From Ruditapes philippinarum (Eukaryota): a stretch of 64,000 nt of DNA. Of the stretch, positions 1 through 64,000 are shown one piece after another (the first letter of the stretch is position 1; each line of letters opens with the position of its first letter). The position numbers and the translations under genes were made by a program. The stretch spans positions 124,001 to 188,000 of the forward strand of contig NW_026861942.1 of NCBI RefSeq assembly GCF_026571515.1. Direction: 5' to 3'. The notes below the pieces were generated by a model that did not search any database, had not been told where the DNA came from, and saw only the letters and a list, made by a program, of their open reading frames with translations.

Positions 1-538
1 ATCGTGTTTCACCATCGTACTAAATTGCGTTTTCAATCATCGTACTGTCGGTTTTCATCATCGTACTTTTGTTGTTTCACCATCGTAAGCTTGTCGTGAT
101 TCATCATCGTACTGTCGCATTTTCATCATCGTAACTAAATCAGGCGTTTTCACCATAGTATGTTTTCGGGAAATTGTTGTTTCACCATCGTACTATCGAC
201 TATCGCGCGTTTTCAAGATTAACACATTCATAGGCGATGGCCCTTACGGCATTCCGGAATGCCGTTAGGGCCATTGCCTATGAATGGTTTGATCTGAAAC
301 GCGATACTCGAAAGTACGATGATGAAAACACGAAATCACGAAACTACGATGGTGAAAACGCGACAGTACGATGGTGAAAACAGGATAGTTTATCACGATT
401 TCATCATTGTACTATCGCGTTTCATCATTGTGCTTTCGCGTTTTCACCATCGTAGTTTCGTGATTTCGCGTTTTCACTATCGACTATCGCGTTTCAGATC
501 AACACATTCATAGGCAATGGCCCTAACGGCATTCCGTA
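1..538. mobile_element. Two abutting copies of a MITE with internal ~22-bp tandem repeats (first copy truncated by window start; second copy 255-536), TA target
   Basis: Second copy has long TIRs (CGGAATGCCGTTAGGGCCATTGCCTATGAATG...CATTCATAGGCAATGGCCCTAACGGCATTCCG) followed by TA at 537-538. Internal repeats GTTTTCACCATCGTA occur in both orientations. The paralogous site at 12240 (TTGTTA-TA-CTTATCTAC) lacks the element. Confidence 0.8.
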
Positions 539-3500
539 CTTATCTACTCCGAACATTTGCCTACGGTAAATTTTCTCGTAGATTTGTAATTAGATGTGAT
601 TGCGAATTGACATGAATAATAATTTCAGATTGCGTATGATTTTATAGACAATGACTTTATCAAGTTCGTTTAAATGCACTTGAAAAGCAATCAGATATGT
701 TTCCTGATATATTAGTTTATTAGTTTTTTTTTGTTTTTATTTTCATAATACAAATATAATTATGAAAAGACAAAGTAACAAACCATAATAATAAAGAAAA
801 GAACTAAATGGGACAAGGTCCTTTCATTTACTAATCGACTAACTAGTAGACATACATCATAATTAAGTATGTCATTCAGAAGAACATGTGTAGATAGATG
901 TTGAGGCCAAACAGATGCATGTATATTTATCTTATGTTTTATTACTTGATCAATCTTGTTAATTTTGTACTTTTGTGTCTGTAATTAAAGCTGATAGACC
1001 CCTACGGTTTTAGCATGTGATGAGTTTCGTTTGCTATTCATTCATTCTTTTTCTGAGTACTATGCATAATAATATAAAAAGCACATTTTATTGAATTTGA
1101 AATTGTTTTAGTATATTTTAAACAACGATTTGTGATATGGATATGTTATTGTCATAACAAGAACAGAAAGGATGATGGATTCAATTCTTTTTAACTTTGA
1201 AATAAAGCAAACTTATGTTCTTATTTAAAATATCAAAATGCAGTCACGTTGTGTTGTATTTAAGAACCTTTGTATCTAACGAAACTGTAACAGTCGTTGA
1301 TCTTACTAAAATAACTAGAACTAGGTTAATACCTTTATTGCATGCAACTGTTATAATTCTATAATTATCTTGTTTTCTTTAAGTAATAATTGGCTTCACA
1401 TGTGATATGACGTGAATGTTATGAAATTATTGTATAATTATGTCATCTAGTTTTTTTTCTCCAGGTAACGTTTCAATAAAATGGGACTTCAATGCATATA
1501 AAACAATGTTTAACGAAAATAAGTGTACTGTAAGTTGTCAATAAGCAAGCGAAATTATAATAAAATTCAATTTTAAAACAGAAATTACTTCAAAAAACTT
1601 ATATTAATCTAACTTATGATAGAAGCATATAAAAAGCCATATCGTTCAAGATATTTCTACTATTTTAATTATGGAAAAATCGCTTTCATATTGATTTACT
1701 TTTTCGTGAATAAAATATTATATTGAAGGCAAATATTAATTGTTCTGTATATAACATAATACATTTTTGAATACAAAACACAAATGTAATTCACGTTTAT
1801 TCCAAAAGTATAAAATGTACTTGTTTGGTTATTTAAAGCACTATTTGTATAACGCTTTGTTTTTTTAAAGATGAATGTTTTCATTGTATAAGTGAAACAT
1901 CAAGAGTGATTGAAATTTTGTTTCGATTTCTTGATATATTATTTCTGAACTCTGATCTTGTAACTCTTATACTGAATACAAATAACTAAAAGCCGTATTA
2001 AGGGCGGAATGATTGACAATAATAGCAAAATTGGAAATAATACTTTTACGTAGTTACTTTAGTCTTAAGATCATGTAATGTCATCACGTGTTAAATAAAT
2101 TAAACTTTCATTGAAAAGAAACACTTTTTTTGTTGTATTGAAAGTAAATAATGATATTGTTGTTCGTTCGGAGAATTTTTTACATTATTACAATTGGCCT
2201 CGTTTGTCAACGGATTTTTGAATCTTGTAGCGCACACATCCTTTAATTGTACAAAAATTACTTTAACACTGTTGATTCACTTTATGAAGTATTGTAAATC
2301 AGATATGATTCAGGAATCCGCCAAAAAAACAACACCTTTTGTTATATGTGATTAAGATTAGAAATTATAATTTCAGCGAGTATCTGTTTAAGTGTAATGG
2401 AGACTGCTGCAGAATAAAGATCAAGTTATCATAATTATTATCTTTTTTCACATTCATTTGACCATTATGCTTTAATGTACCAAACAATGGATTGTTAACT
2501 ACAATGAAAGAATTTATGAATCAAAAATAGTAGATTTGTTTTGACAGTACTGATTTTGAAATTGTATTTGACTTCGAGTTCAATAGTTGTAAATTCTCAA
2601 CGTTAGTTATGACTAATAAAGTTAGCAGACGATTTGATGCTTGCTCGTTGTTTTCCTCATAATCGTAAAACGATTAGATTATTCATGATTATGAATATAC
2701 TAGAATGAACGTACGCGAAGCAAGAGTATATTAAAAAAGTTTCAAACTAAAAAGAGTAACTGAACTGCAAATCATATTATCTACTACTAAAAACCATTTT
2801 TTAATATTTCTCTTTCTGACAATGCAAACAGTAATTTGCCAGTAGATAATTATAATGGTATGTGGAAGGAATACAATGTGCATGTTGATATGTTAAAGTG
2901 ATTTGAATAACACACGACACAATCATACTTTTTGCAAAGCACTATATGCATTTCTTATTGTTTTTTAAAAAGGCAAATTTTTGACTCTGCACAACGTCAA
3001 CTGATTAAAACTAAGCAATAAACAACATTAATAAGTGTCAAGATTTCTTCTAAAGCTAATAATGCTAGTTACTTATCGGTTTATGCGTAATTTATGTATC
3101 TTTTATTGCTTCAAACTTAGCACTTTTTTTTGGCAATTTGCTATTTCTGTTTACCCATCCATATATTGATTTTTAAAAGCCTCTTGGCAGTGTGGACTCT
3201 CATTTGGCATCTTGTAAATTACTGTTTTAATAATAATGACTATATTAATTCTCTGGGACAGTGAACACGAACTGCCCGCAAAATGAACGATTGTTTCTAA
3301 AATGAACAAAGTTATTATTTCGATTTTGTTTGTTAACCAGACCTGCACGTCCTTTAAAAAAAGTTGACAATCCAAAATAAATGTTTTATGGTATTGGATT
3401 GACATTACAACATGTACTTGTGTTGTCTTAACAGTTCATTCTTCTTTTAGTTAAGAAATAAATATTAGAAATATTTTCCATTTTATTTCTGTATGTTTGT

Positions 3501-5380
3501 CTACGATTATTAATGACAGTACTATTCGATATTGAGCGGACATTTTTGCGATTTTCTTGTTAAATAATTATCTACTTTACGCTTAACATGGATATTCGAA
3601 AAGCAAAGTAATGTGTATATGACGAGGAAATTATGTATTAATGTTCATAGTCGCGAGAAGTTAGATTAATGTTTGTGTGAACTTTTTGATTAATTATATT
3701 AATGATTTACCAAGAACATAGCTTCATTAGTGTACAAGTGAGTATTTACTTGATTATGTTATAGACTGGATTTTATACTGATGTTGATTTGTAATATTGA
3801 ATTTTTTAATATGGATTTGATTATGTATTAGATCGAAAAAAGACAAGGTGATGATGAAACCATTAGTTTACTCATGAATGAATCATTACGCTGATTTATA
3901 CTTTAAATGTGTATTCAGGACTGGGCAATTAAGGTTGAATCCTATGTCCTTTGTTATGCAAATGAGTTTCATCGAAACCACACGCATATTACACAAGATG
4001 ATAACACGATACAAGCCATTAGCTTTATACATTAAAATCATGCAATTTTTTTCCATTTAACAAATGTAGGAACTATCCTGTAAGAGTGAAAAAACATTGA
4101 AATTTAAGGTACTTTAGATTTGTTAGCGTAAATAAAGTTGTTAAGTACAAAAGCACATTAACAATTGCGTTTGAAATGATCTCTTCAAAGACGTTTGTTG
4201 CTGTGTTGTAATTTTTGTTTTGAAGAAAATAAAGACGAAGCAGTTAATGGTGCTGGAGAAGCTGTTTTAAGTTTTAATGTCCTAAGAACGAAAATGTGTT
4301 ATTTCAGGAGATATAATTTACCGTTTAAATCACTCATAATTGACAATTTATTTTATTTTTTTTTAAAAGGAAAATCTTCTCCCTCCAAATGGGGGGTGTA
4401 GGAATGGCTCAATAGCGAAGAAGTGGTATTAATCCATAATGGATTCAAACTATCAGTTCTAATGACTACAAGAAGATTAGGAAAATTTCTTCCTCTGAAA
4501 TGAAGTATCTATAAGATGTTTAAGAGGCAATTTTTAAAGATTGCTTCTAGATGAAGGAAATAGATATTCCTCGACACGTGAAATAACAGTATAATAGAGA
4601 AATATAATTTATTTGCCATCATGATTCCTTTGATTTTGTCTTTGGATGATAAATTGATATAAATATCTTACTATTCTCAACAATGATATTATAAATACCA
4701 TTATTAGTAAAGACCACAGGTAACTGTTAGTTATACTAAGTTGAACTCTTTTTCATATGGTAAAGAATTTTAATACGTAAGCCGACTGATGTCGTTTTCG
4801 TTAAACATTCCTTTGTCCGGTTTGATTTCCAAACTGATTTCAGAAATGATTGTTTGTTTATCGTTTATAGATATGGTTCGAGCAATAATGGTTATGTTGT
4901 GTCAAAAGCAATGCTAATCCATGTTTTGAAGCTAGTGTAATGTCCTCCTGTGTTTGTGAAAAAGCGAGAATTTATTTTTTTGAAAAAACATGCTCTTTCA
5001 AACTGTTTGAAAACTGCTCACAAACAAACAGTGCGCTTGGCGAAATATTTTAGGTATGTATTGTTCAAAGATTAACGATGTTAGCTTAAAACGAATGTTT
5101 TCGTTTGCGCCACATTAATCGAGAGCAGTAGCTTTATGAAAGTAGCAAGAAGAAAAACTGAATTAACATGGATATATTTGCATGTAAATCAATTTTAGTT
5201 TTATCTTAGATAGCATTAATTTTGTTATAAGTACGTACATGTGTCCTATATAGATTTCAGCTAGTCTTTTCATCGTCTTTATCCATTTGCAGAAGAACTC
5301 CGACAATGAATGATACTTTCTGATATGATCGTTTGTAAAAGATCTTAATCACGAACCTTGGTAGTTTTTCTGTATAGATA

Positions 5381-8300
5381 GCTGCCGGTTTCTTTTTGCC
5401 GCGCCAGTTTTTTGGCAAATTCAATGCCCCTTTTTTACGCGCTTTAAAAAAAATGAAAGCTATCTTAACTTTGTCATATTAACTAATAGGTTTCAAAGTT
5501 GAATAGTGTGTTTCTTGTTTTTTCTATCTTTAATATTTTTGTTAAAAATGAATTGAAAGTTTTGGCATTTGCCATGGTCAAAGTGTGTTTTGCCATGGGA
5601 TTTCGGCATTTGCCCATGGCCAAATAATTTACCATTGGCAAATTTAGAATTGCCATGGTAATGATTTTTTCCTATTCTGCCCATGGCAAATTTGCCATGG
5701 CAATTATTTTTTAAAACATTCACAAACATTCTAGAAACTTATTCTATGAGACATGTTGTTGGTGTTATTGTTATAGTTTTTTTGCAAATCTCTCATTTTT
5801 TTCAAATTTTTGCCATGGCAATTATTTGCTCATTAGAAAATGCCATGGCAAAATGGCATGCTTCCATTGGCCAAAAAATTTGCCATGGGATTACATAAAA
5901 TGTTGCCATGGCAAAAGAAATATCAATAATAAAAAAAAAACACCATTTTTTTTGACCTTTTGTTTTTTTTTAATGAATATTCATGAAATGCATATATATT
6001 TAGAAAATCAGTTAAAATTTTAAAGTTTTACGCAAAGACGATATCTTTTCAACCTATAATTAGAATAAGTATATGACGATTTAAAAGAAATAATTATGAG
6101 ATCAGGATCAAATATATCTTGTATGCTAAATGATAATAATAAGGCTTGAGTGAAGTATAGAAAGAGAAAAATTAAAATCATAGACGAAAGCAACAACTGC
6201 AAAATTTAAAAAATCTAGCCGTTATCGACGTACTGGTAGTCCGTGTAGGACGCGCTTAGGATCGAGAGTCCTGAGTTCGAACCCACAGGGGCATGCTTTA
6301 AGTTTTCGCTTGAGCAGGAAATGTTACCTGCGAATTGCTTCACTTCACCAGGTTGTACTTGGGGTATGTGAGGGTGGTGATAATTGCAGTGCGCCAACGT
6401 GTTGGCTTGCACTAAGCGGAGATAAAAGATCCCTAGGTAAGTTATAGATAGATACCATTAGCGCGATGACAGGGTAATAGTGTAAAGTGGTGAACGTGTG
6501 TAAGCATGAACTTAGACTATAAAATGCAATTACTTTACTTTTAACTGGTAAGTGACAATTACCGTCAACGATCCCCTTAGCACCGTGCTTAAGCAGTATA
6601 TAACATTTTAACATAATAAATGGTAAAATTTCAGAATTTTGAAAACATGCCGCATATGTGTTCATATGAGTGGTTATCATGGAACCTTTAATGTGACAAC
6701 GTTCGAATACCATTCCATGAAAAGCGGCATATTACAATTATACTTATAATAACATAAATAACAAGACTTTACTTTTAACTATATTGTAACTTTAAACACA
6801 TACTTGTATGTATAAATATGTGCAATTACATTTTTAGTTTCCGGTTTCCTTCTATAATTATGCAGTCTGCGTGATAAAGGACTGCTAAGGAAATACCTTG
6901 CAATCCTCACAAGGAAATGATGGGAGATGCATTGGTACAAATGTTATGGAGGGCACCCTTATAACCTTGTTATTTGTAAAATATTCCTTTAACGCAACAA
7001 GATCATCTCGAGCAAACAGGACGTTTCGCCCCTAACGTTTTTCAATGTTCGATTTCGAATATTCAAATATATTCCCCGGCCCTATATTAATTCTTGAATC
7101 AATCGTTCCTTACATTTTCAATATGTATAACGAATCAACGAAATTACATGACGAGGGAACCACCGCAAACATACTTCCTTTCCTTGTTGGTTTTGTTTAT
7201 CATTTTTAACAGAAAAAAATTATACAAATTATCGACGGGAAACATGGGGGCAGGGACATGTTCGAATGATGGCCCCGGTCAATTTTTTTAATAACTCAGA
7301 CATGGTGTTTTGAAGGTACTGGAAACTCTGATATTTCTCTGTCATTGTAATTCTTTCTTGTTTGTGTGTAGGAAACGAGCAGTATTTTTGTTGTTTTTTT
7401 TTACCCGAAACTAAGCATTTTGGTAGCTTGTATGTATTTGTGACTCTCCGAATGGAGGTGAAAAAGTTAAAAATCAAGCTTTGACAGTTGGCGCCAAACA
7501 AGTAAGAAATTCCGGATAAATTTTGTGAAAAATCTAAACGCATGAAGACACTTTATTGGTCATTTTTGAAAATGCCATAGCTTGCACTGCGTGTTAGTGA
7601 TATTTTTAAAGGAATCGGGCGGATTCTGGAGTATGCTGCACCTTCATGAATATTGCCCATATTGGTATATTTTAGGTGTGATTTTGGCTGGGTGGGGGTA
7701 AATATAATTGCTGTCAGTCATTTTTTAAGGAGCAATGCATGCAAACTATTATTTTCTTCAATGTATGTCATAAATCATTGAATAATGCTGTGCAACTGGT
7801 TATCTGCCTGTGAAACAAATTTTGAAATATTTGGAATTGTGTTTCTAGCCACACTGAATTACAAAATTGTTCATTTTTAGGTCCCCTGCCCCCTATGTGT
7901 TTTGATTTAATGCAAATGATGAGTACTCTTTAAGGGGCGGTAACTTTTCCATTTTCGCTTCAACTAAAACATTTCCTTATTAAATTGAGGTTAGTATCCT
8001 AAACAAATGATAATTTCGCGCAGGATTGATTCCGTATGATTTGATGATGGGCCACTTAATTCTTACAAATCTTGCCAATCCTGGTAAATATAGTATCATC
8101 AGCAAAAAATTGAAAATTAAAACATTCCACAGACCAATTTTGAAAGATACTAAAACATTTTACAAACATTGACTATATTTTCCTTTGGATAGTAATTTAA
8201 TAATTTATAAAAAAAAATCAAAGAAAAAATGTTTTTTTTTATTGATAATATTTTGCCATGGCAAACTTTTATGTAATTGCCATGGCAAATTTTTGCCATG

Positions 8301-8754
8301 GACTTGCCATGGCAAATTTTTGCCATTTTTGCCATGGCAAATTTGCCATGGCAGAAATTTGCCATGGCATTTCTATGGCAAAAATTTGCCATGGCAAAAT
8401 AAAAAAATTAGAGATTGCAATAAAAACATAACAATAGCACCAATAACATGTCATAGGATAAGTTTTAGAATGTTTTGTGATGTTTTAAAAAAATAAAAAG
8501 TAGGAAAAATCTTGCCATGGCAATTCTAATTTGCCAAAATGCCGAAATGCCATGGCAAAACACACTTTGCCATGGCAAATGCAAACTTTCAATGCATTTT
8601 TACAAAAAAGTATTAAAGATAGAAAAACAAAACATATTAACTTTTGAACCTTTTAGTAAATATGACAATTTAAGATAGTTTTCATTTTTTTAAAGCGCGT
8701 AAAAATAGGGGTTGAATTTGCCAAAAACTGGCGCGGCAAAAAGAAACCGGCAGC
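5381..8754. mobile_element. Non-autonomous DNA transposon with ~600-bp TIRs rich in palindromic TTTGCCATGGCAAA repeats
   Basis: Left end TA-GCTGCCGGTTTCTTTTTGCCGCGCCAG and right end CTGGCGCGGCAAAAAGAAACCGGCAGC-TA. Arms ~5381-6020 and ~8150-8754 are inverted copies. The element is absent from the paralog near 17740. No transposase ORF. Confidence 0.85.
6215..6730 (+). mobile_element. Old tRNA-headed SINE-like repeat
   Basis: B-box-like GAGTTCGAACCC at ~6273-6284. The 6570-6730 part matches 61975-62120 in reverse complement, and related sequence lies at 9770-9950 and 61430-61610. Confidence 0.45.
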
Positions 8755-9769
8755 TATTTTATTTAGATTTGAACCAAGCCTTTGATAATGAACACTAAAT
8801 GAATAGTGCAGGAGTTATTTCTTAACAGAAGACATATGACTAAATATTAAAATGTAGTTTTTTCATCATTTAAACGCCGTACATAAAGTTTATAAAATGG
8901 CTTAAAGTAAATATTCTGTACATCCATAAACGCTGTAAAGTTTATATAGATATGTTTGGGTTTGTTTTTTTTTTTTTTTTTTTTTGAAGAAATATAATTT
9001 ACTGTAGTGATTTTTTCATAATTCATCCACTTCAATGACCATATTTTTTTTTTATTTCTAAATTGATATAGGCTTGCTATTAATTTCACAATGTTTTTAT
9101 TCAAATTTAAATATATTTTTACTCTATAATATCTATTTATTTCAAGGAAAATGCATGTTCATAAACGAATGCAATGTTGCTTTTGTTGCATAATGTCACT
9201 TTAGTTGTCAACTAACTTGTTGCCTGATAAAATTGATCATTCTATCATAATTTAGTGCATAAGTGCCCACATAAATTTAAAATATATATATATATATATA
9301 ATTTCTGATTAGAATAAAGAAACAACACTTTCCTAATCGATCTTGAATTAGTTATTTCAAACTGAAAAAGATTAACAATGAAATAAATGTGCTTAGTTTT
9401 GCATCTGTCAAAATGTCGCAAATTACATTGCATCAATTGAAGAAATTTAGCAGGACAATGGAATGCTCATATCAAAATGTGATTCATAATACATAGAAGC
9501 TTATTTTCATTTCATGCCGGTTTGCACTCTGTGATTAAATATTCTCCTACTGTTGTGACATTTTTTATTGAAAATGATAGGCCGCATGCACATTTCATTT
9601 ATGAATATTATAATATAATATAACAACATAAATTATTTTTATTATTCATTAAAAAATGGAAATACTGTCATATTATACAACAAAATGAAACAATAATATC
9701 GGTACAATTTTAAGTGCTTTTAACGATTATGCGCACATTTCAGATATTTGTTAAAACAATCTAAATCTG

Positions 9770-9950
9770 CCATCACTATTAAGTGTTGAGAAGTGAGTGC
9801 CGCTCAAGCCGATGCTAGGGGACCTGAGGGATGCTGCACGTATTCATTATCCCTTATTTACAAACTCATTCAAACCGAGTCTGCAATTCTCTTGTAATTT
9901 AATTTTGTTGTGATTAATGCTTCCGATGGATCACTTTGTTTCCAGGTTTT
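9770..9950. repeat. Interspersed repeat shared with 61215-61330 and 61430-61610
   Basis: CTATTAAGTGTTGAGAA...TGCTAGGGG...CAAACCGAGTCTGCAATTCT...GTGATTAATGCTTCCGA.GGATCACTTTGTTTCCAG is present at both locations. Confidence 0.75.
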
Positions 9951-12241
9951 TTCGCTTCGCATCTTCTGTAGCTAAATTTTATATGAAATATATATAAGAA
10001 TGTTTACTTACATACCATTTGAAAATGACAATGAAAAGCAAAGAATTATTACTAAAACATTTTCATTTGATATCTTGAATGAACTTAACGTATATTTCTT
10101 GGACTTGAACTTTATGTGATTTAGAATTTGATAGGTTTATCAAGTATAAGTATATATATAATGAAAGGTGTTTACTATGCATATATTTCAAGCGAATTTT
10201 TTAAACAAAACCATTCAACAAAATGTATAGGCTTTGCATATAAAGAAAATCAATGCAATAAAGATTGTTTTTAATTCCTTACTTTCTGATTGTAATATAT
10301 GATTTAATGAATTATGGGCATGTAACTAAATTGAGTATCCATTATCAGAATATTTTGCTTGTCCTTGTATAATAATACACCATCTATTGTTGACAAAGAT
10401 AATCTCATTATACAAGGGATTAGAACACATGTAACATAAATTTAATGTAACGAAAAATAAAAATAAAAGTATAATATTTTAACAGTGTACGAGGCAGCAA
10501 TGCCGGAATTCTAAGGGCAATATATTGATGTTGAACGAAAAACATTGTACACATATCTGTCTTAAATTGGACGATACTAAAAGTTTTTTTGATTTATTAC
10601 TTAATTATTTCTCTCCATTTCTCAAGTTTGCTTTGTCAGGTACAGTACACGAAGTATCTTAAGGTCTAAATTTAGTGAAACCAAAAGCTTATTGATAGAT
10701 CGCCGACCTATTGGCTTGCTTTCAATAAGTGCAAGAAATAGAAATTATGAAGCATTTTCCTAACGAAATGTGTTCTTACTGGAATAACCAATTACGTAAG
10801 AGTTTACTTGAAAAATGTTTTTAGTAAATTGACATTTCTCAAACCCTTTTGGTAAACTGATCTGTAATCCAAACTTGACACTTTGAACTCGTATAATCAC
10901 AGACATATTTACAGACATGAAAATCCAGGACAAGACGGTATTGTCGGTAATTTACGCTGATTTTGATTTATTGCTTAAAATGTCACATTTTATAAAGAAT
11001 TTTTTTCTGCTTCTTCGTTCTATAAAGGATTTTGCCCTTCCTTAAAGATGTTACTGTTAAACATTTACAATTTAACATGACATAAGTTTATTCTTGGTTA
11101 TTGAACCGAGGACCAAAAATAGTTAAAAAAATATTAATATATAATATCATTGTGTATCCAGTAATTGTTCTAAAGCTGCTTATGAGTGTCGTGAATGTCT
11201 TTCTTTACGAATTATTGAAATCAAATACTATATAATGACGACACACTTCATTTAAACTCGCAAGTCTGATTCGCTTTATTTTCATTTTGAATTTTTACAT
11301 GAAAGGATAAGGAACGTTTTTTTCCAGTTTGCCAGTTTGACTAATACATTAGCACGCCTTAGATGACAATGCTTTGCTGTTGCCTAAAAGGATGCGGTAT
11401 TGAACACAGTCATGTAAAATGTCGTATTTCCTATAATAATAAAATATACAATCAAAAGTGTATCTTTCAATTAAATAAGTCACAATAATCGAGAAATTTG
11501 TTGTGTACATTGTATTTGTGCTACATAAACAGGAATTATAGGAAGCACTATATATTATATACTAAATAACGTGAAATTGTGTTTTCAATTACATATTTTT
11601 TATAACTGCCTTTATTTATAAATTGTACGGTGATCTTGTTTAGACAATTACAGAATAATAATTTTAAGATAACCCGTGATGTAATTCGTGTTACTTTTAG
11701 CATCATGATCTTTATGTTCCGCATAATTGGCATTAGTAGCAGTAACACTGTCTTGTACTACTTTTATATATTTTGTTTTCAAAACAAATTGATAGTCATA
11801 TAAATAATGTTAAATCATTTGATAATTGAATTGTATTAACTAGTAACATATGCGATGAACTAGTATAAGATACGAAGCATATTGCGATTTTAACCGGGCA
11901 TCCGTTTTTTCCATCTTTTGTGAAGCAATTGTTTATTTACATTTATTTATTCAAATCCGTCTGCAATATTTAAAAACTAACTAAAACAAAGCTTTTTCAA
12001 ACACGAAAATATGTATCTGAAAAAACCACTTTATTTGCTTTGTTATTGCTTTTCTTATTGCCACTGTAATATAATTACTTCTCAAAACTGTTCCTTAATT
12101 GCCTTGCTCTTAACAAAATTGTCATGCGTCCGAATTGTGATAACCTAAAAATTCTTAAATAATGCATGGCCAGTTTCATTTACTTTCTGCTTTCTAGAAA
12201 AAATCTTTTTGTACATTTTAAAGATCACACATCTTGTTATA

Positions 12242-15200
12242 CTTATCTACTCCGAATACGGAAAATATTCTCATAGATTCGTTATTAGATGTGATTGCTA
12301 ATTGACATGAATAATAATTTCAGATTGCGTATGATTTTATAGACAATGACTTTATCAAGTTCGTTTAAATGCTCTGGAAAAGCAATCTGATATGTTTCCT
12401 GATATATAAGTTTTTTGTTGTTGTTATTTTCATAATACAAATATAATTATGAAAACACAAAGTATCAAACCATAATAATAAAGAAAAAAACTAAATAGGA
12501 GAATGTCCTTTTATTTACTAATTAACTAACCAATAGAAATAACATCATATTTAAGTATGTCATTTAGAAGAATATGTGTAGATAGATGTTGAGGCCTAAC
12601 AGATGCATGTACATTTTCTTTATGCTTTATTACTTGATCGATCTTGTGAATTTTGTATTTTTGTGTCTGTTATTAAAGCTGATAGACCTCTGCGTTTTTA
12701 GCATGTTATGAGTCATGTTAAAATGAGTTTCATTTGCCATTCATTCTTTTCCTGAGTACTATGCATAAGAATATTGAAAGCACATTTTTTTGAAATTTGA
12801 AATGAATGCTATGTTATCATTTAACAACGATTTGTGACATGGAGATTTTATGGTCATTATAAGAACAGAACTGATGGACTAAATTCTGTTTTACCTTCAA
12901 ATATAGCAAAGTTATGTTCTTATCTAAAATATCAAAATGCAAACACGTTGTGTTGTATTTAAGGAGCCATTGTATCCTACGCAACTTTAACAGTTGTTGA
13001 TCTTAATATAATAACTAGAACTAGGTTAATACCTTTATTGCATGCAACTGTTATAATTCCATAATTATCTTGTTTTCTTTAAGTAATAATTGGCTTCACA
13101 TGTGATATGACGTGAATGTTATAAAATTATTGTATAATTATGTCATCTAGTTTTTTCTATGCAGGTAACGTTTCATTATGGACATCAAATGCATATAAAC
13201 AATGTTAATGAAAATAAGTGTACTTTAAGTTGTCAATAAGCAACCGAAACTATAATAAGAATTCAATTTTAAAACAGAAATTACTTCAAAAAACTTAGTT
13301 TAACTTATTGATAGAAATATATAAAAAGGCATATTGTTCAAGATAATTTTATTTTTACTGTATAAATTATGGAATAATCGCTTTCATATAATTTTCTCGT
13401 GAATACTTTACTATATTCAAGGCAAATATTAATTATTAATTGTTCTGTGTATAACATAATACATTTTTGAATACAAAACACAAATGTAATTCACGTTTAG
13501 TCCAAAAGTATAAAATATACTTTTTAGTTATTTTAAACTCTATTTGTATAACGCTTTGTTCTTTTAAAGATATTGTGTTCAGTTGTTTTTTTACGGATAT
13601 TGTTTGCAGTTTTATAGTGAAACAGTCAAGATGACTGCGAATTTTGTTTCGTTTCATGATATATTCATTCCTGACTTGATCCTTGTATTCTTTATATGAA
13701 TACAAATTAACTAAACGCATATTTAAGGGCGGGATATTGACAAAATAGCAAAATTGGAAAAAATACTTATTCAGTAGTTACTTAGTCTTAAATCATTTAA
13801 CGTCACTACACTATTAAATCAATGTAAACTTTCATCTGAAAGAAACCACTTTTTTGTTGTTTTGAAAGTATATGATATTGTTTTGTTCGGACGAATCTTT
13901 TACAATCTTTTACAATTGCCTAGTTGTCAACGTGATTTTTATGCTTGTACTGCACACTCCATTTAATTGTACAAAAGTTTACTTAACTCTTTTCATCACA
14001 TTGATCAAGTATTGTAAACAACATATGTCAGGAGATACCGCAACAACAACAACAACAAACTATTGTTATATTCGATACAAAATTAGAAATTATATTTCAC
14101 GAGTCATTTGTTTTAAGTGTAATGACTGACTGCAAAATAAGATCAAGTTATTCATAATGTATGGTCTATTCGCATTCTTGATCATTATTCTGTATTGTTG
14201 ACATAACAACAATAATTTTTTATACAAAATGAAAGAATTTCATGAATTCAAAAATAGTAGACTTGTTTGAGGAGTATCTTGATTTGAAATTAGTATTTGA
14301 CTCGAGTCTCAATAGTTGTAGTTCTCACGTTATTACTACTAATACATTAATGCAACGATCTTTGATGCTTGCTGTTGTTTCCTCTATTAATGTTAAACGA
14401 TTAATTATTCATGATTATGAATATACTATGATATTGAACTTAACGCAATGCAAGAGTAATTAAAAAAGTTTCAAACATAAAATACGTAACTGAACTCAAA
14501 ATGCATACTAGTATATATCTCTACTAGAAACCTTTTTTATTTCTCTTTATTGTACAATGCAAACAATAATTACAGTAATAATATAAGGTGTGTTAAGAAA
14601 TACAATGTCATTTGATATGTTAACAGTGTCTTGAAATAATACACACAAAATCATACTTTTGCAAAGCACTATATGCATTTTTCTTAATTGTATTTTTAAA
14701 AAGGCAAATTTTACTCTGCACAAACGTTCAATGATTAAACACTTAAGCAATAAAACAACATTAAGTAAGTGTCAAGATTTTCTTCTAGCTAATAATGCTA
14801 GTTACTTTCGTTTTCATTGACTAATTTTATGTAATATTTTAGTGCTTAAAACCTGAGCATTTTTTGGCATTGATTATTTCTGTTTTAACCAAACATAATA
14901 ATTGATTTTTAAAAGCCTCTTGGCAATACGGACTTCATTTTGCATTTGTAAATTTACTGTTTTAATAATAATGATATATTATTCTCTTAGACAGTGAAAC
15001 GGGAACAACCGAAAATGACAGATTGTTCTGAAAAATGAAAAGGTGTATTTCGAATTTTGTTTGTTAACCAGACCTGCACGTCCTTTATGAAAACGTTGAC
15101 AATCCCAAAATAAATGTTTTACGGTTTCTGGATTGACATAACAAAATGTACAGTTGTCGTTGTCCTTAACATAAATCTTTTTTAGTTAAGATAAATAGTA

Positions 15201-18200
15201 GAACAATCATTTTTCCATTTTATTTCTGATTTTGTCTGACTATTATTATTGACTACTTCGAATATTGCGCGACATCTTTTGCGATTTTTGTTAAATAATT
15301 ACTACTTTTATCGCAACATGATATTCGAAAAAGGCAAAAGTAAATTGTAATACGAGTGGATAATATGATTAATGTTCATGTCCGAAAGTATAATTATGTT
15401 TGTGAACTTATTTGATTAATACATTAAGGAATTTTAACCAATAACATAGCCTTCATAAGTGTGACAAGTAGAAATACTTTGATTATGTAAGTAAACTGAT
15501 TTATTATACTGATTTGATGATGTTAATGTACTGATTTTTTATACTGTTTTGATAAGTATTAGCACGAAAAAAGACAGGTGATAAGAATGAAACATTAAGT
15601 TACTCATGGTGAATCATTGCGCTGGTTTAAACCTTTAAATGTCATTTCAGGAATGGGGCATTTAAGGTTGAATGCCTATGTCCTTTGTTATGCTAACATG
15701 ATTATTCAACGCATTTATGACAAAACGATGATACACGTACAAAGCAATTGCTTATAATCATAAATCAATGCAGTTTTTTTTCCATTTCTACAAATGTAGA
15801 CTTCATCCCTTAAAAGAGTGAAAAGACATTTTGACAATTTAAGGTAACTTTAGATTTGTTTAGCATAAATAAAGTTGTTAAGTACAAAAGCACAGTTCAC
15901 AATTGGCGGTTGAAATGATCCTCCTCATATGACGTTTTATTGCTGTTGGTTAATTTTTTGTTTGAACAAAACTAAAGACAACAGTTAATGTGGCTGAAAG
16001 CTTTTAAGTTTTAATGGTCCTAATAGAACAGAAATTGTTTTTTCAGGAGGAAGAACTTTACAGTTGAAATCACTAATACCGTATAAGTACTTTTTTCTGC
16101 GGGAACTTTATTTCTGCTATTTCTGCGGTTTATTACGACACCGCAGATTTAAAAACCGCAGAAAATTAAGCCTTTTGCTATGTCTACATGTATGTTGGAA
16201 TATGTCAACTACCTGTATTGTATAATTACATTACTATGTACCGTTATAAGCTTTTGTAGATGGGAATTTTTCTTTATGAATCCGTCAGTTATGTGAATAA
16301 AATATTAGAAAAAAATGTTACTTTACTTGTTCATTTTGTTTAAAAAATACATGTTTGTATGATTTTCGCTCACCCTAAGCTTGATTTATTTTAAAATAAA
16401 ACTATTATTGTTTGACGGGTGCAATAAACATACCGTTTTGTATTTGTACAATATATTGTGTCTACGTGCGATTTTACCATTGTTTATTTTTCACACTTCA
16501 TATTTATACACATGCAGTATTACAAATAATTGTTGTCATTGCGCGTTGTTGATTTTTGTTAATTTGCGTTTATATATCGATACATGGAGATTACACACAT
16601 TATAAAATATGATAAACAAGATCAACAAGGAAAGGCGGCGTTCAATGAACGCTGTGAAGTCGTCTGCATGTTTACCAGAAGTAATGTACATGTTACATCA
16701 ACAAATCTTGAAATGTTGTCTCTTTGTATAGGTTAATTTTGTAAAAATATCTGAATTAAAACGCAGAAATAAAAAAAAAACATCAATGCGAGAATGATGA
16801 CACCGCAGAAATAAGATACGCAGAAATTTAAAACCCCTTATTTTAACCAAAATCGCAGAATTTTAAGCCCGCAGAAATAAGTACTTATACGGTATTCCAA
16901 TTTATTTTATTTCTAAGGAATTTCATGTGAGAGGAAGTGGTCATTAGCGAAGAATGGTCATTAGCATTAACGATTCATACTATCATTTGCTAATGACCGT
17001 TGAATGACTTCAAAACATTAGAAATTTCCTTCACTCTGAAATGAATATCTTACTAATTCTAAGCATTATGAAATATTGCTTCTAATGAAGGAAATAGATT
17101 ATCCTCGACACGGAATAATTGTAGTATAATGAGAGAATATAAATATTTGCCATCATGATTCCTTTATTCTCTTTGGATGATAAATTGTATAAAATTTAAC
17201 ATATTCTCAACAATGTAATTATATATACCATTATAGTAAAGACACAGGTAACTGTAAGTTATTGTTGTTTATCTTTTTTAATTGTCGATACAACATGCTT
17301 ACTTGTGTAAAAGCAATGCTATCGTATTTAGAAGCAGTGTCTATGCTTCCTGTTTTCTGAGAAAGGCAGATACTTATCATTACTAAAAACTCGTCTGTCA
17401 AATAAAACTGTCCAAAACAAAACAGTATGCTTGCGAAATAACTTTCTAACTGCATGAATGATTTACGACTGAGTTAAGCTGAAAAACGAAAGTTTTAACT
17501 CGACACATTAATCAAGACATGTACTTCGAAAGTACAATGAAAAACTGATATTAACATGGAGGACTTTGTCATGTAATCAGATTTAGTTTTATCTTTTTCT
17601 TTAAGTAGCATTTGTGCAAGTACCAGATGTGTCTCTAATGTCAAATAGTTGTTATCGTTTTACATTCGTAACAAGAACGTGACATTATGAAATAGTTGTC
17701 TTACATGACATCTTATTAAAACGGCCATTATAGTTTTCTTATTAAGGTTTATTTCATCAAAGCCTTAACACTATATTAAGTATACAAATGTATAGTGCGT
17801 GGATATCTTTTCTAAAAACATCACTATTATCAAAATTTTCAACATCCTTTCAACGCCATAGATGAAGTTTTTGAAAATTAATTTAAGAATAAATTCTACA
17901 CATTCGCAAAACATAATAAAGATGTTTCTTTTTATAATATTTAAAGTAAATATGCTAGGTTTTCTTTTTTTGAAAAACATGTACAGATAACCTTTTATAA
18001 CGTTCTTCTTATAATTGTCAATTTACTGATTCAATAATTAAGCGCATTGATAATGCACCAGTCAGTATTATTCTTGGTTAGATATTATCATACAAGGTAC
18101 AAAACGTTTTTGATTTTATATGTTAAATCAATCTATTTCCAATATGTTATTCCAAAATGAACAAGACTAACAATGAAATAAATGTACTCAGTTTTGTATC

Positions 18201-18478
18201 TGTCGAATTGTCACATATTATAATCGCTTCGGGTGAAGTAATTTATCAGAACAATGCACTGCTTATATTAAATTGTGATTCATTACACATAGAGGGCTGT
18301 ATTCATTTCATGCGGGTTTGCACTCAATGATTAAATATTTTTCTAATGTTCTGTGATAATTCTATTGAAAATGACAGGCCGCATGCACATTTCATTAATG
18401 AATATTATTATAGAATAATAAAACAAAATAAATAACTTTATTATGCATTAAGGAATGGAAATGCTATCATATTATATA
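12242..18478 (+). repeat. Segmental duplication 1, copy b
   Basis: Colinear with 539-5378 plus 8757-9680. Carries its own private insertion at 16079-16892. Confidence 0.9.
16079..16892. mobile_element. Tc1/mariner (pogo-like) MITE, TA TSD
   Basis: TA-CCGTATAAGTACTTTTTTCTGCGGG ... CCCGCAGAAATAAGTACTTATACGG-TA, with subterminal CGCAGAAA repeats. Empty site in the paralog at ~4330 (AAATCACTCATAATTGACAATTTATT). Confidence 0.85.
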
Positions 18479-18479
18479 A

Positions 18480-19118
18480 TATTATGTGTATGTGCATAAG
18501 AAATATATATTTGAAGTTTGAAGTAGATACCTTAAAAAGTAAAGAAGCTATAATATTTCTTAAAGAAAATCTTAATTTCAAAGAGAGATATATCTGTAAA
18601 TATTGCTTCAAGAGATATGAACATAAAATGTAATTGATGAAAAGGAATTATTATTTGAAGTTTGAGTTAGCTACCTTTAAAACTAAAAAAGTTATAGTTA
18701 AAAATAGTATTTTTCTAGTATAAAAAACTAAGTTTATAGGGAGATTATTCTTGCAATATTGGTGCAAAAGTTATGAACTTGTCACATAAGATGTGAATGA
18801 TGATAAGGTACATATATTTGAAGTATGAGGTTAAATAAAGAAGTTACAGTAAAAATAGTATTTTTAAGGAAAATTCTAAGTTCAAGTGGAGATAAACCTG
18901 AAAATATTGGTGCTACAGTTATGAACCTTGTCACATAAGATGTGGTTGATGATAAGGAACATATATCTGAAGTTTGAAGTTGATATCTTAAGAAATAACA
19001 AAGTTATAGTGAAACAATTTTTACTGCACCAAAACTTTAATCTGAAATCTGGACGCTCACGCCGACGCCGGGGCGAGTAGGACAGCTCTCCATATACTTC
19101 GTATAGTCGAGCTAAAAA
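18480..19118 (-). mobile_element. Non-autonomous Helentron/HINE-like element with internal ~150-bp tandem repeats
   Basis: Minus-strand start TTTTTAGCTCGACTATACGAAGTATATGGAGAGCT (short AGCTC/GAGCT inverted repeat), then a CGGCGTCGGCGT microsatellite-like tract and degenerate repeats (ATATATTTGAAGTTTGAAGT...; GTTATGAACCTTGTCACATAAGATGTG). This layout is typical of bivalve Helentron-associated elements. Left boundary approximate. Confidence 0.7.
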
Positions 19119-21165
19119 GTGTATACATTTTATCACATGTTTTTGAAATATGTCTTAATATCAAGTATTGCATATTGCATTGACACATGATATATTTTCT
19201 TCTACCTTTTCTAAGTATATATAATGTAAAGTACACTTGAAAACACACTAAAAATATTGCTGTTTGGCATTGAATTGAAAGTACTATATTTCTCTAATCG
19301 AACTTGGATTAATCAATTTCAAAGCAAATATTTTAGCAACATTACTTATAAGAGAATTTGGATTCTTACTCTAATTATTACTAAAATTATTCTAATAAGC
19401 TTTAATCAAGTGATCCATATCTAGTTGCTATTAGTTTCATTTCTAATTCAACGAATTTGTTTGTTATCAAATGTATGCACTTTAATTTTTTTATCACGCA
19501 ATTGTTGAGGAAAAAATGATTCTACGTTTTCTATATAGATATCTAAGATACTACGTTTTCTATTTAAATATCTAGATACAGTAGTTATGTAATAATGACA
19601 TGAAATGGTCATAATTTTTAGAAAAGGATATACCTTGTATTCAAACAATTTTGATATGAATTAGTTTCTTTATGTATCACATGTTTTCTACACTGAAGTA
19701 CAAAACTCCATTCTTTCTTTAAAAGCACTCTTAAAAGAGCTTCCATCCTTAAGTGTTTTTTTTTAAATTGTGGTAATTTTGCTTAACAGACAGCAGTAAT
19801 TGGGGCTAAAAGCATTGGAACATTTTATTGTTTTTTGTAAAAATTTTAACAAATGGTATCTCCATAATAAGTCTGAAACGATTTTTATTGCACTGTTAAA
19901 AGTAAATAAATTTGAAATCACACATGGTATCTCTATAACAATTAATGCTGTTGTTTTCAATAAATTGTAGTATATCCAGTTTGCATTAAAATTTCATGTA
20001 TTATAGAGGAATAATATAACAGCATATATGTTTTAAACTTTTTCTTGAAATTCCGACGTTATCTTTTGGTACAATGGTAAAGGAGGCACTGTCAACTCTT
20101 ATGATTAAATGTTAAGCTTACAAAATTTGTTAAATGCTTTAAAAGGTCAGTAGCATAACAATGATAAAATGTAAACTAGACAATAGCTACTACGGATAAT
20201 TAACGTCAAATTTTGTCGAAAGAGGACAGTTTGTGTTCAATATTTAACTTCTTTGGGTTTTTTTCTATAAATAAAGGGCTTTGGATTAAAATTAATGAGT
20301 GTCACAATATCTAGATTTATTAACTTATTAGCCGTCCATAATCATAATAAACATTGATCGTTGTATTGAATTTCATACAGCTGTATAATAAGATTAACAA
20401 TACGCTAGTACTTATACAAAAACAAAGTTTAATAGTTTTGGTCATAAGAATAATCTCAACAAGAAAAGATGCATTCAAACTACAAACAGGAGATTAGGAC
20501 AATATCACCAAGTGCTTCACTAAAGGCAGCATTAAATCTTGAAACCACATTATATGAACAGAGGAAAACTGGATATTAATGGGAATGGCTATTTCGCCCT
20601 TGACAATATATTAAGCTTTTAAGAAGGAAATACTTTTAACCAACCTTCATTATTGATCCATTGAATGACATACATGTACATAAAATTGCATGAGACAAAT
20701 AAATACGTCAATAATTTACATCGGCTTTTAGGCACTTATTTTTTTAAGTTGAAAAGGGTCATTTGAAATAAGTTATGATAGTTAAAATAAATGTCCATTT
20801 TGAAATATGAACTGGTTTATTTCAATGCATTATAATATTGCAGTATTAACTGCACAGGATATTTAACATGGATGATTTTTAAATCAATGAAAGTATTTAA
20901 CATTTATCGTTATCTATTTCAAAATACTTAACTCAATCAAATATAACTGCAGTAAAAATAAGTAAATGTCTTGGTCAGAATACAGATTCTTTAAACATTT
21001 ATCTTTTTAAACTCAAATATACTGATTGCTCAATACGATAAAATTAATCAGTTAAAATACACCTGAATTTTGTCTTTGTTAAACATATCAAATGATTGTA
21101 CCTTGTTTTATCTAGTTTTACTAATTGTTTTTTTAATTACCATTTAACACACATTTATGCACTTG

Positions 21166-21249
21166 TAAGACATTAAGTGGAAGTGGTATTTTGAAGGTGC
21201 CATGATATAAGACATTAAGTGGAAGTAGTATATTGAAGGTGCCATGATA
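21166..21249 (+). repeat. Tandem duplication, 2 x 42 bp
   Basis: TAAGACATTAAGTGGAAGT(G/A)GTAT(T/A)TTGAAGGTGCCATGATA twice; single copy in the paralog at ~40910-40950. Confidence 0.85.
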
Positions 21250-21902
21250 TGCACCATGTGGATACAACTTCGGATTTTTTAATATGTTTTAACAAACTAC
21301 CCTTTCATAATTATGCAAGGGGTGTCAATCATACTCTATCATGTCGAGTCTACACCATTCAAATTTTGCTTGGTATGCTACGTATTTTCAGATTCAAATT
21401 TTTGCAGTCCAATCCGTTTTTTGAAAATGAATCGATTGTTTCAAAATCACGGAACGCATCTCTTTAATGTAAATATTCTCGTAAAATATGCAGGAATGTT
21501 AATAAGTTAAAGGCGTTTACCTGCAATAACTCTGTGTTAAGTATATATCTTGTATTTCAACCAGTTGTATTTGAAGGGTTTTAAAGACCTTAAAAATACG
21601 AAACTCTAAACACTTTTATATTGTAATTTATAGGTATATAAGTAGTTGCTTCACAAATCCATAGTTTTACAAATCAAATGGGAGTTGCATATTAAGCAAA
21701 CAATTGACTTGTATTTCTATTTAATTCATTGTTTTCTAGATATGCCTTGTTTGTTTGTTGCTTAACATTTTTTACGAGTAAGTCTACCATTGCATTCATC
21801 ATACTTTATTGAAAATTTATTGAATACAGCTTAGAATTTGAAGAAAAATTATCACAAAGAAAAGCCTTAGACTGTGGAAAAAAACCAAACTACATTATTG
21901 TA

Positions 21903-23636
21903 TATTTTCATTAAATCGCGGGAAAAAGACGGACGTAAACAAGATGACGTCAGACGGTCAACGACTTTGCGAATAATGAAAAATATCACGTTTATTCTTA
22001 TCATTGCGGTGTAACCTTAAACTATTATAGTAAAGTAATGCTCTTTTAATCGAGAAATATGCCATAAAGAACAAAAAGCAACAATTATTTTGTATTCGCA
22101 CGCGGAATTAACAGTCTACGATGCATTGTCATTGATTAGAAATCTCAACCTATTTTTAGACTGGAAAAATCCAATTCAGCCATTGAATATGGTATATCAC
22201 TCAGTGAAATATTTTATAAAAAATTCTGCTGACTACTGTTTGCAGCTTTTTTTTAGATTATTAAATAAAGCACGTTATAAAGAAAATATATATAAAATCC
22301 GAGACGTTATATTTGCTTAATAAAGGAACACAAATTTATGATACAAATGAGTTCTGCCACAGTCGACTTTGATCTGTTTGGCGAAATGCGAGGAAAATAA
22401 TAATATATAGAAAGCAGTCCTCAGCGGAAATCATTTGGTAAAGAATTCAATCCTCTTATTTATTGCAACCAAAACAAATAAATAAATAAGTAGCAAACAT
22501 TTTGCTGTTATTTGCAAATTTTGAATGATAAACTTGTGCATAATGAAAGCAATTTATACAGACAAACTACTCTTTGTAACGATCTTCATAATGCTTTTGA
22601 AGTCAATTTTTGTACTCATTTGCTGTGCAAAATGCTGCCCGTGAGTGATCTGCAATAAAAAATATCCTGTATAAGAATGCCATTGACTCGTCACCGGCAG
22701 ACAGTTTAAAATTGACAAGTTTACAAAGAAAATGGTTTAGAAAATGTCTATATTCTTAATGAATCATTTTATGGAACTCTCACCTAAATAGCAATTGGAG
22801 CAAGAACACATTTCATTAGAAAATGTCACATTATTTTCATTCCTTGCTATCATTAAAAGCCAACCTTCCGGTCGACGATCTATCAATGAGCATATTGGCT
22901 CCTTAGTTTTAGACTTTAAGACACTTCGTGTACGATAAATGCCACAACAAACTTGCGAAATGGGGAGAAATAATTAAACAATTAATCAAGAAAGCTTTTA
23001 CTATTGTCCCATTTGAGACCAATATATATGTGCGTTGTGATACGTCTAACATCAAAGTATTAAGTGATCATGGAATGCAGACATTGCTTTCTTGCATATC
23101 AGACAGGATTATCTACCGTTTACACCGGTGCTAGAAAACTCTATCTTACACCCCCCATGTAAGACAAGTCGCGTGTTTTAAATGACGTCATTGACGCGAG
23201 CCTTTTATGAATGAATTGCGTTCTTAGGATGACGTCACTTAACCGTTATGAATGAAATTGTCAGTTCATACGCTACTATAAGTAAAAAGTGCGTTATAAG
23301 AATATCCGTTTTTGTAATTTCTGCTTGAAAATAATTGATATGTTATATGCAAGAAAAAGAATCAAACACCGGTTGTTGGTACAGACAGGAATATCTAGCT
23401 CTCGGGTGACTGTTTACAGCGGAAACTCGGCAGAGCCTCGTTACCGCCGTAAACAGTCACCCTCGAGCTAGATATTCCGGTCTGTACCGGCAGCCGGTGT
23501 AAGATTCTTATAGTCTCCGACACTTAACAAATATTTCGTATTACCACTTCACGTAAGATTTACTGTTAAGTTTTTATATGTGTTTTTATGTTTGGTTTAA
23601 TGTGAATAACTTTTTCAAAACAGATAATTTATCGTC
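21903..23636 (-). repeat. Segment inverted relative to paralogs at 44687-46004 and 49670-50740
   Basis: TATTTTCATTAAATCGCGGGAAAAAGACGGACG (21903) is the reverse complement of ~45970-46003. CAAAACAGATAATTT (~23616-23630) is the reverse complement of ~44690-44705. Confidence 0.9.
23089..23512. mobile_element. Non-autonomous element with terminal ~150-bp hairpin, Crypton-like
   Basis: Absent from paralogs (empty site CAGACATTGCT|GTCTCCGA, reverse complement at ~49783-49801). No clear TSD. Hairpin ~23358-23508 around CTCGGCAGAGCCTCG. Second copy at 39366-39657. The superfamily label is from recalled resemblance only. Confidence 0.65.
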
Positions 23637-26600
23637 ACACTAGGACTGGCAAAATAATTATGAGAATCGAAATTAGTACGCATTATTATTTAATTTGCAT
23701 AGAAATGTTTTGCATAGAAATGTTTCACACTACTATAACAATGATACTAACAAATTAAGAAAGTAAAGGACGGTAGGTAATTTAGCTATCTATCGCCCCC
23801 GCCTCTTGCATCATTTCAGCAGAATTCTGTATTTATACAGTCGCATTTTATCACTTGTTACACATATTGTAAAATATATGGAAAAAAAAACACACATCAA
23901 AATGTTTACGCCTTTTTAAACTCTGGTATTCTTATCGAATACTTTCGTTCTGATCACAATCTTAATCAAAGAATAACATGTTTATCCTTCTTGATTAATA
24001 GTGTATTTATGTTTAAAGTTGAATGAAAGAAATATACGATTTTTTCGTCCCCTATATTGTTTTTATAAACTGGTTTTAGTATTGCTTTGAGCAGATTCTA
24101 TAAGATTTTGACATGTGTATATTGATTCGATATGCATATATATCCTACTTGTGTAACTCGTATATTATAACTGAATAATATGCAGTATTTATATGGTTTG
24201 TATGTTACGAATATGTAAACAAGTTCTGAAAAGGAGAGATCCCTCCACAACAACGGTTACTTGCTTTTTTGTGTCTTTCCGTGCGAGAAAAAAGTGTAAA
24301 TTTCTTACGCTTCTTATCACCCAATCTTAATCGCTTAAATAGAAATGAAAAATATTTTATTCCATACTGTGATCTAACCATATATAATAATATTTGCAGT
24401 ACCTTTTGAGTTATCCACAATATATTGCGATAATTATAGTATACTTATTTTCATAGCAACCAGATTTTCCAACATAGGAACACGTATCATACAAATGTGT
24501 TCAAGTTTGTTGAAATGCTTCATGTAATGTTGGACAATGTCCCCACGTTTTGTGCATGAATGCATGTATTTTCTTGTCGTGTTATATGATAACTGTAAGT
24601 CAAACACAGATAATGAATTACGAACTTAGTGATACAAATGAGTTATTTGCCTTTGTCAAACATCATTAAAGAAAGTTACACAGACATTCAATAGACTGAC
24701 ATTCATGTTCTTAGCCATTCCTGAAGAAAGCTTATAAATTTATAGCTTATCGTACCAATGACAACGTTCAAATAATTAATATTTTTGTTAAGTAAGACAG
24801 CCAGTTACTGTAAAAGAAAATACGTTTAAAGCATTAAAGTGTCATTGATTGAGACATAAGCATTCTTCACGACAGTCACTGATACAATATCTTTCCCAAA
24901 CTTTTTTGTCTCTCAGTCTAATCACTTATTAATGCACATTTATACAGATTTATGTAAAGGGATGGCATAATTTTTTTCTTTAAGTTTGAATGTACATGGA
25001 ATCATTCGTTATAGTACATAAGGGATTCTTCAGCATGCTACTGAATTCCCAATTTGAATAATTCGACACATCAATCTTAAAATGTCCAATGAATTTGCAA
25101 ATACTCTAAACCTCGAAAGTAGTTTACATTAATGTCACATTTACTTAAATTCTCAAGTGAAAAATACAGTCGTATCTTCTAATATCCAATTTGATGTTTA
25201 GTGTAAGGAAATGTGGTGAATAATGATACAAAATGGATTATAAATACTAAGTATTGTTCTGTTTGGTAACATTTATTCTCTTTTTATTCTTTATATTCAC
25301 GTCAAATCTTAGCCACCCACATCGCAAAGCCACTGTTATAACAGATCAGTGCCATGTTGATCCATTATCTCTAAAGCTGCGAAAAAACTTGTATTCATTT
25401 TACACCGCATGCATAATTTTAGTGTAAAATCCGTTACTAGAACAAACCGAAATTGATCAATATGAGTAAGGTTATTTGCTTGAGTTAACAACGGTTTGCC
25501 ACTAATTGGGTTTGACCCGACGCACCGAGCGATAACCAGATAACCAGACTCAAGTTTATTTTATTACGCATATAAATTTTGTGAGAGCAAACGAAATTTT
25601 TCTTCTGTTTTATCAAACTCAGCACTAGTTACGTCAGGCTTTTTCCGTCACTTTAACTTACGTAAAGACGGTCATTCAACTCATTTCGTTATAATTACAT
25701 AACAATCATACGTGCGTTTATTTTTAATTATTTGATTCAAAACGCATAAAAACTAAAAAGAAGAAATTAAAAGTGAAATTCAATGAAAAAGGGAAAATAT
25801 TTACTGCTCTGTGACGGTCTAGTTTGTTTATGGTAGCAGCGGTTTCTGTACTGATCAAGAGAAAAAATACGCTATGGAAGGTTTGCTATACTTATAATAT
25901 TTTATCCAAAATTATCTAAAGACGATAATGACGGATAAACATAATGAAATCACTGGAATCACAGTTGATCGATATCTATTTTAAGCCTTATCAAAACTAA
26001 AGCTCGAACATCCATTGTCGAATCGTATGAAGTCATAAGAAAGCATTCTATTTCATTATATGGCGCAGCAAAAACACTCCCTTTTTGATGTGGTATTGAA
26101 AAACCAATGTTAATAACCTAAAAGGTTATTACATGAATTCTTTCTCCTGTAAATAAATCTGTTAAAAAACTGTATTCAATTTATCGTGTCTTGTTTATGG
26201 GTCATAATATACCAAAAAAGTCACTTTTGTTTTGTCTGTTTGTCTAAACACTTTACATATCATGCAATGCCAGTTGAACTCTCATCTAAATGGCAACCGG
26301 AGTCAAAAATACTTGCAACTTTTTAAGTTCTGTTTATACATAGAAACATATATTTATCATTGTATAATCAGAAGTTTTTATATAGTCATGTCTGTACTTC
26401 AACAATTTCAAGCGTACTGCACTACATGTGATCCCAATTAAAATTTATGTATTTTTATTTATTCATATGCCGATTAAATTATAATTGTAACTGATGGAGC
26501 TTCACCTTCTTTGTAGGTAATCCTATTGTCGAAAAGTGGTATTTTATTTATACACCAACTATATGCCGAAACAGATATCTTCAAATATTCCATTACGTTT

Positions 26601-29419
26601 TGTATTATTCTTCAGTTTTGTTTTGTTTTGTTTTAAAATGCATATCTGTGAGTGCGCTATCTATTAATATATTTGTGTACCCTTTACATACATACGTTGA
26701 TTGCAGTTTCTGAACTTTAGTAAGAGACACCTATTGATAGATCATGTATGAATCAAAAGTAATGAAACCAAAATAATTGGTAATATCTCTTCCTTTAGCT
26801 TAAGTAAAACTTAAAATCAATGTAATTTCATTCTATAATAAGAGTTGAGTAAAACATATATAGTCCGAAAGATAAAAGAGTGAAGATGCATGTTAATCAA
26901 ATCTAAGTAAAATTTTTGAATTGAAATAGCTATTCGTTTAATATAGGACACGAAGTGCACTAAAGGAAATATTAGTATATGAGATATTTCTAGTTATGTT
27001 CATCACTACTATGAAACTGTGCTGCTCCTTTATTAGTTGATTTTGATAACATTTTCATGTATTTTATTGTTGGCTTATAGTATTGTATATCTTTATCTAG
27101 CAAAGGTCTTTCACATAGAAAGAAATGAAGATGTATGTGTTCTGTCATTCACCTTTTCAGGACAAAATGACCACACGACGTAAGATTGCAACCACGTATG
27201 TATAAGTAAAATATCTAATTAATTTTAATCCACCATTTATGGAGAGAACAATAAACCAATGTCATATTAACAAATTTTAATGGGATTTCAAAAATGTCAT
27301 TCGTCGGCTCTTCGAAAATCTAACTTTACGACATTATTATCGCTGTGATTATTCTATACTTACGAAATATCAGAGAAACTTAATAGATTTGCCTCTGTTT
27401 GTCTGTCTACCTCATACGTCTATCTAACTGGTTTGGACCTAAGAAGAAGTCATTATCTTTGCTGATGACGTGTTACTTAATAAAATTAATTCCGATGGGA
27501 TTTTTATCTGATACCATCGGCTTGACCCAATCTATAAAAGATTATTGTCAGTCTATTCCCTGGTATTGCATATACTGCTGTTTGCGACATATTCTTGGAA
27601 AAGTTTGGTTATTTTGAGTATCCACAAGTCTCAACTAAAGCGTATCTAATACTAGGAGCTAGAATGAATTATTTTTACATTAATTGACTGTTTATTGTTA
27701 ATTATGAGTGTAGTGTGTAACTTTGATGTAGACATTTAAAACAATGTATGACTAAATTGAATAAATCTTCACCATCAATTTTTACGTACTTTTAGCTCTA
27801 ATTTGTTTCTTGTTATTACTCATATTTGGGACACGCAAAGTCTGGTTTTTTTCTTATCATGGAAAAGAATAATTATTTGAATTTAAAAAGTTAACCGTTG
27901 ACTTAATTTAATAAGACTGTCACGAAAACTCGGTTAAGAATTATGAAAACATATTAGCGACAATGTATCTGTTTAAAATTAGGAAAGTTTCTAGTACGAG
28001 GAATCTTGAACTTAATTGACCTAAAGCTTTTTACTTTAAAACATTGTTTACTGTATTGTTGATAAAAAAAACTGACCATGAGGTATAACTCACGCGATCT
28101 TTTATTGCATTTCGAATAAACAACGGGACAGTTTTTTTTTTAAGAAAATTATTTAAGTTAATCATACACAATTAGAAACTTTTATATTGCGTGTTAAGTT
28201 TCTTATATTTGTGGATAAATTGTCTGTGAAAAAAATATGTCCTCCTGAAAATCTTATTATTCTCCACATGTATTATGTGTCCTTGTCATTATGTAGTATT
28301 AGTACTCAGCATGGTTTAAGAGAAAGGGTTAAATTTATTAAAGCACACATGATATTTTCTTTAATAAAATAGATAAATGATTTTGCACGAAAACAGTATT
28401 GGCTGTCAACGTTTGCCTCCTTGTAGGGTTCCCGTCAATTCAAAGTAAAGTGGTCATTCTGTCATTTTTTCGATCTTAAAGTAATTTGATGATGTATACA
28501 TTCTGTCAATTGTAAGTAAAAAGTTGTTGTTTTTTTTTTGCCAATCTTAAGTTTAGTGATCATTCTGTTAATTTTAAGCAAAATGTTCCATTTAGTTTGT
28601 CTTTTGTTTAAGTGTTCATTTTGATATGAAGAAAAATATTTATTTTACCTATCTTAGGTTAAGTATTCTTTCTGTCAGTTTAACATAAAAAATAGAGATT
28701 TAAACAAGTTTCGAGATTTATGTTTACAGAAAGCCTGTTAAAACATAGCAACAGAATGTTAAAAAGCAACATAATTATGACACAAGCAAAGTGTTAGTAT
28801 GCATTTAACAAGATTAACCATTGCTATAGAGTTCGGATGTAAAGTTACTCTCTCTCAACTTTTTAAAATTCAATACAAAAACCAATTTGAAAATCAAATT
28901 AGCATTTTTATTGGTATTCTTTATCATTTATCACCACACCCTTGTGTATGAAAACGTGTATAACATTGTTAAATTATATTTTGTGCGAAAACTGCTGTGA
29001 CAAACTTCTCACTGTAAAAGTTTTTTTGACATATTGGAGAATGAACTATTTTATTAAGGGAGAGCAACTATATAAGTTTGCTTTCGTTCCAATCCCTTTC
29101 AATTTTAATTTTATGTATTAGTTATACACAATATGTGAAATATTGAATAAATATGTTAAGACTTAATATTCTATTCGCATAATGATAGCAAGGAAAAAAG
29201 AGTAACATTTCCGAATTCCTATCTAATACACGCATAATAAGAAAACATCGATCAATTAATATATGTTAAATATACTTCGACTGTTTACTTTTGCTTTTTG
29301 TGTTTCATTTTGCCTGTCCTGAAGGAAAAAGAAAGTTATTCATTCAAGATAGTTCGTTTTTGATTCTGTTAATCTGATATTATGTCAACATTTACCTTGT
29401 CAAATTGGTATATGTATAT

Positions 29420-29885
29420 TTTTTGTTGGGTTTTAAGTCAAAACCAACAATGTGAAGATCATATGAGCTGCGTCACGACAAAACCAACATAATGCGTTTG
29501 CGACCAGCATGGATCCAGACCAGCCTGCGCAGACTGATCAGGATCCATGCTGTTCGCTATCAGTTTCGCTATTTGTAATAGAGCTTAAAAGCGAACAGCA
29601 TGGATCCTGATCAGACTGGGCGGATTCGCAGGCTGGTCTGGATCCATGCTGGTCGCAAACGCATTACGTTGGTTTTGTCGTGACGTGGCTCATATGTAGA
29701 CACTTAAGCTTTACAGAACCTCAAGTGTCCCTCCGTGCATTATTTCAGGCACGAATTGGCATCTGAAAAGATTCCCCAACGTATCGTATGTCAGTTGGAT
29801 AGTTTCCTTACATGAAATAATCCAAGGCGATGATAGTTAAGTGGTCTGAAGTTATAGACATTAATTACTCGGTCACGGAAGTCTC
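29420..29885 (-). mobile_element. tRNA-derived SINE, RUDI/V-SINE-like, interrupted by a MITE
   Basis: Minus strand reads TCCGTGACCGAGT (A-box region)...CATGTAAGGAAACTATCCAACTG...CGTGCCTGAAATAATGCACGGAGGG...AAACCCAACAAAA, matching the recalled bivalve RUDI consensus. Uninterrupted paralog at 57240-57465. Confidence 0.7.
29465..29691. mobile_element. Palindromic MITE, Sola2-like, 4-bp TSD ATAT
   Basis: ATAT-GAGCTGCGTCACGACAAAACCAAC...GTTGGTTTTGTCGTGACGTGGCTC-ATAT with GAG...CTC ends. Single ATAT at the empty paralogous site 57277-57280. Confidence 0.85.
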
Positions 29886-31794
29886 TCACATATTGGTAGA
29901 CCTTCGACATAATGATTATTACAATAATGCACCGCAGGCCATTACTATTTAAGATACTGTTTTCTTGTTTATGTTAAATATCAAAACTTAGGTGTGATCA
30001 TCTATGATGATAAAAAATCGATTTGTCTATAATATATTTCAAGAATAAAATAAAATAATATCAAGATTTTGTGCCGAGGATACAAGAAAAAATATAAGCA
30101 GGTAGGAAGTTAAGTTGAATTTTAATATTTTTAATATCAAATCATGTCTTAAGTGAATGAAATTATTACAAAAAAATCCCGAACGAATAAAACAGCAATC
30201 AACTAGCCAAGTGTCTGTCCCAACAGTGAGCATTTCCACTACTTACACCAAGGGTCATGATTTGTTCAAGCAAACAAGTTGGCAAACAAATTAATGAATG
30301 TGTCGCCAAAGCCAAATGATATAATAAAAGTCAAACAATTGAGTTATATTAATAAATGAAAGTGATCTATTTAATAAATATTGGCATATTCTATTTCAAG
30401 ACAGAGATAAATAGAGTGCACGTAGTAATAAAATCATATCAGTGCAATTCCGTAAATACAATTTTACTAAATTGTCTGTGACTTTATTGCAAGTAAAAAA
30501 AATATAATAATTTCATTTTTACGGTTTAAACATATCACCAAACTTTGTCTTAGTATCTTCTCTATGATATTATATTCCCTCTATTGGCTAGTTCCCCCTT
30601 ACTTTAAAGTAATAAGGTACAATTTGGGTACGATTTGAAATCCGAATTGTATGTAAATAAAAATACAAAATTTCAACGCAAAAGCAATTCAAAGAATATT
30701 ATATAAGGCGTCTAAGATACTTACTAATGTTAGTGCCTACTGTGATTTATCTAGAGAATTTAACTTAGTATACGAAGAACGATACAGAATTGTCAGGCAT
30801 TATAAACAGAAAAATGATCAAGTCTTCGAATGTTCTTATACTGTATAAAATTTTTCCAAGAAATTTCTTATATTTTTCTAAGATACTCAGATCAAAACAA
30901 ATGAATATGAATAGAAGTTTTGTTGTCGAATAATCAAGTTTTCAAGTGCTATATTACTTGCGTAACATACTTTAGATTTCCATACCAAGCAAATCATGTT
31001 TGAATTCAATATAATGGAGATGAACAATTCCAGTTCTAACTGTTAAAGTTAGACAAGAGTAAGTTTTAGATTGAAACGTTGGACGGAATTTTAAAAACAA
31101 ACATACGAATGTACGTCAACTAAATGACTCCATCAATATTCAATTCATGATAGCAATTACAGTCCTCCCTATGGTGAGTGAATTAAAATCGAGAAAATAG
31201 GAAAATAAAGCATTCGAAATTAAGCAAAAGGATATCCGTTTGTAGAGTAAGTTCAGTTATAATAACAGGACTAAATTTTGTTGGCGCATGAAGCATATTG
31301 TAAAGTACGCGTTTGTCATCGGCATCAGATTTTAAATGTTTGACTTCTGTCTTACATGAATCTTGTTTTATAATTAGCAAAAGCAAGTTCCAGGCGATAT
31401 AAATGTATTGTCTCATTTGATATAAAATACAAATGCTACTTTCCTCGTTATCCATCTTATTAAATGGTTTTGAAACAAACAAAATACTCATTAACGAGTC
31501 ATAATTTGGCAGATAATCGTAATTTAGTCTGTACATGCCACTTCTTCAGAACTTGTTACCGAAAATGTGAACCATCAGTTTTCAAGTGTACCCCTTTCCT
31601 AACACCTGGAAATGAAATGTGGTTGAATTTTCATTAACAAGTTTAAAACACATAGAACGTAATAATAGAAGGAATCATAACTCAAATAGGTAGGTCGTTT
31701 TTAAATAAATGTTTTGTTTTTATCCTGCTTGTAAATACAAAATTGTTAAATAGAAAGTAATGTACTGATATTTGTTTCTTTTTTTTATTAATTT

Positions 31795-31960
31795 ATATTT
31801 TGTTCGATTTGCTTTTTCCGTTACACCAATACAATAGAAGTCTCATGACGATTCGGCAGCTATATTGGTTGAGGAAGTATCAGTCGCATAATTTCAGGCA
31901 CGATTAGGCATCTAAGAAGAACCAGTGATGTTCCTTCAGCTGGTTGGATAGCTGCTAAAC
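31795..31960 (-). mobile_element. Truncated, diverged RUDI-like SINE (paralog 59652-59815)
   Basis: Core GCATAATTTCAGGCACGA...GAACC...GTTGGATAGC is shared with 29735-29805. Confidence 0.55.
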
Positions 31961-33749
31961 ACAACAAGTATGTCTGAAAAAAAACATAAACACCTGGAAA
32001 CACTTTGATATATATCATTTCGCAAAAATAACCATTTACATTTTGAAGTTATACGACATTATAATTTCAAAAAATACTACATAAATAATTAAAACAATAC
32101 ATGTAACTCTCTTTGTAATGTCAGAGCCTTCTAATTTACATTTGCATGAGCCTTGTTAATAACATTAGAATGAGCAATTAAGTTTATTGATCATCCCTGG
32201 CCAGACATTGTCATTTTCGAAAAATAGTCCTCCCACTGTTGTCAAAAGGTAAAGAAGGGTCATTTGAATTGATCGAGTAAAATACAATTTAATTAAATTA
32301 GTTTAAACATAATTATTTCCCAAATATATACAGTTACATATAAACATATACATATACAATACAAAAACATGTTACATCCAGGAAAAGGATGAGAACAAAA
32401 GACTAAGTCTTATCAAATTCTTCTCCTTTTTATTGTGTTTCGATAATGTGGCGAGTTTTGTACTATATAAAAAGTATGACAACTGGGGAATATAGATATT
32501 TTGGAAAATAATGAAATTCAATGGTAAATAAAAGTAGAATTTAAAGTCTCCATTTAAATTCATATTCATTTTTTTTCTCCTCGACTACTTCTTACTTTCA
32601 TGAAAATGCTATGATGTAATTTTGTTGATTTTGATACGCTTAAAGTTAAATATCGTGTTTATGAAAAGTAATTTTAATTTGAATATAATTTTTTGCAAAA
32701 ATAATTTTATTGATATTTTTTGACCATGTTCTTCATTTTTTACTATACAGACGATTTTATATCAATTTATTGTTGCGTTTAAATTTTTTCTGATGCACGT
32801 GTATTAAATCTCTGAACGAATGTAGAAAAGGACATTTATTTTTTCAGCAGAATGTTTTTGAAACGTCATTTTATTATGTCTAGTATGCACTTCATTTTTA
32901 CAGCTGTCCAAATATATAAGAATTGAAGGCAATAGTGTTGCCATAAAGACAACATTACATGTAATGCTATTACGGCTTACAAGCACAATCAAACCTAGAA
33001 AATTTTACTATTTTGCCGTGTTGGGCTTTTTTAAGGGATTGTGTTTTTCTCTATAACAAAATGATAGCAGTTCAGATAATTTGGCTAATCTGGGTTGTGC
33101 AGCTTTAGAAATTAATCTATTTCCTGATCATTTATTTTAGTTGTCGATGCAAAAACAATACACGCATTTATGACATCTTTCTAAAGCAATGTTCACTGAG
33201 AGTAAGAGAGCTTTATTCTCTCGGAGAATGCGTATTTCAAACGGTTATATAACTCTTGAAAAACAAAAGAGCTATGCTTGAGAAATAACTTTCTAACTGC
33301 ACGAATGATTTACGACTTAAATTAATAAACAAAAAAAACGAAAGTTTGAGCTCGCCACATTAACCATGTTCTTTCAAAGAACAGAGAAAACTGATATAAA
33401 CGTCGAAGACTTTTTCATGTAATCAGATTTTGTTTTATCTTCTCTTTAAGCAGCATTCGCATTAGTACAACGTACCAGATGTGTCTCGAATGTCAGATAG
33501 TTTTTATCATTTTACATTCGTAACAAGAAATCAGAGATTTTCAAACTAGAGTATTGTCTTTTACGAAGTGGTGTAAATACTACAGGAAGAACGACTTAGG
33601 ATATTTTCTTTTCTAGTATATTTCTTATAAACACTTTTATGTTCAACATAATGATTTTCACCAAAATGAGTACTCGATGGAATCTCAAAAATAAAAATAA
33701 TCATGTGAAAATGACTATTAAAATAATTAAGAAAATTAGATACATAAAT

Positions 33750-33984
33750 GAGCCGCACAATGACAAAACTAGCATAATGGGGATGCGACCAGAATGGATC
33801 CAGACCAGCCTGCGCTTCCGCGCAGACTGATCAGGATCCATGCTGTTCGCTATCAGTTTCTCTACTTGTAATAGGGTTTGTAAGCGAACAGCATGAATCC
33901 TGATCAGATTGCGCGGATTTGCAGGCTGGTCTGGATCCATGCTAGCCGCAAACCAATTATGTTGGTTTTGTCATGACGCGGCTC
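33750..33984. mobile_element. Second Sola2-like MITE copy, TSD AAAT
   Basis: AAAT-GAGCCGCACAATGACAAAAC...GTTTTGTCATGACGCGGCTC-AAAT; same family as 29465-29691. Confidence 0.85.
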
Positions 33985-35717
33985 AAATATGGTTAAAATG
34001 AGGGTCACAAATGCCATTTTGAGAGAGGTTTTTTATTTACTCTTTAAGATCATGTTTAATTCCAAAAATGATTATATTAATTGGCTGTTTTGAATCTAAA
34101 CCTTTTGCAAATTCATTTTACAAATTCATCCGGTTGTAATTAAGGGTGCAACAATTTAGCTACATTTAGAAAGGTAAACCAGACAGATATTGCTGTCGAA
34201 TAGTTATAATTTCTTGAGCTTTCGTGACAAAATTTATTAAATTATACTTTCAAGGCTTCACACAATTCTAGATTCAATTCTAAAAAATTATAGAAAAAGT
34301 ACATGTATTTCCAGCATCATGTATCAGGTGCTCTTTTACTTCCGGCCATAGAAATCGGCCGGTCATTGTGACAATTTGTTATTGTACTAGAAAGCAACCA
34401 GTTTATATGATACACAAGTACCTACGCGTTTTTTGTATTCGCTTCTCATTCATCTCTAGGTAAGCTTGATAAATGGTCATTAAAATAACATTTCTAACCT
34501 CATTTATCAGGCATTCTTTTACTTCGGGCAAAAAGCTATCGGTCAATATGACAATTTGAATAATTGTAGTCAAGTTATAATTACTGCTATACATTGATTA
34601 GAAACGTAGAATCTTTTTCCGTCATCATTTATTATTAAAGTGTCACAGATATAGAACAAATTATTATAAGGATAAAATAAATGTACTGCAAATTGAAGTT
34701 GCTATTTTGATTATAATGTTTTATTCTATTTCAAATGTTTGCATAATTTTATAAACTTAAAAAGAACCAAACATGTCATTATTTCAAAACCTACTCATTA
34801 AATGATTTGATACATAGCTACCTAGGAATGATTTTATATCAAATATGCTACAATGTTATTGTAATATATTATCTAAAGGATATTAAATGAAAAACTTTCA
34901 ATTTAACACTTCATATGATAAAGTTTGATTAACTAATGAAATGCTTTATGAACCTTTGAAAAGCACATAAAAAGACGCACAACTTGAAAATCGCTGACCT
35001 TGTCCAGACATAGCTATTAACCCTCTTTCACTACTTATAATACACTTCAAAACTTTAATAAATTAGCATATTTTACTTGAAACTATATTAAAGTATTTGC
35101 TAAACATAGTTTTTTATGTATGATGCCTTAACGTATAAGATCTACATGTATGTGTGAGAGAAAAAAGTTGAAAAAATAACATTAGTTCGAAGAAGCAGGC
35201 ATTATGACGATGTCATTAAAAGGGTAGATGTAAATGTGCATAATATCCGTAATGTTACAAGTGAGTTAATGTGTTTGAAGTAACAAATATTGAATACTTT
35301 ATCAAAATAGGTATGCAAATTACATACTTTGCAATAAACATTGCATTTCTATTACCAAAATGCAGTCATTATCGATATATTATGTCATATATGCAAACAA
35401 GAGATACACTTAACAGCAAAATAAATTATCAAATCCATTTCAAATTTTAGTTGATGTTATAAACATTGTTATCAAATAAATGATAAATATAGAATACAGA
35501 GGTCATAAAACACATGGAACATATACTAAATATACAGTATCAAAATTGTGTAGCATTTTGTAAACAAACCTAACTAAATAAGTCAACGCACCATTGTTAT
35601 TTTTATGTAAATAACATGTGTTACCCAACTATGTAATCGATTACAGGAACCGATTTGCTTTGACCATGATTGATCCTAAATTGACATAATTAAATTCCTT
35701 TAGGGCGTACATTTGAC

Positions 35718-35724
35718 TATAAAA
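35718..35724 (+). promoter_or_regulatory. TATA box of the cysteine-rich protein gene; probable non-coding exon 1 ~35748-35790
   Basis: TATAAAA lies ~70 bp upstream of a consensus donor AA|GTAAGT (35791). Acceptor TTTCTTTTTCAG ends at 35917, 12 nt before the ATG. Confidence 0.65.
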
Positions 35725-35929
35725 GACATCAACAAGGCTTCACAATCAAAACAATTTTCAGTGTTCTCTCGTTGTAGCATAACAACCCAAGTAAGTTTTA
35801 CGTTTCCTATTTAATAGCAACTTATTTTGTTACAGAATAATCTGTGGAATTTCAGTATTCAACCTACGACAAGGTTTGTGACTTATTTATATATAAATTT
35901 AGGTGTTTCTTTTTCAGTCAATCTTAATC

Positions 35930-37433
35930 ATGTTCCGGTTCGAAGTTTGCCTTCTCTTGGTAGTTGCTGTTGTATACACCATGGCTAATGAATGTTCCAA
36001 GTAAGTGTTGCTTATGTTCTTTAGTCTTTTTGTATAAGTTGTAATTTAGCTTGTAAATTTCACATCTTCATTATCTCAAAATGATAAATGTGTGCAGAGT
36101 TCATAATTGTCCTCGTGTTTTTGATATTTGTGCTAATATGACGCCATTACTTGCATGTTTGTTACTTTCAATGTATCATTAAACACCTTATTTGAGGAAT
36201 AAATGTAGCGAATATAACTGATATGCCAATTTAAATGATTCCGAGTAAAAACATACTGTTGTTTACACTGACTTCAGTATGAACGTTAACATATGAACAG
36301 TTCTTTTGGATGAAAGGACATTTTTTTCTCTTTCAGCTGCACATGTGGTCAAGTATGTGACTCAACCTCTGTATGTACAGATGGTAAGTATATGTTTGTA
36401 AACTTTGTAAAGTACTATGTCTGAATAGAGTGGGATTCCTGGGTTCTTTAGATTAAATAATCTATTATAACTTAAATTTTCTTATAATTTAAAAGTAGAT
36501 ATAAATGTGGTTTCGCACAACCTGGTATGAAATGACAATGTCTTTACTCTTTTCCCTATTTTTATAAACAATCAAATTGCGTAACGTTATAATAACAGGC
36601 TGCTTAGTGTATGACAAATTCATTAAAGTTGGCGAAGAATTAGCAGTGTATGGTAATACATGCAAATGTCAGAATGAAACAGATGCAAAAGGAAGAGTCA
36701 CCGCGGTAAATATGACAAGCTTACATAATGAAAATATATACAAACGAAAGTGGTATATTTAATTGAACTCATTCATATTTAGGTTTAAACTGCATTAAGT
36801 GTTTAAATCATATTTCAATTTGTGTTTATTCAATATAACAAGAACATACAATACGTATATGTAAAAGGCAAAATAAACCAAATGAAATAAATGGGTGTAA
36901 ATTATTACAAGCGACATATATACTAAAAATCCAGAACTGTAATTCACATTATTCTAATATCCTTACTGTTATATCTGGGAATAGTTGTAACAACTCTCCG
37001 ATTACAAAGTGTCCGATATAGCGTTATGCTATTACTGAACATTACTTTTTTATATAACAACAAAATAGTTCATGGACTGTAATGAACGGCTATGGTTGAC
37101 GCCAATGTGTAGTAACATCATAACTGCCACGATCTACCAACGTTTTATCATGTAATTAAAAGTGTAATAAGAAACTGTAAATATATTGCCTGTGATAATG
37201 TATTTTGTGAGCGAGAAATGTAATCTTTATTTGCAAAACATACAGTTTAGCTCTTTTATATATAGGTTTACATATAAACATCATGAATTGAAGTAATAAC
37301 AATGTCCCTATAGTATACAGATATGTGTTTTATGTGTGAGTATTTTTCATTTCAGTGTACAAGTCTGGAGTTTGTTGGTGCACCAGCTGGTGACCCATGG
37401 ACCCTGAACCCAAACTGCAATACAAAACTTTGA
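35930..37433 (+). CDS. Small secreted cysteine-rich protein, 100 aa; join(35930..36000,36337..36383,36599..36705,37356..37433): MFRFEVCLLLVVAVVYTMANECSNCTCGQVCDSTSVCTDGCLVYDKFIKVGEELAVYGNTCKCQNETDAKGRVTACTSLEFVGAPAGDPWTLNPNCNTKL
   Basis: Three GT-AG introns (donors GTAAGT, GTAAGT, GTAAAT; acceptors TTTCAG, TAACAG, TTTCAG) with compatible phases 2,1,0 give one open frame. Hydrophobic signal peptide of ~19 aa, 10 Cys in the mature part, upstream TATA and downstream AATAAA. Exon 3 is seen in ORF 36577..36762. Confidence 0.85.
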
Positions 37434-37475
37434 TAGATAATCTACGTTGTGTTCGATTGATGTGTAATATTTGCA

Positions 37476-37481
37476 AATAAA
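37476..37481 (+). terminator. Polyadenylation signal
   Basis: AATAAA 43 nt after the stop codon, followed by a GT/T-rich tract at ~37500-37520. Confidence 0.65.
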
Positions 37482-39365
37482 TATTAATATGTTTCAAGTG
37501 CTAGTTTGTTTTTTGTTTTATATCTTTATTCTAATTGTTTGTTTCATAGGTATTTTATTTCTTGTAATGGGATTGAAAATCGCATCATATGTATAAAGAC
37601 GACGACACCTGTAAATTATACGAACATGTTACCATCGGGAATCAGGTGCCTTTTATATTAAGACCATGGTATGTTTAATGACCGTATCGTTGAATTCATT
37701 GTATAAAGGGTAGATGTTCAAACATCTTGAATAATTATAACGTTCTTATCGGAAAACTAAAAACACTTAATGCACGTAGAAAATATATATTGTATAATTT
37801 AAAATATTTGTTGGATACAGTACTGAAATTTTTTTATTCGATAATTTGAATCATGGGATAAAACCCGCCCCGCCTATAAAGTAAGCACAAATTTCTAATA
37901 AAGCGTTATCATCCTGATAGACTACAGTGTAGTAGATATAATGAGTGTCCCTGGAAATGTCACTTGTAAATAATGCATATGCTTAATTCTCCTTATAAAA
38001 ATATGTCTATGTCTAAAACATGGAAAAAGATTTTAAAGTCTTTAGGACATACGAGGGATGATAAAAAATTAAACAGGACGTTGGCTGTCAATTGAAGACT
38101 TTTTAAACTATCACTTATGATTATATATCTGAATTAATCGGAAAACTATACCATATCTTATTTGATAACACAAATAGCTTGTACGTTACAGCGATGTCAA
38201 AAAGCATGGCAACACACACCCGGCGCAGTGCATAAATTTGCTCTGACAATAGGCGCTTTATGAAACGTATATTTTACAATATGGCTAAATAAGATTTCAA
38301 AATACGCCGAAATGTCATGAGCCACATTTAACGTTGTTAGAAAAAATGAATTCATATCATTGCAATCACAATTCATAAGTGACTTGTAAAAGAAAAACTC
38401 GCGTTAAAATTATGCCGTCGGAACGTCACGAAATTCGATCAAAAAGAAATAATATTGCGTAAATAGTAAGTCGAGAAACTGTATAAGATATAAAAAGGGA
38501 CAAAGGGAAAAGGTTAAGGTAGCCACAGCACAGTTTTTGATTGAAATAAATGAATAAGAAAGGGTGATTGATAAAGTGAAAACAGAAAAATAAGGGAGAG
38601 GCAAAAAGGAGACATTTCCGAGGACATCGGTGACGTCAATCACCGAGAGAGACGTTGAAAAGTGGAAGGTAATTGCTTGCGGACATTATAAACGATGTTA
38701 GACAGTAGCTACGGGACTGTACAATCAACTCTATGTAAGAAATTTAAAATGATAAATATTTATGCAATTATTATCACACTGGCCAAAGCTTTTACAAAAA
38801 CGGTTGGTTCATCACATTTGCGATGGAGATTTCGTCGCAGAAGCGGTGGATAAAATATGGCCGTTTGCTGCTGTCGGTAAGTTTATGACTGAATTTTACT
38901 TTATGTTTTAATGTTTTACCGAACACACCGAGTGAGACTGGAGCCTACACATTTGCGTTTCCAACTTATTACACGCACACGGTGCAATTCATTGCCATTT
39001 TTGCTAACACATATGTACAGTTTGACGTGGGAACGCCACTTTTGCATATTTTAGGTTACAACACGTACAATTGTGTACAAAACGTCCCATTAATGCACCA
39101 GCATTATACCATATGTATAATACTTGCACCAAAACAACCATAATTTGGAATTTTTGAAAATTGTTATTGGCTTTTTATAAAATGACAAAAATGATAACAA
39201 CGCAGACGGCCTTGGATTCGATTGCAACGCAGTGTGGTCCCGATACCATTAATGTCTATTGTGAGGATTTAACTTGACATAACGCATGTTTCAATTGAGA
39301 AAAACCCTTTTGTTGACATCAGAGAAATGCTTTCTTTTAGTGTTTAAAACAATATGATTTTATAT

Positions 39366-39657
39366 TATAAGAATCTTACACTGACTGTCGGTACAGACCG
39401 GAATGTTTAGCTGGAGGTTAACTCTTTATTGTGGTAAAAGGGCTCTGCTGAATTGCCGCTTAACAGTTACCCTAGAGCAAGATAATCCCGGTTGTACCGA
39501 CAGCCGGTGTTTAATTCTTTTCTTTTTTTTTGCATATAACATAGCAATTATTATTAGATCAGAAATCACGAAAAATAATATATCCATAACAACTTTTTTC
39601 TTATAGTCGCGAATGAAATTACCATTTCATTCATAATGATAAAATGACTTCCTGAGA
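39366..39657. mobile_element. Partial, more diverged copy of the 23089-23512 hairpin element, opposite orientation
   Basis: TATAAGAATCTTACAC...GGTACAGACCGGAAT is the reverse complement of 23473-23512; similarity continues to ~23225. Confidence 0.7.
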
Positions 39658-41090
39658 CTTCCTGTAAATGATAATTCACCAAAACAATCAATATTAATAC
39701 ATGTGACTTAATGAATCAATTAATAGTAACGTTCAATTGATAGAAAGTGTGGGACAGCCTTTTTGAATTTGAAGTCAGTTTTTATATTTATCATAAACAT
39801 TTTCATATTCACATTTATTGGTCAATTACTATAATGATTAAACTAGACAATCTTATGCAATACATTGCTGATTAAGGTAAACTTGACAACGAACGAAAAT
39901 GAGCATAATGTCAATTTAATTGTCGACCAACTAGTTGTCAAAAAATGTACCTTTATTCAAACAGCTTAAGTTGAACAAATGATATCTGTAGCACATTCTT
40001 CTATTTTGAAGCACATCATTCATTCTTTAAAAGCATTCTTAAAAGAGTTTCTTTACTTAATCGGTGTATTGCATTTCAAATATATGTATCTATATTATCT
40101 ATTTATAATAATAAAAATATATTTTGCTAGTAATTAAACAAAAACCAAGTTCAATAGTTTGAGAGAAACATAAAAACAAACAAAAAACAATATCAAAGAC
40201 ATAAATAAACAAGACACTATGCATTGAAACTACACGATGATAACTCGAAGAGGAAGTCAGGAAAAACATCAATGTCATTTTACTTACAAACTGTTTGAAT
40301 TGTATTAAATCTTGACCACTTAAACAAGATTGTATGATCAGAGAAAAACTGGATGTAAAAGAGAATGGCTATATCCCTGGGCATTGGATTTAGCTATAAA
40401 GAAGGAAATACTTTTAAACCTTCATTATTGAGACATTGTATGGCATACTTGTACTTAAAATGACATGAGTCAAATAAAAACGTCAATAAAGAACATCGAA
40501 TTTTGCCACCAATGTGAATAAACACTTTTAGTAAAAAGGTGTTATTTAAAATAAGTTATTGTAGTTATATTATTTGCATTATTAACTGCACAGGATATTG
40601 AACATGAATATTTTTAATCTATGAAATATATATAGCTAACTATTTTAAAACACTTGACTCAATCAAAGATATCAGCAGTAACAATCTGACTTAAGAAGTA
40701 AATATCTTGATCAGAATACAGATTCTTTAAACACTTAACTTAAATATTTATATACTGATTGCCTAATATGATAAAATGTATAATATTATAATATGAAGTT
40801 ATAACATACACCCGAATTTTGTTTATGTTAAACATATGTAATGATTGTACCTAGTTTTGCCAATTGTTTTAATTACCGTTTTAAGACACATTTATGAACT
40901 TGTAGTAAAGAAATAAGGTGGACGTGGTATATTGAAGTTGCCATGATATGCACCGTATGAATACATTTCGGATGTTTCAATATGTTTAACAAAATGCCCT
41001 TTCATAATTAAGCAAGGGGTGTGAATGATACCTTTATAATCATCCTAAATCATGTCTTATGTGCAACATTTAAATTTTGCTTGGTATGTT

Positions 41091-44000
41091 TGTGAGGTTG
41101 ATGAAGGCACCCCTATAAAAAATGTTGAGCGTTCTTTGCGTTAGTTATTCTTTGCGGTAATTTGGCGCAGTCTCCGCCATGTTTTAATTAGAAAGAATAA
41201 AGGCAATGAATTAAGAACATATTCTTTTCTTTTTAGGTAAGTATTAACAAGTAAGAGAAAGAAAAAGACTTTCTTCGATAGGTTTATACATTGTATTTTT
41301 TGTTTATCGTAACTGTTATCAATGACATTGTATTGTTTAGCTTGCAAACATGTTTAAAGTTGAGAGTCATATGTTTTCGCGGAAAAACGTTTTACATACG
41401 TATTTTGATATTTATCTATATATCATCATATTTTTACTGTTTATTGTTAATACGCATTTTATATGATAACTATGAACTTTTTGTAAGTAAAATACAGTTT
41501 AATAATTGTTTAGACAATTATTTAGAATAGCATGTTTTAGTATATGCCATATTTGGAAAGAGCTCGGTAAATGAACCCAAAGGCAATTAAACGACATAAA
41601 GTCGAACATATAAAATATTGTTTTGAACATTGTTTATATGCTATTTGTCTAACCGAACATATAACAATTCATTTATTATCTTTCATCTTTTGTTAAGTAT
41701 ATACAGTTATAAGTGCCAAATAAATTGATTGTCAGTATTATCATTTGTGCCAATGATTTAGATTGTTATTGTTTTATGCATAATAGTAAATTCTCAAGTT
41801 AAGTTTCTATTGTAGCAGTTTAGTAATCATCAGTTTAATATGTTTTTATTTCAATCAGATATATAAATAATTAAGGTTGTGTCGTTAATCAGGTTATTAT
41901 TATTCATTCCAAACATTTTACATTGCAGTATTATCATAATAATGATTTATATTTTAATACTCTTTGCATGTACCCCTAGACATGAGTAAAGTTAAAACAT
42001 TGTTATTTTAGTTGTGAACAATTAGTTAAATGTTTTTATGCCACATGTTGTTATGCAACGGCAGTCTCCGCCATGTTTTAATTAGAAAGAATAAAGGCAA
42101 TGAATTAAGAACATATTCTTTTCTTTTTAGACTCCGTATCATATCTTCAATTTGACCCGGCCAACATTTGGGGGCTCGTCCGGGATTTAATAATGGCATG
42201 TTTTTGTGATGTGGTGCGGCTCAAGAGAAAAATTTTTGGCCTTGATTCTATAGAACTGACAACGTAAGAGCAATAAAGCAATTCACAAATGAAGATGAGA
42301 TGTTAAACTTTGCTGAAGAGATGGAAGAATCAATTTTAAAAGAAGAAGAAGAAGAAGATCAAATGGCTTTTCTTTTGGCTGATTTTGAACGGATGCTATT
42401 AGAATGCAAATCAGATGACAAGTCACACAAAATTTTTCCTTATTCAACAGAGAAGTACCATATGAAAACAGATCCGTCACCAGTCATATGGAGTTCAGTA
42501 AGGCAGCAAGTGTCACCTAGCTTATTGACATATGATAAATTGGGACAGCCATCTTACCAAAAAGTGGTTAATTCACTGTGTTGGTTGTCACCATTAGGAT
42601 TTTTTTTCTAAGCAATTTGATAAGAATACACAGTCACTTAAAGACATTTATTGATTATAGAAATAAGGCATGATGCTCAGGAACAAAGGGTTCGTCATTA
42701 AAGAGAACAGGTTGGCAATGGGTCAAAACTTCTATAGCCAAAAGTGTATGACTTGAACAGACTGGCCATCTTTTCATTTCATGGGGTTTTGGCGTGGTCA
42801 AACTGTTAAGTGTAATGGCGTTGGGTTTCCTGGGGAAGCGCTTAAGATAAGAATCAATAAATAATGAAGTGTCTTTGTATAAATAATTGTGATCTTAGAG
42901 GTTGAAAAGAATGTTAGTCAATAGTGTTTCATTTGAGATCTGGGGAAATATTTTAAAGCTTATGTTTGAAATAAGTAAATTTTTGAGTTATTTTTCTATT
43001 TGTTTATTTACTTGGTTTCTAGTCTTCATTTTATTATAGTTATATATTTTGTAAATTGTTTGTGAATCATTTGGGGTTTTAAGTGGTTAGTGATAACGGT
43101 TCATTTGATAGCAAATGTCGGGACGACATTTGGTTTACGGGGGGAGTGTGTGAGGTTGATGAAGGCACCCCTATAAAAAATGTTGAGCGTTCTTTGCGTT
43201 AGTTATTCTTTGCGGTAATTTGGCGCAGTCTCCGCCATGTTTTAATTAGAAAGAATAAAGGCAATGAATTAAGAACATATTCTTTTCTTTTTAGGTAAGT
43301 ATTAACAAGTAAGAGAAAGAAAAAGACTTTCTTCGATAGGTTTATACATTGTATTTTTTGTTTATCGTAACTGTTATCAATGACATTGTATTGTTTAGCT
43401 TGCAAACATGTTTAAAGTTGAGAGTCATATGTTTTCGCGGAAAAAAACGTTTTACATACGTATTTTGATATTCATCTATATATCATCATATTTTTACTGT
43501 TTATTGTTAATACGCATTTTATATGATAACTATGAACTTTTTGTAAGTAAAATACAGTTTAATAATTGTTTAGACAATTATTTAGAATAGCATGTTTTAG
43601 TATATGCCATATTTGGAAAGAGCTCGGTAAATGAACCCAAAGGCAATTAAACGACATAAAGTCGAACATATAAAATATTGTTTTGAACATTGTTTATATG
43701 CTATTTGTCTAACCGAACATATAACAATTCATTTATTATCTTTCATCTTTTGTAAGTATATACAGTTATAAGTGCCAAATAAATTGATTGTCAGTATTAT
43801 CATTTGTGCCAATGATTTAGATTGTTATTGTTTTATGCATAATAGTAAATTCTCAAGTTAAGTTTCTATTGTAGCAGTTTAGTAATCATCAGTTTAATAT
43901 GTTTTTATTTCAATCAGATATATAAATAATTTAAGGTTGTGTCGTTAAATCAGGTTATTATTATTCATTCCAAACATTTTACATTGCAGTATTATCATAA

Positions 44001-44227
44001 TAATGATTTATATTTTAATACTCTTTGCATGTACCCCTAGACATGAGTAAAGTTAAAACATTGTTATTTTAGTTGTGAACAATTAGTTAAATGTTTTTAT
44101 GCCACATGTTGTTATGCAACGGCAGTCTCCGCCATGTTTTAATTAGAAAGAATAAAGGCAATGAATTAAGAACATATTCTTTTCTTTTTAGACTCCGTAT
44201 CATATCTTCAATTTGACCCGGCTAACA
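41091..44227 (+). mobile_element. Non-autonomous LTR retrotransposon (Ty3/Gypsy-type): LTRs 41091-42166 and 43149-44227, ~980-bp internal region without pol
   Basis: TG...CA LTR ends and 4-bp TSD TGTT (41087-41090, 44228-44231). PBS at 42169-42186 and PPT GGGGGGAG at 43139-43146. LTRs differ by about 2 substitutions and 4 small indels. Empty site in the paralog at ~21375. Confidence 0.95.
42169..42186 (+). other. Primer-binding site, tRNA-Pro
   Basis: TGGGGGCTCGTCCGGGAT is the exact 18-nt complement of the metazoan tRNA-Pro 3' end, 2 nt downstream of the 5' LTR. Confidence 0.92.
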
Positions 44228-47200
44228 TGTTTTTTTTTCAAATTTGCATTTTAAACTTTGCAGTCCAACCCGTTTTTTTGACGAATGAATCAATTGTTTA
44301 AAAATCAGTTGAAAGCATTTTTAAATGAAAATATGCTCTTAACATATGCAGGAATGTCAATAAGTTAAAGGCGTTTACCTGTAATAACTATTTGCAAAAT
44401 GTGTATTTTGTATTTCAAGCAGGTGTATTTCAAGGGTTTTAAAGACCTTGTAAAAACTAAAAATCTAAACACTTATATATTGTCATCTATAGTTATGTAA
44501 GATGTTGCTTCACACTATTATAATTTTACAAATCAAAAGGGTGTTGCATATGAAGTCATTTAATTCATATGTCTTGTTTGTTACGTGGAGTTTACCATAG
44601 TTTTGATCGTGTTTATCATATTTTGTTAAAAAATTTAATGAATACAGCTAAGAAGTTGAAGGAAAAAACACAAAGAAAAGCCTTATACGAAATTATCTGT
44701 TTTGAAAAATGTTAATCACATTAAACACAGAATACAAACACATGTAAAACTAAACAGTAAATCTTCAGTGAAGAGGTTATAAGAAATATTTGTTAAATGT
44801 CGGAGACAACACTGTCTGAATGCCATGATCACGAATTACTTTGTTAGACGTATCACAACGTACATATATATTGGTCTCAAATGGGACTATACCGAAAGCT
44901 TTCTTGATTAATTGTTTAATTATTTCTCCCCATTTCGCAAGTTTGTTGTGACATTTATCGTACACGAAGTGTCTAAAGGCCTAAAACTAAGGAGCCAATA
45001 TGCTCATTGATAGATCGTCGACCGGAAGGTTGGCTTTTAATGATAGCAAGGAATCAAAATAATGTGACACTTTCCTACAAAATATGTTCATGCTCCAATT
45101 GTCATTAAGGTGAGAGTTCCATGAGATTATTCATTTGGAATATAGACATTCCCCAAACCAATTTTTTTTTGTAAACTGAACCACTCCCTCGCCTATTTTA
45201 AACAACCAGTCGGTGATGAGTCAATGGAATTCTTACATATTGTCTTTTTGGTCGCAGGTCACTCTCTTGTAGCCTTTTACGCATGAGAAATGACAACAAA
45301 AAGTGTCCACAAAAGCATTATGAAGATCGTTACAAAGAGTAAATCACGTTCATTATGCACAAGTTTACCATTCGAAATTTCATTTTTTTACAAAAATAAA
45401 TCAGCTAAAAGTTTGCTTCTTATTTATCTATCGTTTAAATTGCAGTAAAAAAGAGGTTTGAATTCTTCAACAAATGATTATCACGGATGACTGATTTCTA
45501 TATATTTTTGTTTTGTCTCATTTCGCAAACAGATCAAAGTCGACTGTGACAGAACTCATTTGTATCCTTAACTCGTATTCCTTAATTCAGCAGATATAAC
45601 GTCTCGATTTTCATATTCAATATCTATAGAAATTCATATAATGTGCTTTATTATATGATCTTAAAATATCTACAATCTCATTTGTCAAAACAGTAGTCAA
45701 CAGATCTTTTTATAAAATATTCACTGAGTGTAATATCATATACACTGACTGAATTGGAATTTTTTTCAGTCTAAAAATATATTGAGACTCCTTATCAATG
45801 ACCATGCATCTTAGACTGTTTATCACTCGTGCGCATAAAAAGGAATTGTTTCGTTTTGTTCTTTAAGGCATATTTCTCGATTAAAAGAGCATTGCTTTAC
45901 TATGATAGTTAAATGTTACACTGCAATGATAAGTATAACTTGATATTTTTCATTGACGTCATCTTGTTTACGTCCGTCTTTTTCCCGCGATTTAATGAAA
46001 ATACAGTGAGAGCAAATGAAATTTGTGTTCTGTTTTATCAAACCCAGCATTAGTAACGTCACACTTTTACATAACTATATAACTTACGTACAGATAAATA
46101 TATCATGTGACAAAATGACGGTCATTTAACTCTTTCCCTTTCCTTATACTTACATAACAATCTTGTGTACGTTTATTTTTATTGTTTTATACAAAACGCA
46201 TAATAACTGAATAGAAGAAATCAAAAGTGAAAGCAAAATATTTAATAAAAAAGTGAAAATATTTATGGCTCTGTGATGGTCGAATTTTTGGTGCGTGGTT
46301 GCAGCGGTTTATGTACTGATCGAGAGGGGAAGGCTTGCTATACCTTTAACATATTATCAAAATAGAAGTGCATACTAAGGTGAGTAAAGACAAGGATAAC
46401 GATTGACACAATGAAATCACTCGAATCATCACAGTGGATCGTTAATTATTCTAACCTTTATCAAATCTAAAGCTCTAACATCTATTATCAAAGTCTTAGT
46501 CTTGCAGATACTTTATAAAAAGACGCAGCAAAAACACTCCCTTTTTGGTGTGGTATTTCAAAACCAATGTTAATAACCTATAAGGTTATGATATGAATTC
46601 TTTCTTCTGTAAATAAATCTGTTAGAAAAATGTATTCAATTTATCGTGTCTGGCTTATGGGTCATAATAAGCCAAAAGTGTCACTTTTATTTTGTCTGTA
46701 TGTCTATATTCTTTACATAATACAATGTCAGTTAAACTCTTATCTAAATGGCAACTTGGGTCAAAACATACTTGCAACTTCTGAAGTTTTATTATGAATA
46801 GAAACATGTTATTATCGTTGTATTATTAAAGTGAGGTTATGTTCATTTTTCGATTTCAAGTTGAGTTGACTAATACATGTAATTGATAATAAAAAAAAAC
46901 GTTTATGAAATAATGTAAAAAGCCTAAATTGTAGAAAGACTGCCCCAGTCTTTTTAAAAAATAAACGTTATTGGTCGATATTTATAGGAAATTCCATTGG
47001 TGAATGTGGATTATTGATCACAATTTGATTTGTCTTAGTAATATATAAAATTGACACAACTGTTGTAAAATGTCGTGTTATTTTTATCTTTACATGTTCA
47101 CTGACCAATTACACTTTGTTGATGATAATGTCACTTAATCTTACTTAAATAACAACCATATGTGCACTGCAAAACATATGATACCAAACATTTGTAGTTG

Positions 47201-50200
47201 TGTTTATCTATACCTTTTAGATTATAATTGTTATCCTACTATGAAGCTGTCAGGATCAATACAAGTAATTCTATTGTCGAAAAGGGATATATGAAATAAA
47301 CAATAAAACATAAGTATTTAACTTAATGCATACTTTTAAAATGCATATCTGTGTGTGATATTTTGCATACGGTGATCAACTTTAGTAGCAGACACTTATC
47401 AATGACTCCAACATGATGGAAAAGAAATATAACCAAAATAGTTGGTTATATTCCCCGTTTTAGCTAATAAAACAAAGCCGAAATTAATGTAATTTCATTC
47501 TATAATAAGTAATGAATAAAACACACACATGGTATGAAAGTGAAAATATTGAAAATACATGTTTATCAATATACAGCTAACAAAATTTGAATTGTTACAT
47601 GTACTGAATTGTAAAAAAACTGCTAATTTCAAGTACAAAGACATCTGCAGATGATTTTAAATTAAAATGGTCATGCATTATATAATTATTGTTGAATCGT
47701 TCTTAAACCGGGTCTAAGACGTGTGGATAGTAACATGCACTTAACAGTTGTATAATCAAGTTTGCGGTTTGTGTGGCCTAATAGGTTTCCTTTATATCAA
47801 TCTTTTATTTGTAATCTTCAAACTTGAACTACTTCATTGTTTTTTAAGTTTTTGCCTAACTGCAATACTTGGATCCCTAATCTGTCTAATTCTGATAACA
47901 TTATGTTTTTTCATTACAAAATGTGTGCTAACAAACGAGCACATGTCAAGTTGTGTGGTTAAAATATTGTTTTTCAGAATAAAGATAAGGGATGTATCAA
48001 TGAACGATTATTCTTTGGAAAAAAAACATGTATGGTACGAATTGAAATATTAATACGTAAGATAGTTTCTACTTAAGTCCATCACTACTATGAAACTTTA
48101 TTGGTCCTTTATTCATTTAATATTGTTGACTTATAGTAAAATATATCTTAATCTAGCAAAATTCATCAACATAGATAGAAATAAAGATGCATGTATTGTT
48201 TCATTCACCTCTTTTCAAGACAAAATGATCACACGACGTTAGATTGCAAACAAGTATATTAAAATTTTGTATAAGTAAAATATTTAGTTAATTTCAACAC
48301 TTTGTTCAAGCAATAAAATTTTCATTTCATATTTCCAATGAAATTTGATCCACCAGTTATGGAATAAACGATAAACCAATGCCATATTAACAAATTTTAA
48401 TGGCATTTCATAAGCGTCATTCGTCCGCTCTTCGCAAATCTAACTTTACAACATTATTATAACTGTGATTATTCTATACTTACGAAATATTTGAGAAACC
48501 TTATATATTTGCCTTTGTTTGTCTGTTCACCTCATACGTCTATCTTACTGGTTTGGACCTAGGAAGAAATCCTTATCTATAATAATAACTTCTTACTCAA
48601 TAAAACTATTTCCCATGGGATTTGCCTGATACCATCGGCTAGACCTTATCTTAAAAGATAGTAAGTCTGTTCTATGGAGTTTCAAATATTACTGTATGTG
48701 ACATTAAGTTAAAACATTTTTGGTTGTTTCGAGTATTCAAAAGTCTCACCTAAAGCGTATATAATAGTAAAGTATGAATTATTGTTAAGTTCTTATCATG
48801 GAAAGGGCTAATTTTTGTATTTAAAAGACAAACCGTTGACTTTATTCAATAAGACTGTCACAAAAACTCTGTTTAGATTTATGAAAACAGATGTATTAGA
48901 AGACAGTTATTTGTTCAAAATTTGAAAAGTTTCCTGTAAGTTGAATATATTTGCTTGAACTGACTTGAACTAAAGCTTTTAAAATTAATACATTGATTAC
49001 TGTTTTGTGGATAAAAACACTTACCATGGAGTTTCACACACGCGATATTTTATTGCATTTCGAATATAAAATGGAACAGATTATTTAAGTTAATTATACA
49101 CAATAAGAAATATTTAACATTGCGTGTTTAGTTTCTCTTATTTGTGGATAAATTGTATGTGAAAAATAAATATCCTCTTGGAAATGTTTATTACTCTCCG
49201 CATGTATTTTGTGTCATTGTCCTTATGTGATTTTATAACTCATCATGGTTAGCTGTAGAGAAAGAGTTTTATTAATTTTAGCACATTTGATATTTTCTTT
49301 AATAAAATATATAAATTATTTTGTACCTAAACGTTAAACAGCCTATTGGCTGTCAACGTTTGCGTCAATGTAGGTTTCCCGTTAGTGTTTATTTTGTCAG
49401 TTCTTTCTGTCAATTTTAAGTGAAAAGTTCATTATGTCCGTCTTAAGGCCAGTCTTTTTATTCCGCCGATCTTAAATAAGGTATTTATTCTTTCAATTTT
49501 AAGTGAAATGTTCATTTGACCTAACTTAAGTGTTCTTTTTTCTGCTAATCTTAAGTTAAGATCACAAAACCGATATAATACAGGACAATCATATTTCACT
49601 AGTGTTTCCAAAATCTTTTGGGGTTCAACCTGAATAGAAATATAGAAACAATCACAAAGAAAAGCCTTAGACGAAATAATCTGTTTTGAAAAAGTTAATT
49701 ATATTAAACAAAGAATACAAACACATATAAAACATAAGAGTGAATCTTGTGTGAAGTGGTTATAAGAAATTTTTGTTGAATGTCGGAGACAGCAATGTCT
49801 GACTTCCATGATCACGAAATACTTTGATGTTAGACGTATCACAACGTACATACGTATATATTGGTCTGAAATGGGACATTACTAAAAGCTTTCTTGATTA
49901 ATTGTTTAGTTTTTTCTCCCCATTTCGCAAGTGTGTTGTGGCATTTATCGTACACGAAATGTCTAGAAGTCTAAAACGAATGAGACAAAATTCCCATTGA
50001 TAGATCGTCGACCGGAAGGTTGGCTTTCAATGATATCAAGGAATGAAAATAATGTGACATTTTCTAACGAAATAATTTATGTTCTTCCTCCAATAACCAT
50101 TTAGGTGAGAGTTACATAAATAATTCATTAAGAATGAGGACATTTCCCAAACAATTTTCTTTGTAAACTGGCCCACTCCCTCGCCCATTTTAAACGACTT

Positions 50201-51240
50201 GTCGGGGATGAGTCAATGGAATTCTTACATATGCAAGTCACTCTCTTGAAGCCTTTTACGCAAAAGAAATGACTACAGAATTTGTCCACAAAAGAAATAT
50301 GAAGATCGTTAAAAAGAGTAGTTTGTCTGTAAAAATCATTTGCATTATGTACAAGCTCATCCTTCAGAATTTCATTTTTTGGCATAAAACAGCTAAACTT
50401 TTGCTGTAATTTATCTATCGTTTACGTTGCAGTAAATAAGAGGATTGAATTCTTTAACAAATGATTTCCAGAGATAACAGATTTCTATATATTTTTGTTT
50501 TTCTCTCCAAACAGATCAATGGCGACTGTGGCAGAACTCATTTGTATCCTTAACCCGTGTTCCTATAATGTCTCCATTTTCACATTCATTATCTATAGAC
50601 CTTCATATAATGTTCTTTATTATATGATCTAAAATAGCTGCAACCTCATTGGTCAAAACTTAAGTAATTAGAAATTTTTATAAAATATTCACTGAGTGTA
50701 ATATCATATTCACTGGCTGAATTGGATTTTTTTCCAGTCTTGAAGAAATCAAAAGTGATTGAAAATATTTAATAGAAAAGTAAAAATATTTTATTTTATG
50801 GCTCTGTGATGGTCGAATTTTTTGTGTGAGGTAGCAGCGGTTTCTGTATGGATCGAGAGCAAAACATGCTATGGGCTGCTTGCTATACTTATAAAATGTA
50901 ATTAACATATATATTATCAAAAATGAAGTGCAAATGGAGTCAAAACATACTTGCAACCCCGTGAATAGAAAGAGATCCTTATCGTTGTATAATAAGAAGT
51001 CTTCATATAGTCATGTCTTTACTTCAACAATGACAAGCGTACTGCAAAGCATGTGACCCCATTAAAATTAATGTATATTTGTTTATTCATATGCCGATTA
51101 AATGACAATTGTAAGTGATGGAGCTTTCACCTTCCTTGTAGGTTATTCTATTATCGAAAAGTGGTATTTTATTCATAAAACAACTATATGCCGAAACAGA
51201 TATCTTCGAATATTCAATTTACGTTTTTTATTGTTCTTAA

Positions 51241-53215
51241 GGTGACAACGGAGTAAATTATCACTGAAAATACCTAAAATGAGATTTTTTGCTTAGTAGA
51301 TTTATCCATCTTTTCTGAACACATTCGTGATTTCATTTTGGAAGCAGTTAGTCCAAAAAAATGTGTTTTTAAACGTTTTAAAACGGTACCTGTACCATTT
51401 TTATCTGCTATTCGCATAACCTGTCAATTATCGATAACGCTCCGCCCCCTGTTGAGGCATCAATGAGGGAAATCGGTAGTTCCATACATGCGTGAATTAC
51501 CGGTCCATACTGGTCCATACTACTCGTAATTCATGTATCGTACAAATACCGAATATCGTCTACCTTTTATTTAACCTTTTTTATAAAATAAGAAATTGTC
51601 GGCCAATTAACATAACATAATCTATGAAACATAAATAATTAAGCATAGCGGCAAATCGCACGACCACGGGGTTGATTAAAAATATAGTTGCTAAAATATC
51701 CATAATGTGTGAAAATAATGTGTCTGTCCCGTTAATCTGATAGATATTACATTGAGTTTATGGACTTTTGTACGGATTCAAGGGCTTGCTTCACATTCAA
51801 CCTCGTTTTCAAACAATATTAAGTAAAACAACAACAAAAACAGACAACATTTTTTATGTGAACGCCTATATGACTTGTGGTAAGGTGTCCCTGTCAAATT
51901 TCTAAACCATTTTAGGTCGTCTAAGGATGATTATTTCTCTATGAATCAATAAAAAAAGATATTAAAATATATTATCAGTGAATGCTTTGAATAAATTTTT
52001 CGCCAGTAAATCGAACACAGTACTAATAAACCTGGGACAAGGTATGGAATTTATTGTATATCGCAGTAGAAACTGGATCTCTATGCCGTGCTTAATGCAT
52101 AGATGTTATTCATGATAATAGAAGTCAAGAAGATCAGATCATAATGATCGAGTGATACCTGTTACATCTATTAAAATATGTGAAGCATTTATATCAATTC
52201 AGAGGGAAAAATATATAATACATTTTGGATTCCGTTATTATTTGTACATCTACCATGGACTTTAAAAGACCGTCAGAAGCTCAGTTTTTTGTTATTTTAA
52301 TTTATATTTCAACAGAATTTCATAAACGAATACACAGAGTGACACTGGTATAATATAATTATAATGCTGATGATAATAATAATAAACTTCAAAATACCCC
52401 GCTAGCGGTGCGCAAATACGTCCAATTTCCCCCCCACCGAGTGCCTCAAATTTTACCGAGAGTCACATGATATGTGCGACCGATACCAGACGGACGGTAA
52501 ATCATGTTAAGATTTGAAGAAATTTCTGTTATAAACTGATATTAATCAGCAACTTTTTAATTGGTCAGATGTCACTGGGTCATAAAATGTTGTTAGAGTA
52601 TGTTACCGCAACTTGTGACCCTTTCGAGTGCGATATTTGTGTATTATGCAATTATTTAGCGTGAAACGGAGGGGTCCGAGAGAGAACAGCCGATTTATGA
52701 CACTTCGTTTGATGCGGGTCCGACTAACTTTGAATCGGCATACCTTTTTTTAATAATCAAGCAATTAACATGCGATTTAAAGCACATGAAAGGGAATTCA
52801 TTTACGGAGGGAATCGTGTCAGGGATTTTTGTTTGCTCAATCAGCGACTAAATTATCTTTAATTACGTAATATGTATGGTGAAAAAAGTCGCATAAAATG
52901 TTTGACGTTACGTAATATTTTTTTGAGAAAAGATAGAAAAAAATTGATACACGTTTCCCCAGATATTATAAGTATGTTTATTTTCCAAAAGTTTGATGAC
53001 AAAAAAATAAAAAATGACTTTGATATGACGATTTAAAATTTTAGGATTTTTATTAAAAATCAATCATTTACAAAGGCATTTTTTTCAAATATGTTATTTT
53101 TTATGATGATCAACGACATTTAATGCACAAAGATTAAATTAATAACAATTATTACTAAAATAAGTTGGTTTAAATGACATTTATGTGAATACCATGGAAA
53201 GTGTCTGTTGTCACC
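51241..53215. mobile_element. Non-autonomous DNA transposon, Kolobok-like, TTAA TSD
   Basis: TTAA-GGTGACAACGGA ... TCTGTTGTCACC-TTAA. RR..YY termini with TTAA fit Kolobok rather than piggyBac (CCY). Empty site at ~26610. Confidence 0.85.
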
Positions 53216-54000
53216 TTAAGTTTTGTTGATATTTGATTTTATTTGACTTATACTTTAAAAATGCATATCTGTAAGTGCACTATGCTATCTTTAAATATTT
53301 GTGTACCCTTTACATACGATATTTGCAGTTTAATAGATCCTGTAGTATGCAAAAGAAATACAACCAAAATAATTGGTTTAATCCATTCATTAAGCTTAAG
53401 TAAAACCAAAATCAATGTAATTTGATTCTATAATAAGAGTTGAGTAAAACATAGATAGTCCGAAAGAGGAAAAAGTGATGATGCATGTTTTTCAATCTAA
53501 GTTAGATTTTTGAATTGTAACAGCGATTCGTTTAATAAAGAATACGAAGGGCACGAATGGATATATTCGTATATAAGATATTTTCTAGTTTTGTCCATCA
53601 CTACTATGAAAATGTGTTGCTCCTTTATTTGTTAATATCGGTACCATTTTCATGTATTTTATTTTTGACTTATGGTAATTATATCTTTATCTTGAAAAGG
53701 TCGTTAAACATAGAAAGAAAAAAGATATAATTAACCCTTTTCAAGACAAAATGATCACACGACGTTAAATTGCAACCACATATATTTATATAAGTAAAAT
53801 ATTTAGTTAATTTTGACACTTTGTTCAAGCAATTAAATTTTCATTTCATATTTCCAATGAAATTTGATCCACCAGTTATGGCATGAACGATAAACCAATG
53901 CCATATTAACAAATTTCAATGGCATTCCATAAGCGTCATTCGTCCGTTCTTCGCAAATCTCACTTACGACATTTTTATCGCTGTGATTATTCTATACTTA

Positions 54001-54465
54001 AATATGATAAACAAGATCAACAAGGAAAGGCGGCGTTCATTACGCAACCCCCATATGACCAAGTAACAAGAACCAATGGCAAGGAGCCCAGGCGGACCCC
54101 AAACAAAAACAGGACAGGGCTAAGACAGAAAACGGACAGGTTAATGATAAATAATTTGTAACTGATTAGGAATTCAAGGAAAATAATAATATGCCCACAA
54201 AGGGGGAGGGGACAGGAGACCGGGGGAAAGTGGGAAGGGTTAATCAAAGAAATAAAAACTAGAGGTAATGGGAAAGATACTTACCGTAGACGAGAAAAAA
54301 ACAAGGGACACAAGCAAAAGTGTCACCAAACAGTATGAAACAACATAGACATACATCTGAGGAACACAGTGGGCCGCCGCCTTGGAACGGTCAGCATCAT
54401 AATAATGTCTGCTGGGGAGTTTAAACCGGTTAATGGTGCACCAAACCTCGCTCTTGGCCCCAGTC
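54001..54465 (-). mobile_element. Interspersed retroelement fragment (non-LTR or Penelope-like; class uncertain)
   Basis: Insertion absent from paralogs at 27360 and 48480, flanked by CTTA on both sides. Shorter copies sharing the same end lie at 16606-16652, 60785-60930 and 61852-61885. Confidence 0.6.
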
Positions 54466-55375
54466 TTACGAAATATCTGAGAAACCTTATATATTTGCAT
54501 CTGTTTGTCTGTTCACCTCATACGTCTATCTAACTGGTTTGGACCTAGATAGAAATCCTTATCTATAATAATAATTTCTTTCTTAATAAAACTAATTTCC
54601 ATGGGATTTTTATCTGATACCATCAGTTAGACCTTATCTGTAAAATGTTGTTTATACAGATGTTTTTACCAGTCTGTTCCCCGGTATTTCATACATTCAC
54701 TGTTTGGGACATAAAATGTATATAATAGGTATATTATAGTTTACTTGGAATAGTTTTGGCTGTTTTGAGTATCCACAAGTCTCAACTAAAGCGTATCTAA
54801 TACTAGTAGCTAGAATTAGTTATTTCTTTACATTAATTGACTGTTTATTGTTAATTATCATTATTACATGTAAATCCGATGTTGACATTAAAAATGTATG
54901 ATTAAATTAATGTTTCGTACTTTTAGCTCTTATTTGTTTCTTGTTATTAACTATATTTGGGAGACACAACTTGTTTTTATTTTCTTATCATAGAAACAAA
55001 TAATGATTTGTATTTAAAAAAAGGTTGACTTAATTTAATAACACTGTCACAAAAACACTGTATGCAGTTATGAAAATATATTTATTAGCGAACAATGTAT
55101 TTGTTCAAAATTCGGAAAGTTTTACGATGAAAATGTTTTTATGTAAACCCAAGCAAAAATGAACCAATCAATGAGCATATCCTGGAGTGCGGGTAACTAA
55201 TACCTGCACTCCAGTTAACGCACTATGCATATACATGTATATGTATACGATTTAACTCTGACACTTTTTCAACAGAAAGGTCCCCTAACTATAATACAAG
55301 TGCTTTTAGTACTCATCATGGTTGGTCGTAGAGAAAGAGTTAAATTAATTACAGCACACATGATATTTTCTTTAA

Positions 55376-56156
55376 GGTAGACCATGTGTAATGGGTTCCA
55401 TAAGGCACTGTAAAATTGACAACATACCTGTTCAAGGTCACCTGTATGCAAAATTTAAATAAAATTTACCGTGCGGTTTATGAGTTATGGATATATTTCT
55501 GAACTAAGACTTTGCCATTAGGATTTATTTTCAGAAATGAGGGAACTCGTAATAATTGTAATATCATCATTATAAAAAAATGTTCCTATTGCTCATTATT
55601 AAAAAACAAATAATAACATTCAGGTAACAAAATACACAAACAAAATGTTTGTTTCTAGACAAAATGTTCTTAATATGTATAAAAATGTTACCCTACCCCA
55701 CCCACTTTAAACACTAATTTTACCATTTCCCTATCTAAAATGCTTTATTCAAATTATCCCTAAAATTTACCACAATGAGGGGCTGTTTTCAAAGTTTGCC
55801 TAAATTTTCTTCTATGTATATGGATGGTGGATAGGTTGATCCTGCAAAATATAAAATACTTTTACCGTGTAGTTTTTATTTTATTAAACTTTGAACATAT
55901 CTGGTATCATATTTGCTATAGATTTTGGCATTATTTAGCAAATAAATACCTACAATAATTATATAATTTAAATCAAACCATTTTTTTCAATAAGGGGTCA
56001 GAGTTATACATAAATAATGTTTAAAAAAAGAAAGAAAAAAAGTTGCCCCTTCTGGGGTTTGAACCTATGCCCTTCAATTTCAATGTAGTTGGTAAGTGAT
56101 TCTAGCCTATTTGAATATTCTTCAGAGTGGAGGTAATGCATCAACCATGGTCTACC
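55376..56156. mobile_element. Second Kolobok-like non-autonomous element, TTAA TSD
   Basis: TTAA-GGTAGACCATG ... CATGGTCTACC-TTAA. Empty sites TTTTCTTTAATAAAAT at ~28355 and ~49293. Confidence 0.88.
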
Positions 56157-57239
56157 TTAATAAAATAAATTATTTGTTAGATGAACATCCTTTTGGCTTT
56201 CAAAGTTTGCCTCCTTGTAGGTTTCTCGTCCGTGTTTATTTTGTCAGTTGTAAGTTAATTGTTCATTCAATTTTAAGTAAAAATTTCATTATGTCTATCT
56301 AAAGGTCAGTGTTTTTATTTCGCCGATCTTAAATAAAGTTTTCATTCTGTCAATTGTTAGTGAAATGTTTATTTTATTTATCTTAAGTTAAGTGTTCCTT
56401 TTTCCAATCTTACTTTAAGTGTTCATTATGTCAATTAAAATGAAGGTTTACTTCTGCCAAACTTTAGTTAAGTGTTCATTTTGCCAATCTTCATTTTAAT
56501 ACTATCACTTATAAGTAAATTCCTTATTTTGACGATTTTACGTGAAATGTTTAATCTGTTATCTTAAATTTGAGATCACAACACTAATATTATTCAGGAT
56601 AGCTTTGACCTTGATAATATTTTACGCGTGCTTCCAACATCTTTTTGGGTTTAACATAAATAAAAATTAAAACACAAAATGTTAAAAGGTACAATATTAT
56701 AACACAAGCAAAGATATAGCCTGAATTTAACAAAAATAAAACATAGCTATATAATTCAGATGTATATCTCCCAACTTCTTTTAATGCAATACAAAAAAAA
56801 TGAAAATGAAATTTACATTTTAATTGGTATTCTTGAGCATTCATCACTACACCCTTGTGTCTAGAAACGTGTATAACATTTTGCGTAATTTCCTCAAACA
56901 ATTTCTCCCTGTAAAAGTTCGTTGAGTTTTTTTTGTTTGTTAGTTTTTTATACCGTGGAGAATAAAATATTATATTCGCATAATGATATGAACGAAAAAG
57001 GAGTGACATTTCCAAATTCCTATTTAAGTACAAGCATGATAATAAATAAGAATGCACTAGTCAGTTTATATTTCTGTATTTCCCTTCGACTGTTTACTTT
57101 TGCTTTTTGTGCTTTATGGTGACTGTCATTAGGAGAAAATAACTCATGCAATATATTTCGTTGTTGTTTCAATTGTCCGAGAAGATGATATCATATCATC
57201 ATTTACCTTGACACATTTGTATATGTATAATTATTTTAT

Positions 57240-57465
57240 TCATTGGGCTTTACGTCTCACCAACAATGTCAAGTTCATATGCAGACATTAAAGGTTTACA
57301 GAACATCAGGTAGCCCTCCGTGCATTATTTCAGGCACGAATGTGCACCTGAGTAGAATCACCGGTTTCGTTTGCTAGCTGGATAGTTTCCTTACATAAAA
57401 CAATCCAAAGCAATGAGGGACAAGTGGTTTGAAGTCAAAGATCTTAATCACTAGGCCACAAAAGT
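57240..57465 (-). mobile_element. RUDI-like SINE (paralog of 29420-29885, without the MITE)
   Basis: CCCTCCGTGCATTATTTCAGGCACGAA...GCTGGATAGTTTCCTTACAT...GAAGTCAAAGATCTTAATCACTAGGCCAC. Confidence 0.7.
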
Positions 57466-59116
57466 CATTCACATAGTCATTGGTAGACCTTCGACATATA
57501 CAGATAATGCATCACACCACAGGCCATTTCTATAAAATTATACCCTTTTCTTGTTTAAAATACATCAACGCCTAAGATATAATCAATCTATGAAGATAAA
57601 AGTATAAAATTGTTCGATCGATTAATTCTATAATATTTATCAAGATTGATGTAAAATAAAGATTTTGTGCCAAGGACTCTGACAAAATATAAGCGAGATG
57701 GAAATAATTTTGTAATTTAATCTTTTTGAAATCAAATCATGTCTAAAGTGAATAAAAATATTCCAAATAATCCTGAACGTATATATCAATTAGCCATGTG
57801 TCTGTCCCAACAGTGAGCATTTTCACTACTTTCACTAAGGGTCAAGATTTGTTTGAGCAAACAAGTTTGCGCTGGAAATAAATGAATGTGTTGCCAAAGC
57901 CAAATGACATAATAAAAGTCAAAAAATTGTGTTATATTAATAAATGATAAAGATCTAGTATGTTATAAATATCGGCAAACTTCTATTTTAAGACATAGAT
58001 AAATAGAGTGGACAAAGTCATAAAATCGTATTGGTGCAATGCCGTAAACACAATGTTACTAAATTGTTTGTGGCTTTATTGCAATTTTCCTTCCATCTTC
58101 AGTAAAATCTATAGAATAATTTCCTTTTTACGGTAAATATATCACCATATTCTGTCTGAATATCATCTCGAGGATATTATATTCCCTTTAGTGGCTTATT
58201 CGCCTTCACTTTAAAGCAATTAATTACAAAAATGAGTACAATTTGAAATCCAAATCATATGTGAAATAAAAATACAAGAGTTCCTTGCTAAAGCAATTCA
58301 AATAATATTCTGTAAAGCATCTGATATACTTACCAATGTTAGTTCCTAGTATGATTCATTTAGAAAATTGTATTTAGGAAGAATGCATACATATTCCAAT
58401 ATATGAATAGGTAAAATTTATTGTTCTATCGTAACATTTGCTGTTTTATCATCACGTATTATAAACGGAAAAATTACCAAGTCCACACATGTTCTTATAA
58501 ATATTTTTTCCAAGAGATTTCTTATATTTTTCTAAGATATTCAGATCAAAACTAATGAATATGAATAGAGCAAAGATTTTGGTCATATAAGTTTTGTTGT
58601 CGAAAAAATTAAGTTTGCTTTATTATAACCTACTTTTAACTTCCACACCCAGATCAACAAGTTTTTAAATTCAACAGAATGAAGATGAACAATTTCAGTT
58701 CAAGCTTTAAAATTACACAATAGTAAGTTCTAGATTGAATAGTTGGACTGAAGTTTTAAAACAAAGCGTACGAATGTACGACAACTAAATGACTCCATCA
58801 ATATTCAATTCATAATAGCAATTACAGTCCTCCCTATGGCGAGTGAATTAAAATCGAGAAAATAGGAAAATAAAGCATTCGAAATTAAGCAAAAGGATAT
58901 CCGTTTGTAGAGAAAGTTAAGTTATAATAACAGGACTGAATTTTGTTGGCGCATGAAGCATAATATAAAGTACGCGTTTGTCATCAGATTTTAAGTGTAT
59001 GAATTCTGTCTTATATGGATCTTGTTTTCTGTTTTTATATAAGAAAACAGGATTAAATAATATAATGTCGTCGGTTAAAAAAGTTAAAGCAAAGTCAAAG
59101 CGATATTAATGTATTG

Positions 59117-59260
59117 ATAGATCCCTACTCTGACCTTTCATTTGAATAACAATAGATTTAACCACAAACATTGACATCTTTTGTTAAGAAATATGTGGTG
59201 GTGAAATTCTTGTTGCATCCACTTATCTGATAATTAGAATTGGACAGGTCAGGGATCTAT
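59117..59260. mobile_element. 144-bp MITE
   Basis: TIRs ATAGATCCCT...AGGGATCTAT with flanks GTATTG / GCATTG. The paralog at ~31405 has a single GTATTG and no insert. Confidence 0.7.
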
Positions 59261-60109
59261 GCATTGTATTATTTGATATAAAATACACATGCTACTTTCC
59301 TCGTTAACATCTATCTGATCAAATGATTTTAATACAAACAAAATACATATATAAGTGGAATAATATGGCAGATAATTGTTGTTTAGCCTGCACATTATAC
59401 CAGTGTGAAAATCCACTTCAAAATATGTTTCCGTTTTGTTTTAAAATATTTGATTGATACGTGAGTGGTTTATCAACTTTTAAGTGCCTCCCAACAAACC
59501 CAACTCCTAGACAGGAATTATCATCAACACGTTTAAAACACATACATATCATAGATGGTAAGCGTGCAGGTCTTAAATGTTTTTTTTTAGATAAAAGCGT
59601 TTGTATGCTTTTAAATACGAAATTGTGTTATAGATATGAAATACGGTTAATTTTTGTTGGGCTTTGTTTTCGTCACATCATCACAAAAAGGTGTCATGGC
59701 GACCTCTCAGCTAGACTAGTAGAATATGCGTTATATGCATTAGTTCAGGCACGAGCAGGTACCTGCGTAGAACCACTGATGTTCCTTCAGCTTGTTGGAT
59801 AGCTGCTTAACACGACAAAAGGTCCGTCTAAAGAAAAAACATGAACACTTAGAAACACTTTGATCTATATTATCACGAAAAAATAATCATTTAGATTTAA
59901 TACAGTCATATGAAGAATATATATTTTTAAACAAAGGATATAAAATTGTGGTACACTTAATTTTATTCTTTTAATATGTTTGCACATATATTTGTCAGTA
60001 TGTAGCAACATCTCAACATGGTTTATATATCCAGATATTGATTTTTTTAAACACGATCATGCGTTCAGTCAACTTGGATTTGTTTTGAAGATAAACGACT
60101 TTATAATTT

Positions 60110-63100
60110 AATACAAGTAAGTATGGAGGGCGTGCGTTGCCAAAATTCCAGACATGTAAAGTGTTCCTTTTTAAAATGACTTTTGAAAATGCGAAATTGT
60201 ATGCCTACCACTTTTATTGTATGCCTCTTAATTCAATCTTTTAATTGAAGGTTACCGCCTTTATATAACAAGTTTACATATATATCGAAACAACTGATCT
60301 AACATCTAAAACGACAACAAATTTACAAATTCGAATCTTCCATTGCATGCAATACATACGCATGTTTGCACACTTATAGATCTGTAATATACAAATGAAA
60401 TGTAAAACTCGAATACGGAAAATAGAGTTTAAGAAAACGTGTTACCAGTTGTAGAACTACAAGAGTACGTTAACACAGTGACATGTTGAAAATGACAAAA
60501 GTAGATTCACAAAGTTAAACGATTTTAAGTCAAGCATAACGCCCCGCCCCTCTCGGAGTATTTACGACCTTCTATTGCGGACAGGTATAAAAATGGCGCC
60601 TCTCCCATATTTTTAAATAAAACTGAAGGACAACATACGGCATTTTTCATAACATATATATGTTACATTTGTTACAAAAGTTTTGTCACTAGCAACATCA
60701 CTTGAAAATTGCTGATTTTACCATTTATGATGAAGATAACTTGTGCATTACCTTATTATTAAAATTATTTATCATTTTAGTGATTAGCCTGTCCGTGCTA
60801 TGCCTAGTGCCCTGTCCTGTTTTTGTTTGGGGTCCGCCTGGGCTTCTTGCCACTTGTTCTTGTTGCTGGGTCATGTAGGGTTGCGTTCATTGAGCGCCGC
60901 CTTTCCTTGTTGATCTTATTTATCATATATTCCTGAGAAACATCGGCGATTTGGAAAATTTTTAGGGGAAACAATGACCAACTTCAAGGGAGTAATTTTA
61001 TTGATAATGTAAAAACCATCCAATATTCTTATTGGTATCATTGAAAAATGTATTGCACAAATTTCACTTTCAACAAAAACTATGCAAGTATTTGCAAAAA
61101 AATAGGATTTTAAAGCGGCCACCGAGATTTCCTTTCCGAAATCAAGAAAATACTTATCCGTAGCACATATGTACAATCTTTAATAAGGTATTTTCAGTAT
61201 GAAATAAAACTTTTTGCACTTGTTCCTAATCCCCCTCATGTACAGACTCAATCAAAACCGAGTCTGCAATTCTTATGTAATTTTGAAGTGATTAATGCTT
61301 CCGAGGGATCATTTTGTTTTCAGATTTTAATACTTCACAACAGCAGGTGCCAAGTGCCGTGTGGCAGTTGTTTAAAAAGTTGCCCCGTACTTCACTTCAG
61401 TGTTTTTCTGGTCCTTCGGGTTCATTGATGCCAGCGCTATTAAGTGTTGAGAATTGAGTACCGTTCAAGTCGGTGCTAGGGGGCGTGAGGGATGTTGCAC
61501 TTGTTCATTATCCCTCATGTGCAGACTCAATCAAACCGAATCTGCAATTCTTATGTAATTTTGTTGTGATTAATGCTTCCGAGGGATCACTTTGTTTCCA
61601 GATTTTTAATATGTGCTTATGGTTTTAAATTTCATTCAATATTCAATTTCCTTTTTGAATAAAGTATCTAAAGGAAGCGACGTTATTGTTTTCCGAATAT
61701 ATGAGTGTGGATTTAAGAGAGAAAAAAAAAATAACAACGATAAGTTAGAAACAATTTTTTTTTAATACTTTTACATGATATATAATTTTCATTTTTAAGG
61801 CATCACTAGAAAGTTCATAAAGGATTCTTTTACTTGAGTCTAAAATTATCAACGCCGCCTTTCCTTGATGATCTTGTTTATTATCAAAATTGACCAAGAA
61901 ATAAAAAAGTAAGTGGGGGCGCCATGTTTTTCTTACTGAATTTCAGAGTGTGTTTTTTTTTTACATGGGGATCATTTGCCGTTTTTCATGGTATGGCACT
62001 TACGTGTCACATTGAAGGTTCCATGATAATAGCCATATTAACACATCTGCAGATGTTTCAAAATTGTACCAGTTCATGTTGAATTTTGCTTAAGCCGGTG
62101 CTAGGGGCGCGGACGATAACTTGCTCTTTCCATTACCGTCAATGAGCAGGCTCAATCAAACCCGGCCTGCAACATTCTCATTTTTGTCGTTTTGAGCGTT
62201 CTTTAGGGATTCTTATTTTCTCTATTTTACAGAAAGTAACATGATAAACTTTTAACGAAAGTTAATTCAGTTTGATTTAATTTTTTTTTATTTTTAGGCA
62301 TTATATAATTATTATATCATAAATCGTATGAAGCACACTTTTATTTCAATCCAAAATTATCAAAATATATTACCAACTTAAAAAAAAGTTTGGAGGGAAC
62401 GCCGTGTTTTTCTTACCAATTCGAGAGTGTTATTTTCAGAGTAAAAAAACCTAAACATTCCATACATCTATTTAATTCATTTTTATTTTCGAGGCACTCA
62501 TAGAAAGCTTATGGAGTAATCTTTCATTTGATACCAATAATATTGGACTTTTTATAGAAATAAAAAAAAGTTAGAATGGACGCCGTGTTTTTCTTCACTT
62601 TATTGAGAAATAGGAGAGAGGCGACGGGTATTATACCTGTCCGTACATTTCCGTGATAGAGATCGCAAATACTCAGAGAGAGGCGGGGCGTCATGCGTGA
62701 CTTAGAATCGTCTAACTTTGTGAATCTACTTTTGTCATTTTAAACATGTAACTGTGTAAACGTACTGTTGTAGTTCTACGACTGGAACACGTTTTATTAA
62801 ATTATATTTTCTGCATTCGAGTTTTACATTTCATTTGTGTTTTTCAGGTACATATATATATATCTACAAGTGTGTAAACATGCTTATGTATTATATGCAA
62901 TGGTAGATACGAACTTGTAAATGTGTTGTTGTTCTCCATGTTAGGTCAGTTGTTAAGATTTACATGTAAACTTGTTATTTAAAAGCGGGTGCCTTCAATT
63001 AAAAGATTGGATTAAGAGGCATATCCTTTGCTGTGCACGAATGCAATAAATATGCTAGACATACATGTTCGCATTTTCAAAAGTAGTTTTCAAAAGGAAC

Positions 63101-63150
63101 ACATTACATGTCTGGAATTTTGGCAACGATCGCCCTCCATAAGTAAGTAC
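60110..63150. repeat. Large diverged inverted repeat: arms ~60110-60645 and ~62578-63150
   Basis: GGAGGGCGTGCGTTGCCAAAATTCCAGACATGTAA (60125) vs TTACATGTCTGGAATTTTGGCAACGATCGCCCTCC (63104); AAAGTAGATTCACAAAGTTA (60498) vs TAACTTTGTGAATCTACTTT (62713). Confidence 0.8.
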
Positions 63151-64000
63151 AACATAAATCATTTAAACAAAAAAATGGAACTCTCTTTCACCAGTACCTT
63201 TTTAATTATATATGCATTCAGCATTTTAACGTTTAAAAATTGAATAAACAAATTTTGTTAAAAAGATCATCCTGGTCGGGCATTTCATTTTTAAAAAAGG
63301 GTTTCCCCCTTATATTTGGAAAAAATAAAAAGACATAATTTTTTTCCCTTTTTAAAACAAGTAATGAATGAAAAAAAGGGTTTAACAGTGTCCATTTATA
63401 TTCATAATCATTTTTTCTCTCGACTGCTTCTTACTTTCATAAAAATTCTATCATGTCATTTTGTTGATTTTGATACGCTTATAAATCGTGTCATGAAATG
63501 TAATTTTACATAAATTTTTTCAAAAATAATTCTACTAATTTTTACCATGTTCATCAATTCTTACTTCACAGGCGATATTATAATTTTATTGCATTTTAAG
63601 TTTTATCATACACATGAATTTAATCTTCAAACGACTGTAAAAAGGACACGTCCTTCTTCTGCAGAATATTTTCAATACTTCTGGTAAGAATATGTCAACA
63701 GAACAGTTTATTTCCACCCGATGTTTTAAATGAACCTCCTCTTTTGGCTTGTTATTGTAGTTGTTCCAGTTTTTGTTTTTTGTTTTTCGTTTCTTCTTTT
63801 TGAAAAAATGTAGACATAAGCTTCTCTGACTGCAAGCTTTTGAGCTTTAGTGGTATTGTAAAAGTTAAAGTTTATCATTTAATTCACTAAAAGTTCAATA
63901 TTTTTCACTGTAAACGAATTTTTCACAATTAAAATTAAGCACACTATAATGCTTTTTGGATTATTAAAAATATAAGGAATGACAAAATATTAAAAATTCC

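What the first reader, a model, noticed from the sequence alone, without database searches (positions are those of the whole stretch)
35718..37481. Hidden spliced gene for a small secreted protein with an unusual 10-cysteine scaffold
Seen in sequence: a complete gene model (TATA, UTR exon, 4 coding exons, AATAAA) giving a signal peptide plus an 81-aa mature peptide with C-x2-C-x-C-x3-C-x5-C-x3-C-x19-C-x-C-x12-C-x19-C and two N-glycosylation sequons (NCT, NET). Inference: the N-terminal half (CSNCTCGQVCDSTSVCTDGC) resembles a truncated laminin-type EGF/MEGF repeat. The C-terminal half (GC..YDKFIKVGE....GNTCKC...G..TACT) resembles a VWC/pacifastin module lacking the Cys of the CNTCxC motif. I do not recognise this spacing from known bivalve defensin, mytilin, myticin or macin families. 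It may be an undescribed lineage-specific family of immune effector, protease inhibitor or shell/secretory protein.
Basis: partly seen in the sequence, partly recalled or inferred. Interest (0 to 1): 0.8.

Follow-up and report, generated by a model that had tools for sequence, protein, structure and literature searches.

The report
Clam secreted ten-cysteine protein gene
This is a real, spliced Manila clam gene for a small secreted protein held by ten cysteines; it is already in the public annotation as "uncharacterized" and belongs to an unstudied family seen so far only in clams and their close bivalve relatives.

Summary
The coding model is right. Four coding exons (35918-36000, 36337-36383, 36599-36705, 37356-37433) give a 100-aa protein with the stated ten-cysteine spacing. 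All three coding junctions appear in spliced contigs of run X1.

The product equals RefSeq XP_060556885.1, [quoted passage not shown], letter for letter. So the gene is not hidden.

The X1 contig joins exon 2 to a distal exon ending at 30101, 5.8 kb upstream. They are conserved among paralogues, so they may be an alternative promoter.

The gene is one of at least 12 copies in this genome. All named relatives are imparidentian bivalves and all are uncharacterised.

No Pfam or PDB sequence match was found. Two AlphaFold models give only weak, consistent hits to fibronectin type I, VWC and pacifastin modules.

The mature protein is acidic and under purifying selection. That argues against a classical antimicrobial peptide. 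The function is untested.

The scan's earlier notes hold nothing on this family.

The parts
29946..29952 (+). TATA-like box (TATTTAA) about 45 nt before the first contig-supported base of the distal 5' exon; possible distal promoter
   Evidence: Read. The neighbour paralogue's copy has TATAAAA at the aligned place. Its function is inferred only.
29995..30101 (+). Distal non-coding 5' exon used in run X1
   Evidence: The X1 contig runs 104 loose letters 5' of 35915. The 30 letters shown match 30069-30098 with 0 mismatches, against 0 expected by chance. GT follows at 30102. The 5' limit 29995 is set by length only. It holds a 14-codon uORF at 30004-30048.
30102..35917 (+). Intron 1 of the X1 transcript form (5.8 kb, GT..AG)
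35718..35725 (+).
   Evidence: It is identical in L002 and L003 within a 35-nt fully conserved block. A TATA-like box lies 202-238 nt before the ATG in 6 of 6 copies (five on contig C10429 plus L003 on C13495). X1 has no depth here.
35745..35790 (+).
   Evidence: X1 depth is zero in bin 35708-35858, and the contig enters exon 2 from the distal exon. The stretch is 86-90% alike in L002, more than introns 2-4 at 71-86%. It may be an alternative first exon.
35918..36000 (+). Exon 2: 12 nt of 5' UTR, ATG at 35930, signal peptide and first mature residues; ends in phase 2
   Evidence: Joint 36000>36337 appears in an X1 contig at depth 13.9.
36337..36383 (+). Exon 3: four cysteines of the N-terminal cap; ends in phase 1
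   Evidence: Joints 36000>36337 and 36382>36598 (cut +1) appear in X1.
36599..36705 (+). Exon 4: core hairpin with the C-x19-C-x-C stretch; the best conserved exon of the family
   Evidence: There are 12 matching loci in the own genome. Joint 36704>37355 (cut +1) appears in 2 X1 contigs. A 9-letter overhang equals the start of exon 5.
37356..37481 (+). Exon 5: last two cysteines, stop TGA at 37431-37433, 3' UTR up to AATAAA at 37476-37481
   Evidence: The listed X1 contigs cover 37355-37423. The poly(A) site itself is not verified.

Best explanation
Shown. This is a transcribed, spliced Manila clam gene, RefSeq LOC132717432, spanning about 29995-37481 on the + strand. It encodes a 100-aa precursor: an N-terminal hydrophobic leader and an 81-aa acidic mature protein with ten cysteines. 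Those ten cysteines are kept in every one of 12 aligned family members but one, which lacks the first. It is one of at least 12 copies in this genome. Five copies sit in an 87-kb cluster. The family is found so far only in imparidentian bivalves.

Inferred. The protein is secreted and locked by five disulfides. Its core (residues about 37-80) forms a fibronectin-type-I / VWC-subdomain-1-like beta finger. A small four-to-five-cysteine cap sits in front, and a Gly/Pro-rich tail is pinned back by the last cysteine.

Most likely it works as a stable extracellular binding module. It would bind a protein or matrix partner, as single-domain VWC and FnI-type fingers do. It would not act as an enzyme or a membrane-active peptide. 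Its partner and tissue are unknown.
For: - Gene and splicing: (three GT..AG joints in X1 contigs; no depth over introns).
- None of the 12 genomic copies is intronless, so the spliced contigs come from RNA.
- Identity with XP_060556885.1.
- Family: 12 exon-4-type loci in the genome. The four-coding-exon layout is kept in L001-L006.
- Of the 12 proteins returned, 10 carry names, and all 10 are 'uncharacterized' or 'hypothetical': Ruditapes 2, Dreissena 4, Mya 2, Mercenaria 1, Mactra 1. All five genera are Imparidentia (Mercenaria is placed from recall).
- Nine cysteines are invariant and the first is kept in 11 of 12. The invariant columns also include G28, G40, D45, F47, G51, Y57, G83 and P85.
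- Constraint: dN/dS of the mature part is 0.22, 0.16, 0.10 and 0.08 against L002-L005, with introns 71-86% alike.
- Fold: model 2 has pLDDT 84-92 over residues 31-100 and is all-beta.
- Foldseek lists the same kinds of module for both models.
- Acidic, not cationic: pI 4.0-4.8 in 9 of 12 members.
Against: - Four rows in each VIA list are unrelated fungal MAX effectors.
- Pfam finds no FnI, VWC, SVWC, pacifastin, TIL or EGF match at E<=10 in 0 of 12 members.
- Model 1 of this very protein is only moderately confident (mean pLDDT 70).
- Disulfide pairing was not read from the models.
- Secretion rests on a crude hydropathy reading.
- Expression was seen in one laid run only (X1, whose RNA nature is the tool's guess). 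It was absent from three other RNA runs.
- Nothing here tests binding.
Confidence: 0.55

Rival explanations
1. Structural or regulatory component of an extracellular matrix (shell, periostracum, ligament or mucus). An acidic, disulfide-rich protein deposited in or acting on a mineralising or adhesive matrix.
For: - Mature proteins are strongly acidic in 9 of 12 members, with net charge -4 to -21.
- Several members carry Asp/Glu- or Thr/Ala/Pro-rich tails (P0007, P0016-P0019).
- The family is restricted to one bivalve clade.
- It is multi-copy.
- Expression is restricted to some samples.
Against: - No tissue information is available.
- This copy has no acidic tail.
- No known shell-matrix domain was found.
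- Three Dreissena members are basic.
- No paper or visible proteome names these genes. Supplements were closed.
Confidence: 0.15
2. Canonical tight-binding serine protease inhibitor of the pacifastin/TIL kind.
For: - Pacifastin inhibitors appear among the weak Foldseek rows for both models (E 0.77-2.4, TM by target 0.51-0.63).
- Pacifastin clusters appear in the atlas search at 0.77-0.81.
- The protein is small, rigid and disulfide-rich.
Against: - The hits are not significant, and short targets inflate the TM score.
- No Pacifastin_I or TIL Pfam match at E<=10 in 0 of 12 members.
- Ten cysteines with a different spacing.
- No conserved exposed reactive-site loop could be named from the alignment.
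Confidence: 0.12
3. Antimicrobial or other immune effector, or a cytokine-like immune signal comparable to arthropod single-VWC (Vago) proteins.
For: - Small secreted cysteine-rich protein in a tandem, multi-copy family.
- Expression differs between samples.
- SVWC proteins are small secreted one-domain proteins with immune roles (PMC13115929, passages read).
Against: - The protein is anionic.
- Selection between paralogues is purifying, not diversifying.
- SVWC is defined by eight conserved cysteines, whereas this family has ten.
- No VWC-type Pfam match.
- No infection data were available.
Confidence: 0.13
4. A chance open reading pattern or a dead gene copy without function.
For: Three raw RNA runs showed no reads on exons 3 and 5, and only sub-1x two-stranded background over exons 2 and 4. 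One cluster copy (L004) has lost the aligned start and the last cysteine.
Against: - Spliced contigs carry all three coding joints.
- The RefSeq model is identical.
- Orthologues in five genera keep the cysteines.
- dN/dS is 0.08-0.22.
Confidence: 0.02

Closest known systems
Fibronectin type I (finger) modules (e.g. PDB 2cg6, 3ejh, 1tpn, 4bdx)
VWC domains and arthropod single-VWC (SVWC/Vago) proteins
   Same: The architecture is alike: a small secreted protein made of one disulfide-rich domain. VWF C4/C6, NELL2, CCN3 and mucin VWC-type modules appear among the weak fold hits. A mollusc VWC2L-like cluster is an atlas lead at 0.83 and 0.75.
   Different: SVWC has eight conserved cysteines in four disulfides (PMC13115929, passages), whereas this family has ten. 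The C-x2-C-x-C and C-C-x2-C motifs of VWC (recalled) are absent. No VWC-type Pfam match at E<=10 in 0 of 12 members.
Pacifastin protease inhibitors
   Same: Both have a small three-stranded disulfide-locked fold. Weak Foldseek rows appear for both models.
   Different: Pacifastin has a six-cysteine, roughly 35-residue domain (recalled). This family has ten cysteines in about 75 residues. There is no Pfam match.
Unnamed cysteine-rich repeats of Polyangiaceae-type bacterial proteins (P0009 = MCL2823490.1; P0012, P0013, P0025 from metagenomes)
   Same: The units are about 38 residues long with near-identical spacing (C-x4-C-x5-C-x3-C-x17/19-C-x1/2-C) and shared G-x-V-C, G-C and hairpin Gly positions. 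hhalign of the bivalve profile against 25 units gives probability 94.4, score 36.1 over 26 columns. None of 200 column shuffles reached that score (highest 19.2). phmmer E-values are 5e-8, 3.8e-4 and 6e-4.
   Different: These are bacterial, tandemly repeated units inside long proteins. They lack the C-terminal third of the bivalve domain. The whole-protein E-value is inflated by 10 near-identical repeats. hhalign against the single protein P0013 gave only probability 7.5. Convergence of short cysteine frameworks cannot be excluded. The repeats themselves have no Pfam or NCBIfam name.

Membership tests
Unnamed imparidentian-bivalve ten-cysteine secreted protein family (RefSeq 'uncharacterized' LOC132717432/33, LOC132713567, LOC127870349, LOC128235463, LOC123553515 and others) | N-terminal hydrophobic leader; ten aligned cysteines; G-x-V-C, G-C-x-[VL]-[YF]-D-x-F, V-Y-G and G-x-P motifs; about 100-140 aa | tested here: met
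   The alignment of 12 members shows the invariant columns, and the window's product is row 1. Profile E-values are 1e-25 to 1e-41 among full-length members. The four-coding-exon layout is shared by L001-L006.
[quoted passage not shown] | Match to a Pfam VWC-type profile | tested here: not met
   hmmscan at E<=10 gave 0 families for P0003 and P0002. No VWC-type family was hit in 0 of 12 members.
[quoted passage not shown] | C-x2-C-x-C and C-C-x2-C cysteine motifs (recalled definition) | tested here: not met
   The family has G/x-N-T-C-x-C, with no cysteine at the first position, and no adjacent Cys-Cys pair in the 12-member alignment.
[quoted passage not shown] | Fold: FnI-like subdomain 1 plus subdomain 2 | tested here: inconclusive
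Arthropod single-VWC (SVWC/Vago) family | Eight conserved cysteines forming four disulfides (PMC13115929, passages) | tested here: not met
   There are ten aligned cysteines, nine invariant and one in 11 of 12 members. The definition was read.
Fibronectin type I module | Pfam fn1 profile match | tested here: not met
   No fn1 hit at E<=10 in 0 of 12 members.
Fibronectin type I module | Finger fold with a four-cysteine C...C-x-C...C framework (recalled) | tested here: inconclusive
Pacifastin inhibitor | Pfam Pacifastin_I match; six-cysteine domain of about 35 residues (recalled) | tested here: not met
   No Pfam hit. The family has ten cysteines. Only weak fold rows appear, at E 0.77-2.4.
   No EGF-type family at E<=10 in 0 of 12 members. 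No EGF entry appears among the fold rows except the FnI part of an FnI-EGF pair.
Known bivalve antimicrobial peptide families (defensin, big defensin, mytilin, myticin, macin) | Family profile match; cationic mature peptide (recalled general feature) | tested here: not met
   No Pfam family was hit. The mature protein has D+E 10 against K+R 6 and pI about 4.5.

The most novel reading that the evidence does not exclude
The ten-cysteine scaffold is a domain family not yet defined anywhere. Its N-terminal and central 38-residue unit would be truly homologous to the unnamed cysteine repeats of Polyangiaceae-type bacteria. On that reading, imparidentian bivalves either captured a bacterial module or kept a deep, unrecognised branch of the FnI/VWC finger superfamily. 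They then expanded it into a family of stand-alone secreted binding proteins, playing a role like that of arthropod single-VWC proteins.
Probability: 0.15. Interest if true: 0.6.

Novelty: new variant of a known kind. Interest (0 to 1): 0.35.

Why it matters
Bivalve genomes hold many lineage-restricted secreted cysteine-rich families, and most have no assigned role. This one is well defined:
- ten conserved cysteines;
- a conserved exon layout;
- at least 12 copies in the Manila clam;
- orthologues in five imparidentian genera;
- clear purifying selection.

It has no Pfam model, no solved relative and no paper that I could find. Defining it as a domain family would improve the annotation of commercially important clams and of the invasive zebra mussel. 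Its expression is sample-restricted, so it is a tractable candidate for tissue- or condition-specific biology. The likeness to a myxobacterial repeat, if real, would be a small evolutionary surprise.

It is not a hidden gene, and nothing here points to an unusual mechanism.

Tried and rejected
- It used exon limits that were off by one or two bases and gave nonsense translations. Searches corrected them.
- **Paralogue in the window.** None was found for the coding exons. In tblastn of the four exon peptides, the next best hit after self had E >= 0.21.
- **DUF5907 fibre repeats (P0005, P0006, P0010, P0014).** Whole-protein E-values reached 3.8e-19, but these rest on 4-11 near-identical units scoring 15-19 bits each. 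Profile comparison gave probability 2.0 and score 15.6, reached by 1 of 100 column shuffles. I reject this as a repeat-inflated chance match.
- **Sequence searches.**
  - PDB: no hit at E<=10 with the protein.
  - PDB with the family profile: two irrelevant rows at E 0.3 and 0.87.
  - NCBIfam: nothing for P0003.
- **Atlas searches.** All scores were 0.75-0.84, a range the tool says shuffled proteins often reach. I used them as leads only.
- **Shared leader exon, as in another family of this genome.** Only 4 loci match exon 2, so the answer is no.
- **Papers.**
  - No paper holds the ten LOC, XP or DPMN identifiers tried.
  - No paper holds the four peptide motifs tried.
  - The listing (20 of 88 shown; titles and abstract starts only) names nothing like this family.
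  - Supplementary tables were closed and may list these genes in transcriptome or proteome studies.
  - Tissue of expression could not be determined, because run and sample names are coded and read laying is capped at one call.
Full report
**What is in the sequence**

On the + strand an ATG at 35930 opens a reading frame carried by four exons:
- 35918-36000
- 36337-36383
- 36599-36705
- 37356-37433

The stop is TGA at 37431-37433. Every intron begins GT and ends AG behind a pyrimidine tract. The phases fit, with split codons AA|C (Asn) and G|GC (Gly).

**Is it transcribed and spliced as predicted?**

I laid window 34500-39000 against four runs.

Run X1 consists of Logan contigs from a 2015 study, and the tool marks it "RNA?".
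- It has contigs only over exons 2-5, plus one downstream repeat (7 of 30 bins).
- Depth over the introns is zero.
- It shows joints 36000>36337, 36382>36598 (cut +1) and 36704>37355 (cut +1), all GT..AG.
- Two contigs ending at 36705 carry a 9-letter overhang equal to the start of exon 5.

All 12 genomic copies have introns between these exons. The spliced contigs must therefore come from RNA.

The three raw RNA runs from other studies (X11, X13, X17; 1.1-1.9 thousand million letters read each) gave no reads on exons 3 and 5. X11 gave only sub-1x, two-stranded background over exons 2 and 4. Expression is therefore restricted to some tissues or conditions that I could not name.

**The 5' end**

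It continues for 104 letters that lie nowhere in 34500-39000. The 30 letters printed match window 30069-30098 exactly, with none expected by chance. That stretch is followed by CAG and a GT donor at 30102.

So the transcript seen starts with a distal non-coding exon (about 29995-30101) and has a 5.8-kb first intron.

- The 35 nt around TATAAAAG are identical in the two closest paralogues.
- The stretch 35534-35876 is 82-96% alike in L002, against 71-86% for introns 2-4.
- A TATA-like box lies 202-238 nt before the ATG in 6 of 6 copies, five of them on contig C10429 and L003 on C13495.

By contrast, the distal exon's copy beside the neighbouring paralogue (window 57383-57888) is only 74% alike and has lost the donor GT.

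My reading is that there are two promoters, or a conserved regulatory block. Only the distal form is shown by RNA.

**Already annotated**

I searched with the unspliced 61-aa window ORF that contains exon 4 and found P0002. Its 90% cluster holds P0003 = XP_060556885.1, [quoted passage not shown].

P0003 equals the four exon translations in order, with N and G at the split codons. P0002 (LOC132717433) is the neighbouring paralogue L002, 32 kb downstream.

The organism is therefore the Manila clam, and the gene is a public model without a function.

**The family**

In this genome:
- Exon 4 has 12 matches.
- A family profile finds the same 12, plus a fragment with a stop.
- Five copies lie within 87 kb of contig C10429. 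The others are on C13495, C953, C1989 (2) and C2076 (3).
- L001-L006 keep the four-coding-exon layout.

Elsewhere:
- An exhaustive phmmer run over 1.84 thousand million representatives gave 14 proteins at E<=0.001.
- A profile search gave 12 proteins. Of these, 10 carry names: Ruditapes 2, Dreissena 4, Mya 2, Mercenaria 1, Mactra 1. All are "uncharacterized" or "hypothetical".
- All these genera are Imparidentia.

In the 12-member alignment, nine cysteines are invariant and the first is kept in 11 of 12. G28, G40, D45, F47, G51, Y57, G83 and P85 are also invariant. The two sequons are not conserved.

**Constraint and chemistry**

Codon comparison by exon, with counts summed and the signal part left out, gives these dN/dS values:

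| Compared with | dN/dS |
|---|---|
| L002 | 0.22 |
| L003 | 0.16 |
| L004 | 0.10 |
| L005 | 0.08 |

An earlier run limited to BLAST segments dropped three changed residues and gave 0.11 for L002. dS is saturated for L004 and L005.

The mature protein has D+E 10 against K+R 6 and a pI of about 4.5. The script cut the leader six uncharged residues too early, which does not change the charge. Nine of 12 members are acidic and three Dreissena members are basic.

**What does it resemble?**

Sequence searches found nothing.
- Pfam gives no family for the protein at E<=10.
- No family is shared by more than 2 of 12 members.
- PDB sequences give nothing.

Two AlphaFold models were made.
- P0003: mean pLDDT 70.
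- Paralogue P0016: mean pLDDT 75, and 84-92 over residues 31-100.
- Both are all-beta.

Fold searches gave only weak hits.
- Foldseek finds nothing at E<=0.001. The best rows (E 0.077 and 0.084) are the TIL/E and VWC-type modules of mucins and VWF, followed by pacifastins, FnI and CCN3 VWC.
- VWC-type modules fill 5 and 6 rows, and fungal MAX effectors fill 4 each.

The core spacing C-x19-C-x-C-x12-C fits the FnI framework as I recall it.

I therefore read the core as an FnI/VWC-subdomain-1-like finger. This is a lead, not a membership. The defining features of VWC, SVWC (eight cysteines; PMC13115929, passages), pacifastin and EGF were tested and not met.

**Bacterial look-alikes**

Two kinds of bacterial protein appeared.

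The DUF5907 fibre proteins are repeat-inflated chance matches.

The cysteine repeats of a Polyangiaceae MAG protein and three metagenome proteins are different.
- Their 38-residue units share the spacing and several non-cysteine positions.
- They score 36.1 in hhalign (probability 94.4) against the bivalve profile.
- None of 200 column shuffles exceeded 19.2.

The alignment covers only 26 columns. A comparison with the single protein P0013 gave probability 7.5. Homology is therefore possible but unproven.

**Verdict**

The gene model is real and its coding part is exact.

The protein belongs to an uncharacterised, clade-restricted, multi-copy family of secreted ten-cysteine proteins with a probable finger-type core. 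It is most plausibly an extracellular binding module. An antimicrobial role is the least favoured of the functional readings.

It is already annotated, so the value lies in defining the family, not in finding the gene.

Supplements of papers were closed and may hold expression or proteome tables that bear on its function.

Noticed in passing
window 56966-59898 (core 57383-57888): A diverged copy (74-81% alike) of the promoter, distal 5' exon and start of intron 1 of this gene. It belongs to the neighbouring paralogue LOC132717433, whose coding exons lie beyond the window's end. The donor GT of the distal exon is not kept there.
   Followed up: partly
window 29460-29696 and 33741-33991: A palindromic element of about 237 bp (83% alike to its own reverse complement) lies just upstream of the distal promoter. 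A second copy (85% alike) sits inside intron 1. It looks MITE-like.
   Followed up: no
It is 96% alike in L002 and L003 and may be an extra 5' UTR mini-exon or a regulatory element. X1 has no depth there.
   Followed up: partly
window 37822-38576 and 38728-39000: RNA reads of run X11 fall on both strands, and most fit only in part (319 of 351 laid reads are partial). Many variant letters and loose ends appear. This is a transcribed repeat family downstream of the gene, not part of it.
   Followed up: no
L004 (G000:C10429:223793-226897, - strand): This cluster copy lacks a Met at the aligned start. It also has Ser in place of the last cysteine, just before the stop. It is possibly a pseudogene or a nine-cysteine variant.
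   Followed up: no
window 30004-30048: A 14-codon upstream open reading frame, beginning with two ATGs, lies in the distal 5' exon.
   Followed up: no
window 41091-42166: An earlier first-stage note (s1-804194) describes an LTR with a 70-bp internal direct repeat here. It lies 3.6 kb downstream of this gene, and I did not examine it.
   Followed up: no

Follow-up and report, generated by a model that had tools for sequence, protein, structure and literature searches.

We report that the long terminal repeats (LTRs) of a Ty3/Gypsy family in Ruditapes philippinarum enclose a GT-AG intron-like segment that ends in a second copy of the sequence standing directly before it, and that this LTR design is real, family-wide and repeated across families, in ordinary Ty3/Gypsy elements. 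It is quite likely, in our judgement, that the repeated unit (R) is exon 1, that the RNA is spliced at its 5' end and unspliced at its 3' end, and that strand transfer rebuilds the intron in each cycle. The replication trick is likely new, and we think it reasonably likely that a design in which exon 1 serves as R is undescribed and widespread, extending to at least eight Gypsy families of this genome and a relative elsewhere. When an intron follows the start site of an LTR element, the first round of reverse transcription should remove it; the layout shows how it can be retained indefinitely via normal minus-strand transfer alone.

The window is the whole stretch of DNA analysed (64,000 nucleotides; contig NW_026861942.1, positions 124,001 to 188,000). 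The parts of the element in the window are listed below and were assigned from the sequence except where another source is given.

41087..41090, no strand: left target-site duplication (TSD) TGTT, the same four bases standing at 44228-44231
41091..42166, plus strand: 5' LTR in its long form (A-R1-spacer-R2-U5), with TG...CA ends
41091..41166, plus strand: part A, 76 nt, with TATAAAA at 41114; putative promoter part of U3
41167..41236, plus strand: R1, the 70-nt repeat, putative exon 1 (sequence, and the ramp in RNA depth across R)
41237..42130, plus strand: GT-AG intron-like segment of 894 nt, i.e. an 824-nt spacer plus R2
42061..42130, plus strand: R2, ending at the acceptor AG, with AATAAA at 42090
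42131..42166, plus strand: U5, 36 nt, putative exon 2
42167..43148, plus strand: internal region of 982 nt, comprising the 5' part of gag up to about 42494 and, beyond that junction, the pol 3' end and the 3' UTR (family comparison)
42169..42186, plus strand: primer-binding site (PBS)
43139..43146, plus strand: polypurine tract (PPT)
43149..44227, plus strand: 3' LTR in its long form, with R1 at 43225-43294 and R2 at 44122-44191
43295..44191 and 44192..44227, plus strand: intron-like segment and U5 of the 3' LTR
44228..44231, no strand: right TSD, TGTT

All four 70-mers are one identical sequence, and in either LTR the match between R1 and R2 is exactly 70 nt and not extendable by one base at either side; a perfect match of this length is far beyond chance. 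R1 begins at a C|G step, has AATAAA at 41196 and ends in a pyrimidine tract and AG. In both LTRs R1 is followed directly by GTAAGT and R2 ends in the pyrimidine tract and AG, and removal of the intron-like segment (894 nt in the 5' LTR and 897 nt in the 3' LTR) leaves 76+70+36 = 182 nt. The first-pass annotation, made from the letters alone, had described the TATA at 41114, the four repeat units with their AATAAA, the donor after the first copy, the acceptor at the end of the second and the compact 182-nt LTR, and all of this was confirmed. A stable RNA fold was looked for in R and none was found (z 0.16). The two window LTRs differ by 2 substitutions and 5 gap columns. A C/T difference between them (42162 versus 44223) lies 5 nt from the LTR end, and the same site differs between the LTRs in 3 of 12 pairs (C10429, C15774 and C2026). 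That very young elements also show the mismatch is a hint that separate cDNAs can supply the two U5 ends.

In its TG...CA LTRs, 4-bp TSD, PBS, PPT and order of gag and pol the family resembles Ty3/Gypsy elements in general, and it differs from them in having two R-like copies around a GT-AG segment in the LTR. The window element inserted recently, has lost part of its interior and belongs to a family without env; it is a non-autonomous deletion derivative: its gag 5' part is decayed, and the part of pol that carries the domains named below is deleted. That the deletion might itself be a splice product was rejected, the junction not being GT-AG. The larger family members C8478 and C90 encode gag, with a zinc-knuckle-like end, and a pol with the order protease-RT-RNase H-integrase as in Gypsy (PF13975, below its cut-off, PF00078, PF17917, PF17921 and PF00665). 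Between integrase and the 3' LTR there is no env ORF but approximately 540 nt of non-coding sequence (C8478, C6264), and the named relatives of gag are from echinoderms. Integrase and PBS also rule out that the family is Penelope-like. The same PBS, which we take to be that of tRNA-Pro, follows the 5' LTR in 14 family copies and in two metagenome relatives, and gag begins a few bases after it, so that the LTR contains the entire 5' leader. In C8478 (approximately 57050-60030) a 3-kb insert with inverted ends, resembling a DNA transposon, sits within gag.

The genome searches for the family gave at least 40 to 50 matches each, from 40 scored of 67 to 107 candidates. Part A and R could be parsed in 48 LTRs, a set that excludes copies without part A or on error-rich contigs (C3858, C5843, C9577, the 3' LTR of C10794 and the 5' LTR of C7741); 37 of them are long (A-R-intron-R-U5) and 11 short (A-R-U5). 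The short, 182-nt type of LTR, which the first-pass annotation had proposed to look for among genomic copies, thus exists. Exact 4-bp TSDs flank 8 of the 12 LTR pairs and 12 of 19 solo LTRs. The pairs comprise eight long/long, three short/short and one short/long combination, the latter (C13963:115626-117885, short 5' LTR and long 3' LTR in one insertion) having an intact TSD. A compound insertion with a single TSD surrounding the whole was seen at C3923:59493-61216, where a truncated short LTR, a 3' internal piece, a long LTR and a short LTR follow each other in tandem. Among the long LTRs the donor GTAAGT is present in 36 of 37, and the acceptor AG with a pyrimidine tract before it in all 37. 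There is no clear branch-point consensus in the intron-like segment, the only candidate being TTAAT at 42078, which is altered in the commonest haplotype. The short LTRs carry several R and U5 haplotypes, which are common to long LTRs, and therefore arise repeatedly; by itself a short LTR looks the same whether it came from splicing or from deletion between the repeats.

The layout was then sought outside the family. Among 40 Gypsy loci of the same genome, chosen for long frames out of 150 RT hits, a repeat ending in AG|GT and later again in AG was present on the sense strand at six, which belong to five families; the two antisense hits were tandem arrays. With the flanks included, C67/C11173, C9518, C15051 and C15456 proved to have the layout in their 5' and 3' LTRs alike, and C4778 in the only LTR that was seen. 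It is absent from five related LTR pairs, and for several of the 40 loci LTR pairs were not found. Repeats internal to the LTR but without AG|GT occur at L183/L184, L190 and L195. In related Gypsy families, L197/L198, L207 (extended), L178 and L182 have an intron-shaped GT...AG stretch in the LTR without a copy of the exon.

In these other families the repeats are 89-122 nt and the introns 166-282 nt long. For four of them R similarity between families is 56-63% (shuffle background 48.7 +/- 3.5), RT similarity is 81-82% where measured, and R1/R2 identity within an LTR is 96-100%, the corresponding value for C4778 being 91%. Between the window family and this other clade R similarity (38-54%) is at background and RT identity is 48-49%; the RT tree covers 40 RTs, all from this genome. 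A search for the border pattern gave 247 genome hits and none in the control, the pattern including the donor and hence being no independent test of GT. Of 30 pattern loci fetched, 28 have the second copy, with a median of one difference, and two further R types among the 30 represent two more families. Thus, the layout exists in at least seven other Gypsy families of this genome, with different sequence. In the C9518-type family the match between R1 and R2 is looser (7.9 versus 10.2 differences permuted, p 0.0014, n 15).

Among the borders examined, the left one is always a C|G or C|A step, as expected at a transcription start site, and the right one always AG|GT. In the window family and the other clade the left border of R cuts through motifs that are intact only at R1 and that we take to resemble E2F (TTTGGCGC, window 41161-41168) and NRF1 (GCATGCGCA) sites. 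All 37 long LTRs of the window family have a G immediately before R2; copying of the cap by reverse transcriptase, which this G might suggest, was dropped as a general feature, the base being A or T in five other families.

Relatives were also found in metagenomes, where a screen of 80 loci found with gag, on contigs that may end before the LTR, gave one true layout, one tandem-array artefact and no antisense case. The gag relative L238 has the full layout, built on an unrelated 67-nt unit; in L229 and L264 the acceptor and the PBS are the same and the last exon is 22-32 nt long, the contigs holding no first copy.

These counts bear on the possibility that the repeat is a recent private duplication with splice-like borders by chance, which the first-pass annotation had named, along with a lack of spliced transcripts and of short-LTR relatives, as the outcome that would refute its reading; that refutation fails. 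Only the perfect identity of the window copy speaks for such a duplication; as the family has 37 long LTRs, and as at least seven other families and a metagenome relative share the layout, we give it next to no probability.

The two copies of R change in concert. Within each of 29 long LTRs, chosen so that no contig contributes more than one, R1 and R2 are on average 1.45 differences apart, compared with 2.83 after permutation, and none of 100,000 permutations gave a value as low; no position has different majorities in R1 and R2. The two copies agree at position 49 in 28 of the 29 LTRs (Fisher p 1e-6), at position 37 in all 29 (p 8e-6), at position 22 in 25 (p 3e-4) and at position 23 in 28 (p 1e-3). 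Of the variants private to one contig, 28 of 30 are in one R copy only, a count that is inflated by assembly indel errors in some contigs, such that some of these variants may be assembly errors. Divergence between LTRs is 3.8% for R and 4.3% for the spacer, and R1 and R2 within an LTR differ by 1.9%. Private variants are thus unshared and inherited ones shared, and therefore the exchange between R1 and R2 goes with transposition and not with chromosomal time. The repeat is neither a private duplication nor a fossil but has been rewritten repeatedly, and the failure of R1 and R2 to diverge also means that it is not one old duplication. The first-pass annotation had offered either a spliceable intron or a second repeat left behind by reverse transcription of a spliced RNA and an aberrant strand transfer. 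An origin of the second repeat in reverse transcription of spliced RNA does look right; a fossil of one aberrant transfer it is not, given that inherited variants are present in both copies, and the two alternatives are better read as one ongoing process.

Chromosomal gene conversion or recombination might instead keep R1 and R2 alike, with short LTRs arising as DNA deletions and the GT-AG borders marking an intron, real or fortuitous, without a role in replication. The mixed pair at C13963, with its intact TSD, fits a deletion after insertion, and in two elements (C2026 and C8813) a variant is present in three of the four R copies. However, conversion has left 28 of the 30 private variants untouched and would have a tract of 70 nt, a short one, to act on, and 3 of the 12 pairs are short in both LTRs, which suggests an event before integration. 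Moreover, in L333/L334 the whole R2 haplotype is swapped in both LTRs of one element, and this is not what conversion within an LTR would give. We consider conversion very improbable.

RNA was examined in four raw-read runs (4-12% of each), using A, R1 and the start of the spacer as reference sequence. Two of the runs, X23 and X24, were usable. In X21 and X22, which are labelled RNA-Seq, reads break at GATC sites into mixed sequence; these runs are presumably ligated DNA, as in proximity-ligation libraries, and were kept as a rough control for the balance of reads entering and leaving R only, which is approximately even in them (about 39 in and 44 out, and 53 in and 39 out, respectively). In X24 approximately 21 reads enter R (depth 16 from A and 5 from the spacer end) and approximately 60 exit at its right border, 32 of them into U5 and the others, at depth 28, into the spacer, the depth across R rising from 24 to 55 and that of part A being low relative to R. 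This balance implies that most molecules begin in R; hence R appears to contain the majority of RNA 5' ends in one of the two usable runs. In X23, with 17 reads, starts in R are not in excess, and there was no start pile-up among those listed for any run. In four X24 reads the match to the element stops at the donor and foreign sequence follows, and many X24 reads continue past the donor from R1 to the spacer without splicing (depth 28).

A joint of 41236 to 42131, or its equivalent, was not among the joints listed for the four runs, which is weak evidence against splicing because a spliced read that starts in R has the same letters as R2-U5. The spliceable LTR intron put forward in the first-pass annotation draws indirect support from the donor in 36 of 37 and the acceptor in 37 of 37 long LTRs, together with the same borders in other families.

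The identity of reads from R into U5, whether begun at R2 or spliced from R1, would equally suit a promoter in the spacer. R2 would then be the sole true R, the A-R1-spacer part would be U3 derived from the 3' LTR, and R1 would be a relic or a second promoter. Such an arrangement offers no route for the exchange of variants between R1 and R2, which should diverge and do not, and some RNAs start in R1, because the depth at the start of the spacer (28) in X24 exceeds that at the end of A (16). We regard a spacer promoter as very improbable.

Taken as exon 1, R would act in the following cycle, in which we infer the splicing, the 3' end and the transfer. Transcription would begin at or near the first base of R1, as the RNA data partly show; R1 is read as exon 1 because it spans the likely start site to the donor. 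The cap-proximal intron (41237-42130) would then be removed, giving R-U5-PBS-gag and stripping the second poly(A) signal from the 5' end. At the other end, the RNA would cross A, R1 and the spacer of the 3' LTR and stop in or just after R2, unspliced. Cleavage 15-30 nt past the AATAAA of R2 would fall before the acceptor AG, which is 35 nt downstream of AATAAA in the window family, and so destroy the acceptor. On established LTR biology, the strong-stop cDNA, a copy of R1 and U5, would anneal to the terminal R2, which in the 3' LTR would be its landing site, and be extended back via spacer, R1 and A. The new LTR would regain its intron, and its R2 would be a fresh copy of the parent's 5' R1, with the effect that R1 and R2 evolve in concert, the pattern that is seen.

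Errors in such a cycle would leave recognizable by-products. Short LTRs would result if the cDNA transferred to R1, if the RNA ended at R1 or if the 3' LTR were spliced; an unspliced 5' end would yield an LTR with three repeats; and transfer between two co-packaged RNAs would yield an R2 of a different family haplotype. All three have been found: the short LTRs, the solo LTR L312 with three R copies and two spacers, and L333/L334, where both LTRs of one element have R1 of one family haplotype and R2 of another. A single LTR, L313, has the reverse haplotype swap.

Several observations count against the exon-1 reading. The TATA at 41114 is 53 nt upstream of the repeat, too far for the textbook TATA-to-start distance if the start of the repeat is that of transcription, and TATAAAA together with TTAGTT at 41141 would fit transcription beginning near 41143, before R is reached; this placement, the lack of a clear branch-point consensus, the looser match in the C9518-type family, the five related LTR pairs without the layout, the many unspliced X24 reads and the even starts in X23 all weigh on the same side. 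The 3'-end step is the weakest of the model, because no poly(A) end was seen in the reads and AATAAA/ATTAAA is missing from R in three of the five other families examined. The latter also speaks against removal of a poly(A) signal as the general purpose of the intron. In the window LTR itself the first-pass annotation had the intron remove one such signal; the segment holds, besides the AATAAA of R2, a further AATAAA at 41719 and an ATTAAA at 41586, and more than one would be lost.

The main rival dispenses with splicing in replication. The RNA would be unspliced, reverse transcriptase would jump from R2 to R1 at its 5' end and then transfer to the terminal R2; any use of the splice sites would be for expression only. 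Deletion between direct repeats by template switching is an established property of retroviral reverse transcriptase. Jumping of this kind would also link R1/R2 exchange to transposition and would yield short LTRs, and it agrees with the common unspliced reads from R1 into the spacer in X24 and with the lack of a listed junction. What it leaves unexplained are the exact AG|GT ends of the repeats in eight families of different sequence. Under it, exchange should also weaken in the 3' part of R, but position 49 of 70 is concordant in 28 of 29 LTRs, and it needs the spacer to be deleted in nearly every cDNA, as LTRs with three repeats would otherwise be common; they number 0 of 48 in the window family and 1 of 30 in the other clade. 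We consider jumping on unspliced RNA unlikely, and favour transfer from a spliced 5' end.

In the literature outside subscription journals, Repbase notes and supplements we found no description of an LTR intron that ends in a copy of exon 1. The comparisons that follow refer to the available sections of the cited papers. A survey of LTRs describes a single U3-R-U5 unit and in those sections does not mention splicing in LTRs (PMC3601003), and those of PMC6431247 hold nothing on LTR introns. Penelope-like elements likewise keep an intron just past the start site within a terminal repeat, the intron of the 5' UTR being retained in the pseudo-LTR, and the significance of its retention is there called unknown; they differ in having a GIY-YIG endonuclease and neither tRNA primer nor integrase, and no copy of the exon at the end of the intron is described there (PMC8557442). 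In foamy virus the major splice donor lies in the LTR and controls, with U1 snRNP, the choice of poly(A) site, and identical 5' and 3' LTRs must also be treated differently. Its donor is upstream of a single poly(A) signal, however, and the abstract describes no exon copy ending in an acceptor within the LTR (PMC3694450), whereas the LTR of the window family has a whole intron and a duplicated exon.

In TART of Drosophila the repeat in which transcription begins has another copy close to the 3' end, and a jump of reverse transcriptase between the repeats, restoring sequence upstream of the start, has been proposed (PMC1636488); TART is a non-LTR, target-primed element, and no sense-strand intron is restored. 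Duplication of a segment with AG|GT can create a spliceable intron whose removal restores the unduplicated sequence, but this is a single DNA event after which the copies diverge (PMC3265369), whereas the window family duplicates the exon side only and its copies stay matched. Splice signals placed in the 3' LTR of split-intron retroviral vectors survive reverse transcription, in an arrangement that is artificial, one-way and not self-regenerating (PMC3182074), and an intron derived from the HTLV-1 LTR works in the leader, though in a vector context (bioRxiv 10.1101/2023.01.28.526022). Finally, recombination between family members during transposition has been reported in plants (PMC5668417).

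If the exon-1 reading is true, the element would gain a cap-proximal intron that could aid expression or export or shield the RNA from early cleavage, identical LTRs could act differently at the two ends of the RNA, and, were the design widespread, true LTR elements would have a recurrent way to own a spliceosomal intron. U3, R and U5 have to be redefined for such elements, with the intron belonging to U3 at the RNA's 3' end and to the leader at its 5' end. This would explain families that mix short, long and multi-unit LTRs, and cautions that differences in LTR length need not date or split families. Natural markers that distinguish R1 from R2 report directly on strand transfer in an animal, and solo LTRs of such elements also donate a promoter, an exon and a splice donor to host genes.

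Other features were noted in passing. None of twelve other ORFs in the window has a Pfam match. A segment of approximately 350 nt is repeated 5 kb apart beside the element (44660-45010 and 49644-50000, about 85% identity), and an imperfect inverted repeat with 58-nt arms (72% complementary) and a 35-nt loop lies at 39369-39519. Elsewhere in the genome, a mini element of 390 nt with tRNA-like terminal repeats of 140 nt is present in C788 (L181, oriented positions 386-775).
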